A DNA stretch of 64,000 bases from Dehalococcoidia bacterium (GCA_041494685.1 JBGQBE010000001.1:1-64000), one strand, 5' to 3'. Positions 1-64,000 are shown, counted from the stretch's first letter. The notes: generated by a model from the sequence alone, not told the origin. Made by a program: numbers and translations.

Positions 1-629
1 GCCTGTACGAGTGGCGAGAGCGCATCGTCGTTACAGAATGTGCACAGGTCCGCGAGCAGCTCATCCAGCAGCTCGGGCGGAGGCGGAACGAAGTCGGCGC
101 CGCACGGGTTGTAGTTGTTTCCGCCGATCCAATTCTGCACGACGCGAATGTTGCCGGCGATCTTCGGCGCAACACCTTTCAGGAGTACTCGATGGATATC
201 GCGCAGGTCCGCAACGTCGATTGCACGCCGGTCCGCCGCACGCTCGATGGCGAGCTCCATGGCTTCGATGCTGGCCAGGACTTCGACGGCCCGCGGCCCG
301 ATCGGCTTCCCGGTCTCCTGCTTCACTTCGGCTCGCGCGAGAGATCGCGCATCGATCTGGAGCCCTTCGACCCTGGACGAGGCGATGGATTCGGTCCTGA
401 GAAGCAGGCGCGCGAACGGCGCGAGATATCCCGGCCAGCCCGCGTTGAGGCCGGAAATCCCGGTCTCGGCCTCCGAGATGATGGCTGCGAGATTCCCCGG
501 GATGCGTATCTCAAGCTGGCTGATGGGTTCCGGGATGAACGCGTCGTAGGCGCAAGCGTTGCGATATCGCCGGGGCGCGTCTACGTGGGGATCGTGGCCC
601 CATGTCTTACGAACATACGTTCCGGCCAT
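1..629 (-). CDS. Fic family protein, N-terminal part (runs off the window start)
   Basis: Not in the ORF track. Manual translation from ATG 629 is open to position 1: MAGTYVRKTW...LLLRTESIASSRVEG...DIHRVLL...QNWIGGNNYNPCGADFVPPPP. ESIASSRxEG and QNWIGG/FVPPP are typical of Fic N-terminal regions. AAAGGA RBS upstream. Confidence 0.85.
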   Translation of the reverse strand, partial: MAGTYVRKTWGHDPHVDAPRRYRNACAYDAFIPEPISQLEIRIPGNLAAIISEAETGISGLNAGWPGYLAPFARLLLRTESIASSRVEGLQIDARSLARAEVKQETGKPIGPRAVEVLASIEAMELAIERAADRRAIDVADLRDIHRVLLKGVAPKIAGNIRVVQNWIGGNNYNPCGADFVPPPPELLDELLADLCTFCNDDALSPLVQ

Positions 630-634
630 GGAGT

Positions 635-727
635 TATCCTTTCTCGCGGCCCAGCCTTCGCGAAAGGATATCGTCTATCCTTTCGCTTAGACACACTGAA
701 TGAAAGGATATCCCCTATCCTTTCATT
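635..727. promoter_or_regulatory. Two perfect inverted repeats GAAAGGATA-N5-TATCCTTTC plus a half-site over the Fic RBS (candidate operators)
   Basis: 661-685 CGAAAGGATA-tcgtc-TATCCTTTCG; 699-727 AATGAAAGGATA-tcccc-TATCCTTTCATT; half-site TATCCTTTC at 635-643. Confidence 0.7.
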
Positions 728-871
728 TCAACAGCCTCGAATGCACAGATATCGCAGAGTCTCCCATCCAAACCCGCGCCATATGACGGGGGATAACGTA
801 CGTCCTTCGGTCGTCCAGCTTCGTCGGCGCGCGCAATTCTGCAGACGGCGCGCTCGCTATACTCCGAGTAC

Positions 872-946
872 GCCCCCGTAGCTCAGAGGATAGAGCAGTG
901 GTTTCCTAAACCATGTGCGCAGGTTCGAGTCCTGCCGGGGGTACCA
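872..946 (+). tRNA. tRNA-Arg(CCT)
   Basis: GCCCCCG acceptor stem, TAGCTCAG D-arm, anticodon loop TTCCTAA, GGTTCGAGTCC T-arm, encoded CCA. TATACT -10 box at 858-863. Confidence 0.95.
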
Positions 947-1285
947 TGCATACAAAGACCGCGCCGGATCTCGAACAACGGCACGAACTCTGGCCACGGA
1001 TCGAGCCAGAGGCGCTTTTCTCGCGGGTTCATGTGGACGCTGCGGAACAGGATGCGGCAGGCCTCGCGGCGTTCTTCGACCGTCATGCCTTCCCAGACCT
1101 GCCCGATCGATACGAGCCGGTCGCCGGCGATCACGATCGCATCCGGTCGCTGCTCGGTTAGTTGGAGCAGCTCCGCCTCTATCGCGGCAAGGTGCGCGCG
1201 CCACTGCGCTTCGGGCATCATCTCCGCGAGGTAGGCGTTCGTGTATCGCCGCTTCTTCGCCGCAAGACTCTCCCAGGTGCAGCTC
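883..1285 (-). pseudogene. C-terminal remnant of a probable large serine recombinase, reading antisense into tRNA-Arg
   Basis: Coiled-coil segment, then WEGMTVEERREACRILFRSVHM, which resembles the 'W..L...ERR.....L...I.V' C-terminal pattern of large serine recombinases. No catalytic N-terminus; the last codons overlap the tRNA. Confidence 0.55.
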
Positions 1286-1288
1286 CGG

Positions 1289-2311
1289 CTATTCGCCAGT
1301 ATGCATGGCAAGGACACGTTCGTAGACCTTCACGTAATCGTCGACCATGCGGGCGGCGGAGAAGCCTTCCTCGACGAAACGGCGGCAGTGCTCGCGGCGG
1401 ATCTCCGGGAGGCGGTTGACCGCGGCCACCGCCTCGTCAACGTCCCGCACGAGGAATCCGTTCTCACCGTCTCGCACAAGCTCCGGCATGCTCCCCCGCC
1501 GAAAGGCGATGACGGGCGTGCCGCACGCCATTGCCTCGATCACCGACAGGCCGAAGGGCTCGTCGAACAGAATCGGATGCAAGAGGGCGGCCGCGCGCCC
1601 CAGCAAGACGTCACGGTCAGCCGGCCCCACGCTCCCCACGTACTCGACTGTCCTGCCGTCGATGTGCGGCTCGACATGCTCCTTGAAGTAGGCCTCGTCC
1701 TGGATGATTCCAGCCAGGACGAGTCGCCTACCCGCGCGTCGAGCGATCTCGATGGCTTCCCGCGTACCTTTGTCGGGATGAATCCGGCCGAAGAATACGA
1801 GCTCATCGCCACCGTCGGGACGGAACGTGAAGTGTTCGATGTCGATGCCGTGATGCACGGTGGCGACGTACTCGAGGCCCGGGTCGCGATCGGCGTTACT
1901 GATCGACACGTAGAAGGTGTGGCGGTTGTAGCGTCGGTACACGGGAAGAATGCGGGGCGAGGAGAAGCCGTGGATCGTGGTTACGACCGGCGTGTCTATG
2001 AGGCCGGTGTAGGTGAGCGGCAGAAAGTCGAAGTGGTTGTGAATGAGGTCGAAATCCTGAGCCCGCTCGAAGGCTGCAGCTATGTGCAGGCCCTCCCAGA
2101 CCTTTGGATCGAGGCTGCGATCCTCTTCGTATCCGCGTGGGCAGACCGCGTGGAGCTTCGCCGTTGTCTGGGAGTCCGCCGTTGCGAACAGCGTGACGTC
2201 AAAGCCGCGCTTAACGAGCCCCTCCGTGAGTAGAGAGACGACGCGCTCCCACGGGCCGTAGTGTCTGGGCGGCGTACGCCAGGCGATGGGCGCGAGAATA
2301 CCGATCCGCAT
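1289..2311 (-). CDS. Glycosyltransferase family 4
   Basis: MRIGILAPIAWRTPPRHYGPWE...GRIHPDKG...EPFGLSVIEAMACGTPV (GT-B motif); start reassigned to ATG 2311. Confidence 0.92.
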   Translation of the reverse strand: MRIGILAPIAWRTPPRHYGPWERVVSLLTEGLVKRGFDVTLFATADSQTTAKLHAVCPRGYEEDRSLDPKVWEGLHIAAAFERAQDFDLIHNHFDFLPLTYTGLIDTPVVTTIHGFSSPRILPVYRRYNRHTFYVSISNADRDPGLEYVATVHHGIDIEHFTFRPDGGDELVFFGRIHPDKGTREAIEIARRAGRRLVLAGIIQDEAYFKEHVEPHIDGRTVEYVGSVGPADRDVLLGRAAALLHPILFDEPFGLSVIEAMACGTPVIAFRRGSMPELVRDGENGFLVRDVDEAVAAVNRLPEIRREHCRRFVEEGFSAARMVDDYVKVYERVLAMHTGE

Positions 2312-2343
2312 GAAGACGCCCCCCGGTCGCGCGTCGTGACGTT

Positions 2344-3333
2344 TCAGCTGCCAGACAGGCGAAGCCAATCGAGGAGTTCGGAAATGTTCGCGATGGCCAG
2401 CCCGACTCGCGTGTCCGCTGCGCCATAGTACAAGCGCAACTCGCCGGTGGCTTTGTCGACGACCATGCCGCAGGAGAAGACGACGTTCCCCACGTCGCCC
2501 GCGCACTCGTACGGCTCGGCCGGGCCGAACACCCACTCGCTGCTGCGCCGGATCACCTTCCGCGGGTCCTCGAGATCGAGGAGCGCGAGGCCGATGCGAT
2601 AGATCGCCCCGGCAGCCGTATGGCGCACGCCGTGGTAGACGAGGAGCCAGCCCTCGGACGTTTCGATCGGCGGCGGGGAAAGCCCGATCTTGCCGGCGTC
2701 CCACGACGAGCCATCGCGCGCCTCCATGAGCACCATGTGATCGCCCCAGTGCTTGAGGTCGGGCGAGAAGGAGAGCCAGATGTTGGCTTTCGAGGTCGGA
2801 ATCGCCGTGACCGGGCGGTGGATGAGGGCCCAGCGGTTGCCGAACCGGCGCGGGAACAGGGCGGCGTCCTTGTTCTCCGGCGACGTGATGGGCCCCCGCC
2901 GTTCGAACGTCTCGAAGTCGGACGTCAGTGCAAGCGCGACGAGCGGACCGTTGCGGGAGAAGGCCGTGTAGGTGATCGCGTAACGCTCCAGCTCCTGCAG
3001 CCACACGACACGGGGGTCCTCGATGCCCCAGACCTCTTCGGGGAACTGCCGGGAGAGCGGCAACATGGTCGGCGCGGAGTCGATACGCCAGCCCGTGACC
3101 CCGTCCGCGCTGCGCGCGACGGTGAGGTGCGAGGCGCCCCGGCGGTCTTCGACGCGCACCAGCAACAACGTCTCGCCGTTCGGCAACTGTACGGCGCCCG
3201 GATTGAAGACGCTGTTGGCGGGGTACGGCCAAGCTTCGGCGCTGAGGATCGGGTTCGCCGGGTGTCGCCGGAAGAGTTCGTGGAAGCCGTTGTGATTCTC
3301 GATGATTACCGCGCCGGCTCTTATGTTCGCCAA
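2344..3333 (-). CDS. GH130 family glycoside phosphorylase/hydrolase
   Basis: NPIL, VFNPGA, GIEDPR, NKDAALFP, HRP, YHGV, GDVGNVVF, YYGAADT motifs; TTG start at 3333 with AAGGAG RBS. Confidence 0.9.
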   Translation of the reverse strand: MANIRAGAVIIENHNGFHELFRRHPANPILSAEAWPYPANSVFNPGAVQLPNGETLLLVRVEDRRGASHLTVARSADGVTGWRIDSAPTMLPLSRQFPEEVWGIEDPRVVWLQELERYAITYTAFSRNGPLVALALTSDFETFERRGPITSPENKDAALFPRRFGNRWALIHRPVTAIPTSKANIWLSFSPDLKHWGDHMVLMEARDGSSWDAGKIGLSPPPIETSEGWLLVYHGVRHTAAGAIYRIGLALLDLEDPRKVIRRSSEWVFGPAEPYECAGDVGNVVFSCGMVVDKATGELRLYYGAADTRVGLAIANISELLDWLRLSGS

Positions 3334-3588
3334 CGCGCGCTCCTTCCAGACGGGCGGGCCACTTCGCGGCCCATCGATTGCTGCGCTCAATGTACCGCGG
3401 GCCACGAATGTGCGGGCAATCGAGGAATCCCCTATCTCTGCGCTCCTCTGGCGCGCGGCCGAGGCGAAGGAAAGCCGTGCGCGAAGCCGCTTGCGCGGTG
3501 GTATCGGTGGTATGATGTCGATAACCCCAGTCCTCTCTGCGTAACCGACTTGCCGGGCACGTTGTGCGAGGACGAGAAGGATGATCGC

Positions 3589-4908
3589 TTGGCGAAGTAT
3601 GTTTCCTTGACTAGTGAGCGCGGGAGCGCGGCCAAACCGTTGCGCATCGCGCTGGTTTCGACGAACCCTCCTCGCCAATGCGGCATCGCCACCTTCACGT
3701 ACGACCTCGCGCGCGCCATGCAGATAGCGCACCCGGACGCGCGCCTCTGGTGGGCGGCAATTGACGAGGAGCAGTCGGCCCATGTATACGGGCCCGAGGT
3801 ACGCTGGCGCATCCGTCAGCGTGATCGCGGTAGCTACCAGCGCGCGGCCTGGGAGATCAACCAGTCGAACGTCGACGTAGTGTCCGTGCAACATGAGTTC
3901 GGGCTGTACGGCATCTGGGGCGAAACGTTCGAAGACCACCTCGCTCCGTTTCTCGAGACGCTGACGAGGCCGCTAGTCACGACCTTGCATACCATCCTTC
4001 CGAACCCTTCACCCTCCGTCAGGGAGGCGGTGCGACGGATTGGCCGTCACAGCCGCGCGCTGGTGGTTATGGCACACCGGGCGCGCCATATCCTCGAGCA
4101 TGAGTACGGCATCGACCCCGTCGGCGTGCATGTGATCCCGCACGGGGTGCCGGCTACCGAGCCCCGCGGGCGTCAGCGCATTCAGCAACTGCTGGGGCTG
4201 CGGGATCGCAGCGTCATCTCGACGTTTGGCCTCGTCAGTCCGCGAAAAGGCCTCGAACACATGGTGCGCGCGATGGCCGAGGTCATCCGCACGCATCCGG
4301 AAGCGCTGTACATGATCGTCGGCAAGACGCACCCCGAACTGATGCGCTATCAGGGCGAGGTGTACCGCGCCGAGTTGACCGCGCTCGTGCGCGCGTGCGG
4401 GCTCGACGAGCACGTCGCCTTCGTCGATGAGTATCTCACGCAGCAGGACATCGTCGACTACCTGCTGGCCAGTGATGTCTACGTGACGCCCTATCTGGAC
4501 CCGAACCAGATCACGAGCGGGACCCTCGCGTACGCGCTCGGCGCGGGTAAGGCGATCGTCTCCACCCCCTACCTGTACGCGAACGAGGTCCTGGCAGACG
4601 ACCGTGGAATCCTCGTGGACTTCGGTAGCCATCGCGGGCTCGCTGACGGTGTGCTCCGCATTCTGGACGACGACGGGTTGAAGCGCCGGCTGGAGCGCAA
4701 CGCCTACGAGTACGGGCGGCTGATGGCGTGGCCGTACATCGGCGAGCAGGTGATGCGTCTCTGTCGCGCGATCGCGGCTGAGGATGTCGCAAGTGCAGCC
4801 CGGCGGGACGTTGCCGACTCGCCGGACGTGGCGTTGTCTGGCGCGTGGCAAGAAACCGCGGCTGCTCGCGCCGCCGGAATCGCCTTCGTCACCCAATCGG
4901 ACCATTGA
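3589..4908 (+). CDS. Glycosyltransferase family 4
   Basis: PPRQCGIATFT, QHEFGLYG, IPHG, FGLVSPRKGLE, QITSGTLAYALGAGKAIVSTPY; probable TTG start at 3589 after GAAGGA. Confidence 0.9.
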   Translation: MAKYVSLTSERGSAAKPLRIALVSTNPPRQCGIATFTYDLARAMQIAHPDARLWWAAIDEEQSAHVYGPEVRWRIRQRDRGSYQRAAWEINQSNVDVVSVQHEFGLYGIWGETFEDHLAPFLETLTRPLVTTLHTILPNPSPSVREAVRRIGRHSRALVVMAHRARHILEHEYGIDPVGVHVIPHGVPATEPRGRQRIQQLLGLRDRSVISTFGLVSPRKGLEHMVRAMAEVIRTHPEALYMIVGKTHPELMRYQGEVYRAELTALVRACGLDEHVAFVDEYLTQQDIVDYLLASDVYVTPYLDPNQITSGTLAYALGAGKAIVSTPYLYANEVLADDRGILVDFGSHRGLADGVLRILDDDGLKRRLERNAYEYGRLMAWPYIGEQVMRLCRAIAAEDVASAARRDVADSPDVALSGAWQETAAARAAGIAFVTQSDH

Positions 4909-5969
4909 TACGACAGCTCCGCCGGCTGCTGCGGCCAGTCCCCGCGCTCGGGCCTGATACGTTCGCGCTGGCCGTGTACGCTCGCGAGCGGGACGGCGGG
5001 TTCACCGTGCAATCAGCGGCCGAACAGGGCTATGAGGGCGTCGCCTGCCTCGACGACGCGGCACGCGGCGCCGTGCTGTACAGCGAGATCTGGCGCCGGC
5101 ACGGATTCGATTGGGCACGCACGGAGGCCGAGGGCTTGTTGCGCTTCACCTGCGCTATGCAGACAAGTGACGGCGCCTTCGTGAACTTCATTGGCGACTG
5201 GGAGGGGCGGCGCCAACTCGACACGCCGACTTCTCGGCCCGGAGGCGGCCCGTGGCACGCCCGCGGACTCCACGCGTTGGCGTGCGGCGTGGCGGCCTTT
5301 GGTGACGACCGCTATGTCAGGGCGTTCGAAGCCGGATTGCCCGCGCTCGATCGGCCGATGCCCTACCTGGATGTGCGCGCGGTCGGCGTCCTCGCGGCGC
5401 TCGAGTTCTCGCGCGCGACGGGTGCGCGGCCCGTGGCTGCGCGGGCGCTCGCCTGGGCCGAAGAGATAGCCGCCGCGCGAATCGGCGACGTGCTGCCTGA
5501 CCGCGCCGGCGTCGCAGCCATCCACCTGTGGGGCCATCTACAGGAGGTTGCCCTCGCGCGCGCCGGCACCGAGTTCGGGCGCGATGACCTTATCCAAGTG
5601 GCTGCACGCAGCGCGGACGCCGTGCTCGCGCCGGCCGCACAGCGTGCGTTCGCCGGGCCGCGGGCGTTGCCGTTCGACGTTAGTAGCACCGTCGCCGGCC
5701 TCGACGCCGTCGCGGCCGCGACGGGCGACGCTCGTTACGCGGAGTTCGCTGCCCTCGCCCGCGCCTGGTTCGACGGCCGGAATGCGGCGGGGCACGCCGT
5801 CTACGATCGCGCGCGCGGCGTCGTCTTCGACGGCATCGACGACGACCGCATCAACAGGAACTCCGGCGCCGAGGCGAACATCGAGGGCGGCCTCGCGCTT
5901 CTCGACTCGCTCCCGTGGGGTGCGTACGGACGAGAGGCGCCAGCCCCCTCACCAGCATCCGCGAGCTAA
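4905..5969 (+). CDS. Hypothetical protein, probable (alpha/alpha)-barrel glycosidase-like partner of GT4
   Basis: CLDDAAR...FVNF...AWFDGRN...VYD...DGI...INRNSGAE resembles the domain often fused C-terminal to this GT4 subfamily. TTGA start/stop overlap with the GT4 gene. Confidence 0.7.
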   Translation: MIRQLRRLLRPVPALGPDTFALAVYARERDGGFTVQSAAEQGYEGVACLDDAARGAVLYSEIWRRHGFDWARTEAEGLLRFTCAMQTSDGAFVNFIGDWEGRRQLDTPTSRPGGGPWHARGLHALACGVAAFGDDRYVRAFEAGLPALDRPMPYLDVRAVGVLAALEFSRATGARPVAARALAWAEEIAAARIGDVLPDRAGVAAIHLWGHLQEVALARAGTEFGRDDLIQVAARSADAVLAPAAQRAFAGPRALPFDVSSTVAGLDAVAAATGDARYAEFAALARAWFDGRNAAGHAVYDRARGVVFDGIDDDRINRNSGAEANIEGGLALLDSLPWGAYGREAPAPSPASAS

Positions 5970-6146
5970 TGAGAAGCACCGACGGGATTGGAAGTCTCGT
6001 CATTGCGGCTAATCACGATGTCTCATGGTGCCTCAACCACCAGGGATCGATCTGGCGCCATCTAATGCCATCGTCGGTGGTGGCGAGAAGCGGGTTCCAC
6101 GAAGCGGAAGGCTCACGAAACTCGGCGCAGCGGACGGAGGATCGAG

Positions 6147-7781
6147 ATGTCGGCGACGGACGAATTCCAGTCGAAGATCGTGGGTGAAATCGGTGGGATG
6201 CGTGTCATGATGACCGGGCGCGAGCGCTCCGATGGTAAGGAGGACCTCGTCCTGCCATCCGGATTGGCCATCGTGACGGACAACGCGCTCGAGTATTTGG
6301 TCGGCGCGTGCCGGGAATACGACCTTCAGCATCTAGGGCTCGTGATAGCAGAATTCTCGTCGATGCGCGTCGGTACGCGAGAGAAGTTGAATGAGACGCT
6401 GGCCGCCGCTGGCGCGGACCCCGCCGGTCTCTTACGCGACTACCAGATGGCGCTCGTTTTCCGAGTGGCGGCCGGCGATCCCGACAGAACCGACCCGACG
6501 GGCAAGCGCATCAGCGCGATTGAGCTTGCCCGTCTCTGCCGACTAGCGATTTCCAGTCGCACGTTGGGCGAGGAGACCGACGATGTATCGGCGCTGCTGC
6601 TACGCGTGGCGTATCTTCAGTTCTGGGATCTGGAGAGCTACGATATCTTCCCGCGCGGCATGATCATGCTCCGGGAGGTCGCTGACGCGCTTCCAGAGGC
6701 GGATCGCTACGACCTCAATGAAGCGTTCAAGAGCCGGTTCGGCTTTCGCTTCGACACGTTCGTGGTCTTGTGCTTCTCGCTCTTTGCGCTCGCAACCAAC
6801 CAGCCGGCCCGGCGTTTCGGCATTGAGCAATTAGCTGGCTCGGCTGAGTTCGACCTACCTCGGGAGGAGATCGCCGCATTCCTTGAGTATGTGAGTTGCG
6901 ATCTTGGTTCGTTTCGGGAGCGCGCCAACGATCCTCGGGTGCTTGTCCCGAATTTTGAACCGCACAGCCTCAACCCCCTCGTTCGCTGGCCAGCACTGTG
7001 CCATAGCGATGGTGGTGTGTATGTACCGATCCCGCGACTGCTCCTCGATCGCGCCACCACAGGCGTCTACTACGACTTGTTGCCCGAGCTGTCAAAGAAG
7101 GAAGCGGGGAGGTTCGGGGCGTTCTGGGGAAACGCATTCGATCGCTACATCGAGCGAATCCTGTCAACAACGCCGGGCGTCGGGCCGATTCGTCGCGGCG
7201 AAGAGCTCATCAAAGATGGCAAGAACTGCGACGTGATTGAGCTTCCTGAGAAGGCCCCAGCGTTGTTCGAATGCAAGACCGCGGGCCTGTCGCGTCGGTC
7301 GAAGACGACCGGCGAGCGCTCCTCGATAGTCGCTGACATAGAGGGCTCATCGTTCCCTGAAGGCGTGGTTCAGCTGGCCGAGTCTCGCGCTTATCTAAAG
7401 TCCGCCTTCGGCGCGGAGCCGAACTCACCACTAATGCTGGTGTCCTTGGACGAAATGTACTGGGCCAACGAGCCAGGTATCGGAATTCGCGAGATGATTG
7501 CGGCGGCTGCAAGCGACCTCACGAAGGCCGATGTATCGTCATTGACTATTGGCAGCGCGTCTGATGTGGAATCGCTCTGCAGAGCCGCAGAGTTCGGTGG
7601 GGTGGACCCTCGAACGATGCTTCTCGCAAAGATGAGCCGCCCCGACACGGATGCGCTCGATGTCCGCACGTTTGTGGCATCCACGGTGAAACCTCCGAGG
7701 ACACCGATAACGCTTCACCGCGAATTTCTCGACAGCGGATGGAGGGTGATGCTCTCTCCCTACCTTAAGAGGGCGACCTAA
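6147..7781 (+). CDS. Hypothetical 544-aa protein with putative C-terminal PD-(D/E)XK nuclease domain
   Basis: GGAGG RBS; CDVIE...ALFECKT...GVVQL catalytic-like pattern; visibly more A/T-ending codons than its neighbours. Confidence 0.65.
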   Translation: MSATDEFQSKIVGEIGGMRVMMTGRERSDGKEDLVLPSGLAIVTDNALEYLVGACREYDLQHLGLVIAEFSSMRVGTREKLNETLAAAGADPAGLLRDYQMALVFRVAAGDPDRTDPTGKRISAIELARLCRLAISSRTLGEETDDVSALLLRVAYLQFWDLESYDIFPRGMIMLREVADALPEADRYDLNEAFKSRFGFRFDTFVVLCFSLFALATNQPARRFGIEQLAGSAEFDLPREEIAAFLEYVSCDLGSFRERANDPRVLVPNFEPHSLNPLVRWPALCHSDGGVYVPIPRLLLDRATTGVYYDLLPELSKKEAGRFGAFWGNAFDRYIERILSTTPGVGPIRRGEELIKDGKNCDVIELPEKAPALFECKTAGLSRRSKTTGERSSIVADIEGSSFPEGVVQLAESRAYLKSAFGAEPNSPLMLVSLDEMYWANEPGIGIREMIAAAASDLTKADVSSLTIGSASDVESLCRAAEFGGVDPRTMLLAKMSRPDTDALDVRTFVASTVKPPRTPITLHREFLDSGWRVMLSPYLKRAT

Positions 7782-7897
7782 ACCGCCCGCATCGAGTCAG
7801 CTAGGTGACCCTCACGATGACACAATAGTGAGGCGAGCCGTGGTGGCAAGGGCCCCGTTAGAGATGACGCCTCAATCGTTGCCGCCGTCACCGGCAA

Positions 7898-8878
7898 TTA
7901 TCGTTTCGCCTGATCGAGTCTCAAGAACTGATAGAAGAAGTAATCCGACTGGCTTTCGAACAGGTCTTGATACCGAGCCCAGGGGACGTGGCCGGCCCCC
8001 TCGAGCGTCTTGAAGACGACGGGCACACCGGCGTTCTGCATGGCGCTCGCAGTTTCCACGGACCACTGATACGGCACCGCAGGGTCAGCGGTGCCGCTGA
8101 AGAGGAAGCCGGGCGCGTCAGAGCTGTCGACGAAGATCCCGCCCGGCAGACCGCCCGAGATCGATACCCAGGCGCCCACGTCCGATGGATACCCAGGATT
8201 CCCGCTGTCGCCGGGGAGATCGGCTGAGAGGCCGACGCCGGTCGCGATAATGGCGCCTGCTGATTCGCCACCGATGCCGATCCGGTCGGGGTCGATGCGA
8301 TAAGCCGCTGCGTTCGCGCGCAGCCAGCGAACCGCGGCCTGCCCGTCATGCACCGCCTCCACGGCGGCAGTGAAGCACGCGGGAGCGCCGCCGGCGTCGC
8401 AGCGTTTCGGAGCGAGGAGCCGGTAGTTGATCGACACGGCCACGTAGCCGAGCTTGGCGAACTCTGTGGAGAGCACCGCAGCCGGCCCCAGGCTCTTGTC
8501 GCCAGCAGAGTATCCGCCGCCGTGGACCCAGATCACCGCCGGACGCTTCGTCGCGATGTCACCGGTCGGCTCATACAGATCCAGCTTGAGTGCGACGGGA
8601 TTGTTGGCGAAATCGGGCGCGCTGCCGTACTGGAGATCGCTGATCCGCGTGACGCTGCCGAAGACCTCATCGCGATAGCGCAGAGGCCCCGTCCCGTCCG
8701 GCCGAGCGACCGCAGAGGGCGTGCACGCGATCAGCAATGCGGCGGCGGCCACAACGCCGACGAGCACCAATGCCCTTGGTCGCCATACGCGAATAGCTGG
8801 CCTACCTTCTCGATAGCTCGCGATCCGCAGCTTCAAATGCGCCGCATGGATTGTTTCACGATTGGCACGTTTGTGCAA
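7898..8878 (-). CDS. Exported alpha/beta hydrolase (carboxylesterase/lipase-like)
   Basis: HGGG oxyanion motif, GESAG nucleophile, GTADPAV, GAGH; hydrophobic signal ending LIAC (lipobox-like). Start uncertain. Confidence 0.88.
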   Translation of the reverse strand: MHKRANRETIHAAHLKLRIASYREGRPAIRVWRPRALVLVGVVAAAALLIACTPSAVARPDGTGPLRYRDEVFGSVTRISDLQYGSAPDFANNPVALKLDLYEPTGDIATKRPAVIWVHGGGYSAGDKSLGPAAVLSTEFAKLGYVAVSINYRLLAPKRCDAGGAPACFTAAVEAVHDGQAAVRWLRANAAAYRIDPDRIGIGGESAGAIIATGVGLSADLPGDSGNPGYPSDVGAWVSISGGLPGGIFVDSSDAPGFLFSGTADPAVPYQWSVETASAMQNAGVPVVFKTLEGAGHVPWARYQDLFESQSDYFFYQFLRLDQAKR

Positions 8879-9284
8879 TATGGGAGCGCTATCAAGTGCC
8901 GGGTCCCCGCACCGAGAATGCTGCTATGGAGTATGGCAAGTTTGGGCCGTGGCGTTCGATGTGGAAGCTAGGGGCAGCGGCGGGGCTGCGCCGGCGTAGG
9001 AAGAGGCGAACCCGAAGGTCGTAGATGCCAGCCCAGCGCGCCCACAGACGTTGCGTCCTTCGCAAGTCGTTCACGCGCACCTCGCCGAAGCCGACCATCG
9101 CAGGCGAACACAGTCTACTCCCGGCTGTTTGATTCGGGGGCATCTCCTGTGCGCTGGGATTCCCCTGGCGCGCACCGTCGGTCCATCGTGGGCGGCAGAA
9201 TGAAGAACGCCGTAGCCCCGCGGTGGCCAAGCTACTCTGCGGTCAGAGAGTCTTGGCCTTGTCGCTCACGCACGACGCCGCCGA

Positions 9285-9770
9285 TCACTCGGGTCTGGCG
9301 TGCGCCGTATCCAGCGGTGCGCCTCGACGCGTGGTATCCATCCTCCTCATTGCCATGAGAAGGCCGTGAATGATGGCCTCTGGTCGCGGTGGGCAGCCGG
9401 GGATGAACACGTCGACCGGCAGCACTGGTTCCGCTGCGCCGACGGCCGCGTACGTCTTCGAGAACACCCCGCCGCCTATCGCGCACGCGCCCACGGCAAC
9501 GACGAGTCGCGGCTCGGGCATCGCCTCGTATGTCATCCGCGCCGCCTGCTGGAGGTTGCGCGTCATCACGCCGGTGACGAGCAGCAGGTCGGCGTGACGC
9601 GGCGACGCGACGAAATCGATGCCCAAGCGTTGAATGTCGTACACAGGGTTGAGCAGCGCGACGAGCTCCCAGTCGCAGCCGTTGCACGAACCGCTGTCCA
9701 GGTGGCGGATGTGCAGCGATCGGCTCAGTTTCCCGCTGATCGTCCGCTGCAGAGCGCGTGATTCATCCAT
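9285..9770 (-). CDS. hyfI: Hyf/Ehr small subunit (NuoB/HyfI-like)
   Basis: GSCNGCDWE, ASPRHAD, GACA, IPGCPPRP; GGAGG RBS before ATG 9770. Confidence 0.92.
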   Translation of the reverse strand: MDESRALQRTISGKLSRSLHIRHLDSGSCNGCDWELVALLNPVYDIQRLGIDFVASPRHADLLLVTGVMTRNLQQAARMTYEAMPEPRLVVAVGACAIGGGVFSKTYAAVGAAEPVLPVDVFIPGCPPRPEAIIHGLLMAMRRMDTTRRGAPLDTAHARPE

Positions 9771-10122
9771 CGTCAATGCCTCCTAGTTCGTACGCGGCAA
9801 CGAGGGATTCTCGCTGCCGCGTGGCGAGCTCGAACGCGTTCGTTGCGGTGATCGCCTGATTCGGGCAAGACTCAACGCAGGCGCCGCAGAAGATGCAGGC
9901 GCCGTAGTCGAGCTTCCAAGTCCGTTTCGTCGTTCCTCGTTCGATGACCTGGATGGCCGAGGTCGGGCAGAGGTCGACGCAGGCACGTTCGTCGTCGCAG
10001 CGGGCTGGAGAGAGCACAGGCGTCCCTCGCGGGCCACGGTCCGGAATGTCCGCATCGGGTGGATAGCCTGTCGTCACGCGCCGCGTGCGTAGGGGTCGCA
10101 GGATGAGATCGAGCAGGTTCAC
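9763..10122 (-). CDS. hyfH: 4Fe-4S dicluster subunit (NuoI/HyfH-like)
   Basis: CIFCGACVESCP is canonical. The first motif, CDDERACVDLCP, lacks one Cys. Confidence 0.88.
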   Translation of the reverse strand: MNLLDLILRPLRTRRVTTGYPPDADIPDRGPRGTPVLSPARCDDERACVDLCPTSAIQVIERGTTKRTWKLDYGACIFCGACVESCPNQAITATNAFELATRQRESLVAAYELGGIDDG

Positions 10123-10130
10123 GGTCTACC

Positions 10131-11702
10131 TCAGCGGTCGCAGCAGGCGTAACAGAGCTCGAAGCTCTTGTTGATCAGCGGGAAGTCGGGCACGACGTTC
10201 TCGACGACCGCTCGCGTGACGAGCGGCCAGTTCGCGTACGCGGCGGAGCGGATGCGCAGCCGGTACACGCGATTGGCATCGCCCGCCATCAACCAGTGGA
10301 CGTTCGCACCACGCGGGCTTTCGGAATAGCCGAGGGCGGACGCTCCCGGGGACGCCGCTTCGAGCGGTGTCGCAATTGGGCCACCTTGCAGGCTCTCGGC
10401 CAGCGTGGCGACGAGATCGAACGACGTCAACACCTCGCGTGCCCGCACGAGCAAACGTGCCGCGACATCGCCTCGTTGCTCGAGGTGCTGCTCCAGCAGG
10501 ACCGTCGAATAGGCCAGGTGGGGGTGATTCAGCCGGTAGTCCGACGGTACACCGGACGCACGCGCCGTGACGCCGGTGCCGCCGAAGGCGAGCACAGTCT
10601 CCGCGTCGAGCCTCCCCGGTCCGTTGATGCGGGTGGCGAAGCTGTCCGTGCCGAGGATGATGTCGAGATACGTCTCGAAATCCTTCCGCAACGCGACGTG
10701 CGCGTCCACCACCGCTTGAACCGCACGCGCTCCCAGATCGTAGCGAAGGCCGCCGACGCCTACGACACCCATCAGAAAGCGATGGCCCGTGAGCTCCTCG
10801 TTAAGCCGCTGGAGACGCTCCTTGAGGATCGCTCCCTGCGTGCTGCCCATATGAAATCCCGCGCCGGCACAGATGTTGCCGATGTCGCCGACGTGGTTAT
10901 AGAGACGTTCGAGTTCAAGCAGAAGCGTCCGCAGCCATGTTGCGCGCTCGGGCACGCGCGTTCCGGACAGGCGCTCGACCGCGGTGGCGAACGAGACGGC
11001 GTGTGACACGGTGCAGACGCCGCACGTGCGTTCGACCGTGTAGAGCGCATCATCGAACGTCTTTCCCTCGACGATCTTCTCCACACCGCGGTGCGTGTAG
11101 AACAGGCGCGCGTCGAGATGGAGGATCAGCTCGCCGATGTTCGAGAAGCGGAAGTGTCCGGGCTCGATGACTCCGGCGTGGATCGGACCGACCGGAAGCT
11201 CATAGACACCCTCCCCGTGCACCTCGAAGTAGTCGAACCTTCGATCATCCGTCGCCGGCTGATCCACGGGCGAAACGTCTTTCCGCAGCGGGTGGTAGCC
11301 GTGGGGCCATCTCTCGTGCAGGACGAGCCGTCGCGGGTCGGGGTGGTCCACAGGGATGATCCCCAGCAGGTCTTTGACCTCGCGCTCGTACCACTGAGCG
11401 GCGGGCAACGTGCGCGTCACAGAGGGGTACTCGCCGTCGAGGTCGATGCCCGCGCGCACGCGCACGAACTCGTCGTACGCTGGCAGCGAGAAGACGAACT
11501 CCACAGCGAAGTTACCGCTGCGCGGCGTGAGATCGAGCCCCACCATCGTCGCGAGCTTCGCTCCGCGTCCGCTGATGTACGTCGCGACCGCGGGAAGGTC
11601 GTTGCGGTGGCATTCCACGAGCGTCTCATTCGGGGCTGGCGTTGGCAAGACCGTGAGGTGCACCGGGCATTCGTCGAGGATGGTCCGCGTTTGCGCCTGC
11701 AT
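10131..11702 (-). CDS. hyfG: Fused NuoC/NuoD-like large subunit (HyfG/HycE) retaining both CxxC motifs
   Basis: WYEREVKDLLG, GPIHAGVIEPGHFRF, ERTCGVCTVSH, ESPRG; C-terminus KSFELCYACCDR. Confidence 0.92.
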   Translation of the reverse strand: MQAQTRTILDECPVHLTVLPTPAPNETLVECHRNDLPAVATYISGRGAKLATMVGLDLTPRSGNFAVEFVFSLPAYDEFVRVRAGIDLDGEYPSVTRTLPAAQWYEREVKDLLGIIPVDHPDPRRLVLHERWPHGYHPLRKDVSPVDQPATDDRRFDYFEVHGEGVYELPVGPIHAGVIEPGHFRFSNIGELILHLDARLFYTHRGVEKIVEGKTFDDALYTVERTCGVCTVSHAVSFATAVERLSGTRVPERATWLRTLLLELERLYNHVGDIGNICAGAGFHMGSTQGAILKERLQRLNEELTGHRFLMGVVGVGGLRYDLGARAVQAVVDAHVALRKDFETYLDIILGTDSFATRINGPGRLDAETVLAFGGTGVTARASGVPSDYRLNHPHLAYSTVLLEQHLEQRGDVAARLLVRAREVLTSFDLVATLAESLQGGPIATPLEAASPGASALGYSESPRGANVHWLMAGDANRVYRLRIRSAAYANWPLVTRAVVENVVPDFPLINKSFELCYACCDR

Positions 11703-13177
11703 CAGCGTCCTTCGAGCACGGCCACTGCATCGTCAAGCGCGGTGCGGAACTGATGGGGCGGCGCCACGCTCACCCAGACCATGAGCGCCAGCGGCGTGAC
11801 GATGCTCAAGACGGCGGGCGCCGGGAGACGCCGCACCGTCACACCCCGCCGCGGCTCGCGATAGGCGATCTGGATGATGTGGCTCAAGAGGCTTATTCCG
11901 GCGAGTGCGACGAGCAGGAGCCCCGCGACACCGATGATCGCCCTGCCGTGGGCAAAGGACCCGGCGACCGCTCCGTATTCCGAGGAGAACATGGCGAACG
12001 GCGGGAAGCCCACCAGCGCAAACGCGCCCACGAGCAGCACCGAGCCTGCCACCGGCGTCACCCGGATGAGCCCGCGCATCCGGTGCATGGAGCGCGTCTT
12101 GAACGCCTGGACGACCGAGCCGGCGGCGAAGAACAGGCTCGACTTCGTGAGCGAGTGGGCCACGAGGTGCAACATCGCGGCGTAGAGGGCAATGGGGCCA
12201 CCGATGCCCACCGCCAACACGATGATCCCCATGTGCTCGACGCTGCTGTACCCGAGCATTCGCTTGATGTCGTGCTGGACGAGCAGGAACGGCACGGCGA
12301 GTGCGATGCTGAACAGGCCAAACCCAATCATCAGGTGATCGGGATACGAGCTGCCGACGGCCGCAATCGTCAATACCCGGAAACGGAGGATCGCGTACAC
12401 CGCGCAATTCAACAGCACGCCGGAGAGCAGTCCTGAGATCGGCGAGGGCGCCTGGCTGTGCGCGTCGGGTAGCCAGGTATGCATCGGCGCAAGCCCTGCC
12501 TTGGTGCCGTATCCCACGAGCACGAACACGAACGCAAGACGCATGACATCTGGTTCGAGCGCTCCCCCCGACCGCGCCAGGACCGTCCAGTTCAGTGCGT
12601 TGCCCGACTCACCGACGATGCTCGTGGAGGCGTAGTACGTCATCATCGTGCCGAAGAGGGCGAGCGCGATGCCGACCGAGCCAAGTACGAGGTATTTCCA
12701 CGCGGCTTCCAGCGCCGGTCCGGTCCGGTAGATGCTTACAAGCAGCACCGAGACGACGGTTGTCGCCTCGATCGCCACCCACATAATGCCGAGATTGTTT
12801 GCGACGGGGACGGTGAGCATGGTCGCCATGAACCCCATGAGTAACGCGTAGTAACGAATCTGGTCCTGTTCGCGCAGTTCGCCATGGGCCACATCATGGG
12901 CAATGTACGACAGCGAGTTCGCGGTGGCGCAAACGCCGACGACGCAGATCAGCACGAGAACGACGACCGAGAGCGAGTCGACGTACACCCAGCCGCCATA
13001 CGCCGATTGAGCGCCGTCCGCCTGAACGCTCGTCGCGATGGCCGCAGCGGCGACCAGCGCCACAATCGATGCTGCCAGTGCGGCGGGCCCGGCCGCACCG
13101 GGGAGCCGAAGCGCCCAGATCGCGAGCCCGCACGCGAGCGGGACGCCCACCAGGCATGCGACGGCGATCTCGATCAT
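11702..13177 (-). CDS. hyfF: Hyf/Ehr antiporter-like membrane subunit (HyfF)
   Basis: WVAIEATT, EAAWKY, GTKAGLAPMHTWLPDAHSQAPSP, YSSVEHMG; ATGA overlap with hyfE. Confidence 0.92.
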   Translation of the reverse strand: MIEIAVACLVGVPLACGLAIWALRLPGAAGPAALAASIVALVAAAAIATSVQADGAQSAYGGWVYVDSLSVVVLVLICVVGVCATANSLSYIAHDVAHGELREQDQIRYYALLMGFMATMLTVPVANNLGIMWVAIEATTVVSVLLVSIYRTGPALEAAWKYLVLGSVGIALALFGTMMTYYASTSIVGESGNALNWTVLARSGGALEPDVMRLAFVFVLVGYGTKAGLAPMHTWLPDAHSQAPSPISGLLSGVLLNCAVYAILRFRVLTIAAVGSSYPDHLMIGFGLFSIALAVPFLLVQHDIKRMLGYSSVEHMGIIVLAVGIGGPIALYAAMLHLVAHSLTKSSLFFAAGSVVQAFKTRSMHRMRGLIRVTPVAGSVLLVGAFALVGFPPFAMFSSEYGAVAGSFAHGRAIIGVAGLLLVALAGISLLSHIIQIAYREPRRGVTVRRLPAPAVLSIVTPLALMVWVSVAPPHQFRTALDDAVAVLEGR

Positions 13178-13833
13178 CCGCGCAAGCTCCTCAGGTGTTC
13201 GGTGTCCAGCGAGCCGAAGATCACGTGCATCCGTCCCGTGTAGACGAACGCGACGAAGACAGCCATGAGGAGATCGAGGAAGATGCCAAACTCGACGACA
13301 AGCGGCATCCCGTATGTCGCTGTCAGAGCCGCAAGCGCCATCCCGTTTTCGAGGACGAGAAAGCCGATGATCTGTGCCAGCGCCTGCCGGTGCGTGACCA
13401 TCACGAGGATGCCAATCACCATGACCGTCACGGCCGTCGGCAACACGCGCTCCGCTCCGATGGCCGTGTGAAACGGCTGGCCACCCAGTGTACGCGCGAA
13501 GACGACAGCCAGCAGCGTGGCGATGGCCACGCCCGTGCGCTGGCCGACTGACGCCTGGACGTCGTGCGATGTCGGAATACGCTGCAGAACGGCCCACAGG
13601 ATCGCCGGGACGGCCACCACCTTGACGATGAGCGTCAGCCCCGCGCCGACAAGAATGTGCGGAGAGTTCGTCGCAAGTCCGGCGTAGGCCGCAGCCGTCG
13701 CCAGCATCATGGACTGGATGCCCAACAGGAGCATCGCGCGCCCCAACGAACGCGTCCACATGATGCCGATCGCGACGACCAGCATTGCCAGCGAGAGGAC
13801 ATCGATCGCGCTGCTGGCGAACTGGTTTGTCAT
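13174..13833 (-). CDS. hyfE: Hyf/Ehr membrane subunit (HyfE)
   Basis: QIIGFLVLENG...MPLVVEFG...LRSLRG; overlaps both neighbours by ATGA. Confidence 0.9.
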   Translation of the reverse strand: MTNQFASSAIDVLSLAMLVVAIGIMWTRSLGRAMLLLGIQSMMLATAAAYAGLATNSPHILVGAGLTLIVKVVAVPAILWAVLQRIPTSHDVQASVGQRTGVAIATLLAVVFARTLGGQPFHTAIGAERVLPTAVTVMVIGILVMVTHRQALAQIIGFLVLENGMALAALTATYGMPLVVEFGIFLDLLMAVFVAFVYTGRMHVIFGSLDTEHLRSLRG

Positions 13834-14783
13834 TGGAAGAGCACCCGCAACGCGGCGCCGAGCGCAGCGGTGAAACCCGCGGCACCAATGAGGTCGGGCA
13901 GCTCGAATAGCCGCATCTTCGCGAAGACCGACTCGACAATGCCGAGACCGACACCGGCGATGGCGACCTTCACAACGACGAGCAGCGCGCCAAGGGCGTA
14001 GCCTGCCGCACCGTCGAACCGCGCGAGCCCGAACGGCAGGAAGACGTTGACGAAGAGGACGACGAGCACCGCCTGCTTGATCATGCCGGCAAACTGCAGC
14101 ATGCCGAGACTCCGTCCGGAGTACTCGATCAGCATCCCCTCGTGGATCATCGTCAGCTCCAGGTGGGTGTCCGGATTGTCGACGGGGATGCGGCCGGTTT
14201 CGGCGACGAGCACCACGGCGAACGCCGCGGCCGACAGCGCCCAACTGAGGCCGAGGAAGCGCGCCGGATCGTGGTCACCGAACGCCACGATATCGCCCAG
14301 GCGCGTGCTGCCCGGCCCGATCGCCAGCGCGACGAGCGAGAGCAGGAGGACGGGTTCGACGAGGGCGCTGATGGCGAGTTCCCGGCTGCTGCCCATCTCG
14401 CCGAACGCACTGCCACTGTCCATGCCGCCAAGCGTGAGGAACGCGCGGGCGAGCGCGAGGAGGGACACGAACACGATGAGATCGCCCGCTGACGTCAGAG
14501 GCGTGCGATCACTGAACACCGGCACGAGCAGCGCGGCCGCGAGGATTGCAGCCATGACCACCACGGGTGCCAACCAGTGCATGAACGACGTCGAGTCCGC
14601 CACCTGCTCCGCCCGGCCAAGCCATTTCGCGAGGTCGCGATATCCCTGGAGAAGAGACGGGCCCCGGCGCAGTTGCAGCCGCGCCTTGACCGACTTGATC
14701 AGCCCGTTGAGGAGTGGCGCCGCGGCCGCGAGGGCGGATATCTGGAGCACCCCGAGTGTTGTCGCTTCCATCGCACTGTTCAT
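13830..14783 (-). CDS. hyfC: Hyf/Ehr NuoH-like membrane subunit (HyfC/HycD)
   Basis: GPSLLQGYRDLAK, GSSRE, ETGRIPVDNPDTHLELTMIHE, EYSG. Confidence 0.92.
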   Translation of the reverse strand: MNSAMEATTLGVLQISALAAAAPLLNGLIKSVKARLQLRRGPSLLQGYRDLAKWLGRAEQVADSTSFMHWLAPVVVMAAILAAALLVPVFSDRTPLTSAGDLIVFVSLLALARAFLTLGGMDSGSAFGEMGSSRELAISALVEPVLLLSLVALAIGPGSTRLGDIVAFGDHDPARFLGLSWALSAAAFAVVLVAETGRIPVDNPDTHLELTMIHEGMLIEYSGRSLGMLQFAGMIKQAVLVVLFVNVFLPFGLARFDGAAGYALGALLVVVKVAIAGVGLGIVESVFAKMRLFELPDLIGAAGFTAALGAALRVLFQ

Positions 14784-16753
14784 CGTGCCACGAGCAACAG
14801 CACGATGAGCGCCGCCATGATGTACATCAAGTAGAGTTGGACGCTGCCGTTCTGGAGCAGCCGCAACCGCCCTGCGCTCCAGACCGCCAGCGTACGCGCG
14901 GGCGCGTACAGGCGCTCCTCGAACAGGCCCGGAACCCTGCCTGAGTACCGCACGAGACGTGGCAGCGGGGACACGCCGTGGTAGGACACTTCGATGCGCC
15001 GCTCGGGGAGCAACACACGGCTGAAGAAGAGGCGGAGCGGCTTGGAAAACGACGTGGCTGTGTACTGCATCGACGGCCTGAACCGCATCCCGCTGGCCCA
15101 GACGGGGCCCCGCGCGCGTCGGTTGGCGCCGTAGACGGCGCGGGCGACGATCCAGGGCAAAGGCGCAAGGACGATGAGCATGCCTGCAATCACCGCGGGC
15201 GACAGGGACGCGCCGGAGGCGAACGTCAGCAGCTCATGGTCGGCAGTCGCGCCTTGAGGTCCGACGAGGGCGATCGAGACGGGCTCCAACCAGCGGATGA
15301 TCCACGGCGCGGCGAGGCCCGTGGCAACGCAGCCCAGCGCGAGGGCTCCGAGCACTCCGTACATGGAAGCCGTCGATTCGGTCGCCGCGTCGGCTTCATC
15401 GGAACGCGGCAAGCCCAGAAATGCGATACCGAACAGGCGGACGAAGCAAGCCACCGCAAGGCCACCTGTGAGCGCGAGGCCGCCCAGCGCTGCTAGCCCG
15501 ACGAGTCTCGAAGCATCTCCACTGCTGCTGGCACCGAGATCCACGAGGCTCCGGAACACCATCCACTCGCCGACGAATCCGTTGAGAGGCGGCAGCGCGG
15601 CGATCGCGAGGCAACCAACGAGCATAGCAGCGCCGGTGAAAGGCATGCGCCGGAGGAGGCCGCCCGTGCGGTCAAGGTTCAGAGTGTGTGCGGCACGTTG
15701 CACGGAACCCGCCGCAAGAAACAGCAATGTCTTGAACCAGGCGTGGTTGGTCGCGTGCAGCAGCGCGGCAGCCAGCGCGGCCGACGCCAACGCGGGGTGG
15801 TCTTCAGCGCGCAATGTCAGCGCGGCGCCAAGAGCGACGGTGATGACGCCGACGTTTTCGACGGTGCTGTACGCGAGGATTCGCTTGATATCGTGCTCCA
15901 TGAGCGCCCACAAGACACCGAGTACCGCGCTCGAACCGCCGACCGCCATCAGCAGCATCCCCCACCAGGGCTCGCCGGGCGCGAGGAATCCGAAAGAGAC
16001 GCGGATGAGGCCGTAGAGCCCGGTCTTGACCATCGCAGCGGACATCAGCGCCGAAACGTGCGACGGCGCCACCGGATGCGCCCGGGGCAGCCACACGTGG
16101 AAGGGGACGAAGCCCGCTTTCGTGCCGAAACCGACGACGGCGCACATGAACGCGAGCGAGGCCATGGGACGCGACAGGCCGGCGTGGTTCATCTCCGTGA
16201 ACGTCGTCGAGCCTGCCGCACGCCCAACGATGAACAACGCCGCAACGACCAGAACAGTCGCGACGTGCGTCATCGCGAGGTACAAGATCGCTGCCTGGCG
16301 CCGCGGCCGGGGAGCGCCATCACCCAGCACGAGCAAGAAGCTCATCAGCGCCATGCCCTCCCAGCCGACGAGGAAGGTGTAGACGTTCGCGGCTGAGGCC
16401 ACGAACAGCATCGCCAGCAGAAACACCGGGAGCACCGCGTCATCGAGCCGCCGTCGCCGCGCATAGCCCGTCCCGAAGACGCAAGCGGCCACTCCCACGC
16501 CGCCGACAATCGCCGCGAAGACGGCGCCCAGCGGGTCGAGGTACAGCGCGAGTTGGGCGTACGGTGCCGGCGAGGAAAGCGTGATATCGATGGGCGAATC
16601 TCGGGAGATCACGGAGGCGGCGGCGATCAGCGCCACGGCAGACGCAGACGCAGCCACCCAGAGTGACGCGCGCATACCCGCCTTGCCTGGTACAAGAGCC
16701 GTCAGCGATGCAACGCCGAAGAGAATCAGAGAGAGTGCAAAGAGTGACGTCAT
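14780..16753 (-). CDS. hyfB: Hyf/Ehr antiporter-like membrane subunit (HyfB/HycC)
   Basis: KAGFVPFHVWLPRAHPVAPSHVSALMS, AYSTVENVG, LPPLNGFVGEW, MQYTATSFSKP. Confidence 0.92.
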   Translation of the reverse strand: MTSLFALSLILFGVASLTALVPGKAGMRASLWVAASASAVALIAAASVISRDSPIDITLSSPAPYAQLALYLDPLGAVFAAIVGGVGVAACVFGTGYARRRRLDDAVLPVFLLAMLFVASAANVYTFLVGWEGMALMSFLLVLGDGAPRPRRQAAILYLAMTHVATVLVVAALFIVGRAAGSTTFTEMNHAGLSRPMASLAFMCAVVGFGTKAGFVPFHVWLPRAHPVAPSHVSALMSAAMVKTGLYGLIRVSFGFLAPGEPWWGMLLMAVGGSSAVLGVLWALMEHDIKRILAYSTVENVGVITVALGAALTLRAEDHPALASAALAAALLHATNHAWFKTLLFLAAGSVQRAAHTLNLDRTGGLLRRMPFTGAAMLVGCLAIAALPPLNGFVGEWMVFRSLVDLGASSSGDASRLVGLAALGGLALTGGLAVACFVRLFGIAFLGLPRSDEADAATESTASMYGVLGALALGCVATGLAAPWIIRWLEPVSIALVGPQGATADHELLTFASGASLSPAVIAGMLIVLAPLPWIVARAVYGANRRARGPVWASGMRFRPSMQYTATSFSKPLRLFFSRVLLPERRIEVSYHGVSPLPRLVRYSGRVPGLFEERLYAPARTLAVWSAGRLRLLQNGSVQLYLMYIMAALIVLLLVAR

Positions 16754-16863
16754 CAACTGGTCCGGGTCAGCCGCCTTCCCATATCGATAATCCTTGTATT
16801 TGAAGGTATGCTTATTCTAAGATAGGCACAGCGTGACTGTAAGGCAATGATTGGATGGTCGGC

Positions 16864-17220
16864 ATGGCCGATTCGCTGCAGGAGTTCAAGGCGGGATTCT
16901 TCCGCACGCTGGCGAGTCCGATCCGCATCCGGCTCCTCGAGCACCTCCGCGGAGGTGAAGCCACCGTAAGCGACCTTCAACAGAAGCTCGGCCTAGATTC
17001 CTCGAACGTCTCGCAACATCTCTCGATCCTGCGCGCCAACTCACTCGTCGCGGCTCGCCGCGATGGAACGCGAGTTTGGTACTCCGTCCAGGAGACGCAC
17101 ATCTACGAGATCCTGGACGCCGCACGCGCGATCTTCGAAAACCAGGTCAAGGCGAGCACGCGTCTGCTGGCGGAACGACGAGCGCCGTCCGCGCCCGCCC
17201 GGAAGGGGCGCCATGCCTGA
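16864..17220 (+). CDS. ArsR/SmtB family regulator, divergent from the hyf operon
   Basis: FKAGFFRTLASPIRIRLL...SNVSQHLSILR winged HTH; resembles the Rv0081-type regulator of mycobacterial hyc genes. Confidence 0.9.
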   Translation: MADSLQEFKAGFFRTLASPIRIRLLEHLRGGEATVSDLQQKLGLDSSNVSQHLSILRANSLVAARRDGTRVWYSVQETHIYEILDAARAIFENQVKASTRLLAERRAPSAPARKGRHA

Positions 17221-17353
17221 CAAGAGCGGCACTCAACCAGGCGATCGCCAGCCGCCTTGCTTCATTGAAGGGCATTTCCAGGAAACACGACGACCACATG
17301 GTGGGGGTGAGACGGCGATCTTCGTCGTGGCGGTGCCAGGGAGTTAGACCGCC

Positions 17354-17425
17354 GCGCGGGTTGGCGGGGTCGGGGCGCAACTCGTCGATGTCGATGTGCT
17401 CGATGGCGATCTGCGTGGTGGTCAT
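17354..17425 (-). pseudogene. N-terminal fragment of a ParB-like (ParB-methyltransferase type) gene
   Basis: AAGGA RBS, then MTTTQIAIEHIDIDELRPDPANPR; similarity stops abruptly. Confidence 0.6.
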
Positions 17426-17483
17426 GGCCGGGTGTCCTTCCTATACTGGTGGAGGTTCACTGCACGGGTATGGAGAAGCACCG

Positions 17484-17720
17484 ATGTCTGACGCGAAGCC
17501 GTCTCGATTCGACCGAGTCGTCCGCTGCACGCAGGGCCACCTCTTCGTGACGACGTGGATTCCGTTGGTCTCGTTGAAGGCTGTACGCCTTGGCCCGTGG
17601 CGCCTCCAGCACTGCCCCGTCGGGCACCATTGGTCCATTGTCACCCGGATAGACGACACTACCGTGGCGCCGGAGGAACTCGCCGAAGCGCGAAGGCATC
17701 ACGACCTCCACATCCCCTAA
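17484..17720 (+). CDS. Small Cys/His-containing hypothetical protein (78 aa)
   Basis: GGAG RBS; VVRCTQGHLF...QHCPVGHHW suggests metal binding. Confidence 0.7.
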   Translation: MSDAKPSRFDRVVRCTQGHLFVTTWIPLVSLKAVRLGPWRLQHCPVGHHWSIVTRIDDTTVAPEELAEARRHHDLHIP

Positions 17721-17995
17721 GTCCCACGATTCGGTCATGGTGTCCGCGCGCGGAGAATTGGCTGCGCGTTGACGAAGGGATGAGAACGGGGCACCCGTGC
17801 GCGTCTGGAGATCTCTCTCGGCGCTCTATATAGCGGCCAGTCAGCGTCACTTTCATGCCACCGCCTCCCATTGGTTGGCGTTGGTGCTCTCGCTGGTATC
17901 GAGCCGGCGGTGTCCTCGCTCAGACCCTCGTGTAGAATGGTGTGGCGTCCAGCGAACCGCAGGCTCCTTCCCTCGCCGCGCCTTTTGAGGCACGC

Positions 17996-19625
17996 ATGCG
18001 CCGTCTCCTGCTCCCAGTCGCCGCTCTCGCGTGCGTCCTGCTCCTGAGCGCAGGTACCTTACGCGGCCCAATTGCCGACGCGGCGGGTGGGAGCACGCTC
18101 AATCGACCGGAAGATCCGATCGTGCTCACCGGTGCCAACGTCCCATCGCTGACGGGTATCGCACCACATGATCTCGTCGCCTTCCGATGGGACGGCGCAT
18201 GGACGCAGATCCCCGTCCAGGTGGACGAGCGCGATGTCAAGACGTTCACCACGGTCTACAACGGGGCGGTCCCGTCGTCCGTCACGGAGTTGTTCTACAC
18301 GGATCCGAACACATGGACCGGACCCGATTCCGACCCCACGCTTGACGCAAACGATGAGGTGGCGTTCATGTCGAACGACGCGGGCGGCCCGTCATCGTCG
18401 TTCTCACCGCCCTCGCACACCATCCCGGGCTCAGGTGGAGATCGCGGTCACGGACCCGCTCGCGCCCGCTGATCAGGGATGGGTGTATCTCTTTCGGTCC
18501 GACGGTTCGCTCGACCCCGCGGCGGGCCAGTCATACATCGGCTATACGTTCAGCCTGAACTCCGGAGCCTACGAGGCGACCTACACGCTGGGGGATACGC
18601 ATCCGGCGCTCGCGGGCAATCCGGAGAACTCGACGATCACCTCGCCGAACTACAGCTACCATTTCGGCGACCGCTGGCAGGAAGACCAGATGAAGATCAG
18701 CGTCGGGGGCGCGACGAACGTCGACATCCTCGACCGCCATAAGCCGATGTTTGCGCCGGGATCCTGCGGACGCACCGAGGACACGTTCGACGGGTACATC
18801 GACACGCTCCCCATCGACGGCGCGTTCGTCGCCAACAAGAGCGGCCCCGTGCGCGCCATCCGTTCATTCGTCGGAGCGAACAGCGGTCCGCGCACGCAGC
18901 GCGACGAGATCTTCTACGCTCAGCGTCAGGACATTCGTACCTACCTGCGCGTCCACGCCATCCCGAGCATCATGGACTTCTTCGACTACAGCCCCGCGGC
19001 GTCGGGCATGACGTACTACAACGATCTGAATACGGGAGGCGTCACGATCGACGGCGTGCCGGACAATCCGGTCGCCGGCCCGATCACCTGGCAGATGGTC
19101 ACCGGCGCGCAGGGCACCGTCGTGATGGCGGCGACGATCGCCACGAATATCCCCGGCTTCGCCTACACGTCGTATTACCTCGACCATGCGGCGCCGAGCG
19201 GCACGACGCAGTGCACGGGCGACGCGGCCGCTTATGGGTCGAGCGGCGTCTACGTGAACCAGGCGGTGCCGTGTACGGACCCAGGCGCAGGCATCGTCGG
19301 TTGTACCAGCTATTTCAATCTCAACACGATGTCGACGTTGTACTACGAGCCCCCGTCGCAGTCCGTAGGCGCGGCGCAGGCGCTCAACGCGCGCGCGAAC
19401 GCACCACTTGCGTTCGTCGTGCGGCCATGGGCCGCGTCGGTGGGAGGAATCGCCGAGGAGCCGGAGCTGGCTGTGATCGCGTCAACGGATCACGGGAGAT
19501 CAGTTTCGACTGGATGGCTGATCGTTGCGGGCGGGTTCCTCGGCGCGTTGCTGGTCGCCGGCGCAGGGTTCGGTCTGATCGGGACGTCTCGCGGGTCGAC
19601 CAGCCCGCGGGGGCAAGATCTCTGA
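17996..19625 (+). pseudogene. Secreted/surface protein with a frameshift near 18434 and a C-terminal membrane anchor
   Basis: The signal-peptide ORF (17996-18472) continues in the next frame (VEIAVTDP...) to 19625. Could be a real frameshift or an assembly error. Confidence 0.75.
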
Positions 19626-19659
19626 CTAGAGCGAGACAGCAGGCGTCGCGGCGCTGGCG

Positions 19660-20742
19660 TCAGGCGGCGCGCTCTTGCGCGGCGTCCGACGCCTCGGCCT
19701 CGATCGCGGCGCGCGGCTCCGTGCGCCGCGCGGGGCGCCCGCTTGCGGGCGGCGCGCCGGCCACGGCCGCGAGATCAGCGTCCGCCATCATATGCACGAG
19801 GCTCGGAAAATCCACCTGCGGCCGCCACCCGAGGATCCGGCGCGCCTTCGAGGGATCGGCGAGCAGCAGGTCCACCTCGGCCGGCCGGATGAATTGCGGG
19901 TCGACGCGCACGTAGCGCTCGGGGTCGAGTCCGGCGCGCATGAACGCCAGATCGACGAACTCGCGCACGGTGTGCGTCTCGCCCGTGCCGATGACGAAGT
20001 CATCCGGCGTGTCCTGCTGGAGCATCAGGTGCATGGCGCGGACGTAGTCGGCCGCGAAGCCCCAGTCCCGCTGCGCGTCCAGGTTACCCAAGGCCAGATC
20101 CTGCTGCAGCCCCGCCTTGATGCGCGCGGCCGCGAGCGTGATCTTCCGTGTGACGAATTCGGCGCCGCGCCGTGGTGATTCGTGATTGAAGAGGATGCCG
20201 CTGCAGGCGAAGAGGTTGTAGCTCTCGCGGAAGTTCACGGTGATGTAGTGTCCATACGCCTTCGCGGCCGCGTACGGGCTGCGCGGATGGAACGGCGTGC
20301 GCTCGCTCTGCGGCGTCTCCCGCACCAGCCCGAACATCTCGCTGCTGGACGCCTGGTAGAAGCGTATGCCCGCACCCGATCCGGCGCGCGAGCCCGAGGC
20401 ACCCGTGAGCGACCGCACAGCATCCAGCATGCGCAGGACGCCGAGGCCGGTGATCTCCGCCGTAAGCTCGGGCTGTCCCCACGAATACGGCACGTAGCTG
20501 ATGGCGGCGAGGTTGTACACCTCGTCGGGCTGCACGCGGTCGAGCATCACGCGGAGCGACCCGGCGTCGAGCAGATCGCCTTCGACGAGTCGCACGTCCG
20601 GCAGCAGCAGTTCCACGTCGCGGCGCCTGGGGTTGCTCTGCCCGCGGACCATGCCGAAGACCTCGTAGTCGAGGTCGAGCAGGTGCTCGGCCAGGTACAT
20701 GCCGTCCTGGCCCGTGATGCCCGTGATCAGTGCGCGCGCCAT
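19660..20742 (-). CDS. gmd: GDP-mannose 4,6-dehydratase
   Basis: [56 protein letters not shown]. Confidence 0.95.
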
Positions 20743-20954
20743 GCAGCCGCTCCTTCGATGCGATGACATCGGACTCACGCAGTCTAGAGATGCCCGGCCC
20801 TGTGGGCGCTACGGGATTACCCGCGTGCCGGAGGCGGAGTCACCTAATCCGGCGAGGGCCGTGAACGTGTGGCGGCCGTCAAATCAGCCAACCTTGTGCG
20901 CTATCCTGCGGCCACGGCACGCCGGCACCCGGCACGAAGCGCGGCGGTGAGAGC

Positions 20955-21983
20955 ATGAGCCAGCAAGGACCATCCGGCGGCATCGATGAGGAGCGCGTGG
21001 GCGCGTGGCTGGCGGAGCACGTCGCCGGCGCCGCGACGCCCTTCCGCTACGACCTCATCACCGGCGGCCGCTCGAACCTCACCTACCGCGTCACCGACGC
21101 CGCAGGACGCAGCTTCGTGCTGCGGCGGCCGCCGCTGGGGCCGCTGCTCGCGACGGCGCACGACGTCGTGCGCGAATGGCGCATCGCCGCGGCGCTCGCC
21201 GATACACCGGTGCCCGTCGCGCGCGCGCTTGCCGTCTGCGACGACCCCGCCGTGAACGGCGCGCCGTTCGCCGTCACGTCGTTCGTCGAGGGCGTCGTGC
21301 TGGACTCCGCGGACAAGGCGGCCGTTGCCGACGCCGCGGCGCTGCGCGCGACGTCGCTGCACCTGATCGACGTGCTGGCGGACCTGCACGCGGTCGATCT
21401 CGACGCCGTCGGGCTGGCGGACCTCTCGCGCCAGGACAGCTACATCGAGCGGCAGGTGAAGCGCTGGGCGAAGCAGTGGGCCGGATCGAAGACGCGCGAG
21501 CTGCCGCTGATCGACGAGGTGGAGGCGCTGCTGCGCCGCGACATGCCGCCGCAGCACGGCGCCACGATCGTCCACGGCGACTACCGCTTCGGCAACTGCA
21601 TCACCGACCTCGCGCGGCGCAGGATCGCGGCGGTGCTGGACTGGGAGCTCTGTACGCTGGGCGATCCGATGGCGGACCTGGGCCACCTGGGCCTGTACTG
21701 GTACGACCCATCGCACCCGCTGCCGATCACGAACGACCCTACGTCACTGCCCGCCTTCCCGCGCTTCGGCGAGCTGCTGGAGCGCTACGCCGCGCGCACG
21801 GGCCGCGACGTCTCGCGCTTCGGCTACTACCGTGGCTTCGCGGCGTGGCGGCTCGCCGTCATCGCCGAGGGCGTCGCGTCGCGCCACCAGCACCACCACC
21901 CGGACGACGCGGCCGCGCTCGCGGCGTCGCAGGCCGCCGTCGCCGGCCTCGCGGAGTTCGCGCTCGCGTGCCTCACCCGCTGA
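20955..21983 (+). CDS. Phosphotransferase (APH-like) family protein
   Basis: GGRSNLTY, VLRRPP, HGDYRFGN, LDWELCTLGDP. Confidence 0.9.
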   Translation: MSQQGPSGGIDEERVGAWLAEHVAGAATPFRYDLITGGRSNLTYRVTDAAGRSFVLRRPPLGPLLATAHDVVREWRIAAALADTPVPVARALAVCDDPAVNGAPFAVTSFVEGVVLDSADKAAVADAAALRATSLHLIDVLADLHAVDLDAVGLADLSRQDSYIERQVKRWAKQWAGSKTRELPLIDEVEALLRRDMPPQHGATIVHGDYRFGNCITDLARRRIAAVLDWELCTLGDPMADLGHLGLYWYDPSHPLPITNDPTSLPAFPRFGELLERYAARTGRDVSRFGYYRGFAAWRLAVIAEGVASRHQHHHPDDAAALAASQAAVAGLAEFALACLTR

Positions 21984-22250
21984 CGCCGTTCCCATCGACC
22001 AGAGGGCATCGTGCGGCGTAACTGCGCGGAGGGGATGCGGCGACACGAACGCGACCAAGTACCTTCTCGCGCACGCTGTCTAGCTGTCAAAGGGAGGACT
22101 GTCCAGGACAGTTTTCCCGGCGCCGACCTTCGACCTAGCACACTGCCCGGCGGGAAACGTTCACGGATACCCCTTCACAGCGGGTCTTAGCGCCCAGGCT
22201 GGATGACCAACGGTCAGCGTGGAGCGAAGCGGCATCACTGACCTTCTTGC

Positions 22251-23120
22251 CTAGCGGCGAGCGGTAGGCTCGGTCGGCGTAGCCGGATCCTCGCGAATGG
22301 CATCGAGTCCGATCATGTATTCGGGCCATTCGAGGAAGCGCTCGTACAGCGATTCAAGCTGAGCTTGCGTGACCGTGTAAGTGCGCTTCTTCGAGCGACC
22401 GAGCGCGCCCCCAAGGGGAACGACCGTCGTTGCCTTGAAAAGACCTGCAGCGAGTTGGTGTTCCTTCTCGTTGGATATCATCTCCTCCGAATCTGGCTTC
22501 TGCCAGCCTAGACTTTCAAAATATCGCAGCAACGAAATACCGTTCTCGATAGCTTCTCGGGCATCATCAGGGTCTATCTCTGCACCATGTATCGCCCGAT
22601 TGGCCACAGCTGTTACCTCACGCAATGCTTCCGCATCGATTTCCTCGATGGCGCCGAGTGCGAGGAGATCGCGGGCCACCGTTAGCGAGCTCGGGGGTGT
22701 TCGGAAATTGCGCGCCGGATCGAACGACTCGAGCATGCGCAAGAGCGAGTGTTGCAGGCGGAGTCGAAGCTGAGCGAACGCTGCGGGAGGCGACACCGTT
22801 GCCAACTCGTAGATGTCTGCGTACGCGGCTTTGACGGGGCCCTCGTTCTCCGTGACCGCCTTCTTCTGCACGCGGCTTACGGTGTCCGCAACTCTCTGAA
22901 CATCTTCGCGCTCAATGTCGGCTTCGAAGTCGAATATCTTGATGTGCCTGATGAGGTGTAGGTATGGCAAAGCGAGTATCACAGCGACGAGCGCGACCGT
23001 CACGGCGTCGACACGGAAGCGATTGGGCCAGAACAGGTGGAGAACTATCAGCAGCGCCGCGGAACTCGCCGCAACTAGAGACGCATACCTACGGACCGAT
23101 TCTTGTGCTCTGTCAAGCAT
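22251..23120 (-). CDS. Membrane-anchored hypothetical protein with possible HEPN/DUF4145-like domain
   Basis: Two N-terminal hydrophobic helices; helical domain ending ANRAIHG; lower GC than flanks. Confidence 0.6.
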   Translation of the reverse strand: MLDRAQESVRRYASLVAASSAALLIVLHLFWPNRFRVDAVTVALVAVILALPYLHLIRHIKIFDFEADIEREDVQRVADTVSRVQKKAVTENEGPVKAAYADIYELATVSPPAAFAQLRLRLQHSLLRMLESFDPARNFRTPPSSLTVARDLLALGAIEEIDAEALREVTAVANRAIHGAEIDPDDAREAIENGISLLRYFESLGWQKPDSEEMISNEKEHQLAAGLFKATTVVPLGGALGRSKKRTYTVTQAQLESLYERFLEWPEYMIGLDAIREDPATPTEPTARR

Positions 23121-23218
23121 GACTCCCCCCGCTCCTTGCAGGCCGTTCTGAGACGTTAGGCAAGTCCGCTGCCTCGCGTACAACCGCGGCAGCTCGCTGC
23201 AGCCGGCGCGTTGAACCG

Positions 23219-23519
23219 CTAGTCGGCTCCAAGTATTTGATGGATCTGGTACATAAACGCCTCCGCATCGAACATGAGCATGGACGTCGATATGACCGCC
23301 GAGAGGTCAGCTTTAACGATTTCCCAGCCCTGCTCGACCAGTTCCCGCCAGTCATTCACCGGTAGGTTGACAGTAATCACGGGCGTCTCAAGGGGGCCAG
23401 CAAGACCCGGCGAGTGGTTCGTCCGCAGTTAGCTCGCGGCGGATTGCGTAATCAAGACGCCCTTTAACGGCTTCCGAGATAAGGGCTTTCCTCTTCGGCT
23501 TGCGAGAAAAGAACCTCAT
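23219..23519 (-). pseudogene. Small hypothetical gene with a probable +1 frameshift
   Basis: GGAGG RBS, MRFFSRKPK...EPLAG, continuing in the next frame LAGPLETPVITVNLPVNDW...LGAD*. Confidence 0.4.
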
Positions 23520-23717
23520 CGGACGAAGCCTCCAAAGGGAGCGCCACTCGCGGCGAGTTGAGTTGAGATGCACACGATAACTGTCGCGTCTACGCTGAGT
23601 GTCCCACATCTAGGAGCACAGCGCATAGGCCCCGCGAGTTAGCAAACCACTGCTCTACGGACACGACCGTGGGCGGGCATCCCGGCACCAACGCCGCGCT
23701 GCGCATTCCGCACAGAC

Positions 23718-23755
23718 GACAAAGAACGGGGCCCCGTTGCCGGGACCCCGTCCTT
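23718..23755 (-). terminator. Intrinsic terminator after the cold-shock operon
   Basis: GGACGGGGTCCCG-GCAA-CGGGGCCCCGTTC followed by TTTGT on the minus strand. Confidence 0.75.
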
Positions 23756-23778
23756 GTGTGCGCTCGTGTCGTGAGCGA

Positions 23779-24042
23779 TCAGCCGTAGTGGCCTTTGCGG
23801 CCACGGGACAGCGGATCGTCGTTTCCGGGCGGCGCACGCAGCGCGCGCAACTCCGCCCACTTCGACCGCATGTGACCGGTCAGTTCCTTGATCTGCACCG
23901 TGTGGCGCATCGCGTCAGACTGACGCAGGTCGCGCACGCGGTCCGCGATCTCGCCGATCTCCGTGAGGAGGAGGCGTTCGTGGTTCGGTGGTGACAGATC
24001 GACGGTTTCCGTGGCGATCACCTTCACTCGCCACGCCCGCAT
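23779..24042 (-). CDS. Small helical hypothetical protein downstream of csp
   Basis: Open frame between csp and its terminator with plausible composition; start uncertain. Confidence 0.55.
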   Translation of the reverse strand: MRAWRVKVIATETVDLSPPNHERLLLTEIGEIADRVRDLRQSDAMRHTVQIKELTGHMRSKWAELRALRAPPGNDDPLSRGRKGHYG

Positions 24043-24076
24043 CAGGTGCGGACGCGGCGCTCACGCTGACGCGCGA

Positions 24077-24292
24077 CTATGAGGTCGCGAGACGCACGTT
24101 CACCGCACGGCTGCGGCGCGGGTCGCGGTCGTCCGGCTGCTTCTCGAACTCGACCGTCTGGCCTTCGTTCAGCTGGTCGAACACCACGCCCTGCAGCGCG
24201 GAGCTGTGGAAGAACACGTCCTCCGACGCCCCGGCCGGCCGGATGAAGCCGAAGCCACGCTCCCGCTCCAAGCGCTTGATTTCCCCTGTCAT
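24077..24292 (-). CDS. Cold-shock domain protein
   Basis: RGFGFI (RNP1), DVFFHSS (RNP2); AGGAGG RBS. Confidence 0.95.
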   Translation of the reverse strand: MTGEIKRLERERGFGFIRPAGASEDVFFHSSALQGVVFDQLNEGQTVEFEKQPDDRDPRRSRAVNVRLATS

Positions 24293-24419
24293 GTGGAACC
24301 TCCTGACGCCGCGGATAATTCCGTGGTCCGGCCGAACGGCCGGCGGACGCGACGTATACACGTAATTGCGCCGGCACCTGCTGGCGACCTCTGCCGAGAA
24401 GTCGTCTTGTGCGTCGGCG

Positions 24420-25142
24420 AACCGTGTCGAACAGGAGACTGCGGAGGGGGTTTGCTACGCCCATCGTACCCGATCCGGGCCAGATCGGCAACAGGGGGCG
24501 CCCCGGGCGGTGCGGCAGCTCTACACCGCCGGCGTGCAGGCCAACCCAGGCGCGGCCGTTGGTTGAGATGTTGTTTTTCGCGAGTATGAGGGTCAACCCG
24601 CTGTGGACTGGTATGTGCAGCCGGGACAGCCCGTGTACACAACGATCGCCGGGCAAGCGACGCTCATCGTCAACACCGTTGCCAACGCCTTCGACCACTA
24701 CGGAGTCTCTCGCGAGCCCTATCTTGGCAACCCAGACCGAGCGCGAGCGCCAGCCTCGCCGTTTTCCGGACCGAGTGGGGGAATGGGGCTCTACATGAGC
24801 GTGATCAATGACGAGTTTCGCGTTGACCTTGGACACCTCGCACTGGAACCCACGGTCGCGCACGTGCCGGTCGAAGCGTTCGCCAGCCCCTACTCACCGT
24901 CGTTCGATTTTCCCTCAACGTTCGCTGTCCCACGCAGCGCCTCGTGGGGAGACATTGTCGCGACCTGGGCTGTCCATCGCGGCGACGTTGTCGGGTTCAC
25001 GGGCGACAGCGGCTACTCCGAAGCGCCTCACCTCCACTATGCAATAACGAGGCGAGCCGACGGTGAGCGTCTTTGCGCCACGGACGAACCCGGCTTCCAG
25101 GATTCAGGCTGGTTGCTCCGGCCGGACTGGCTGACACCATGA
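24420..25142 (+). pseudogene. Degraded M23 family peptidase gene
   Basis: GDVVGFTGDSGYSEAPHLHY motif. The upstream part has an in-frame TGA (24564-24566) and an apparent frameshift. Confidence 0.7.
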
Positions 25143-25298
25143 ATTGGGGGCGGGGCGACTACAACCGCCTGCGTCCCCACAGCTCGCTGGACGACCGCAC
25201 GCCGGAGGAGTTTCGGGCGGCTGCGGCCGCCCGGCCTGGAGAAGGAACGAGGCCAGCGACTTTCTCACAATGAATGGAAGAATGCGGGGGGCAGCTCA
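25143..25298 (+). mobile_element. IS3-family remnant (transposase C-terminus and right end)
   Basis: DYNRLRPHSSLDDRTPEEF (IS3 YN..RPHS.L...TP motif), then stop and a terminal ...GGGGGCAGCTCA. Confidence 0.75.
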
Positions 25299-25407
25299 CT
25301 GCCACGCGCGCCGGGGGATGACGCGGCAGCGGGCGACCACGCGTACTTCCGCCGAATGGATCCGGGGCGGAACATGGATTCAAGCCCGGACGTTGTCTGT
25401 CCGGCTC

Positions 25408-26439
25408 CTAGGGCTCCAGCGCGATCTTGAGGACGCCGCCCTTGCGCTCGCGGAACATGTCGTAGGCGGCGGGAGCCTCCGACAGCTTCAGGCGGTGCGT
25501 GAACAGCGGCTTCAGGTGCATCTTGCCGCCCGCCACCAGTGCGAAGAGCTTCTCCAGGCGCGGCCGGCCGGAGGGACAGAGCGTGGTGACCAACTGGCGG
25601 TGGATGAAGCTGCCGCCGGTGGGGAGGGTGAGTGTGGGGAAGGCGCCGTAGACGCCGATGCTGCTGACGGTGCCACCCGCGCGCGTGACCATGCAGCAGT
25701 TCTCGAAGGTGGTCTGGTGGCCCAGCGCCTCGACGGCGACGTCCACGCCGCGGTTGTTGGTCATGCCCATGATGCGGAGCACGGCCTCGGCCGGCTCCAG
25801 CACGACGTCGGCGCCGAACTGCTTCGCCATCGCGGCCCGCTCCGGTACCGACTCCACGGCGATGATCTTGCCGGCCCCCAGCATGCGGGCGGAGGCGGTG
25901 GCGCACAGGCCGACCGGGCCCTGGGCGAAGATCGCCACCGTGTCGCCCGCCTTCATGCCGGCCCGCTCCAGCGCACCCAGCCCCGTCGAGAGGATGTCCG
26001 TCGCCAGGACGGCGTGCTCGTTGTCGACTCCGTCCGGCACCACGGCCATCGAGACGTCGGCGCCCCGCACCTTGAAGTACTGGCCCTGGCAGCCAAAGAG
26101 CAGGTTGAGCGGCGAGCCGAAGGTCTGGCAGAGCTGGATGTCTCCCTCCATGCAGCGGTCGCAGGAGCCGCAGCCCACCAGGCAGGAGGCGGCGACACGG
26201 TCGCCCTCCTTGAAGCGGGTGACCCCCGGTCCGACCTGCTCGACGATGCCCACTGCCTCGTGGCCCATCGGCGTGCCGGGCGGCAGGAACTCCATCTCGT
26301 CCACAAAGTGCATGTCGCTGCCGCAGACGGTGGCCATCAACGTGCGGACGATGACCTCGCCCGGCCCCGCTTCGCCCAGGGGCACTTCCTTCATCTCGAC
26401 CTTGCCGGTGCCCGCCTTGACGCAGGTGATGCTGTTCAT
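25408..26439 (-). CDS. Zinc-dependent alcohol dehydrogenase
   Basis: CGSDMH, GHEAVG, CGSCDRC...C structural Zn site, QGPVG. Confidence 0.93.
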   Translation of the reverse strand: MNSITCVKAGTGKVEMKEVPLGEAGPGEVIVRTLMATVCGSDMHFVDEMEFLPPGTPMGHEAVGIVEQVGPGVTRFKEGDRVAASCLVGCGSCDRCMEGDIQLCQTFGSPLNLLFGCQGQYFKVRGADVSMAVVPDGVDNEHAVLATDILSTGLGALERAGMKAGDTVAIFAQGPVGLCATASARMLGAGKIIAVESVPERAAMAKQFGADVVLEPAEAVLRIMGMTNNRGVDVAVEALGHQTTFENCCMVTRAGGTVSSIGVYGAFPTLTLPTGGSFIHRQLVTTLCPSGRPRLEKLFALVAGGKMHLKPLFTHRLKLSEAPAAYDMFRERKGGVLKIALEP

Positions 26440-26754
26440 GTCTCCGCCTTCACTCGTTGAACACAGGAGTTGATGCGCCCTGCATACCACGCCCGGCGCG
26501 CTGGGTGAACGGCCGGATGGCCTGTGCGCCGGAGTTGACGACGCGCGTCCACCTCGCCGCGGTCTTTCGGGCTTAGCGCATGCCTCCTGCCCAGACTCAC
26601 TGTGCGTCCTGGTCTCGTTGCGCGAGCTTCTTTGAAAGGCATTCCAGGATGGTGGGGGCGCAGCGATGGCCAGGGGAGTAGGTCGGGCGCTCAGTCGGTC
26701 GGTCTGGCCCGCGCACCATGTTCGCGTTGTGTGCGACGCAGCCAAGCGAGGCGG

Positions 26755-26934
26755 AGGCCGGCGACAGGATTTGAACCTGCGACCTCCGGACCCCCAGTCG
26801 CTCAGGGGCCGTCGCTAGCAGTCCTTACCGGCCCGCATGACGCGCGTCTCGAAGCTGATCTGCCGGGAATCGTCGCGGGCCGTGCCGACTGATGACGTTG
26901 GGTTGCGGCCTGTCCGTTTGCAATCGCGTTTGCA
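26755..26934 (-). other. tRNA-Pro(GGG)-like 3' half with upstream hairpin and direct repeats (att-site remnant or tRNA-like RNA)
   Basis: GACTGGGGGTCCGGAGGTCGCAGGTTCAAATCCTGTCG; no canonical D-arm or CCA; TGCAAACG repeated at 26915-26934. Confidence 0.6.
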
Positions 26935-27121
26935 GGCCGCCGGAGCGGCGACCCTTCTCGGTGAGGTACCCGTAGGGCGTGCGCGCACAGTCCTCGGCGG
27001 TGTCGGCGAACCCGTGCAAACCTGCACATTCGCACGAAAGCGCGGGGAACCCCCTACGTCCAGCGGCGCGGCGCGCGCTACCCTGCACCGTCATCAATAC
27101 AGTTCTGTTCGGAGCGTGTGC

Positions 27122-28123
27122 ATGCAGTATCGAGCGTTTGGAAACACGGATCTCAAGGTGTCGGCCGTGGGGTTCGGCATGTGGACCGTCAGCACCGGCT
27201 GGTGGGGCATCGACGACGACGACGTCGCGCGCCACCTCGTGCGCACGGCGTTCGACCTGGGCATCACCTTCTTCGACACCGCCGACACTTACGGCAACGG
27301 CAAGGGCGAGACGCTGCTGCGCGAGGCGCTGGGCGACAAGCGCGACCAGATCGTCATCGGCAGCAAGGGCGGCTACGACTGGTACACCTACGGCGACCAG
27401 CGCCGCGGCCAGAAGGAGATCCCGCAGGACTGGACGCCGGCCTACATCCGCAAGGCCGTCGAGGCGAGCCTGGAGCGACTGGGCACCGACCACATCGACG
27501 TCTACCAGCTCCACAACGCGAAGATGGACGCGCTGATGCGCGACGACACCTTCGCCGAGCTGGAGAAGCTGCACGACGAAGGCAAGATCGGCATCTACGG
27601 CATCGCCCTCGGCCCGGCCATCGGCTGGAGGGAGGAGGGGCTGTACGCGATGACCCACCGCAACTGCGGCGTCATCCACACCATCTACAACATGTTCGAG
27701 CAGGACCCCGGCCGCGACTTCTTCCCCGTCGCGCGCGAGCACGGCACCGGCGTGCTGGTGCGCGTGCCGCACTCGTCGGGCATGCTCGAGGGGCGCTACA
27801 CCGCCGACACCACGTTCGCCGAGAACGACCACCGCCGCCACCGCACGAAGGAGTGGCTCGAGCAGGGTCTGCGCAAGCTGAAGACGCTGGAGTTCCTCAC
27901 CGAGGGCCGCGGCCGCACGATCGGCCAGGCCGCGCTGCAGTTCATCCTGTCGGAGCCCAGCGTCGCATCGGCGTTCCCGAACGTCTATGACGAGGAGCAG
28001 TTGCGGGAGTTCGCCGCGGCGTCGGATACGCCCGCGTTCACGCAGGAGGAGATCGACCGCGTCGCCGCGCTCTACGCCATCGACTTCGACGAGGCCGCGG
28101 CCGCCGCCGGGAGGCCCGCATGA
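27122..28123 (+). CDS. Aldo/keto reductase
   Basis: [28 protein letters not shown]. Confidence 0.93.
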
Positions 28124-29232
28124 GCGACCCCGCACCGACCAACGGCGCCGCCGCTCCGACGCCGCCGCCGTCGCGCCAGTTCGTGCAGTTCGTCTTCTAC
28201 AAGGCGGACCCGCGCTACCGCGCCCTGCCCGCCGCCGAGCGCGCCACCATCGCCGCCGAGGTCGAGGCCGCCGTCGCATCGATGGCCGACCGCATGCAGA
28301 TCCGCGCCTACACGCTCGTCGGCATCCGCGGCGACGCCGACTTCATGTTCTGGCACATCAGCGAGTCCATCGACCCGTTCCAGGAGGCGGCGACGCGGCT
28401 GCTGAGCACGCGCCTGGGCGAATATCTCACGACGCCGTACGCGTTCCTCGCGATGACGCGCAAGAGCCAGTACGTCGACAAGACGGAGTCGCCGGCGGCG
28501 GCCGCCGCGGCAGCGCGACGGCTGCGCATCACGCCCGGCACGTCGAAGTACCTGTTCGTATACCCGTTCGTGAAGACGCGCCCGTGGTACGCCCTCTCGG
28601 CCGAGCAGCGCCAGGCCATGATGGACACGCACATCCGCGTCGGCCGCAAGTACCCGTCCGTGAAGCTCAACACGACCTACTCCTTCGGCCTCGACGACCA
28701 GGAGTTCGTCGTCTCGTTCGAGACGGACGAGCCGGGCGACTTCCTGGACCTGGTGATGGAGCTGCGCGAGGCCGAATCCAGCCTCTACACGCTGCGCGAC
28801 ACGCCGACCTTCACCTGCGTGGCCACGACCGTGCGCGGCGCCCTCGACGCGCTGGGCACGCCCGGTGCGCAGCAGATCGCGCCGCGCGGCGACGCCGCCG
28901 GCGAGTGGACGCGTGTCGCGGCGGAGTCGGACGTGCAGCCCGGCTCGCCGCGCGTCGTGTACGTGCGCGGCGAGCAGGTGGCGCTGTTCAACATCGCGGG
29001 CCGGATCTACGGGATCGAAGCGCGCTGCCCGCACGCCGGCGGCCCGCTCGCGGACGAGAGCACGCTCGACGGCACCGTGCTGACCTGCACGCGCCACGGC
29101 AGCCAGTTCGACCTCGCGCGCGACGCCGCGATTGTCCGCGGCCCCGCCGCCCGCCCGCCCATGTCGTACGCCGTCAAGGTCGAGGCCGGCGAGGTGTACG
29201 TCGCCGCGAAGCAGGCCGTTACGCCGGCGTAG
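28120..29232 (+). CDS. Chlorite dismutase-family (ChdC/HemQ-like) protein fused to a Rieske [2Fe-2S] domain
   Basis: [11 protein letters not shown](IRVG), [19 protein letters not shown]-terminal CPH...CTRH Rieske ligands; ATGA overlap with the AKR gene. Confidence 0.88.
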
Positions 29233-29236
29233 CCAG

Positions 29237-30025
29237 CTACTGGCAGAACTCCGGCAGGCATGGCAGGATCGCCGTCGTCTGCGTCATCACGTGCTGGTAC
29301 GGCGACGTGCCGCCCGTCGGCCCGGGAACCCACAGCCAGGCGCGCGCGAACGTCGCCTCTGACGGGATGTTCAGGAAGCTCAGGAACACCAGGTCAGCCC
29401 GATCGGTATGCAGCACGGCCGGCACCTCGTTGTCGTTCTGATCAAGGGCCAGTAGCGGTGCCTGCACGGCAGCTACGACCTGCCCCTTGTCGTTGTACGC
29501 AGCCGCACATCCCTGAACCGGCGGATACGTCTTGCCGGACGTGTTTCGAACCCCGAACGCGAGGCCGGCGCCGGTCTTGGCGCCCTTGCCGAAGCGCCGC
29601 GCCAGAAGGGTCCCGCCCACAACATTGATCTTCGGATCGGGCAAAGGTTGGGGCACCGTGCTGCCGCCCCCCATGCTGAAGTCGGACGATGAATAGGGCA
29701 GCATGTTCAGGCGGTCGAATTTGATATCGAACATGCTCTGGCCATGCGGCTGCGAATCAGGCGGGCAGATCGAGGCGACCTGCTCCGCCACGACGTTCCC
29801 CTGCGCATCGAGCAGGCGTCCCCGCAGCATCATCTGTACGCCCTGGACGTCCGTGTCGTTGAACATCTCGCCGTAGATGTGCGTGAAGCCTTGAGCGTCG
29901 GTGCGTATGCTCGTGTTCTCAATGCATCTTGCCGCACTCGCCATGACGCCCAGCACGACGAACGTCAGCGCGATTGTCGCCATTCGTAGTCTGTGTCCGT
30001 GAAACTTGGATAGCGGGGTATTCAT
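29237..30025 (-). CDS. Exported hypothetical protein (two FxLYD-like beta domains)
   Basis: AAGGAG RBS; hydrophobic N-terminus; GEMFNDT...LLDAQGNVV and AYNDKGQVV repeats. Confidence 0.65.
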   Translation of the reverse strand: MNTPLSKFHGHRLRMATIALTFVVLGVMASAARCIENTSIRTDAQGFTHIYGEMFNDTDVQGVQMMLRGRLLDAQGNVVAEQVASICPPDSQPHGQSMFDIKFDRLNMLPYSSSDFSMGGGSTVPQPLPDPKINVVGGTLLARRFGKGAKTGAGLAFGVRNTSGKTYPPVQGCAAAYNDKGQVVAAVQAPLLALDQNDNEVPAVLHTDRADLVFLSFLNIPSEATFARAWLWVPGPTGGTSPYQHVMTQTTAILPCLPEFCQ

Positions 30026-30087
30026 GCCTCTACTCCTTTCGTGGTCGGCCGGCTCTGCATCGAGTTCGCGTGCGCTGACGCTCCTGG

Positions 30088-30996
30088 TCATCGGCTTCGA
30101 TCCTGCGGCAGCACGACGAAGTCCACGCTCCCTCCGATGCCCGGGCAGTAGATCGTGAACCCCCGGGCCGTCTTGTTCGTCACGACAGGGCTGCACCAGC
30201 GATCCACCGGCGTCACCAGGACGGCATAGTCGGGGCTGGAGAGTCTCCTGGCGAAGTGCACGACCACACCCGACGTTGGTGCCTGCGGCGGCGACACGGC
30301 GCCGAAGTCGATCGTCCCAGCAAATCCGAGCAACGCCTGGGACTTGAACTTGACGGTGGTCTCGATCGGTGGGCCCTGCGGCGTTGCCGTCGCGGTGGGG
30401 ATCGGCGTTGCCGTGCCCGTGGCCGTCGGCACGACAGGCGTGCTTGTGCCAGGGGCGCAGTCACCGCCGTTCACGGAGATCTCCACGTCCACCGCGCCGT
30501 ACGCGTTGGCCTGCTGGATCGAGTCCGGGTCAACGGTGGACGAGCCATTGCTCGAGTCGCCGTTGTCCGGGGGGCCGTAACTGACCAAGTGGACGCCGGC
30601 GCACGCCGGGCTCGCGGTCGCCGGCGCAAAGTCGGCTGTCGCGAGGGTGCCGGTCGCGGTCGTGCCGCCGGTCAGGAACATGCAGTTGAAGACCATCGTT
30701 CCGGGCGCCGCCTGGTACACGCAGGGCGGCGCACCACCCGTTTGGTTCGACGCGCCCAGGAACGCGAGCAATCCCGGATCGTACGCCAGGCTCATAGTGT
30801 AGCCCCCATACGGATCGAAACCCGACCCCGAGGCCACCATACTGACGCTGAGGCCCGAGGCGCTTACCGAAAGCGTGGGGCCCGTCCCCTGCGCGCTTCC
30901 CGTCCGCACGCGGGCCACAGCCGCGCCAACCGCAAGGCCCACGGCGCTGACGAACAGCAGGAACACAAGGACGAATCGAGTGTGGCTCTTGAGCAT
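30088..30996 (-). CDS. Secreted protein with cohesin-like domain and Pro/Thr linker
   Basis: GGAGG RBS, signal peptide, LAYDPGLL, PTATGTATP linker. Confidence 0.7.
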   Translation of the reverse strand: MLKSHTRFVLVFLLFVSAVGLAVGAAVARVRTGSAQGTGPTLSVSASGLSVSMVASGSGFDPYGGYTMSLAYDPGLLAFLGASNQTGGAPPCVYQAAPGTMVFNCMFLTGGTTATGTLATADFAPATASPACAGVHLVSYGPPDNGDSSNGSSTVDPDSIQQANAYGAVDVEISVNGGDCAPGTSTPVVPTATGTATPIPTATATPQGPPIETTVKFKSQALLGFAGTIDFGAVSPPQAPTSGVVVHFARRLSSPDYAVLVTPVDRWCSPVVTNKTARGFTIYCPGIGGSVDFVVLPQDRSR

Positions 30997-31385
30997 GACA
31001 TCACCTCCGTAACCGGTGCTGAAAACGTGCGCGTGTTATCGAGGGAGGACAGCAATCTTCGATCGCCGCGCCGGCACCCTACCATCGTGCGCCTCCGCGC
31101 CAACCGTGTTCAGAGCCGGACGGCGGTTCTCGCCGCCGCATGCCGGTTCTCGGACTTCCCTGTGGCTCGAATCGAAGGGACAGTTCGCCCCTTCCCAGAC
31201 GGTGCCGAATGCGGCGCGGCGTCGGTACTTCGTGGCGATGCCGAAGCTGCGCCGCAGCGAGCCGAAGCTGGCTCATGGCAGGCTGATCGGCAGGTATCCA
31301 ACGACGGTTCACGTGCGTCAGTCGGCTCAGCCCCTGGGCACCCCACCGAATCCCGTCCCCGCGCGCCATCGCATACCCTGACGCG

Positions 31386-32132
31386 ATGGGCGAGATCACC
31401 CGTACGCACGTGAGCAAGAAGAAGCTGATGGCGCTGCTGCCCGACCCGGGCGCGCCCGGCTGGACCAGCTACGCCACGCCCGAGAGCGTGCCGCTCCCCG
31501 GCGATGCCGGCCTCGACGCGGAGACGGCAGACCGCTTCGCCGAGATCGCCGAGGCGTCGGACACGGGCAGCGTGCTCTTCGCGCGCGAGACGGACGCGAT
31601 GCTGGTGGTGCCGCCGTTCCCTGTCGAGGAGGCCGTCAGCTACTCGGAGCTGTACCCGCGCCCGCTCATCGATCTGCTGGAGCGCCGCCGCGCCGTCGCC
31701 GCGTTCCTGCTGCGCAAGGGCGGATTCACGACCGGCTTCTTCCGCGGCGGCGCGCTGGTCGACTCCAAGACCGACCGTCGCTTCGTGAAGAACCGACACC
31801 GCAAGGGCGGCCAGTCGCAGCGGCGCTTCGACCGCATCCGCGAGAAACAGGTGTACGAGCTGTTCGAGATGGCGTGCGAGGACGCGCGCGAGACGCTGGA
31901 GCCGTACGAGGAAGAGATCGAGTGGGTGCTGCTGGGCGGCGACCGCCACACGGTGCAGGACTTCCGCAAGCAGTGCCGCTACTTCGACCGCTTCGGCGCG
32001 CGCGTGCTGAGCCGCACGCTGCTCGTCCCCGGCGACCCCCGCCGCGCTTCGCTCGAGAACGCTCCGCACGAGATCTGGTCGAGCGAGATCTACGTGGCTT
32101 CGCAGACCCAGAACCGAGAACCGAGAACTTAG
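31386..32132 (+). CDS. acVLRF1-family (Vms1-like aeRF1 fold) release factor homolog
   Basis: VKNRHRKGGQSQRRFDRIRE and LGGDR, the signature of the actinobacteria/chloroflexi VLRF1 family. Confidence 0.82.
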   Translation: MGEITRTHVSKKKLMALLPDPGAPGWTSYATPESVPLPGDAGLDAETADRFAEIAEASDTGSVLFARETDAMLVVPPFPVEEAVSYSELYPRPLIDLLERRRAVAAFLLRKGGFTTGFFRGGALVDSKTDRRFVKNRHRKGGQSQRRFDRIREKQVYELFEMACEDARETLEPYEEEIEWVLLGGDRHTVQDFRKQCRYFDRFGARVLSRTLLVPGDPRRASLENAPHEIWSSEIYVASQTQNREPRT

Positions 32133-32262
32133 AACTTATTGTTCGCAGCCTTGGTTCTGGGTTCCAAGTTCTTGGTTCTGTGAAGCCCGGTTTGCGCCTG
32201 CCTTCGCAACCTGCTGCACTACCGCCAACCGGAGACCAGCAACCAGCGACCAGGAGACCAGC
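32110..32262. repeat. Heptamer arrays: inverted AGAACYN x4 pair, then about 5 ACCAGNN units
   Basis: 32110-32137 agaaccg agaaccg agaactt agaactt; the complementary array at 32152-32179; accggag accagca accagcg accagga at 32228-32262. Confidence 0.8.
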
Positions 32263-32264
32263 AG

Positions 32265-33875
32265 TTGACCGAGTACCTGTGGTGGAAGCACGGCGTCATC
32301 TACCAGATCTATCCGCGCAGCTTCCAGGACTCCGACGGTGACGGCGTCGGCGACCTGCAAGGCGTCATCGACCGCCTCGATTACCTGAACGACGGCACGC
32401 CGGACTCGCTCGGCGTGGACGCGATCTGGTTCTCGCCCACCTTCCCATCGCCGATGGCCGACTTCGGGTACGACGTCTCCGACTACGAGGACGTGCACCC
32501 CGACTTCGGCGACCTGGCGACGATGGATCGGCTGATCGACGAGGCGCACAAGCGCGGCATCCGGATCATCCTCGACTTCGTGCCGAACCACTCGTCGTCG
32601 CAACACCCGTGGTTCCTCGAGTCGCGCGCGTCGACGGACTCGCCGAAGCGCGACTGGTACGTGTGGCGCGACCCCAAGCCTGACGGCAGCCCGCCGAACA
32701 ACTGGATCGCCGCCTTCGGCGGCCCCGCGTGGGAGTGGGACCAGAAGACGCAGCAGTACTACCTGCACTCCTTCCTGGTCGAGCAGCCGGACTTGAACTG
32801 GCGCAACCCGGAGGTCGAGCAGCGCATGCACGACGTGCTGCGCTTCTGGCTGCGCCGCGGCGTCGACGGCTTCCGCATCGACGTGATGGGTCGCATCATC
32901 AAGGACCCCGAGCTGCGCGACAACCCGCCCAACCCGAACCGCCGCATGGCGACCGCGCTCGGACAGACGGCGCTGCAGCTCCACACACAGGACCAGAACT
33001 GGCCCGACACCATCGACGCGGTCCGGCGTATCCGCGGCGTGATGGACGAGTTCCCGGAGCGCATGACCGTCGGCGAGGTGTTCGGTCCGCCGGACCAGAT
33101 CGCCGCGTACTACGGGGGCGAGAAAGCCGACGGCCTCCACCTGGCGTTCAACTTCCCCTTCGTCCGCATCTGGGACCAGCGCTGGACAGCCGAGCACGTC
33201 CGCAGGCACGTGGACGCGTTCGAAGCGGCGCTGTCGTCGGATTCATGGCCGAACCACGTCTTCGGCAACCACGACGTCGACCGCCTGATCAGCCGCGTCA
33301 ACGCGGACGGCCGCGGCCAGGAGCGCGCCCGCGTCGCGGCGCTGCTGCTGCTGACGCTGCGCGGCACGCCGTTCGTCTACTACGGCGAAGAGATCGGCAT
33401 GGAGAACGGCGACGTCCCGGAGCACATGCTGCAGGATCCGGCGCGCTTCTACGCGCGCGGCCGCGACCCGGAGCGCACGCCCATGCAGTGGACGCGCGAC
33501 GGCGGCTTCACCACGGGCTCGGCCTGGCTGCCGTACGGCAACCTCGCCTGCAACGTCGAGGACGAGAGCAGCGACACCGCGTCGCTGCTCTCCTTCTACC
33601 GCCGGCTGATCTGGCTGCGCCGCTCGACGGACGCGCTGCGCTACGGCGACTACGCCGCCGTCGACGGCACGCCGCACGGCGTCTACGCCTACACGCGCAC
33701 AAGCGGCGCCGACCGCACGCTCACGGTGCTGAACTTCACGAACGATGAGATCGCCATCGACCTGCCGCGCGCGCTCCACGTCACCGAGACGCTGGCCGGC
33801 ACGCACGGCGAGCCGCCGCCGGCGCAGCACTTCACCCTCGCGGGCAACGAGGGCCGGCTCTACCGAATCGGGTGA
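32265..33875 (+). CDS. GH13 alpha-glucosidase family protein
   Basis: YQIYPRSFQDSDGDGVGDL, DFVPNH, GFRIDV, VGE, NHD; TTG start after AGGAG. Confidence 0.95.
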   Translation: MTEYLWWKHGVIYQIYPRSFQDSDGDGVGDLQGVIDRLDYLNDGTPDSLGVDAIWFSPTFPSPMADFGYDVSDYEDVHPDFGDLATMDRLIDEAHKRGIRIILDFVPNHSSSQHPWFLESRASTDSPKRDWYVWRDPKPDGSPPNNWIAAFGGPAWEWDQKTQQYYLHSFLVEQPDLNWRNPEVEQRMHDVLRFWLRRGVDGFRIDVMGRIIKDPELRDNPPNPNRRMATALGQTALQLHTQDQNWPDTIDAVRRIRGVMDEFPERMTVGEVFGPPDQIAAYYGGEKADGLHLAFNFPFVRIWDQRWTAEHVRRHVDAFEAALSSDSWPNHVFGNHDVDRLISRVNADGRGQERARVAALLLLTLRGTPFVYYGEEIGMENGDVPEHMLQDPARFYARGRDPERTPMQWTRDGGFTTGSAWLPYGNLACNVEDESSDTASLLSFYRRLIWLRRSTDALRYGDYAAVDGTPHGVYAYTRTSGADRTLTVLNFTNDEIAIDLPRALHVTETLAGTHGEPPPAQHFTLAGNEGRLYRIG

Positions 33876-33920
33876 CGAGATTGTCACCCATCTGTGTCAT
33901 CTGCGGAGAAACCGGTCCCA

Positions 33921-34691
33921 TCACAGGCTGATCGCGAGGAAGCGCTCGATCATCGCGTTGACCTGGTCCGGCACCTCCATCTGGTGGAAGTGGCCGGCTC
34001 CCGCGGTCTGCGCCAGCAGCACCTTTGGCATTGCTACCCGTAGCGCCGCCATGTCCGCGACCGGCGCGTGCGAGCCGACGTACAGCGCCGGCGCCGTGCA
34101 CGCGGACGCATCGGATGCCCAGTCGTTGCTCCAGAGGGCGCTCCACTCCGCCGCGGCCACGTGCTGCGGCGTCTCGACGGCCTTCGCGACGGTCTCCGCG
34201 CGCCGTTCGGCGTTGTCGGTCGGCATGAACATCTGCTCGAAGATCGCGCGCAGGGGCTCCGCGTAACCCGGCGAGCTGAACGCGGCGGCGAGCGGCTCCA
34301 CCATCGCGAGCAGTGCCGGCGGAGGGCAGATCGCCCCGTCGAGCATCACGATCGCCGCGGGCATTTCCGGCTGCAGCGCCGCCAGCGACAACGCGATCGC
34401 GCCGCCCATGCTGTGCCCCACGATCACCGGCTTGCGCGCGCCGATCTGGCGGCAGAGCCACGCCACGTCATCGCCGAAGCCCGCGATGCTGTAGGTGCCC
34501 TCCGGCTTGTCGCTGTCGCCGTGCCCGCGCAGGTCCAGGGCGATGCAGCGGTGCGACGGCGAGAAGTGCGCCACCTGCGCCGCGAAATGCGTGCGGTCGC
34601 AGCACCAGCCGTGCACGAAGACCATCGGCGGACCACCCGTACCCGTTTCCTCGTAGTACAGCTTCACGCCATCGCGTTCCAGGTACGGCAT
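33921..34691 (-). CDS. Alpha/beta hydrolase
   Basis: HGW, DLRGHG, GHSMGG, GAGHF; GGAGG RBS. Confidence 0.92.
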   Translation of the reverse strand: MPYLERDGVKLYYEETGTGGPPMVFVHGWCCDRTHFAAQVAHFSPSHRCIALDLRGHGDSDKPEGTYSIAGFGDDVAWLCRQIGARKPVIVGHSMGGAIALSLAALQPEMPAAIVMLDGAICPPPALLAMVEPLAAAFSSPGYAEPLRAIFEQMFMPTDNAERRAETVAKAVETPQHVAAAEWSALWSNDWASDASACTAPALYVGSHAPVADMAALRVAMPKVLLAQTAGAGHFHQMEVPDQVNAMIERFLAISL

Positions 34692-34739
34692 ATGACCTCC
34701 AGCCATGGCCAGGCGCGGCGCGCCGCGCCCCTACAACGT

Positions 34740-34814
34740 CACCAATCACCAATCACAACGCGGGGCAGGAGCGCGGCCTGCTGCGCGCGCCAGCCACCAG
34801 TCACTAATCACCAA
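34740..34814. repeat. CACYART-type heptamer tandem repeats
   Basis: caccaat caccaat cac (34740-34756); caccagt cactaat caccaag (34794-34814). Confidence 0.65.
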
Positions 34815-34824
34815 GCGACCAGCA

Positions 34825-36183
34825 CTACACTTGCTCGAAATACCGCCGACGCTCCCACTCCGTCACGGCGCGGCGGTGCTTCTCGATCTCCCAACGTCGC
34901 ATCGCCACGTAGTGGTCGATGAACGCGTCGCCCAGGAAGTCGCGAGCGACCTCGCTGCGATCGAGCAGCTCGATCGCCTGGTCGAGCGTGCGCGGCAGGG
35001 GCGGCAGACCCTCGGCCGCGTAGACGTTGCCCTGCATCGGCGCAGGCGGCGTCAGCCCGCGCTCGATGCCGCTCAGCCCGCCCGCCAGACAGGCCGCGAA
35101 GCCGAGGTACGGGTTCACGTCGGCACCCGGCACGCGGTGCTCCACGCGGATCGCCGTCGCGCCGCCAGTGATCGCGCGCAGCGCCGCCGTGCGGTTCTCG
35201 ATACCCCACGTGGCGCAGGTGGGCGCCCAGCTGCCGCTGACGTAGCGCTTGTACGAGTTCACGTTCGGCGCGTAGAGGGCGAACAGCTCCGGCATCGTCG
35301 CGAGCGCGCCCGCAACGTACGCGCGCATCGCCGCCGACATGTGGTGCGCGGCGCCAGCGTCCCAGAAAGCGCTCGCGCCGTCGCGCCAGAGGCTCTGATG
35401 GATGTGGCCGCTGCAGCCGTCCATCTGGTCCGAGTACTTGGCCATGAACGTCGGCACGCAGCCGGATTGCGCCAGCACTTCCTTCGCGCCCGACTTGAAG
35501 AGCATGCCGCGGTCCGCCGCCTCCAGCGCCGGCGCGTAGTGCAGATTCATCTCGTACATGCCTTCGCCGTGCTCGCGGCCGTAGCCCTCCACCTCGATGC
35601 CGTACGCGTCCATATAGCGGCGCAGCCCGCCGACGACGTCCTCGTCGATGCTAGCGTGGCTGATCGAGTAGCAGTTGAGGCCGGGATTCAGCGGGCGCAG
35701 GCCGGTGTAGCCCTTCGCGCGCAGCGTCTCCTGGTCCTCGCGGAACATACGGATCTCCAGCTCGACCGCCATCTTCGCCTCGAAGCCGTGGCGCGCCGCG
35801 CGATCGAGCACGCGGCGGAGCGCCGTGCGCGGGCTCTGCGGCAGCATGGCGCCGTGCTCGTCGTAGGCGTCGCAGACGACGGCGGCGGCCGCGGGCTCCC
35901 ACGGGACGACGCGGAACGTCGCCAGGTCGGGGCGCAGCAGCACGTCGGCGAAGCCGGTGTCGGCGCTGCCCACCGCCAGGTTCGCCCCCTCGATGACCTC
36001 CTCCGCGATGTCCCAGCCGAAGATGACGTCGCACTGGGCAAACCCCTCCCCTTCGCAGCCGTCAAGGAACTGCTTCGTGGAGAGGCGCTTGCCCCGGTAG
36101 ACGCCGTCCATGTCCGGCGTGCCGATCTTGACCGTCTCGATGCTGTGCGCGGCGATCAGCCGCTCGATTTCGCTACGTTCCAT
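34825..36183 (-). CDS. Glutamine synthetase family protein (gamma-glutamyl-amine ligase-like)
   Basis: GVYRGKR, ELE, EHGEGMYEMN, GCSGHIHQS, NSYKR, WGIENRT, EHRVPGADVNPY. Confidence 0.92.
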   Translation of the reverse strand: MERSEIERLIAAHSIETVKIGTPDMDGVYRGKRLSTKQFLDGCEGEGFAQCDVIFGWDIAEEVIEGANLAVGSADTGFADVLLRPDLATFRVVPWEPAAAAVVCDAYDEHGAMLPQSPRTALRRVLDRAARHGFEAKMAVELEIRMFREDQETLRAKGYTGLRPLNPGLNCYSISHASIDEDVVGGLRRYMDAYGIEVEGYGREHGEGMYEMNLHYAPALEAADRGMLFKSGAKEVLAQSGCVPTFMAKYSDQMDGCSGHIHQSLWRDGASAFWDAGAAHHMSAAMRAYVAGALATMPELFALYAPNVNSYKRYVSGSWAPTCATWGIENRTAALRAITGGATAIRVEHRVPGADVNPYLGFAACLAGGLSGIERGLTPPAPMQGNVYAAEGLPPLPRTLDQAIELLDRSEVARDFLGDAFIDHYVAMRRWEIEKHRRAVTEWERRRYFEQV

Positions 36184-36293
36184 GGCGGCGATGATACAGG
36201 AAGCGCGGGTTATGGCAACGCCCTGCCGGGCGACCCGGCAAACGGCCCTTCCGTCACAGAGCGCCGCACGCAACCATGAGTAAGGAGGGATCG

Positions 36294-36734
36294 ATGACAA
36301 ACGAGGATCAGGAACCAGTGCGGCAGCGCCCCGGCCGCACCACCAGCGGCGACATCATGGTCGCGGCGGGGACAGCGGCGCTGCTGGGGATCATCGTCCT
36401 CGCGGTGTTCCTGGTGTACCGGAGCATGACTGACAGCGGCTCGTCGCCGCACGGGTTAAGGCAGCCGCTGGTCGTCAGCACCGCGACGCACGTGGACGTC
36501 GACGTCATCGACCTCGACTTCAAGCCGGCCGTCCTGCAGATCCCCGCCGGCACGACGATCACCTTCAAGTTCACGGGCGCCGCGGCGCATAGCGTGACCG
36601 ACGACCGGGGCCGCTTCGACAGCGGCATCAAGAGCCACGGCAGCACGTGGGACTACACGTTCACGACGGCGGGGACGTACACCTACTACTGCGTCCTCCA
36701 CCACGTGATGCAGGGCAAGATCACCGTGCAGTAA
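36294..36734 (+). CDS. Membrane-anchored cupredoxin (type 1 copper protein)
   Basis: HSVT...YYCVLHHVMQG (H, C, H, M ligands); N-terminal TM helix; AAGGAGG RBS. Confidence 0.9.
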   Translation: MTNEDQEPVRQRPGRTTSGDIMVAAGTAALLGIIVLAVFLVYRSMTDSGSSPHGLRQPLVVSTATHVDVDVIDLDFKPAVLQIPAGTTITFKFTGAAAHSVTDDRGRFDSGIKSHGSTWDYTFTTAGTYTYYCVLHHVMQGKITVQ

Positions 36735-36804
36735 GTCACGCACGCGGCGGAGGGTAGGGTGCACAGCCTGCTGCGTCCGCCGCGCGCGCCCCGCACGCAA
36801 GCGG

Positions 36805-37908
36805 CTACTTCAGGATGCGGAAGTCGTCCAGGTGCGAGCCGATGTCGACGTAGAGGTCCGCGACCGTCTTCAGCTCCGCCGACGCGCTCTCGCTGAACGC
36901 GACGATCTCGACGCGCACGCCGCGGCTCGACAGGATCTCTACGAGCCGGCGGAAATCGCCGTCGCCCGACATCAGCACCACCACGTCCAGACGGTCTGAC
37001 ATCGTCAGGATGTCGATCGCCAGCTCGATGTCGAAGTTCGCCTTCATCGAGCCGTCGGCGAAGCGCTTCAACGGCTTGGTGATGATGCGGTACGGGTGCC
37101 CCACGAAGTGGTGCACGAAGCGCTGGCTCTCCAGCTTCGCCTGCGGGTCGTCACTGATCGGCGCGTAGGCGCTGGCGCGCACGAGCTGCCGCCCGCGCGT
37201 GAAGTAGTCGAGCATGCGGCCGAAGTCGAGGTTGATGTTGCGGCGCTCGGCGGCGTAGATCAGGTTCGGCACGTCGACGAAGATGCCGACGCGCTGCTGC
37301 CCGATCGCCGTTGCCGCGGCGCCGCCGGCCTGTAGCGCCGCGATCGCCGTCTGCAGCGCCTGCAGCGACGCCGTCACCTGCGACGCAAAGCTCTCCAGCA
37401 CGGCGGACTGGTGTGCCACCAGCGCCTCAAGTGAGAGCGGCTCGCCCTTCTTCGCGGACTCCTTCAACACCGGCATCGGCGTCACCTTGGCCGGTGCGGC
37501 CGGCGTCTCGGCCGCCGTCGCGGCCGTGCCCGGCTTCTTGCGGCCGCGGCCACCGCGCGTGCCGCGGCGGCGCTTCGCCGGGGTCGCGGTCCCGTCGCCG
37601 CCCTCTTCCGATGGCGACGTCGCAGGCGACGTTGCGAGCGACGTGGGCGCGGGCGCGGGCTCGCCGATCGGGGCAGCGGCGGCCTCGGCCGCCCAGTCGC
37701 GCCGGGGCGGGCGCACGGGGGCGCGGCGCGTGCGCGTCTTCTTTTCCGCGGGCTCCTCGGCAGGCGCCACCGGCGCCGCCACCTTCGCGGCCGCGCTTGC
37801 CGCGGCGGCGCTGGTGCGTGCGGGCGGCCCGGGCGGCGCCTTGGCGGGCGCCCTGCCAGTTGCTTCCTTGTCTGTGGATGTAGGCTGCTTGCGTAAGAAA
37901 CGGACCAA
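36805..37908 (-). CDS. NYN (LabA/DUF88, PIN-fold) domain protein with long disordered N-terminus
   Basis: IFVDVPN, KANFDIELAID, SGDGDF. Confidence 0.9.
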   Translation of the reverse strand: MVRFLRKQPTSTDKEATGRAPAKAPPGPPARTSAAAASAAAKVAAPVAPAEEPAEKKTRTRRAPVRPPRRDWAAEAAAAPIGEPAPAPTSLATSPATSPSEEGGDGTATPAKRRRGTRGGRGRKKPGTAATAAETPAAPAKVTPMPVLKESAKKGEPLSLEALVAHQSAVLESFASQVTASLQALQTAIAALQAGGAAATAIGQQRVGIFVDVPNLIYAAERRNINLDFGRMLDYFTRGRQLVRASAYAPISDDPQAKLESQRFVHHFVGHPYRIITKPLKRFADGSMKANFDIELAIDILTMSDRLDVVVLMSGDGDFRRLVEILSSRGVRVEIVAFSESASAELKTVADLYVDIGSHLDDFRILK

Positions 37909-37909
37909 G

Positions 37910-38962
37910 TTATGCTCCTGCGGCGAACTCTAACACACTGCACCGGGCGGCTACTTGCTTCGCCACATCCAGGAACGCACGCGCCTGCGCGCCCTCCGGC
38001 TCCGCCGCCACGATCGGGCGGCCGTCATCGGCAGCGCGGCGGGTCGCCGGGTCCAGCGGAAGCTCACCCAGGAACTCCAGCCCCAGGTCTTCCGCGGCCG
38101 AACGCGCGCCCCCGTGACCGAAGATCTCCGTGCGGTCGCCGCAGTGCGGGCAGACGAAGTAGCTCATGTTCTCGATGACGCCGAAGACCGGCACGTTCAG
38201 CTTATCGAACATCGACACGGCCTTTGCCGCATCCTCCAACGCCACGTCCTGCGGCGTGCTGACGATCACCACGCCGGAGATCGGCGCCTCCTGCGCCATG
38301 CTCATCGCCGCGTCGCTGGTGCCCGGCGGCAGGTCGATCAGCAGGTAGTCCAGTTCGCCCCACGAGATGTCGTGCAGCAGCTGCCGCACCGCCGTACCGA
38401 TCATCGGCCCGCGCCAGACGACCGGCGTGCCGCGCGGCAGCACGAAGCCGATCGAGCACACCTTCACGCCGTGCGCCTCGATCGCGCGGAGGCCGCCCGC
38501 CTCGACCTGCGACCCCTGGCCGATGCCCATCATGGTCGGCAGGTTCGGGCCGGTGATGTCGGCATCCAGCAGTCCCACGCGCGCGCCGAGCGCCGCGAGC
38601 GCGACCGCCAGGTTCGCGGCGACGGTCGACTTGCCGACACCGCCCTTGTTGCTGGCGACGGCGATGATGTTGCGCACGCCCTCAACGGGCTGCGCCCCGC
38701 CGGTGCGGTGCTGCGCGACCTGCGCCTCCATCGTCACGTTCGCCTCGGTAACGCCCGGCAGCGCCAGCAGCAGATCGCGCGCCGACGACTCGATCGTCTC
38801 ACGCACGGGGCACGCCGGCGTTGTCAGCACGATGCGCACGTTGACGGTGCCACCGTCGATCTCGGGCTTCTGCACGAAGCCCAGTGAGACGATGTCGCGG
38901 TGCAGGTCCGGATCCTCGATCTGGCTCAGCGCCGCCAGCACGTCCTGTTCGGAAACCGTCAT
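37910..38962 (-). CDS. mrp: Mrp/NBP35 (ApbC) Fe-S carrier ATPase
   Basis: TTPACP, KGGVGKST, WRGPM, DLPPGTSD, ENMSYFVCPHC. Confidence 0.95.
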   Translation of the reverse strand: MTVSEQDVLAALSQIEDPDLHRDIVSLGFVQKPEIDGGTVNVRIVLTTPACPVRETIESSARDLLLALPGVTEANVTMEAQVAQHRTGGAQPVEGVRNIIAVASNKGGVGKSTVAANLAVALAALGARVGLLDADITGPNLPTMMGIGQGSQVEAGGLRAIEAHGVKVCSIGFVLPRGTPVVWRGPMIGTAVRQLLHDISWGELDYLLIDLPPGTSDAAMSMAQEAPISGVVIVSTPQDVALEDAAKAVSMFDKLNVPVFGVIENMSYFVCPHCGDRTEIFGHGGARSAAEDLGLEFLGELPLDPATRRAADDGRPIVAAEPEGAQARAFLDVAKQVAARCSVLEFAAGA

Positions 38963-38966
38963 GAAG

Positions 38967-39626
38967 TCAGCCTCGATTCGTCGCGGACGCGGCCGCCCGG
39001 GTTGGAATGATATAGCGGCAGGACGCCACGCACCCGGAGGAATCGTCCGGGACGCGCACGTCCGTCTCCAGCACCGCCACCAGGAACGCCTCGTGCCAGG
39101 CGCAGGACCCGACCTCTCCCGCGCAGGTGCGGTACATGCACGCGAAATCACGCACCTCGAACCCGCCCGGCGCCTCGTGCCAGTCCGAGAAGCCGCCGTA
39201 GCTGCGCAGGATCGCCACCAGGCGCTCCATCTGCGTCGCCCCGGCCAGCGCCTGGATCTCGGAGCGGTGGCGCTCGGCGAGTGCCAGCGCCGCGCGCCGG
39301 ATCAGGCGGTGGCGGCGTTCGGCGGGCGTCGCATCGGCGACGTCCGCGGCGTCCGTGTGCCCCGCCTGTTCGATGAGCAACGCCAGCATGCGGTCGTACC
39401 CCACGGAGACGCTGCGGTGGCCGTCCTCGGTCAGGCGGTACACGAAGTGCGGCCGGCCGGTCGGGCGGCGCACCTCGGCGGCGGCGACGAGAGCGTCCCG
39501 CTCGAGCGCGGTCAGGTGCTGGCGGACCGTCATGGGGGCGAGGCCGAGGGCGGACGCAAGATCATCGACGGTGGAGCCGTCGGCACGCTTCAGCAGGGCG
39601 AGGATCTCGGTCTTGGTTCCGTGCAT
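38967..39626 (-). CDS. SufR-like HTH transcription regulator with Cys-rich C-terminus
   Basis: MTVRQHLTALE...GRPHFVYRLT; several C-terminal Cys residues. Confidence 0.82.
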   Translation of the reverse strand: MHGTKTEILALLKRADGSTVDDLASALGLAPMTVRQHLTALERDALVAAAEVRRPTGRPHFVYRLTEDGHRSVSVGYDRMLALLIEQAGHTDAADVADATPAERRHRLIRRAALALAERHRSEIQALAGATQMERLVAILRSYGGFSDWHEAPGGFEVRDFACMYRTCAGEVGSCAWHEAFLVAVLETDVRVPDDSSGCVASCRYIIPTRAAASATNRG

Positions 39627-39722
39627 AGGGCCCCGGCGGGCACCCGCAGTATAGCTGCCAGATTCGCCCGGGCACAGGTTACCACGATAAACGCAGTGGT
39701 TTAGGAATAAACCGTCTCTACC

Positions 39723-39752
39723 TTGACACGGTACAAAATCCTGTGCCACAAT
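39723..39752 (+). promoter_or_regulatory. Sigma70-type promoter
   Basis: TTGACA-N18-CACAAT with an extended TG element. Confidence 0.65.
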
Positions 39753-39827
39753 AGTGCACCAACCCCCGGCCTCATCCGTATGAGACGGTGAAGGCACCGG
39801 GGGAAAGGCGAAGGAAGAGAGGACGAG

Positions 39828-40070
39828 ATGAGCAGGACCGCCGTACGCGAAACAGCCGAGATTGGACCCGAGATAGCCGAAGCGCCGACGTGCGCACACC
39901 ACTGGATCATCGCCGCGCCGAACGGCGCCACCAGCCCGGGACGCTGCAAGGTCTGCGGCATGGAGAAGGAATTCCCCAACTCGGCCGAGGACGGCCTCTG
40001 GGAGCGCGACGTGCCTCAGTCCCGCTGGACCGGCCGCGCCGATTCCAACAGCTACGCCGACGGCTTCTAG
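39828..40070 (+). CDS. Small Zn-ribbon-like hypothetical protein
   Basis: CAHHWII...GRCKVCG...EFPNS; has its own RBS, promoter and terminator. Confidence 0.8.
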   Translation: MSRTAVRETAEIGPEIAEAPTCAHHWIIAAPNGATSPGRCKVCGMEKEFPNSAEDGLWERDVPQSRWTGRADSNSYADGF

Positions 40071-40095
40071 CGCGGACTCCCCCGCGCCTGAACAT

Positions 40096-40125
40096 GAAAC
40101 GGGCCGCGCATGCGCGGCCCGTTTC
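40096..40125. terminator. Palindromic (bidirectional) terminator
   Basis: GAAACGGGCCGCGCATGCGCGGCCCGTTTC between convergent genes. Confidence 0.8.
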
Positions 40126-40145
40126 GTCGTCTTCGACCCATCGCG

Positions 40146-41336
40146 TCAGCTGCCGTTCACGTGATGACGCTTCACGAACCGCTCCATGCGGTCCATCGCT
40201 TCCACGAGCAGTTCATACTGCTGCGCGTAGCAGATGCGTACGTGGCCGGCCCCGGCCTCGCCGAACGCTGATCCCGGGATGACCGCCACGCGTTCCTCCA
40301 TCAACAGGCGCTCGGCGAAGGTCTCGTCGTTCATGCCGGTGCTGCCGATGTTCGGGAAGGCGTAGAAGGCGCCGCGCGGCTCCGCGCACGACAACCCCAT
40401 CGCGTTGAGCCGGCTCACCACGAACATGCGGCGGCGGTCGTACTCGGTCACCATGCCGCGCACGTCCTCTTCGCCCGTGCGCAGCGCCTCGATGGCGGCG
40501 AACTGCGCCGGCGTCGGCGCGGACATCATCACGTACTGGTGCACCTTCATCATCGCTTCGGTCAACTCGCTGCGCGCGCACGTGTACGCCAGGCGCCAGC
40601 CGGTCATCGCGTACGCCTTGGAGAAGCCGCCCATCAGGATCGTCCGGTCGCGCATCTTCGGCAGCGTCGAGAAGCAGACGTGCTCGGTGCCGTACACCAG
40701 CCGGTCGTAGATCTCGTCCGAGATCACGAAGAGGTTGTGCTTATCGACGATCTCCGCCACGGCCATCAGCACGTCGCGCGACATCACGGCGCCGGTCGGG
40801 TTCGCCGGGTAGCCGATGAGCAGCGCCTTGGTGCGCGGCGTGACGCGCTGCGCGATCTCCTCCGGCTTCAGCACGAAGCCCTCGTCCGCGCGCGTCGGCA
40901 CGTGCACATACGCGCCGCCCGCGAGCGTCACGCATGGCATGTACGCCACGTAGCCCGGGTCCGGGCTCAGCACCTCGTCGCCGGGGTCGAGGATCGCTTC
41001 CAGCGCGATCATCAGCGCTTCGCTGACGCCGGCCGTGACGATGATCTCGGTGCCGGCGTCGTACTTCACGCCGTACAGGCGGTTGAGGTGGCGCGAGATG
41101 GCGGCGCGCAATTCGACGAGGCCGTAGTTCGACGTGTAGTACGTCTCCCCGTCCTCGATGCTCTTGATCGCGGCCTGGCGTATCTGGTTCGGCGTCACGA
41201 AGTCCGGCTGGCCGACACCCAAGGAGATCACGCCTTCCATGCTGGCGAGCAGGTCGAAGAACCGGCGGATGCCGGACGACGGGATGGCCTGGACGTGCTG
41301 GGAGATGTTGCCGCGATGCGTCGAGCCGTTACTCAT
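40146..41336 (-). CDS. Class I/II PLP-dependent aminotransferase
   Basis: PANPTG, SDEIY, SKAYAMTGWRL. Confidence 0.95.
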   Translation of the reverse strand: MSNGSTHRGNISQHVQAIPSSGIRRFFDLLASMEGVISLGVGQPDFVTPNQIRQAAIKSIEDGETYYTSNYGLVELRAAISRHLNRLYGVKYDAGTEIIVTAGVSEALMIALEAILDPGDEVLSPDPGYVAYMPCVTLAGGAYVHVPTRADEGFVLKPEEIAQRVTPRTKALLIGYPANPTGAVMSRDVLMAVAEIVDKHNLFVISDEIYDRLVYGTEHVCFSTLPKMRDRTILMGGFSKAYAMTGWRLAYTCARSELTEAMMKVHQYVMMSAPTPAQFAAIEALRTGEEDVRGMVTEYDRRRMFVVSRLNAMGLSCAEPRGAFYAFPNIGSTGMNDETFAERLLMEERVAVIPGSAFGEAGAGHVRICYAQQYELLVEAMDRMERFVKRHHVNGS

Positions 41337-41447
41337 CGTCTGCCCTGCGGGCGCGCTGCCTCCTGCGCCGAGTGCCCGCGGCCGTCCGCAGGTCGAACTC
41401 CCGAATATGGTACACGACGAGGCCGGAGCTGATCATCGTGCTGATCC

Positions 41448-41696
41448 CTACGTCTGCGGCACGCCCGACCACAGGTCCAGCTCCGGCACGTAGTACAGCA
41501 GCATGTGCGTGCCGTCGGCGAGCCGCACGCGGTAGCCGCGCCGCTCCACCTCGATCCACTCCGCAAGGATCTCGTCCACGTCCGTGCGTACGCCGCCCCG
41601 CTCGATCCACAGCGGCCGCCCGGGATACGACGCACCGGAGTGGCAGCCTACTTCGAGCGCGAATGCGCGCAGCCCGGCCTCTTCGTCAGCGTCCAT
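41448..41696 (-). CDS. Small hypothetical protein
   Basis: Overlaps the upstream gene; composition plausible (VDEILAEW...YRVRLADG). Confidence 0.6.
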   Translation of the reverse strand: MDADEEAGLRAFALEVGCHSGASYPGRPLWIERGGVRTDVDEILAEWIEVERRGYRVRLADGTHMLLYYVPELDLWSGVPQT

Positions 41697-41982
41697 TGCG
41701 CACCATGTACCTGTCGGCCGCCTGCTCGATCTCGATCACTGCGCCCTTCGTGAAATCGAGCAACTTGCGAACGTGCCCCGCCTCGAGGTGATAGTGCTGA
41801 TGCGGCGGCGGCACGCATGCGCAGTCCTCCGGCACGATGCGCGTCGCGAAACGCCGCCCGCCGATCTCCACGGCGAACTCCTGCATGGGCGGCGGGAACG
41901 TGCTCCAGCGGTCCTTCGTGATGAGGATCGTGCCCGTGTCGGCGTCCTCACGCGACAGCTTGCGGCGATACGGCTTCGGCAT
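41686..41982 (-). CDS. Small hypothetical protein with CxC/His motif
   Basis: MPKPYRRKLSRED...CACVPPPHQHYHL. Confidence 0.6.
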   Translation of the reverse strand: MPKPYRRKLSREDADTGTILITKDRWSTFPPPMQEFAVEIGGRRFATRIVPEDCACVPPPHQHYHLEAGHVRKLLDFTKGAVIEIEQAADRYMVRNGR

Positions 41983-42084
41983 AGCCGCAGGATACCGCGG
42001 CCGCCTCACCCGCCGCCCGCACAAAGCAGAGAGCGGGTACCGTACCGGTGCCCGCTCTCGCGTGTCAGTCTTGCCGCCTCAGCG

Positions 42085-42654
42085 TTACGGCGTCGCGAGC
42101 GCCCAGTTCGCTACCGCCTTGCCGTTCTCGTCGCCCGGCGCCTTGTCGGGCGCGTAGCGGTAGAGTGGCAAGCCGTCGTACGTCACCTGCATCGTGCCGT
42201 CGTCGCGCGTGATCACGCCCAGTCCGTCCACGCCATCGCCCGGGGTGGGCGTCGTTCCCGCGGGCACCGTGGCCGGCGGCCATGCCACGGCACAACCGTT
42301 CACGCATGCGCTCTTGCCGCTGTTCGCCGTGTCCTTCATGAAGACGTACAGCGACATGCCCGCGCTGTCGACGAAGCGCTTGGTACCGGTCGTGGCGATA
42401 TTGATCGTGGCTTTTGCGGCCGCCCCGGCCGCCGTCGTCGCAGCCGCCGCCGGCGTGCTTGCCGCGCTGGTCGCGGCGCTGGTGGCTGCGGCCTTCGTCG
42501 GCGCCGCCGAACTGGGCGGCGCCCCGGCCGACGCGGTCGCTGTCTTGTCTGTGCTGCTCGTGCCGCCGCCGCACGCCGCCGCGGCGATCACGACCGCCAC
42601 CATCGCCGCGCCCCACCCGAGGCGGCCCGTCCGTGAGTGCATCGTCCTGTGCAT
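42085..42654 (-). CDS. Secreted lipoprotein (COG4315/Lipoprotein_15 type)
   Basis: Lipobox AAAC, GMSLYVF.KD, C...C...WPP, QVTYDGLPLY; AGGAG RBS. Confidence 0.88.
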   Translation of the reverse strand: MHRTMHSRTGRLGWGAAMVAVVIAAAACGGGTSSTDKTATASAGAPPSSAAPTKAAATSAATSAASTPAAAATTAAGAAAKATINIATTGTKRFVDSAGMSLYVFMKDTANSGKSACVNGCAVAWPPATVPAGTTPTPGDGVDGLGVITRDDGTMQVTYDGLPLYRYAPDKAPGDENGKAVANWALATP

Positions 42655-42740
42655 AGATTCTCCTGTCGCTGTGATTGCCAACGACAGGTGTACGGCCGCC
42701 GCGCCGCTGTGGATGTACCGGGGACGAACGATTGGAGCGA

Positions 42741-44201
42741 TTACAGCGGCGGGTGTTGCGAGGCCCAGCCGGCCGTGCGCTCGTACGCGCGGGCGACGCG
42801 CAGCACGGTCGCCTCGTCGAACGGCTTGCCGATCACCTGCAGGCCGACCGGCAGGCCATCGACGAAGCCCGCAGGGATGGACGCGCCCGGCAGGCCGGCG
42901 ATGTTCACCGGCAGCGTGAAGACGTCGTTGAGGTACATCGCGTACGGGTCATTCGTCTTCTCGCCGATGCGGAACGCCGTCGTCGGCGTGACGGGGGCCA
43001 CGAGCGCGTCGAACCGCTCGAACGCCGCGTCGAACTCGCGGCGGATCACGGTGCGGACTTTCTGCGCCTTCAGGTAGTAGGCGTCGTAGTAGCCGGACGA
43101 GAGCGCGTACGTGCCGATCATGATGCGGCGCTTCACCTCCGTGCCGAATCCGAGGCCGCGCGTATGCTCCATGTTGTCCCACATGCTGGCGCCCTGCTGG
43201 TAGCTGAAGCCGTACTTCACGCCGTCGTAGCGCGCCAGATTCGCCGAGGCCTCGCTCGGCGCGATGATGTAGTACACCGCCAACGCCGCCTCGGTGCTGG
43301 GCAGCGGCACGTCGTACTCGACGCGGGCGCCCTGCGCCGCCAGCGCGTCAAGCGCCGCCTGCACGCGCGCGCGCACGCCCGCGTCCAGCGTCGCCGGCAT
43401 GTACTCGCGCGGCACGCCGATGCGCATGCCCTCGACGCCGCGCTCCAGGTCCGCCGTGAAGTCCGGCGTCTCGACCGGCGCCGATGTGGCGTCGTTGGCG
43501 TCGTGGCCGCAGATCGCGTTCAGGACGATCGCGGCGTCGCGCACGTCGCGCGTGAACGGTCCGACCTGGTCCAGCGAGCTGGCGAAGGCGACGAGTCCGA
43601 AGCGGCTGACGCGGCCGTACGTCGGCTTGATGCCCACGACGCCGCACAGCGCCGCCGGCTGCCGGATGCTGCCGCCCGTGTCGGAGCCGAGCGCGTAGAT
43701 CGCCTCGCCCGCCGCGACCGCCGCGGCCGAGCCGCCGGACGAGCCGCCGGGCACGCGCTCCAGATCCCAGGGGTTGCACGTCACGTGGTAGGCGGAGTTC
43801 TCGGTGGACGAACCCATCGCGAACTCGTCCATGTTCGTCTTGCCCACCATCACCGCGCCCGCGTCGAAGAGGCGCTGCACGACCGTGGCGCTATAGGGCG
43901 GCACGAAGTTCTCGAGCATCTTCGACCCGCACGTGGTCGTGACGCCCTTCGTCGTCAGCACGTCCTTGATCGCCGCCGGCACGCCCAGCAGCGACCCGCT
44001 CTCGCCCGCGGCGATACGCGCGTCGGCGGCGTCGGCCTGCGCCAGCGCGCGGTCCGCCGTGACCGTCAGGAACGCCCGCACTCGCGGGTCCACGGCGTCG
44101 ATGCGGTCGAGCGCCGCCTGCGTCAGTTGCCGCGACGACACCTCACGCTTGCGCAGCAGGTCGGCGGCGTCGTGAATCGTCAGGTTGTGGAGTTCGGGCA
44201 T
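42741..44201 (-). CDS. gatA: Glu/Asp-tRNA amidotransferase subunit A
   Basis: [36 protein letters not shown]. Confidence 0.97.
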
Positions 44202-44203
44202 GG

Positions 44204-44491
44204 CTACTCCAGCACCGCCCGCACGCGCAGGTAGCCGTCCTCGGTGTTTGGTGCGAGCGCCAGCACCTCGTCCCGTGGCAGCGACGGGCGCGAGACGTCG
44301 TCGGCCATGACGTTGCGGAGCGGCAGCGTGTGCGCCGTCGGCTCCACGCCCTCCGTGTCGACGCGGTTCAGCACGTCGAAGTGGCCGATGATGTCCGAGA
44401 GCTGGGTGCTGAACGTCTCGACCTCGGCCTCGGTGAGCTCCACGCGGGCAAGGCGGGCGATGTGCAGCACCACGTCGCGATCTAGCTTCAT
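44204..44491 (-). CDS. gatC: Glu/Asp-tRNA amidotransferase subunit C
   Basis: VLHIARLAR...VDTEGVEPT...[14 protein letters not shown]; directly upstream of gatA. Confidence 0.95.
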
Positions 44492-44610
44492 GCGCACCAG
44501 CGTAGCGGCTCCGCGCGCCGCGTAACAGGTTTCCAACGCCGGCTGGTGTTGGGAAGCGCCCGTCCCCAATCTGCTACCATGGATTCCGGCAGGGATGGTT
44601 GGAAGTACAT

Positions 44611-45366
44611 ATGGTGAACGCACCCGACAGGGCCCAGGTGGCCCTCGGGAACCCCAGCTTCGTGTGGCGGTTCGGACAGGATCGCCGCCTGAACCTCATC
44701 CGCCAGTACGCACCGCTCGACCGGGCGCGCATCCTTGACATCGGCTGCGGGCTCGGCGTCTACGTGCGGAAGTTCCGCGACCTCAGCGACGCCGTCATCG
44801 GCGTCGACGTGGACCGGAAGCGGCTGAGCGAAGGCGCGAAGACGGTGCCCGGTCTCATGCTCGCCGCCGGCGAGCATCTCCCGTTCCGCGACGGCTACTT
44901 CGACGTCGTCGTGCTCAACGAGGTGATCGAGCACGTGAACGACGACGCCGCGACGATGCGCGAGGCGTTGCGCGTGCTGCGCCCGGGCGGCCACATCGCC
45001 ATCTATGCGCCGAACCGGCTCTACCCGTTCGAGACGCACGGCATCTACCTGGGCAAGAAGTACGTCTTCGGCAACATCCCGTTGGTCAACTGGTTGCCGA
45101 CGCCCCTGCGCAACCGGCTGGTGCCCCACGCGCGCGCCTACACGCGCGCCGGCATCCGCCGCACTTACCGCGCCCTGGACGTCGACGTGCGCACCGAGAC
45201 GTACGTGTTCCCGGGATTCGACCAGATCATCGCGCGCCGCAAGCGCCTGGGCGCCGTGCTGCGCACCGTCCTGTACCGCGCGGAGCGGACGCCGCTGCGG
45301 ATGTTCGGGCTGTCGCATTTCATCGTGCTCCGCAAGCGCGGCGGCATGGCGGCGGTGGGGAGGTAG
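44611..45366 (+). CDS. Class I SAM-dependent methyltransferase
   Basis: ILDIGCGLG, LPFRDGYFD, EVIEHV, LRPGG. Confidence 0.92.
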   Translation: MVNAPDRAQVALGNPSFVWRFGQDRRLNLIRQYAPLDRARILDIGCGLGVYVRKFRDLSDAVIGVDVDRKRLSEGAKTVPGLMLAAGEHLPFRDGYFDVVVLNEVIEHVNDDAATMREALRVLRPGGHIAIYAPNRLYPFETHGIYLGKKYVFGNIPLVNWLPTPLRNRLVPHARAYTRAGIRRTYRALDVDVRTETYVFPGFDQIIARRKRLGAVLRTVLYRAERTPLRMFGLSHFIVLRKRGGMAAVGR

Positions 45367-45375
45367 GAGGCAGAG

Positions 45376-48204
45376 GTGGCGAAGAACCCCGCGACAAGGC
45401 GCATGCTCCGCGACCGCATGCGCGCTACGGTTCCTGGAAACGGCAACGGGATGCCGCGCTGGCTGCAGGCGCTCCTCGCCCTGGCGGGGCTCGGCGTCAT
45501 CGCCGTTGCCGCGGCGGGAGCGACCGGCTACGGCGTCTACCGCTCGTACGCCAGCGGGCTCCAGCCGCCCGACCAGGTGATCGCGAACGAGCCGTCGGGC
45601 GGCGCGCAGATCTTCGACCGCAACGGCAACCTGCTGTACGAGTACGTGGACGACCGCTCCGGCCTGCGCTCACCCGTGAAGCTCGAGGACATCTCGCCCT
45701 GGATGATCGCCGCCACCATCTCGACCGAGGACGCGAGCTACTGGAGCAACCCCGGCATCAACACCCGCGGCATGGTGCGCGCCGGGCTGGAGGCGCTGCA
45801 CCTGAAGAGCGCGGATGCCGCGAACACCACCGGCGGCAGCTCGATCACACAGCAGCTCGTGAAGAACGTCTACATCGCGCCGAAAGACCGCTACGCGCGC
45901 TCGTACAGCCGCAAGATCAAGGAGACGGTGTACGCGATCGAGCTGACCAACCGCTACTCCAAGAACCAGATCCTGGAGTGGTACCTCAACCAGATCTCGT
46001 ACGGCGGCCTCTACAACGGCGTCGAGGCGGCGGCGCAGGGGTACTTCGGCAAGAGTGCGAAAGACCTGACGTTGCCGGAGGCGGCGCTGCTGGCCGGCAT
46101 CCCCGCCGGCCCCAGCAGCTACGACCCGATCAACCACCCCGAAGCGGCGATCGCCCGCCGCAACGAGGTGCTGCGCCTGATGAAGTCGCGCAACCGCGTC
46201 GACGTGCCGGGCGAGAACGGCGACACGCTCCCGGCGTCGCGCTACCAGGTGAACGAGGACGGCGCCACCGTCGACGCGACCGACACGGCGTTCTACCTCT
46301 CGACGCTGGCTCCGCTGAACATCACCAAGCAGCGGTTCCCGGTCAAGGCGCCGCACTGGGTGTTCGACGTGATCGAGCCGCGGCTGCGGGCGATGTTCGG
46401 CGAGGAGGCGCTGTACCGCGGCGGCCTGCGCGTCACCACCACCATCGACGTGAACCTGCAGCAGAAGGCGCAGGACATCCTGGAGAACTGGATCAGCCAG
46501 TTCGAGGAGTCATCCGACGCGCACAACGGCGCTCTCGTGGCGATCGACCCGCGCACGTCGGAGATCATCACCTACGTCGGCTCGCGCGACTACTTCCGCG
46601 ATGACATCCAGGGCAAGAACGACAACGCCCAGGCGCTCAACTCGCCAGGATCCACGCTCAAGCCCTTCACCTACGAGACCGCCTTCGAGGAACTCGGCTG
46701 GGGCCCCGGCACGGAGATCCTGGACACGCCGATCACGTACAAGGACGGCGACAAGGACTTCACTCCTTCGAACCCCAGCCACGACTTCCACGGTCCGATC
46801 ACCGCGCACGACGCGCTCGGCAACTCTCTGAACATCCCGGCGTTCAAGACGGCGCTCTATGCGGGCGTGCCTAACGTCGTGGACGAATACAAGAAGTTCG
46901 GGCTCACTACGCTCGACCGAGGTGGCTACGGTCCATCCGTCACGCTGGGCGGCGTGGACATCAAGCTGATCGACGTGACGTATGCCTACACGGTGCTGGC
47001 GAACATGGGCATCATGCGCGGCGTGGAGACGACGGAGACGAGGACAGAGGGCAACCGCACGCTCGACCCGGTCGCGATCTTGCAGATCACCCGCGCGAAC
47101 GGCGACGTGGTCTACCCGAAGACGGACGACCACCGCGTCAAGGTGCAAGAGAAGAAGATCGTCGAGCCGCAGTACGCGTACATGATCGACAGCATCCTCT
47201 CCGACCCCAGCGCGTTCTGCCTGACGTACGGCTGCGGCGCGCTCAGCATCGGCCGCCCGTGGGGCGTGAAGACCGGCACCAGCGAGCCGTTCGAGGACAG
47301 CCACGCGATCGGCGAGACGTGGACGTACGGATTCACGCCGGACCTGGTGACCGGCGTCTGGGCCGGCAACGCCGACAACTCGCCCGTGCACAACATTACC
47401 TCCACGTCGATCTCGTACCGCGCCGTGCGGGATTTCATGGAAGAAGCGCTGAAGGACACGCCGGCCAGCACCTTCGATCGGCCGCCTGGCCTGGTCAACG
47501 TCGATACCTGCACGCCGTCCGGCCTGAAGGCCGGCCCGGAGTGCGGCCGCCCGGTGCACAACCTGCTCCCGGAGGCGACCGCACCGCAGAAGGAAGATGA
47601 CTGGTGGCGCAAGGTGAAGGTCGACATCCGTAACGGCTTGCTTGCCACGGAGCTGACGCCGCCGCAGTTCGTCCAGGAGCGCGTCGGGCTCGCCCTGCCG
47701 GAGAACCTCGCGCACCTCACGTGTGACAACCCCACGGCCTCGCACGACTGCTTCCTGCAGGCGCAGGCGAACGAGTGGATCAAGGTGCTGAACGCCAACG
47801 CCGCACCGACGGACAAGAGCAACGGGCAGGCGCCCGTCCGCATCGACACGCCGAAGAACGGCGAGAAGGTCGGCTCCGTCGTCCAGATCACCGGCATGGC
47901 CGACACACCGGACTTCGTCGCGTATCGCCTCGAGTTCGGCGCGGTCGACTCGCCGACGAGTCCGCCACTGGCATGGAACCTGATCATCCGCTCTGAGACA
48001 AAGCAACCGGGCGGCGGGCTGGGGCTGTGGAACACGACCGGCCTGCCCGATGGCCTCTACACGGTCCGGCTCGTGCTTGAAGACAAGACGCGTGGGGAAC
48101 TCTCCACGTACGTCTCCGTGCAGGTGGGCGCCGGCAACATCCGCCACTCGCCGACGCCGCTGCCCACGCCAACACCGCTTAGCCTCGGCGGCGGCGACAA
48201 CTGA
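45376..48204 (+). CDS. Class A penicillin-binding protein (transglycosylase-transpeptidase)
   Basis: TED, GGSSITQQLVK, RKIKE, YLN; STLK, SLN and KTG motifs; C-terminal Ig-like domain. Confidence 0.93.
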   Translation: MAKNPATRRMLRDRMRATVPGNGNGMPRWLQALLALAGLGVIAVAAAGATGYGVYRSYASGLQPPDQVIANEPSGGAQIFDRNGNLLYEYVDDRSGLRSPVKLEDISPWMIAATISTEDASYWSNPGINTRGMVRAGLEALHLKSADAANTTGGSSITQQLVKNVYIAPKDRYARSYSRKIKETVYAIELTNRYSKNQILEWYLNQISYGGLYNGVEAAAQGYFGKSAKDLTLPEAALLAGIPAGPSSYDPINHPEAAIARRNEVLRLMKSRNRVDVPGENGDTLPASRYQVNEDGATVDATDTAFYLSTLAPLNITKQRFPVKAPHWVFDVIEPRLRAMFGEEALYRGGLRVTTTIDVNLQQKAQDILENWISQFEESSDAHNGALVAIDPRTSEIITYVGSRDYFRDDIQGKNDNAQALNSPGSTLKPFTYETAFEELGWGPGTEILDTPITYKDGDKDFTPSNPSHDFHGPITAHDALGNSLNIPAFKTALYAGVPNVVDEYKKFGLTTLDRGGYGPSVTLGGVDIKLIDVTYAYTVLANMGIMRGVETTETRTEGNRTLDPVAILQITRANGDVVYPKTDDHRVKVQEKKIVEPQYAYMIDSILSDPSAFCLTYGCGALSIGRPWGVKTGTSEPFEDSHAIGETWTYGFTPDLVTGVWAGNADNSPVHNITSTSISYRAVRDFMEEALKDTPASTFDRPPGLVNVDTCTPSGLKAGPECGRPVHNLLPEATAPQKEDDWWRKVKVDIRNGLLATELTPPQFVQERVGLALPENLAHLTCDNPTASHDCFLQAQANEWIKVLNANAAPTDKSNGQAPVRIDTPKNGEKVGSVVQITGMADTPDFVAYRLEFGAVDSPTSPPLAWNLIIRSETKQPGGGLGLWNTTGLPDGLYTVRLVLEDKTRGELSTYVSVQVGAGNIRHSPTPLPTPTPLSLGGGDN

Positions 48205-48229
48205 TCCGGTAGGCGACCGTCGCCGGGAG

Positions 48230-48350
48230 CACAAAGAGGGGAGGGTTTGCACCCTCCCTTCTTCGTTGTCGAGGCATTCAGGGAGTTCCTGGCAGAGGAC
48301 CCGTGACTGCCCCCCTGAGGCGGCGAACGCTTCACCTACTCACGGGTCTT
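48230..48350 (-). ncRNA. Candidate stand-alone structured sRNA
   Basis: Upstream TTGTAA-N18-GATACT, internal pairings forming a pseudoknot, terminator GGGAGGGT-GCAA-ACCCTCCC; no credible ORF. Confidence 0.5.
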
Positions 48351-48437
48351 GAGTATCTCACGTACGCGAGGGTATTTACAATCCCGTGAGCAACGTCACG
48401 CGTGATTTCGCACGAATGTTGACGAAGCACCGCGCGC

Positions 48438-50444
48438 CTACTTGAAGCTGGCGGACTTCTGCGGGCTGTCATCCGTTATGTCGTACTGATACCGCGCGTC
48501 TTCCAGCGCCGTCACCGCCACCGCGATGGGCCGCGACGCCGGCAGCGACCCTGCCCGCAGTACCAGCACGCACGAGCCGCCGGCATCGGTCGAGCACTCC
48601 GTCACCTGTGTCGCTTCGTGCAGGAAGTGGTCCGGCAGCGGTGCGCCGCTCCACGCACCCAGCACCCGCACGCCGGATGCCGGCTTCTCGTCCGGCCCGG
48701 CTACGGTGACGATGAACTGCAGCAGGCCTCCCGCCTCGGTTGTCTGCGCCGAGACGACGTGCACGCCCTTCCCGGGCGCCGGTGCCGGCGGCGGCGCGGG
48801 CGCGCGCGTCCCCGCGTTCAGGAAGTCTTCGTACACGATCGTGGCGTAGAGCCACTGCCCGTCCTGCCCCAACGACGTCCCGCCCGACTGCGGCGAGTCG
48901 TAGAACGCCAGCCCCGACTGGAAGCCGCTCACGATCGTGGCAAACGGACGCGTGCGCACCCACCACCACTGCGACCACGGCCGCGCCGCGCGCACGCCGG
49001 TACCCGTCAGCAGCGACGCCGCCGCGAACGGGCCGCCCGCCTCGCCCGCGACACGCTCCGCCGGGATGCCGGCGTTGAGCCCGCCGACCCACGCCAGGCC
49101 GGCCGTCGCGGCCTGCTCCAACGCCGCGTCCTTCGCCATCTGCCCCAGGTACACCGCGTCGATGGTGCGCGCGATGATCCAGCCATTGCCGACGCTGCCA
49201 CCATCACCCTCGCCCGGCGGCGCCTCAGTCGCGACGTTGTCCCACTGCGCCGCCGGCGTCGTGTTGCGGGCGGCATCGGCTACGCCCGGCGCGACGATCT
49301 GGAAGACGTTCTTGTCGAGCATCTCGCGATACTGCAGCGCCACCTTGCGCGCCGTCTGCACCCAGAAGTCGCGGTCCTGGGCCGTGGGGATGTCGCGCCA
49401 CATGCGGAACATCGCTTCGAAGTGCGGCAGCGTGTCGAAGCTGCTGCGGCCCATCGTGCGCAGGTCGTACGACTCGGCCTCCTGCCGCACGGCCTTCGTG
49501 GCCGCCTCGAGCATCGCCGGGTCGCCTCCGTACTTGTAGAAGTCGTAGTCAACCGCGGCGCGAAGCGCCGGCGGATACTGCTCCGGCGCGTGGGCCAGCA
49601 GCCACTCCTCCGAGAGCTGCGCGCGGCGGTACGCCCGCTCCGCCTGGTCCCGCTCGTCACCCTGCATCGTCGCCGCGAATCGCGCGAGGCCGCGCATGCC
49701 GGCCGCCGTGTTGGCCGCGTCGTCGTTGTTGTACGGCCGGGTCGCCGACTCGAACTGAAACTTACCGGTGCCGGGATCGCTCGCGAGGAGCAGGTAGTCC
49801 GCCGCGCGGTCGATCAACTGCCTGATGTGTGTGCGCTGCTGGTCGCTCAGCACGACGCGACGGCGCGCGTACGACTCCGCCAGCCCAACCAGGTAGTCCG
49901 AGGTCGCGGGCACGCCGCCCGTGCCGCCGTTGCCGTCATAGAATCCGTAGTCGAGCTGGATCGGCGCGCTGCGGGCGTCGCCGCCATCGAACGCCACGGC
50001 GCTGAACGTCGTCTGGAACGCCAGGAACGTGTCGATGCGAAACGGCTCCGTCGCGAGATGCAGCTCCGGCGCGTCGACGACGATGCGGTACTCGCCGGGC
50101 TGGGTCACCTTCGAGAAGTCCGCGAGCCACAGCGGGATACCGTACGCCGTCCCGGCGTAGCTCGCGCGGCCCGCTGCGCGCCGTTGGCCCTTCGCGTCCA
50201 CGAGCTGCCACGCGAACGCCAGCGCCTCGCTGGCGCGGGCCTCCGTATCGTTCTGGCGGATCAGCAGGTGTTTGGTCGCCGCGCTCTCGTACCCCAGCGT
50301 GCTGTAGAGCAGCGTGTACTTCTGGTTGCCGGAGCGCACCTCGCCGCCGATGCGCACCGTCGCCGCGCTGCCGCCGCAGCCGCTCGCGGCGATCGTCGCG
50401 CCCGCGACGATCGCGGCGGCGAGCAGGTAGCAGATGCGCCTCAC
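48438..50444 (-). CDS. Lipoprotein with GH9-like Ig plus (alpha/alpha) barrel architecture
   Basis: GGAGG RBS, lipobox ASGC, LGYE...K, WLADFS...PGEY (cellulase N-terminal Ig-like), GLNAG. Confidence 0.7.
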   Translation of the reverse strand: MRRICYLLAAAIVAGATIAASGCGGSAATVRIGGEVRSGNQKYTLLYSTLGYESAATKHLLIRQNDTEARASEALAFAWQLVDAKGQRRAAGRASYAGTAYGIPLWLADFSKVTQPGEYRIVVDAPELHLATEPFRIDTFLAFQTTFSAVAFDGGDARSAPIQLDYGFYDGNGGTGGVPATSDYLVGLAESYARRRVVLSDQQRTHIRQLIDRAADYLLLASDPGTGKFQFESATRPYNNDDAANTAAGMRGLARFAATMQGDERDQAERAYRRAQLSEEWLLAHAPEQYPPALRAAVDYDFYKYGGDPAMLEAATKAVRQEAESYDLRTMGRSSFDTLPHFEAMFRMWRDIPTAQDRDFWVQTARKVALQYREMLDKNVFQIVAPGVADAARNTTPAAQWDNVATEAPPGEGDGGSVGNGWIIARTIDAVYLGQMAKDAALEQAATAGLAWVGGLNAGIPAERVAGEAGGPFAAASLLTGTGVRAARPWSQWWWVRTRPFATIVSGFQSGLAFYDSPQSGGTSLGQDGQWLYATIVYEDFLNAGTRAPAPPPAPAPGKGVHVVSAQTTEAGGLLQFIVTVAGPDEKPASGVRVLGAWSGAPLPDHFLHEATQVTECSTDAGGSCVLVLRAGSLPASRPIAVAVTALEDARYQYDITDDSPQKSASFK

Positions 50445-50539
50445 GCCCGGGCCTCCAGCCTCTCCGCCGGGCGCATCCGCGCGCCCGCATCCGCGGCGGG
50501 CACATGGTACACAACGCCTGCGCGAAGGCCGTTTCTTGT

Positions 50540-50639
50540 CCGCAGATGACATAGATAGACACAGATGTTGACGTTGCATGAGGCGAAGAGCGGAGGCGCT
50601 TGCCCCTCTCTAATCTGTGTCCACCTGTGTCATCTGTGA
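50540..50639. repeat. Inverted repeat built of 9-10 bp GACACAGAT-like units
   Basis: ccgcagatgacatagatagacacagat ... atctgtgtccacctgtgtcatctgtga; a related half-copy lies at 33889-33907. Confidence 0.75.
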
Positions 50640-50728
50640 CCCCCCCACACCGCGACCGCTGGCGTCTGCTTTTGCGAGGCGATTCGCACCGTCTATACTG
50701 TCGGAGTGCCGCGCTTGAGGGCGCACCG

Positions 50729-50813
50729 GCCGAGGTGGTGGAATAGGCAGACACGCGGTCTTGAGGGGGCCGTGCCGCAAGGCGTAGGAGTTCAAATCTC
50801 CTCCTCGGCACCA
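50729..50813 (+). tRNA. tRNA-Leu(GAG)
   Basis: GCCGAGG acceptor, anticodon loop TTGAGGG, long variable arm, GTTCAAATC, CCA; TATACT -10 upstream. Confidence 0.95.
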
Positions 50814-50882
50814 TACGAGATCGAACCGCGTCCGCCCGGTGCCGCCGGGCGGATCTTGTTGAAGCGGCAGCCGCGGCAGCAC

Positions 50883-50956
<74 letters not shown>

Positions 50957-50968
50957 ATTGTTGAACTT

Positions 50969-51010
50969 GAAATCGGTCGTTTCCGGCGCTCGGAAGCGGC
51001 CGATTTCTTC
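50969..51010 (+). terminator. Terminator after the tRNA pair
   Basis: GAAATCGGTCGTTTCCG-loop-CGGAAGCGGCCGATTTC followed by TTC. Confidence 0.7.
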
Positions 51011-51362
51011 TCGTGACGACCGTGACAGCAACCCGTGCGGACGACTGCGGACGAGTTCAAGATCGTCGTGTGAGGACGGCATCCATCTGCGCCGCCGCCT
51101 GGCGTCTCTGCTCCGCCACCTCTCCCGGCACCAGATCGGCGCTCGATTGCGCGGCCGGCCTGTCCACTCCGACACGTCGTGACGACCAACGAGGCCATGC
51201 ACTCACCGCGGAGCGACGGACCCCCATGAGCGACGCCGTTACGCGATCGAGCCGAATGGCCATTGACGGCAGGACTACAATGATCTTGTCCGGCGGAGCC
51301 GACGCGGGACGATGCTGTCGCGGGGACGGGCGTTCCTGAAGTCATCCGCCAAGGAGTTCGTG

Positions 51363-51878
51363 ATGACTGCCATGCTCGACGCACTCTCCGCCACGGATCA
51401 AGCGAGGCTCCGAGACCTGACTGACCTGATCGAGGACATCGATTGGCCCTCCGACGTGGCGCGGTCTGAAGGCTGGCGCGTCGCGAATGACGAGTATCAC
51501 CGGAGGCAACGGGATCTGGGACGCCGCGAGATGCAAGCTCTGATGGCGTCCCTTCACCTCGCCTCAGGGATGGAAGCGGCTCGCGCAACAGAAGTCGTGG
51601 TAACCGCGACCGCAGTGTACCTGCAAACTGACAAGATGAGGGTGGTGAGCCGCGTCAAGGACGGCGAACTGCGGCTCTACTCGACGCGCTGTCCCCTCTA
51701 CGAGCGATTTCTCGACCACCGTTGGGGTGGCCTCACGGCATGCGGGTGCTTTGCGAGGCGCCGGGGCTGGTTCGACGCCCTCGGAGCCGACTTGGAGGAA
51801 GAGTTGCTGATGAATCGCAAGTGGGGCGATCCCGTTTGCCAGGTGGCTGTCCGCGTGAAGGGGCAGCAGGCCTCTTAG
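51363..51878 (+). CDS. Hypothetical protein with V4R/ATC-hydrolase-like Cys pattern
   Basis: AAGGAG RBS; CPLYE...CGC...GDPVC. Confidence 0.65.
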   Translation: MTAMLDALSATDQARLRDLTDLIEDIDWPSDVARSEGWRVANDEYHRRQRDLGRREMQALMASLHLASGMEAARATEVVVTATAVYLQTDKMRVVSRVKDGELRLYSTRCPLYERFLDHRWGGLTACGCFARRRGWFDALGADLEEELLMNRKWGDPVCQVAVRVKGQQAS

Positions 51879-51946
51879 CGCCGCGCCCGATGAGGACATC
51901 GGGGCGCGCTCGGCCGGTCGCACAAAACCGGGCTGCGAACGGTGGG

Positions 51947-52155
51947 TCATGCGTCGACGCTGAGGCGACGCAGCTTGTCGGGATCAGTGATGACGTCAAT
52001 CGCGACGATGCGGCCGCCTGCCATGAACGTGCTGTCGATCGGCGCATCGTTCGGAGCGCTTGTGGCAGTCTTTCAGTGGGGTTGGGGCCAAGCCTGCTGG
52101 GCATCGGGAGGAACGGGCCGATCGAGGCCTTCGTGCCCCTGCTCCTCTTCGCCAT
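51947..52155. pseudogene. Abutting fragments: SigJ-like sigma C-terminus (minus) and MMPL transporter fragment (plus)
   Basis: Minus strand GGRIVAIDVITDPDKLRRL*; plus strand MNVLSIGASFGALVAVFQWGWG / LLGIGRNGPIEAFVPLLLFA (frameshifted). Confidence 0.65.
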
Positions 52156-52344
52156 GGAGGGAGAACAGCGAGACGCCGGGCCTTCTCACGAGGTTGCGCA
52201 AGTCGCCTGAGCGACAACAGAAGGGCACCGCTTGACTAGCAGACCCGGGCGATGCAATCGCGCACGGTGACTTCATTGTTGGCTGAGTGCAATGATTCGG
52301 GGTTCTGAACATCTTATGGCGGTCACCGCTGTACAATTCGCAAC

Positions 52345-54216
52345 GTGAACCTTGCACACCCGCCAGGCCGCCCATTTGAAGCGCACCTATCGAAACGGCC
52401 GCCTCTGTCCCGTGGGCCGTGGCTCCTCATCTGGGGCGTTCTGCTCAGCGCCGTTGCTATAGCGCCGCTCAGCAGGGACAACGCTCATGCGCTCGCCGCG
52501 CAGCCCGGCGACTGGCCGATGTACCTCCACGACATCTCACACACGTCCGCCAACCATGACGAGGCGGCCTTGTCGCCGGCAAACGGGGCACAGCTCTCGA
52601 AGACGTGGGCGTTCAAGACAGGCGGCGCGGTGGCGGCGGGCTCGACGGTGGTCGGCGGGGTCGCATATGTCGGCTCGTGGGACGGCTACCTGTACGCGCT
52701 CGATGCCAACACGGGCCAGCAGCGGTGGCGGACGTACCTCGGGCAGACGAACAACATGGCAAACTGCGACACCCTGGCGGGGATTACGTCCACCGCGACG
52801 GTGGATGGCGGCGTGGTGTATGTCGGTGGCGGAGACTCGAACTTCTATGCGCTCGACGCGGGCACCGGCAACATCTTGTGGCGTGTGTTCATCGGCGACA
52901 ACTCGCCGGCTTCTGGCCATTACAACTGGTCGAGTCCGCTCCTCTATCACGGCAATGCGTATCTCGGCGTCGCCAGCTTCTGCGATACGCCATTGGTGCA
53001 GGGCCAGCTGCTCCAGATCAGCCTCGCCGGAAGCCATGCCGTGCGCGCGTTCAACGTCGTCTCTGCCGGACAGGTGGGAGGCGGCATCTGGACTTCACCT
53101 TCCGTCGACCCCACGACCAATACGATCTTTGTCGACACGGGCAACGAAGGCGGCGCCGGCGAGCCGTACGCGCGCGCCATCCTGGCCCTCGATGCGGACA
53201 GCCTGGCGGTGAAGTCCGTCTGGCAGCTCCCCGCATCGGGAATCCCCGATCCCGATTGGGGTACGACGCCCGTGCTCTTCACGGACGCGAACGGACACCA
53301 ACTCGTCGAGGCCTCGAACAAAGACGGCTTTGCGTACGCGTTCGACCGAAACGACCTCGCCGCCGGACCGGTCTGGCAGACACGTATCGCCTGGGGTGGG
53401 CCGGACCCGGAGGGCAGCGGCGACGGGACCGTATCGTCGGTGGTGTTCGACGGCACGCGGATCTACGCGGCGGGCGGGCGGACGACGATCGGGACGCTCG
53501 ACGTTCCCGGATCGGTGGCTGCACTTGACCCCGCCACCGGCGCTGTCATCTGGCAACGCGCCGCGCCAGGCAGCGTGCTACCCGCGCTCGCCTATGCCAA
53601 CGGCGTGCTCGTCGACGGCGCTGGTCGCGACGTCGAAGTGCTGGACGCGTCGAGCGGCGCGCTGCTCTTCACGTACGCGACTGGTGCCGTGATCTTCGGA
53701 CCACCAGCGATCTCGAACGGCCACGTTTACATCGGCTCGACGGACGGCTCCGAGTACGCGTTCGCGCCGCCGAACACGACGCCCCCGCCCCCGCTCACCG
53801 GCGGTCAGTGCGCGGTGGCGTACGCCATCGACGGAGAAACAGTACAGTGCATCGATGGCTCCCGCGTCCGGTTCGTCGGTGTGGCGTCGCCGCTCGGGGC
53901 CGAACTCGGCGCGGACTGGGCGACGGCAGTGACAAACTGGCTGCTCGCCGGCCGAACCCTCACACTCGAGCGCGACGTGACGGCAACGGACCAGTTCGGC
54001 AGCCGCTACGGCTATCCGCACGTCACCGCCGCCGATGGCCATGACTACAACCTCTCGGTCGTGCTCATCTACATCGGCATGGCGCATCATCTGTCCGACG
54101 GCGTGAATGTGCGGTACAACACGTGGCTTGACGGCGCCCAGGCGTGGGCCCGCACGGCGTGCTGGAACATGTGGGCGGCGGGGAACCCTTTCGCCGGAGA
54201 GTCTGGATGCCGGTGA
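52345..54216 (+). CDS. Secreted PQQ-like beta-propeller protein with C-terminal degenerate SNase-like domain
   Basis: DWPMY, repeated YVGSWDGYLYALDA..G...W; proline linker; DGETV...VRFVGVASP...DQFG. Confidence 0.85.
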   Translation: MNLAHPPGRPFEAHLSKRPPLSRGPWLLIWGVLLSAVAIAPLSRDNAHALAAQPGDWPMYLHDISHTSANHDEAALSPANGAQLSKTWAFKTGGAVAAGSTVVGGVAYVGSWDGYLYALDANTGQQRWRTYLGQTNNMANCDTLAGITSTATVDGGVVYVGGGDSNFYALDAGTGNILWRVFIGDNSPASGHYNWSSPLLYHGNAYLGVASFCDTPLVQGQLLQISLAGSHAVRAFNVVSAGQVGGGIWTSPSVDPTTNTIFVDTGNEGGAGEPYARAILALDADSLAVKSVWQLPASGIPDPDWGTTPVLFTDANGHQLVEASNKDGFAYAFDRNDLAAGPVWQTRIAWGGPDPEGSGDGTVSSVVFDGTRIYAAGGRTTIGTLDVPGSVAALDPATGAVIWQRAAPGSVLPALAYANGVLVDGAGRDVEVLDASSGALLFTYATGAVIFGPPAISNGHVYIGSTDGSEYAFAPPNTTPPPPLTGGQCAVAYAIDGETVQCIDGSRVRFVGVASPLGAELGADWATAVTNWLLAGRTLTLERDVTATDQFGSRYGYPHVTAADGHDYNLSVVLIYIGMAHHLSDGVNVRYNTWLDGAQAWARTACWNMWAAGNPFAGESGCR

Positions 54217-54719
54217 GGACGAGCGCGCGCTGGTGCGTGAGGCGGGCACAATCACCGTCTTGTCATCGTGCTCGCGCTGCGAACGCACGTCCTGGCGTCC
54301 GTTGGCAGAATGGCACTGGGCCGTTGCCGATCGATCGGTCGCGAACGCTGACGCCCTGCTCGTAAGGACAGTCGACGCGACGGTGGCCGTGCCCTAGCCC
54401 ACGAGCCCATCGTGCAGCTTTCGGCCGTACGAGCGAATCGTGCGTAACCGGCGGACGTCCGAGCCGATTCGCGCGCGCTGGATCGATCGCTCGTGGTCGT
54501 GGCTGGTGGCAATGGGGCTTACGCCGCCCGCTGGCGGGGCGACCCACCCGCCCTCAAAGAATGAGCGCGAACCGCAGCGACCGAACGGACGAACACTATG
54601 AGGTGGTGTATGGAACAGCGGCCCTGCCTCTCACCCCAGTGGCCGATGCGTCAGCATCCTGACAAGCTTCTTACGCTCAACCGTCCCTGACGGCAGACGA
54701 CCGTCGCTAGAATGCAACC

Positions 54720-56315
54720 ATGAAGCTTCCTTCATGGTTCCGGACTGAGTCCGCGGGCATCGCCGCTAGCGTGACGGCCACGGGAATCGCGACAGCCGCA
54801 CTGGCACCCATCCAGCACCGCGTGGGCCTTCTGAACGAGGGTCTGATCTTCCTCCTGCTCGCGTTGCTGGTCTCGGCGGTCTGGGGTTGGCGCGTCGGGC
54901 TACTTGCCGCGGTGCTGAACAACCTCGCCTTGAACTTCTTCTTCGTGCCGCCGCTCCACACACTCACCGTGCAGGACACGTCCAACATCGTCGCGCTGCT
55001 CATCTTCCTTCTCGTTGCAATGGTGGGCGGCTCGCTGCTTTCATCCGCGCAGAGCGCCGTGGCAGAGTCACGCCGCCGCCAGGCACAGACGCAAGTCCTT
55101 CTCGACCTCAGCCGCGCGATGATCGGACGCACCAACCCCGAAGACGCCCTCGCCGCTCTCTGCGAGGAAGTCGTCTCGGCCCTGCGTCCGGAAGGCGCCG
55201 CCGTGCTGAGCGCCACAGGCGGCGCCTGGCGCGTGCTTGCGTCGGCCGGAGCGCCCTCCGCGGGCCGCGCGCCGGATCCGGAGGAGCGCGCCATGGCCGA
55301 GCGGGCGCTTGCCGCGAACGCTCCGATGATGCTCGGACGCACCGGGTTCACCCCAGGCAGGCCACGCCGGATCGCCACCCGCATCGGCGGCCGCCCGCGG
55401 ATCGAAGAGATGAAGCGAGCCCTCACACTCGCGCCTCTGCGCGTCGGCGACCGCGCGTTCGGCGTGCTGCGGCTCGACGGGCCGATCACCGGGACGATGT
55501 TCGGTGACCACCCGGAGCAACTGCTCGTTCCGTTCACGAACGAGGCTGCGCTCGCCGTCCAGCGTGTCGAACTCGCCGCGGCCGCTGCCCACGCCGAGGC
55601 GCTGCGTGAGGCCGACGAGATGAAGACGGCGCTGATGACGTCGATCTCGCACGACCTGAAGACGCCCCTCGCCGGCATCAAGACGTCCGTCTCAAGCCTG
55701 CTCGATGCCAGCGTCCACTGGTCGGACGAAGACGTGAGGGCGTTCCTCGAGACGATCGACTCGCAGGCGGACCGGCTCAACGGCGTCATCTCGGACATCC
55801 TGGACCTCAACAGGATCGAGTCTGGCGTCGTCGCTCCCGTCTGTCGCACGCTTTCCGCCCGCGATCTGCTGGAGGAAGCGCGTACGCGCACGGCTCCGAG
55901 CTGGGCGGGGCGCGAACTCACGATCGAGGCGGCGGACGACCTCCTCGTCGAAGCGGACGAGTCGCTGATCACGCAAGCTCTTGTGAACCTCATTGAGAAT
56001 GCCGCAAAGTACTCGACGCCCGAGCGGCCGATCCATCTGCGTGCAGCGCGCACGGACGGCCACCTCGAGATCACGGTCGCGGACGAGGGGCCCGGCATCG
56101 CGCGCCTGGACCTCCCTCACGTATTCGAGCGCTTCTACCGCGCGGCTGAGTACAGCCGCCGGGTCAAGGGCAGCGGGCTCGGGCTCGCGATCGTCAAAGG
56201 GTTCGTGACGCTGTCTGGCGGCACCGTCCGGGTGGAAAGCTCGCCCGACGGCACCCGTTTCGTCATCTCGCTGCCGGTCGGCGTCGCGGCCAGCACGAAT
56301 CGGGCGACCCAATAG
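54720..56315 (+). CDS. kdpD: KdpD C-terminal half (4TM/DUF4118-GAF-HisKA-HATPase sensor kinase)
   Basis: NFFFVPPLHTLTV, ISHDLKTPL, NLIENAAKY, GSGLGLAI; lacks the KdpD N-terminal domain. Confidence 0.88.
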   Translation: MKLPSWFRTESAGIAASVTATGIATAALAPIQHRVGLLNEGLIFLLLALLVSAVWGWRVGLLAAVLNNLALNFFFVPPLHTLTVQDTSNIVALLIFLLVAMVGGSLLSSAQSAVAESRRRQAQTQVLLDLSRAMIGRTNPEDALAALCEEVVSALRPEGAAVLSATGGAWRVLASAGAPSAGRAPDPEERAMAERALAANAPMMLGRTGFTPGRPRRIATRIGGRPRIEEMKRALTLAPLRVGDRAFGVLRLDGPITGTMFGDHPEQLLVPFTNEAALAVQRVELAAAAAHAEALREADEMKTALMTSISHDLKTPLAGIKTSVSSLLDASVHWSDEDVRAFLETIDSQADRLNGVISDILDLNRIESGVVAPVCRTLSARDLLEEARTRTAPSWAGRELTIEAADDLLVEADESLITQALVNLIENAAKYSTPERPIHLRAARTDGHLEITVADEGPGIARLDLPHVFERFYRAAEYSRRVKGSGLGLAIVKGFVTLSGGTVRVESSPDGTRFVISLPVGVAASTNRATQ

Positions 56316-56415
56316 GCGCTCCCACATCCTCCGTCAGCGATTTGTTCCGCTGCCGCGAGCCAGCACTCATGCGCTCACCTAGTTGAGGGATGCGGCGGCG
56401 TGCGTGCCCGTCGCG

Positions 56416-57129
56416 CTATTCCGATCCGAGCGGGGTGAGCGTCGTCGCTTCGATGAACCGGTACCCGAGACCCGGCTCGGTGAGTATCCATCGCCTGGCG
56501 CCGCCTCCCTCACCGAGCTTCCCCCGCAGTTGGTTCATGTACGTCCTTAAGATGTGCGTGTCCTGGGAGTTGGCGGCGCCCCAGACGGACGCGAGGATCA
56601 TCGAGTGTGTGAGGAGCCGGCCGGCATTCGTAGCGAGGTAGCGCAACAGCTTGAATTCTGTGGGAGTCAGGTGGATCTCGCGCTCGTCGACGTGGACGCG
56701 GTGGTGCTCGAGGTCGATGCGCAGCCCGTCGGCCGTGATGATCGGCTCCTGGTGCCGATCCGTCGCGCCGCGGCGGAGCGCTACCCGGATCCGCGCGAGC
56801 AGCTCACCTGAGCCGAACGGCTTGGTGACGTAGTCATCCGCTCCGGCATCCAGGGCGGCGATCTTCATCGCTTCTTCTCCGACCACGGAGAGGACGATGA
56901 TCGGTTCATGGTATGTCCGACGGATGTCGCGACAGACGTCGATGCCGGACATATCCGGAAGGACGAGGTCGAGCAACATGACGTCAGGCTTGAAGCGAAT
57001 GAATTCATCGATCGCTGCCCGTCCTGTCTCAGCTTCACGGACCACGCAACTGTGGCCCTCCAGAATCCGTCGGATGGTGCGCCGCAGCTGGGATTCGTCG
57101 TCTGCAACGAGAACTCGCGTGCGTTGCAT
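56416..57129 (-). CDS. kdpE: KdpE-like OmpR family response regulator
   Basis: DDE, LDLVLPD, GADDYVTKPF, HLTPTEF, LRTYMNQLRGKL, TEPGLGYR; alternative leaderless start at 57180. Confidence 0.92.
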   Translation of the reverse strand: MQRTRVLVADDESQLRRTIRRILEGHSCVVREAETGRAAIDEFIRFKPDVMLLDLVLPDMSGIDVCRDIRRTYHEPIIVLSVVGEEAMKIAALDAGADDYVTKPFGSGELLARIRVALRRGATDRHQEPIITADGLRIDLEHHRVHVDEREIHLTPTEFKLLRYLATNAGRLLTHSMILASVWGAANSQDTHILRTYMNQLRGKLGEGGGARRWILTEPGLGYRFIEATTLTPLGSE

Positions 57130-57184
57130 GGTGCCTGCCTCCACAAGGTCCTCGAAGCTCAACAGAGGTTGAGGACTCATTCGT

Positions 57185-57480
57185 AGCTTATGGGCGAGGG
57201 TGTCAGGACGGCGTCAGCGGCGAACCCCGAGCCATAAGAAGGTTGTCCGGAAAGTGCTGTGCGAGCGCTGTGTGTGAACAGCGATCCGGTCTGAGAGAGG
57301 CAGCGAATTTGCTCGCATGGGCGACAGCGCGCACCTCACCGCCAATGCCATCGCGCGATCGTCGCGCGGCTTGCGATCGGCACGTATCTGCCGGGCCGTC
57401 TCCTCGCCTTCATCGTTGACACATCTCGTACGGTCGGCGGCACTTCACTGACACCACGCTGACAGCACCGGGCGTAGACT
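57185..57480. promoter_or_regulatory. Divergent promoters, each CTGAC-N6-CTGAC + 11 nt + -10 box
   Basis: Minus strand: boxes 57217-57202, TAAGCT 57190-57185. Plus strand: boxes 57448-57463, TAGACT 57475-57480. Confidence 0.7.
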
Positions 57481-57486
57481 TTGACC

Positions 57487-57870
57487 ATGAACATCCTGCT
57501 CGTCGAGGACGACGCGCCGCTCGCCGACGTCATCGCCCGTAACCTGCGCGCGCGAGGACATGAGTTGGCCGTGGCCGGCACAGCCGAGGCCGCGATCCTG
57601 TCGATGGCGGCGGCATGGCCGGACGTGCTCATTCTCGACGTCAACCTGCCGGACATGACCGGCTGGGACGTATTGCGGCGGCTCACTGCTACGGATCGCT
57701 CGCGACTGTCGGTGATCGTCATCTCCGCTGCGCCGATCTCGGAGAAGCGCATCGTCGAGTTCCAGCCGCTGCGCACGCTCCAGAAGCCGTTCCCGATCGA
57801 GGCACTCGTCCGGCTGCTAAACGACTTCGCGGTTAGCCAGGCCAAGATGAGCGAAAAGGAGGGGTCGTGA
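57487..57870 (+). CDS. Single-domain response regulator (receiver only)
   Basis: VEDD, LDVNLPD, SA, KPF. Confidence 0.9.
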   Translation: MNILLVEDDAPLADVIARNLRARGHELAVAGTAEAAILSMAAAWPDVLILDVNLPDMTGWDVLRRLTATDRSRLSVIVISAAPISEKRIVEFQPLRTLQKPFPIEALVRLLNDFAVSQAKMSEKEGS

Positions 57871-57956
57871 TGGAGCGCGTTGTCCTCGAGATCATCCTCA
57901 CGGCGTGCGTGTTCGCGGTGATCGTTGCGAACTGGTCAGACGAGGTGGGTTCATGA
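57870..57956 (+). CDS. 28-aa membrane peptide
   Basis: AAGGAGG RBS; MERVVLEIILTACVFAVIVANWSDEVGS; overlaps both neighbours (TGATG, ATGA). Confidence 0.6.
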   Translation: MERVVLEIILTACVFAVIVANWSDEVGS

Positions 57957-58039
57957 ATCCAGATGTTGTCTTCGTGGTACTGAGCTTGTTCCTCTTCGGG
58001 GTGTCGTTCGCCGCGATCTGGGCCTTCGAGAAAGTGTGA
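57953..58039 (+). CDS. 28-aa membrane peptide upstream of kdpF
   Basis: GAGGTG RBS; MNPDVVFVVLSLFLFGVSFAAIWAFEKV. Confidence 0.7.
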   Translation: MNPDVVFVVLSLFLFGVSFAAIWAFEKV

Positions 58040-58044
58040 GCGAG

Positions 58045-58128
58045 ATGGAGAACGTGATCCTTTCGATTGGGGCGAGCGTGGTCATGCTCTACCTGGTCTT
58101 CGCTTTGATCCGCCCGGAATGGTTCTAG
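58045..58128 (+). CDS. kdpF: KdpF subunit
   Basis: MENVILSIGASVVMLYLVFALIRPEWF carries the YL..AL..PE.F signature. Confidence 0.9.
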   Translation: MENVILSIGASVVMLYLVFALIRPEWF

Positions 58129-58138
58129 GAGAGGCGCA

Positions 58139-59875
58139 ATGACGGTCAGCGGTGTCACTCACATCCTGTTGTACTTCGCCGTCCTCCTGGCGCTCACCAA
58201 GCCGCTCGGCGCCTACATGGCGGCGGTCTTCGAGGGCGAGGGGCGGCTGTCGAAGCGTGTGTTCGCGCCGGTGGAGCGGGCGATCTACCGTGTCTTCTTC
58301 GTCGATGAGACGCAGGAGATGGACTGGAAGCGGTACGCGGTCAGCGTCCTGATCTTCAGCACGCTGAGCATGTTCGCGGTGTACGCCATCCTGCGCGCGC
58401 AGGCCCACCTGCCGCTGAACCCGCAGGGACTGCCGGCCGTCTCCGGGCACCTCTCGTTCAACACGGCGGCGAGCTTCACCTCTAACACGAACTGGCAGTC
58501 GTACGGCGGCGAGACGACGCTGAGCTACCTGTCGCAGATGCTGGCGTTGACGGTGCAGAACTTCGTGTCCGCCGCGGTCGGCATCGTGGTTGTGATCGTG
58601 CTGGTCCGCGGGTTCGTGCGGCGGAGCACGACCGACCTGGGGAACTTCTGGGTCGACCTGACGCGCTGCATTCTCTGGATTCTGCTGCCGCTTTCGATCG
58701 TGCTGGCGATCCTGCTCGTGTCCCAGGGCGTCATCCAGAACTTCAGCTCCTACAAGGAGATCACGACCGTCGAGGGCGCGAAGCAGGTCCTTGCCATGGG
58801 CCCGGCGGCCTCGCAGATCGCGATCAAACAACTCGGGACGAACGGCGGCGGCTTCTTCAACGCGAACTCCGCAGTGCCGTTCGAGAATCCGACGCCGTTC
58901 TCGAACTTCCTGGAAGCGGTGTCGATCCTTCTGATCCCGGCGGCGCTGACCTACACCTTCGGGAAGATGGTCGGCAAGACCGCGCAGGGCTGGGCAATCT
59001 TCGCGGCGATGAGCATCATCATGCTGGCCGGCGCCTTTTTCGTGTACGGCGCGGAGCAGACGGGCAACCCGACGCTGGCGAACGTCGGCGTCGACCAGTC
59101 GTACCAGACGGGCCAGCACGCCTCCTCGGGCGGCAACATGGAGGGCAAGGACGTCCGCTTCGGCATCGCCGACTCGGCGATCTGGGCCAACGCCACGACC
59201 GATGCGTCGAACGGCTCGGTGAACTCCATGCACGACAGCTATACGCCGCTCGGCGGCCTCGTGCCCATGTTCAACATCCACCTGGGCGAGATCGTGTTCG
59301 GCGGCGTCGGGTCGGGGCTGTACGGCATGCTGGTGTTCGCGATCATCTCCGTCTTCATCGCCGGGCTGATGATCGGCCGCACGCCGGAGTACCTGGGGAA
59401 GAAGATCGGGCCGAGGGAGATGAAGCTCGCGGGCATCTACTTCCTGATCACGTCGGCCATGATGCTGATCACTACGGCGATAGCCGTTTCGGTGAAGCAG
59501 GGTCAGGCGGGGCCGCTGAACGCCGGCCCGCACGGCTACTCCGAGATCCTGTACGCGTTCACATCGATGGGCGGCAACAACGGCTCCGCGTTTGCCGGTC
59601 TGAACGCCAACACCTCGTTCTACAACAGCGTGGGCGGGATCTCGATGCTCGTGTGCCGGTTTCTCCCTCTCGTCGCGATCCTGGCGCTGGCAGGCTCGCT
59701 GAGTACCAAGATGAAGGTTCCCGAGACTGCCGGAACGCTGCCGACAAACTCGCCGCTGTTCGTCGGGTTTCTCGTTGGCGTCGTCATCATCGTGGGCGGG
59801 CTGACGTTCTTCCCGGCGCTGGCGCTGGGGCCGATCGCGGAGCACTTCCTCGTGCACGCCGGCGTGCTGTCGTAG
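58139..59875 (+). CDS. kdpA: K+-transporting ATPase subunit A
   Basis: [33 protein letters not shown]. Confidence 0.97.
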
Positions 59876-59886
59876 GAGGAGGGGAA

Positions 59887-61965
59887 ATGCTGGACCAAGT
59901 ACCGCAGATGGAACAGGAAGAGCACCGGTCGGAGATCGCTCAGGCGCGCAAGTCGCGCACGTCGATCTGGAACGGGCCGATCCTGCGCCAGGCGACTATC
60001 GATTCATTCAAGAAGCTGAACCCGCGGCATCTGCTCAGCAACCCGGTCATGCTCGTCGTCGAAATCGGCGCCGTCGTGACGACCATCATGTTCTTGCAGG
60101 AGCTGTCTGGCAACCGGAGCGAACCCAGGTTCTTCACGGCAGCCGTGTCCGTATGGCTGTGGTTCACGGTGCTGTTCGCCAACTTCGCGGAAGCGATGGC
60201 GGAGGGCCGGGGTAAAGCCCAGGCGAACACGCTGCGGGCGATGAAGCGTGACACGACCGCAAAGCGCGAGCGCGATGGCCGCCTGGAGCAGGTCTCGTCA
60301 TCGGACCTGCGGATGGGCGACATCGTGCGCGTCGACGCGGGCGACGACATTCCCGGCGATGGTGACGTCATTGAAGGCGTCGCGTACGTCAACGAGGCCG
60401 CGATTACGGGCGAGTCGGCGCCCGTGCTCAAGGAGCCCGGGACCGACATCCGAAGCTCCGTGACAGGCGGCACAACGATCGTCAGCGACTTCCTCCGCAT
60501 CCGCATCTCCGCGAACCCCGGCGAGACGTTCCTTGACCGCATGATTGCGCTGGTCGAAGGCGCGTCGCGCCAGAAGACGCCCAACGAGATCGCCCTGAAC
60601 ATCCTGCTCGCGACCTTCACGATCATCTTCGTGCTCGCTGTGGGTACGATCCGTCCGTTCGCGCACTACGTGGGCGGCGACGTGACGACGACGGCGCTGG
60701 TCGCATTGCTCGTCTGCCTGATCCCGACGACCATCGGCGGGCTGCTTTCCGCGATCGGCATCGCCGGCATGGATCGCCTGGTACAGCGCAATGTGCTTGC
60801 GATGTCCGGCAAGGCGGTGGAGACGGCTGGAGACATCGACACGCTCCTGCTCGACAAGACGGGCACCATCACGTTCGGCAACCGCCTCGCCGCGGAGTTC
60901 ATCCCGGTCGGCGGACACAGCGAGCAAGAGCTGGCGCTGGCTGCGCTGCTGTCGTCGCTTGCGGATGAGACGCCGGAGGGGAAGTCGATCGTCACGCTCG
61001 CGCACTCCCTCGGCTACAACGGCGTGAGCGTCGACCCGAACGCCGAGCTGATCCCGTTTACCGCCGAGACGCGGATGAGCGGCATCGAGACGAACGGCCG
61101 GAGAGTGATGAAGGGCGCTGTCGACGCCGTATCAAGACTGGCGAAGGCGATCCCATCGGACCTCGAGCCGGCCTCGACGCGCATCGGCATGGCGGGCGGC
61201 ACGCCGCTCGCCGTGGTCGACGGCGACGAGGTGCTTGGCGTCATCTACCTGAAGGACACCGTCAAGCCCGGCATCAAGGCGAAGTTTGAGGAGATGCGAC
61301 GGGCCGGCATCCGCACCGTCATGATCACGGGCGACAACAAGCTGACCGCGGCGACGATCGCGGCAGAGGCCGGCGTCGACGACTTCGTCGCTGAGGCGAA
61401 GCCGGAGGACAAGATGCAGCTGATCCGCGACGAGCAGGCGAAGGGCCGCCTCGTCGCGATGACCGGCGACGGCACCAACGACGCGCCCGCGCTCGCCCAG
61501 GCCGACGTGGGCGTGGCGATGAACAGCGGCACGGCCGCGGCTAAGGAAGCCGCGAACATGGTGGACCTGGACTCCGACCCGACAAAGCTGGTCGAGGTCG
61601 TGGCCGTCGGCAAGCAGATGCTCATGACGCGAGGCGCGCTGACCACCTTCAGTATCTCCAACGACGTCTCCAAGTACTTCGCCATCATCCCGGCGATGTT
61701 CGTGGGCATCTATCCGCAACTCGACAAGATGAACGTCATGCGGCTGTCGACGCCGGAAAGCGCAATCCTGTCGGCCGTCATCTTCAACGCGCTGATCATC
61801 ATCGCGCTCGTCCCGCTTGCGCTGCGCGGTGTGACCTATCGCGCCGCGCCGGCAGCCGAGATCCTGCGCGGCAACCTGCTGATCTACGGTCTCGGCGGCC
61901 TTATCGCGCCGTTCATCGGCATCAAGCTCATCGACCTGCTGCTCGTGCTGCTGCACTTGAACTAG
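59887..61965 (+). CDS. kdpB: K+-transporting ATPase subunit B
   Basis: [31 protein letters not shown]. Confidence 0.97.
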
Positions 61966-61983
61966 GCGCTGGAGGAAGAGGAC

Positions 61984-62586
61984 ATGCTTCAGAACACGTT
62001 CAAGGACCTGCGGACCGCCGTCATCGCTTTCGTGCTGTTCAGCGCGTTCCTCGGACTCGCGTATCCGTACGCGATCACCGGCGTGGCGCAAGCAGTCTTC
62101 CACCGGCAGGCGAACGGCAGCCTCATAGAGCGCGACGGCCAGGCGGTCGGCTCGTCGCTGGTGGGGCAGAACTTCAGCGACCCGAAGTACTTCCACCCGC
62201 GGCCTTCGGCGGCCGGCGCGGACGGCTATGACGCCAGCGCGTCCTCCGGCTCGAACCTCGGCCCCTCAAGCCAGGTACTCGCCGATCGGGTGGCCGGCGC
62301 CGTCCAGAAGGTCCGCGACGAGAACGCACTGGCTGCGGACGCAAAGCTGCCCGTCGACGCGGTCACCACCTCGGCGAGCGGGCTGGATCCGCACATCTCG
62401 CCGGCGTACGCCGAGCTTCAGGTGGCGCGCGTGGCGCAGGTGCGGGGCATCTCGGAGGACGCGGTACGAACGCTCGTAGAGAAGTACACGGACGGCTCAA
62501 CCTTGGGCGTGCTCGGCGAGCCACGCGTGAACGTGCTTCGACTGAACCTCGCGCTCGATGACCTGGCGAGTGGCCGGACGCAATAG
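61984..62586 (+). CDS. kdpC: K+-transporting ATPase subunit C
   Basis: ANGS, YFHPRPS, SGSNLGP, SASGLDPHIS, VNVLRLNLALD. Confidence 0.97.
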   Translation: MLQNTFKDLRTAVIAFVLFSAFLGLAYPYAITGVAQAVFHRQANGSLIERDGQAVGSSLVGQNFSDPKYFHPRPSAAGADGYDASASSGSNLGPSSQVLADRVAGAVQKVRDENALAADAKLPVDAVTTSASGLDPHISPAYAELQVARVAQVRGISEDAVRTLVEKYTDGSTLGVLGEPRVNVLRLNLALDDLASGRTQ

Positions 62587-62595
62587 ACTGCGTGA

Positions 62596-63003
62596 ATGAA
62601 AGCCGATGTCATGAATGAGGTGGTCATCCTGAGCAGAGACGAAGCCGCGCTGATGGAGCTGGCGGTGGCCTTCCGGGGCACTCCGTATGAGATCACCGCC
62701 GTAGAGCCAGCTCGAGCGATGCCCGCCGCGACACGGTTGGCGCGGCGACGGCCCGCGGCGATGGTCGTCTCGCTCGACGGGAAGGAGAACCTCGCCGAGA
62801 TACGAGCGCTCCTTTCGGCGTCGCCGCTCACGCGCTTCCTGTTCCTCGTGCCGGGGATGCCTCCGAGCGCGGCGTTGTCTCGCGTCGTGAATGCATCCGG
62901 GGCGTCGATTCTCGCGGCCGCCGAAGCGCCCATCGTCGTTGTCGCCACGCTGGTCGCGCTGCTTGCCAGAGACGGATCATCCGACCACGGTGGTGTCCTG
63001 TGA
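62596..63003 (+). CDS. Hypothetical protein, possible pseudo-receiver domain
   Basis: Alternating beta/alpha pattern (VVIL...RPAAMVVSL...TRFLFL) without the phospho-Asp; GTGA overlap with the next gene. Confidence 0.6.
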   Translation: MKADVMNEVVILSRDEAALMELAVAFRGTPYEITAVEPARAMPAATRLARRRPAAMVVSLDGKENLAEIRALLSASPLTRFLFLVPGMPPSAALSRVVNASGASILAAAEAPIVVVATLVALLARDGSSDHGGVL

Positions 63004-64000
63004 CGGAAGGCGGCCGGCCCGACCCCGACGCTCTGCTTGCCCAGATCAAGCGCACTGAGCGTGCGCCCGACGGCCGGGGCAGGCTGCGCATCTTCCTCGG
63101 CGCGTTCCCCGGCGTCGGCAAGACGTACACCATGCTGAACGAGGCACACCGCCGGCGCTCGTACGGCGAGGATGTAGTCGTGGGGTTCGTGGAGACGCAC
63201 GGCCGGAAAGCGACACAGGCCATGGTCGAAGGCCTGGAAGTTATCCCACGCAAGCGGATCGAGTACAGGGGCGTGGTGATCGAAGAGCTCGACGTTGAGG
63301 GCGTACGGCGTCGGCACCCGGCCGTCTGCCTGGTCGATGAACTCGCGCACACCAACCCGCCCGGCTCCGAGCGCGAAAAGCGCTACGAAGACGTCGAGCT
63401 GATCCTGGACGCCGGCATCAACGTCGTGACCACGCTCAACATCCAGCACATCGAGAGCCTCAACGACAGAGTCGAGGCGCTGACCGGTGTCCGCGTCCGC
63501 GAAACGATCCCCGACCGCGTGGTCGATGACGCCGACGAAATCATCCTCATCGACCTGACGCCCGAGGGCGCGCGCGCTCGCATGGAGCACGGGCACATCT
63601 ATCCTCCGGCGCAGGCCGCCGCCGCCCTCCAGAACTTCTTCAAGCCCCAGAACCTCGCCGCGCTCCGCGAGCTCGCCCTGCGCCGCACGGCGCAGGAGGT
63701 CGATGAGCAACTCGACGAGTACATGCGCGAATCGGCCAAACAGCGCGTCGACGTCGAGGATCACGTGCTCGTCTTCATCGGCCCATCCGCGTTCTCTCGC
63801 ACGCTGATCCGGCGTGGTTGGCGCATTGCCCAGGGATTGCGGGCCGACCTGCTGGTCGCCTATCTCCGGCGCGAGATGAGCGAGCAGGAGCAAGCGGAGC
63901 TGGCGCGCACGCTCGAGCTCGCCGAGGACCTCAACGCACGCTTGTGCCCGCTGGACGGCGAGAACGAGGCCGCGGCGCTTGAAGGCTTCATCGCAGCTGA
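63000..64000 (+). CDS. kdpD: KdpD N-terminal domain + USP (runs off the window end)
   Basis: Not in the ORF track. GTG 63000: RPDPDALL...GRLRIFLGAFPGVGKTYTML...ETHGR...VDELAHTN...NIQHIESLND...LRELAL. Confidence 0.92.
   Translation, partial: MTEGGRPDPDALLAQIKRTERAPDGRGRLRIFLGAFPGVGKTYTMLNEAHRRRSYGEDVVVGFVETHGRKATQAMVEGLEVIPRKRIEYRGVVIEELDVEGVRRRHPAVCLVDELAHTNPPGSEREKRYEDVELILDAGINVVTTLNIQHIESLNDRVEALTGVRVRETIPDRVVDDADEIILIDLTPEGARARMEHGHIYPPAQAAAALQNFFKPQNLAALRELALRRTAQEVDEQLDEYMRESAKQRVDVEDHVLVFIGPSAFSRTLIRRGWRIAQGLRADLLVAYLRREMSEQEQAELARTLELAEDLNARLCPLDGENEAAALEGFIAA

Follow-up and report, generated by a model that had tools for sequence, protein, structure and literature searches.

In Hfq-poor bacteria, small RNAs (sRNAs) of the anti-Shine-Dalgarno type, about 90-150 nt long, are represented by RsaE/RoxS of Firmicutes and by the cia-dependent csRNAs of streptococci. 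These RNAs start at a dedicated promoter and end at an intrinsic terminator, and their simple stem-loops show short, invariant, C/U-rich unpaired motifs that are complementary to ribosome-binding sites. The Yfr1-type sRNAs of cyanobacteria are short and lineage-restricted and carry an ultra-conserved unpaired motif, on the scale of an octamer, framed by hairpins. The enterobacterial sRNAs MicL and DapZ are embedded in 3′UTRs, have an internal promoter and depend on Hfq. For Chloroflexota, to our knowledge, riboregulation has hardly been described. Comparative genomics has nevertheless provided structured RNA motifs of this phylum, Chloroflexi-1 among others (Weinberg et al. 2010, PMC2864571).

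Here, we describe a lineage-restricted, previously undescribed sRNA candidate, with two hairpins supported by covariation and an invariant loop. It was found in a stretch of 64,000 nucleotides from a Dehalococcoidia bacterium (GCA_041494685.1, JBGQBE010000001.1:1-64000), hereafter the window. The source genome (G000; 3.29 Mb, 87 contigs, 97.58% complete) contains a single copy of the element. In the portions of text reached by a full-text literature search, no sRNA of this lineage is reported.

The candidate resembles RsaE/RoxS and the csRNAs in its size, its terminator, its simple stem-loops and its invariant C/U-rich motif, and the absence of an Hfq requirement in those systems has its counterpart in the absence of an Hfq match here. 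It differs from them in having one C/U-rich motif instead of several, in belonging to Chloroflexota, and in that no conserved target emerged among the candidates examined; in addition, a cmscan of positions 48150-48500 at E ≤ 10 returned none of these RNAs. With Yfr1 it has in common that it is short, lineage-restricted and defined by an ultra-conserved unpaired motif. This motif is however situated in a hairpin apex, whereas that of Yfr1 stands between hairpins; there is no sequence relationship, and Rfam gives no match. Like MicL and DapZ, the candidate lies downstream of a co-oriented gene with which it has a common terminator, in five of the six genomes that carry it. Unlike them, it stands alone in the sixth (G012), Hfq was not found in G000, and there is no homology. 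Finally, the Chloroflexi-1-type motifs are comparable in being structured intergenic RNA candidates found by comparison in the same phylum, but no Rfam 15 model reaches its gathering threshold on the candidate in the window or at five homologous loci. The locus is a clean candidate for riboregulation in this phylum, with a conserved promoter element, covariation-supported hairpins, an anti-Shine-Dalgarno-like loop and a fixed link to a cell-wall synthase gene.

Gene context, putative promoter and terminator

The proposed RNA is on the same strand as a gene for a 713-aa protein, downstream of it, and faces the end of a class A penicillin-binding protein (PBP) gene (Table 1). The PBP was identified by its Transgly (182.3 bits) and Transpeptidase (61.3 bits) Pfam domains. 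An earlier note on this DNA, made from the sequence, had proposed an unannotated, structured non-coding RNA, roughly 120 nt long and encoded on the minus strand where these genes converge, and had not recognised it as a known Rfam family. Our analysis supports both points, and each sequence element quoted in that note was found at its stated place. The -10 box and the terminator are conserved, and the G000 sense RNA (124-128 nt) folds at -61.4 to -62.2 kcal/mol (z = -5.04), a stability that none of 200 shuffled sequences reaches. At gathering thresholds, Rfam 15 (4227 models, presumably including the Chloroflexota motifs mentioned above) detects only two tRNAs in the whole window and only a tRNA at the five homologous loci. 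A permissive scan of 48150-48500 gave eight sub-threshold matches, all of them on the terminator hairpin, the best one at 21 bits against a gathering threshold of 71. The RNA contains no conserved ORF: the longest ORFs in the six homologous RNAs differ in frame and in peptide, and loop-length differences among the six are not multiples of three.

Table 1 Coordinates of the features at the locus, counted from the first nucleotide of the window
Feature	Position	Strand	Description or basis
Class A PBP gene	45376-48204	+	942 aa; GTG start
Intergenic region	48205-48437		233 nt, flanked by two convergent genes
713-aa protein gene	48438-50579	-	CelD_N Ig-like domain (Pfam)
Palindrome CGTGA-N6-TCACG, proposed CRP-like box	48385-48400		pattern match
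-35-like hexamer TTGTAA	48376-48381	-	18-nt spacer to -10 box
Extended -10 element TGaGATACT	48352-48360	-	TG 48360-48359, GATACT 48357-48352
Putative sRNA transcript	48230-48347	-	about 118 nt; conservation block; BLAST coverage 48362-48234
SL1	48312-48346	-	13-18 bp; outer CCC.UGAG/CUCA.GGG; inner GGUGAA/UUCGCC, loop GCG
SL2	48273-48311	-	helices GGCA/UGCC, UCA/UGA, GGG/CCC, UCCU/AGGA; MFE fold
Invariant CCUCUGCC, SL2 apex	48291-48298	-	loop CUGCC and closing CCU; identical in 6/6
Bidirectional intrinsic terminator, common to sRNA and PBP gene	48231-48266	both	terminator scan; extended stem in fold
Segment A, GACCCGTGA	48348-48340	-	sequence read
Segment B, TCAGGGGGGCAG	48318-48307	-	sequence read
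Segment A′, TCACGGGTC	48306-48298	-	sequence read
Segment B′, CTGCC and CTCCCTGA	48295-48291 and 48285-48278	-	sequence read

Alignments of the homologs delineate a conserved block that spans the -10 box to the terminator. When whole intergenic regions are aligned, conservation starts at GTG(A/G)(G/C)ATACT, and the segment that follows the 713-aa stop codon shows none until the -10 box is reached. The TG-extended -10 element is kept in all six carriers, 4-6 nt ahead of a conserved ACC, as TGnGATACT in G000, G041 and G001, as TGGCATACT in G002 and G019, and as TGTATGAT in G012. A promoter belonging to the RNA finds support in the conserved -10 box (TGn-NATACT or TGTATGAT, 6/6) but not in the -35-like hexamer TTGTAA that had been paired with it. 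By reading of the sequences, this hexamer is not conserved among the homologs; it matches the -35 consensus at four of six positions, and a strict sigma-70 scan called no promoter, the two hexamers matching at 8 of 12 positions where 9 are needed. Transcription most likely proceeds from the TGn-extended -10 promoter. The 5′ end is placed 5-6 nt downstream of the -10 box, near 48347, and the 3′ end in the U-containing tail past the terminator. The RNA would be transcribed as a discrete species. The thirteen sequencing runs listed for the locus are all DNA sediment metagenomes, with no RNA run among them.

The terminator hairpin described in the earlier note was called on the minus strand by the terminator scan. 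Its core stem-loop (48239-48258) consists of an 8-bp stem with six G-C pairs and the 4-nt loop GCAA, followed on the minus strand by the tail CTCTTTGTGC. A comparable hairpin, whose stem has a GGGAGG/CCUCCC core, is present in 6/6 homologs. The GNRA loop, on the other hand, is not a conserved feature, since reading of the folds finds it only in G000 (GCAA) and G041 (GAAA). The sRNA would end at this bidirectional terminator, which would also serve the convergent PBP gene.

Upstream of the promoter, the palindrome CGTGA-N6-TCACG had been interpreted as a CRP-like box. It is the only match in the window, where 0.11 are expected (8 of 100 shuffled sequences have at least one), and it agrees at 8/10 positions with the consensus TGTGA-N6-TCACA. 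Its centre, at 48392.5, is at about -45.5 from the putative start at 48347; promoters activated by this protein family have the site centred near -41.5 or -61.5. G000 encodes one HTH_Crp_2 protein. The palindrome is real in G000; regulation by a CRP/FNR-family protein is nevertheless not supported by comparison. The palindrome sits in the unconserved intergenic part upstream of the -10 box and is not kept in the homologs; genus g3 genomes have a different inverted repeat, AGTATG-N7-CATACT, which overlaps the -10 box. Across the G000 genome, the pattern has 17 copies, against 9.07 expected, with a 3-periodic spacing profile as in coding sequence. Sixteen of the 17 are within open frames of at least 105 aa, and the only copy outside such frames is the one at the RNA. 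No sign of a regulon is seen among the 17 copies, and we rejected a CRP regulon because of the periodic spacing and the location in open frames.

The gene order raises the question of whether the element is an independent gene. In 5/6 genomes, the RNA immediately follows a protein gene of the same orientation, and the sole visible terminator is common to both. This neighbour is the 713-aa gene in G000, in genus g3 and in G001. In G000, the terminator scan shows no terminator between the 713-aa stop codon and the RNA, so that the transcript of the 713-aa gene may also end at the sRNA terminator. The element could accordingly be a structured 3′UTR and terminator of that gene, conserved for stability or termination. 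We regard this as improbable. In G012, the 713-aa gene is missing from the upstream side, where tRNA-Cys and tRNA-Leu genes lie on the opposite strand. The element therefore cannot be merely the 3′UTR of the 713-aa gene, and in the absence of a co-oriented upstream gene it would require a promoter of its own in G012. In addition, genomes of the family that have the PBP/713-aa gene pair without the element show a short intergenic region with a plain hairpin. Finally, the -10 box is kept next to a segment, reaching back to the stop codon, that is not.

Distribution within one Chloroflexota family

BLAST against 41 relatives matched only two genomes, both of genus g3, with an aligned part that corresponds to the -10 box through the terminator. 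A third g3 genome was retrieved by a pattern scan of public species representatives. Covariance model R1 identified the element in G012 (genus g13; 35.5 bits), and a search of the region past the PBP gene, carried out in genomes of the family, identified it in G001 (genus g2; 23.1 bits). The single-sequence model R2 was too insensitive to separate these two from noise (14.9 bits for G012, 10.9 bits for G001). Overall, six species representatives carry the element. They belong to four genera within a single Chloroflexota family, all are uncultured Chloroflexia or Dehalococcoidia MAGs, and in each of them the RNA is convergent to the PBP 3′ end.

Several searches delimit this distribution. The pattern ACC-N5-GTMGGTRR-N28-50-CCTCTGCC is found in 6 of 93 genomes of the order, at one site each, and these are the six carriers; the reversed-pattern control gave 0. 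With a stricter three-block pattern applied to all species representatives, 30 loci were obtained, five of which are known carriers. R1 was run on the other 25 together with two known carriers, and none of the 25 matched at E ≤ 1. When 36 genomes of the family were searched with R1, nothing convincing appeared beyond G012: among four alignments inspected, that of G012 is real, that of G015 is doubtful, and two G006 matches cover the terminator only. A metagenome scan with CAGTCACG-N1-6-TCCTCTGCCAGG returned 10 loci, which all scored 10 bits or less with R1 and were discarded as chance matches. Sediment contigs from four runs contributed one further strain-level variant (run X2), with 13 differences.

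The position of the element is also constant. The motif CTCTGCC is located 79-93 nt from the PBP stop codon in 6/6 carriers. Among 30 family loci examined, a set in which five had less than 140 nt available and which does not include G041, only five have the motif at that place. Beyond the PBP gene, non-carriers have either tRNA genes or a homolog of the 713-aa gene, the latter separated from the PBP gene by a short spacer in which a plain hairpin is found. The sRNA-negative genomes include an unpublished one, G021, which supplies a single row of the family counts and is not the sole basis of any claim.

On a quick single-gene tree of the PBP, from which G041 (fragmented PBP), G015, G022 and G042 were left out, the carriers are scattered. 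Four changes are needed for five carrier rows, at least two of them forced by well-supported branches, and 84 of 500 shuffles need as few. The scatter of the carriers, combined with constant synteny, suggests an old origin of the RNA and repeated loss within the family. Such losses would mean that the RNA is dispensable. The candidate would be one lineage-restricted sRNA among the many of bacteria, repeatedly lost, and it does not challenge current concepts. It could enter RNA family databases.

A nested fold and its pseudoknot alternative

Folded independently, the six RNAs show the same order of elements in their MFE structures: a short 5′ tail, SL1, SL2, an A-rich linker and the terminator, all nested. 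The sense z-scores range from -1.86 to -7.04 across the six; the weak value is that of G001, for which 11/200 shuffles are as good. On the antisense strand of G000, z is -2.65 to -3.53, and in 5/6 homologs it is the sense strand that gives the more stable fold. Moreover, the nested structure of the six-sequence alignment (A10) contains 16 G-U cells, which would become A-C mismatches if the opposite strand were the RNA. The G-U cells and the greater sense stability fix the strand as minus.

Compensatory changes are present in the homologs and fall in SL1 and SL2. In A10, the nested SL1 and SL2 pair in 90.1% of 162 cells, compared to a shuffled mean of 76.9%, and 13 of the 27 pairs are changed on both sides; neither value is reached in 500 shuffles. 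The covariation score is 0.479. Helices 1 and 2, which form SL1, account for eight of these changes (8/13 pairs, with 93-94% of cells pairing), and helices 3-6 of SL2 for five (5/14 pairs). When partners are slid as controls, 37-55% of cells are paired and 1-3 pairs are changed on both sides. In the four-sequence alignment (A7), pairing extends to 95.3% of cells, and both sides have changed in 6 pairs. A10 was derived from the G000 fold through model R2, A7 and model R3. Because A7 and A10 were fitted to the nested structure, the pair counts are inflated, and six related sequences have little statistical power; we consider the compensatory counts as supportive of the nested fold, not as proof. 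MAFFT alignments misaligned the 3′ strand of SL1, which is why RNAalifold missed this hairpin. Within SL1, the comparison favours the register GGUGAA/UUCGCC over AGGTG/CGCCT, the one first put forward.

The X2 variant lends independent support to these helices. In SL1, A48331 is replaced by C together with U48327 by G, turning an A-U pair into C-G. In SL2, C48309 and C48281 are each replaced by U, and a G-U pair is kept each time. No difference is listed in the CCUCUGCC loop. This loop is the only invariant unpaired stretch of the RNA, and in G001 it lies within a 14-nt open loop. In SL1, the 5′ strand is conserved as ACC-N5-GUMGGURR while its partner strand drifts.

A different structure had been proposed at the outset. 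Segments A, B, A′ and B′ (Table 1), all found on the minus strand as quoted, were thought to form an H-type pseudoknot or a two-state switch through A-A′ and B-B′ pairing, expressed from a CRP/FNR-activated promoter. A-A′ is indeed a perfect 9-bp helix in G000 and G041 (duplex -17.4 kcal/mol), and forcing it in G000 costs 3.0 kcal/mol (-32.9 versus -35.9 for the MFE). In the other four homologs, however, the A-A′ duplex is weak (-9.4 to -10.3 kcal/mol), and forcing B-B′ in G000 costs 12 kcal/mol. In A10, the proposed pairs still form in 76.0% of 125 cells, but the shuffled mean is 72.9% and 36/500 shuffles reach the observed value. Only 4/21 pairs are changed on both sides, against 13/27 for the nested model, and this is reached by 61/500 shuffles; the covariation score of 0.168, to be compared with 0.479, is reached by 24/500. 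The corresponding slid-partner controls have 30-46% of cells paired and 0-2 pairs changed on both sides. In helix A, 5/9 pairs depart only through unpaired cells, and changes within A are compensated inside the local hairpin SL1 instead. Geometry also argues against the model. The spacers measure 0 nt from B to A′ and 2 nt from A′ to B′, for a 9-bp stem A. In a pseudoknot, loops must be long enough to span the partner helices; A-A′ and B-B′ therefore cannot coexist. On the promoter side, the palindrome and the HTH_Crp_2 protein speak for the model, and the lack of conservation of the palindrome, the only intergenic one among 17 copies, speaks against it. Altogether, we consider this combination very improbable, the least probable of the readings discussed here. 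In G000 and G041, A-A′ may form an alternative conformer specific to their lineage.

The invariant loop and its candidate partners

The reading that we favour, to which we assign a probability of roughly 0.55, is that of a stand-alone minus-strand sRNA gene of about 118 nt, with an extended -10 element, a shared terminator, three hairpins and a loop that acts in trans. The RNA would fold into SL1, with its sequence-conserved 5′ strand, SL2, whose apex would present the C/U-rich CCUCUGCC, and the terminator. CCUCUGCC may serve as the seed or as a recognition site. An AGAGG reminiscent of Shine-Dalgarno sequences is part of its complement, GGCAGAGG, and the apical loop could pair in trans with G/A-rich Shine-Dalgarno regions resembling 5′-GGCAGAGG-3′ and thereby modulate translation. 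We take such pairing with ribosome-binding sites to be the most likely, though hypothetical, mechanism. Hfq (PF17209) was not found in G000, 97.58% complete, in a search where positive controls were detected. Hence, the action of the sRNA through pairing would be Hfq-independent.

In G000 (3.29 Mb), both strands taken together have 119 sites of GGCAGAGG. Of these, 30 are followed by a start codon with an ORF of 60 aa or more, versus 62/356 for the reversed control. One of the sites, at 45369-45376, overlaps the GTG start of the neighbouring PBP gene (-7 to +1); the estimated chance of finding GGCAGAGG in a given 25-nt site is about 5e-4. We compared 33 orthologous PBP start regions. The exact 8-mer is found in one of the six carriers (G000) and in none of the 27 non-carriers, and g3 carriers have GGCAGGAGG, as do several non-carriers. 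Pairing energies of CCUCUGCC with the PBP translation initiation regions extend from -8.8 to -15.4 kcal/mol family-wide, which would fit a generic affinity for Shine-Dalgarno sequences; the means are -12.05 kcal/mol for carriers and -11.18 kcal/mol for non-carriers (Mann-Whitney p = 0.146). The PBP was rejected as a carrier-specific target, since the 8-mer is restricted to G000 and the energies do not separate carriers.

The proximity of the PBP gene leads to another possible role, in cis: convergent transcription or paired 3′ ends could tune the termination or stability of PBP mRNA, and in G000 the loop could also pair with the PBP start. The RNA adjoins the PBP 3′ end in 6/6 carriers, even in G012 where the other neighbour has changed, and the terminator is bidirectional; the match at the GTG start in G000 points the same way. 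Nevertheless, the two transcripts would overlap only over the terminator, about 40 nt, leaving SL1, SL2 and the invariant loop without a role. The PBP-start match is absent from the other five carriers, and non-carriers have the similar GGCAGGAGG. Furthermore, constant synteny can reflect plain vertical inheritance. We therefore give little credence to a role in cis on the PBP gene.

Another candidate for pairing with the loop of the favoured trans-acting sRNA is the mRNA of a homolog of Lit, the lipoprotein intramolecular transacylase (PF07314, 117.4 bits). In 5/6 carriers, its 5′ region reads GGCAGAGG-N9-ATG; the Shine-Dalgarno region is a perfect 8-nt complement, 13-20 nt upstream of the ATG. 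The same site is found in 17/24 non-carriers (one row being unreadable at a contig end), within a 5′ region that is conserved family-wide. In carrier G012, the Lit region has GGCAAAGG instead, though the G012 RNA keeps CCUCUGCC. Lit was thus rejected as a carrier-specific target, the site being common among non-carriers and altered in one carrier. ClpP, SDR and SBP (substrate-binding protein) were rejected as well, their sites being present in G000 only and absent in orthologs. None of the targets examined (PBP, Lit, ClpP, SDR and SBP) tracks the presence of the RNA.

A more specific proposal can be built on the Lit and PBP sites: the RNA would be a riboregulator of envelope biogenesis in Chloroflexota, in which CCUCUGCC docks on the Shine-Dalgarno region of Lit mRNA and, in G000, also on the PBP start region. 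The A-A′ alternative fold of G000 and G041, which in G000 exceeds the MFE by only some 3 kcal/mol, could then gate exposure of the loop. If true, a single small RNA would link the modification of lipoproteins to peptidoglycan synthesis. We hold it to be a long shot.

The absence of a carrier-specific mRNA target among those examined leads us to consider that the RNA acts without pairing. In this case, the SL2 apex and the SL1 5′ strand would be recognition sites for a protein, CsrA or another, and the RNA would serve for sequestration or as a scaffold. G000 has two CsrA homologs (68.9 and 68.5 bits). A GGA is found just 3′ of the loop in 5/6 homologs, in the form of CCAGGAA, CCAGGGAA or CCGGGAA, and GGGAGG occurs in the 5′ strand of the terminator in 6/6. 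Moreover, the conservation of one SL1 strand opposite a drifting partner suggests a second constraint on that strand. However, known CsrA sponges of the CsrB/RsmZ type carry many GGA loops, and here each RNA has one or two GGA motifs, located in stems and not in loops; G001 lacks the first of them. The invariant residues are those of CCUCUGCC, not GGA. We view protein binding as unlikely, if somewhat less so than the other alternatives to the trans-acting sRNA.

In a blastn-short comparison of the sRNA with the genome, nothing exceeded exact matches of 14 nt or, with one mismatch, 19 nt (E = 0.29). The target search also brought up a further candidate, of the RDD family, on contig C34 of G000.

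The PBP gene 3' flank and start

In many genomes that lack the sRNA gene, a TATAAT-like box and then a cluster of tRNA genes come after the gene for the class A penicillin-binding protein (PBP), on the same strand (family loci L033, L037, L040, L043, L045, L049 and L051-L053). There, the cluster replaces the 713-aa CelD_N Ig-like domain gene, and the tRNA-Leu/Cys pair beyond PBP is the one seen in G012, an sRNA carrier. Because a tRNA cluster stands in for the 713-aa gene in so many non-carriers, the PBP 3' flank is a rearrangement hot spot. The only Rfam matches within the 64-kb window were two tRNA genes.

At the other end, a 6-codon ORF (ATG GCG GCG GTG GGG AGG TAG) overlaps the PBP Shine-Dalgarno region and ends in frame 9 nt upstream of the GTG start; it may serve translational coupling or encode a leader peptide. 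In the sRNA carrier G041, the PBP ortholog was found in several pieces: an N-terminal match beginning at residue 36 and three C-terminal fragments whose open frames span 168-362 aa. Frameshifts in this MAG, or errors in its assembly, are the suggested cause.

Coordinates of the features
Feature	Location	Strand
Inverted repeat, G002	L002:270-300	
Inverted repeat, G019	L003:1577-1600	minus
CsrA homolog, G000	C4:75466-75615	
CsrA homolog, G000	C28:2352-2507	
6-codon upstream ORF	window 45346-45366	+
PBP ortholog, G041	OY969567.1, around 1921935-1924623	
Lit 5' region (L196), G000	C32, ~34740-34790	minus
tRNA gene	window 872-943	+
tRNA gene	window 50883-50953	+

Probable sRNA promoter and RNA-binding proteins

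In genus g3, the sRNA -10 box is overlapped by an inverted repeat, AGTAT(G/C)-N7/8-CATACT, that could be an operator; the window's genome, G000, has no such g3-type repeat. G000 encodes two CsrA homologs without a detectable Hfq, which bears on the mode of action of any sRNA there.

Lit gene 5' region

The region upstream of the lipoprotein intramolecular transacylase (Lit) gene is near-invariant across the family (L196 and orthologs L197-L225), reading ...GAGAATGCGgaTGTCGCGGCGGCGGGGCGGCAGAGGGARACCCAC-ATG. Its conservation is far above that of neighbouring start regions, as would fit either a leader that regulates in cis or a promoter and UTR that are fixed together.
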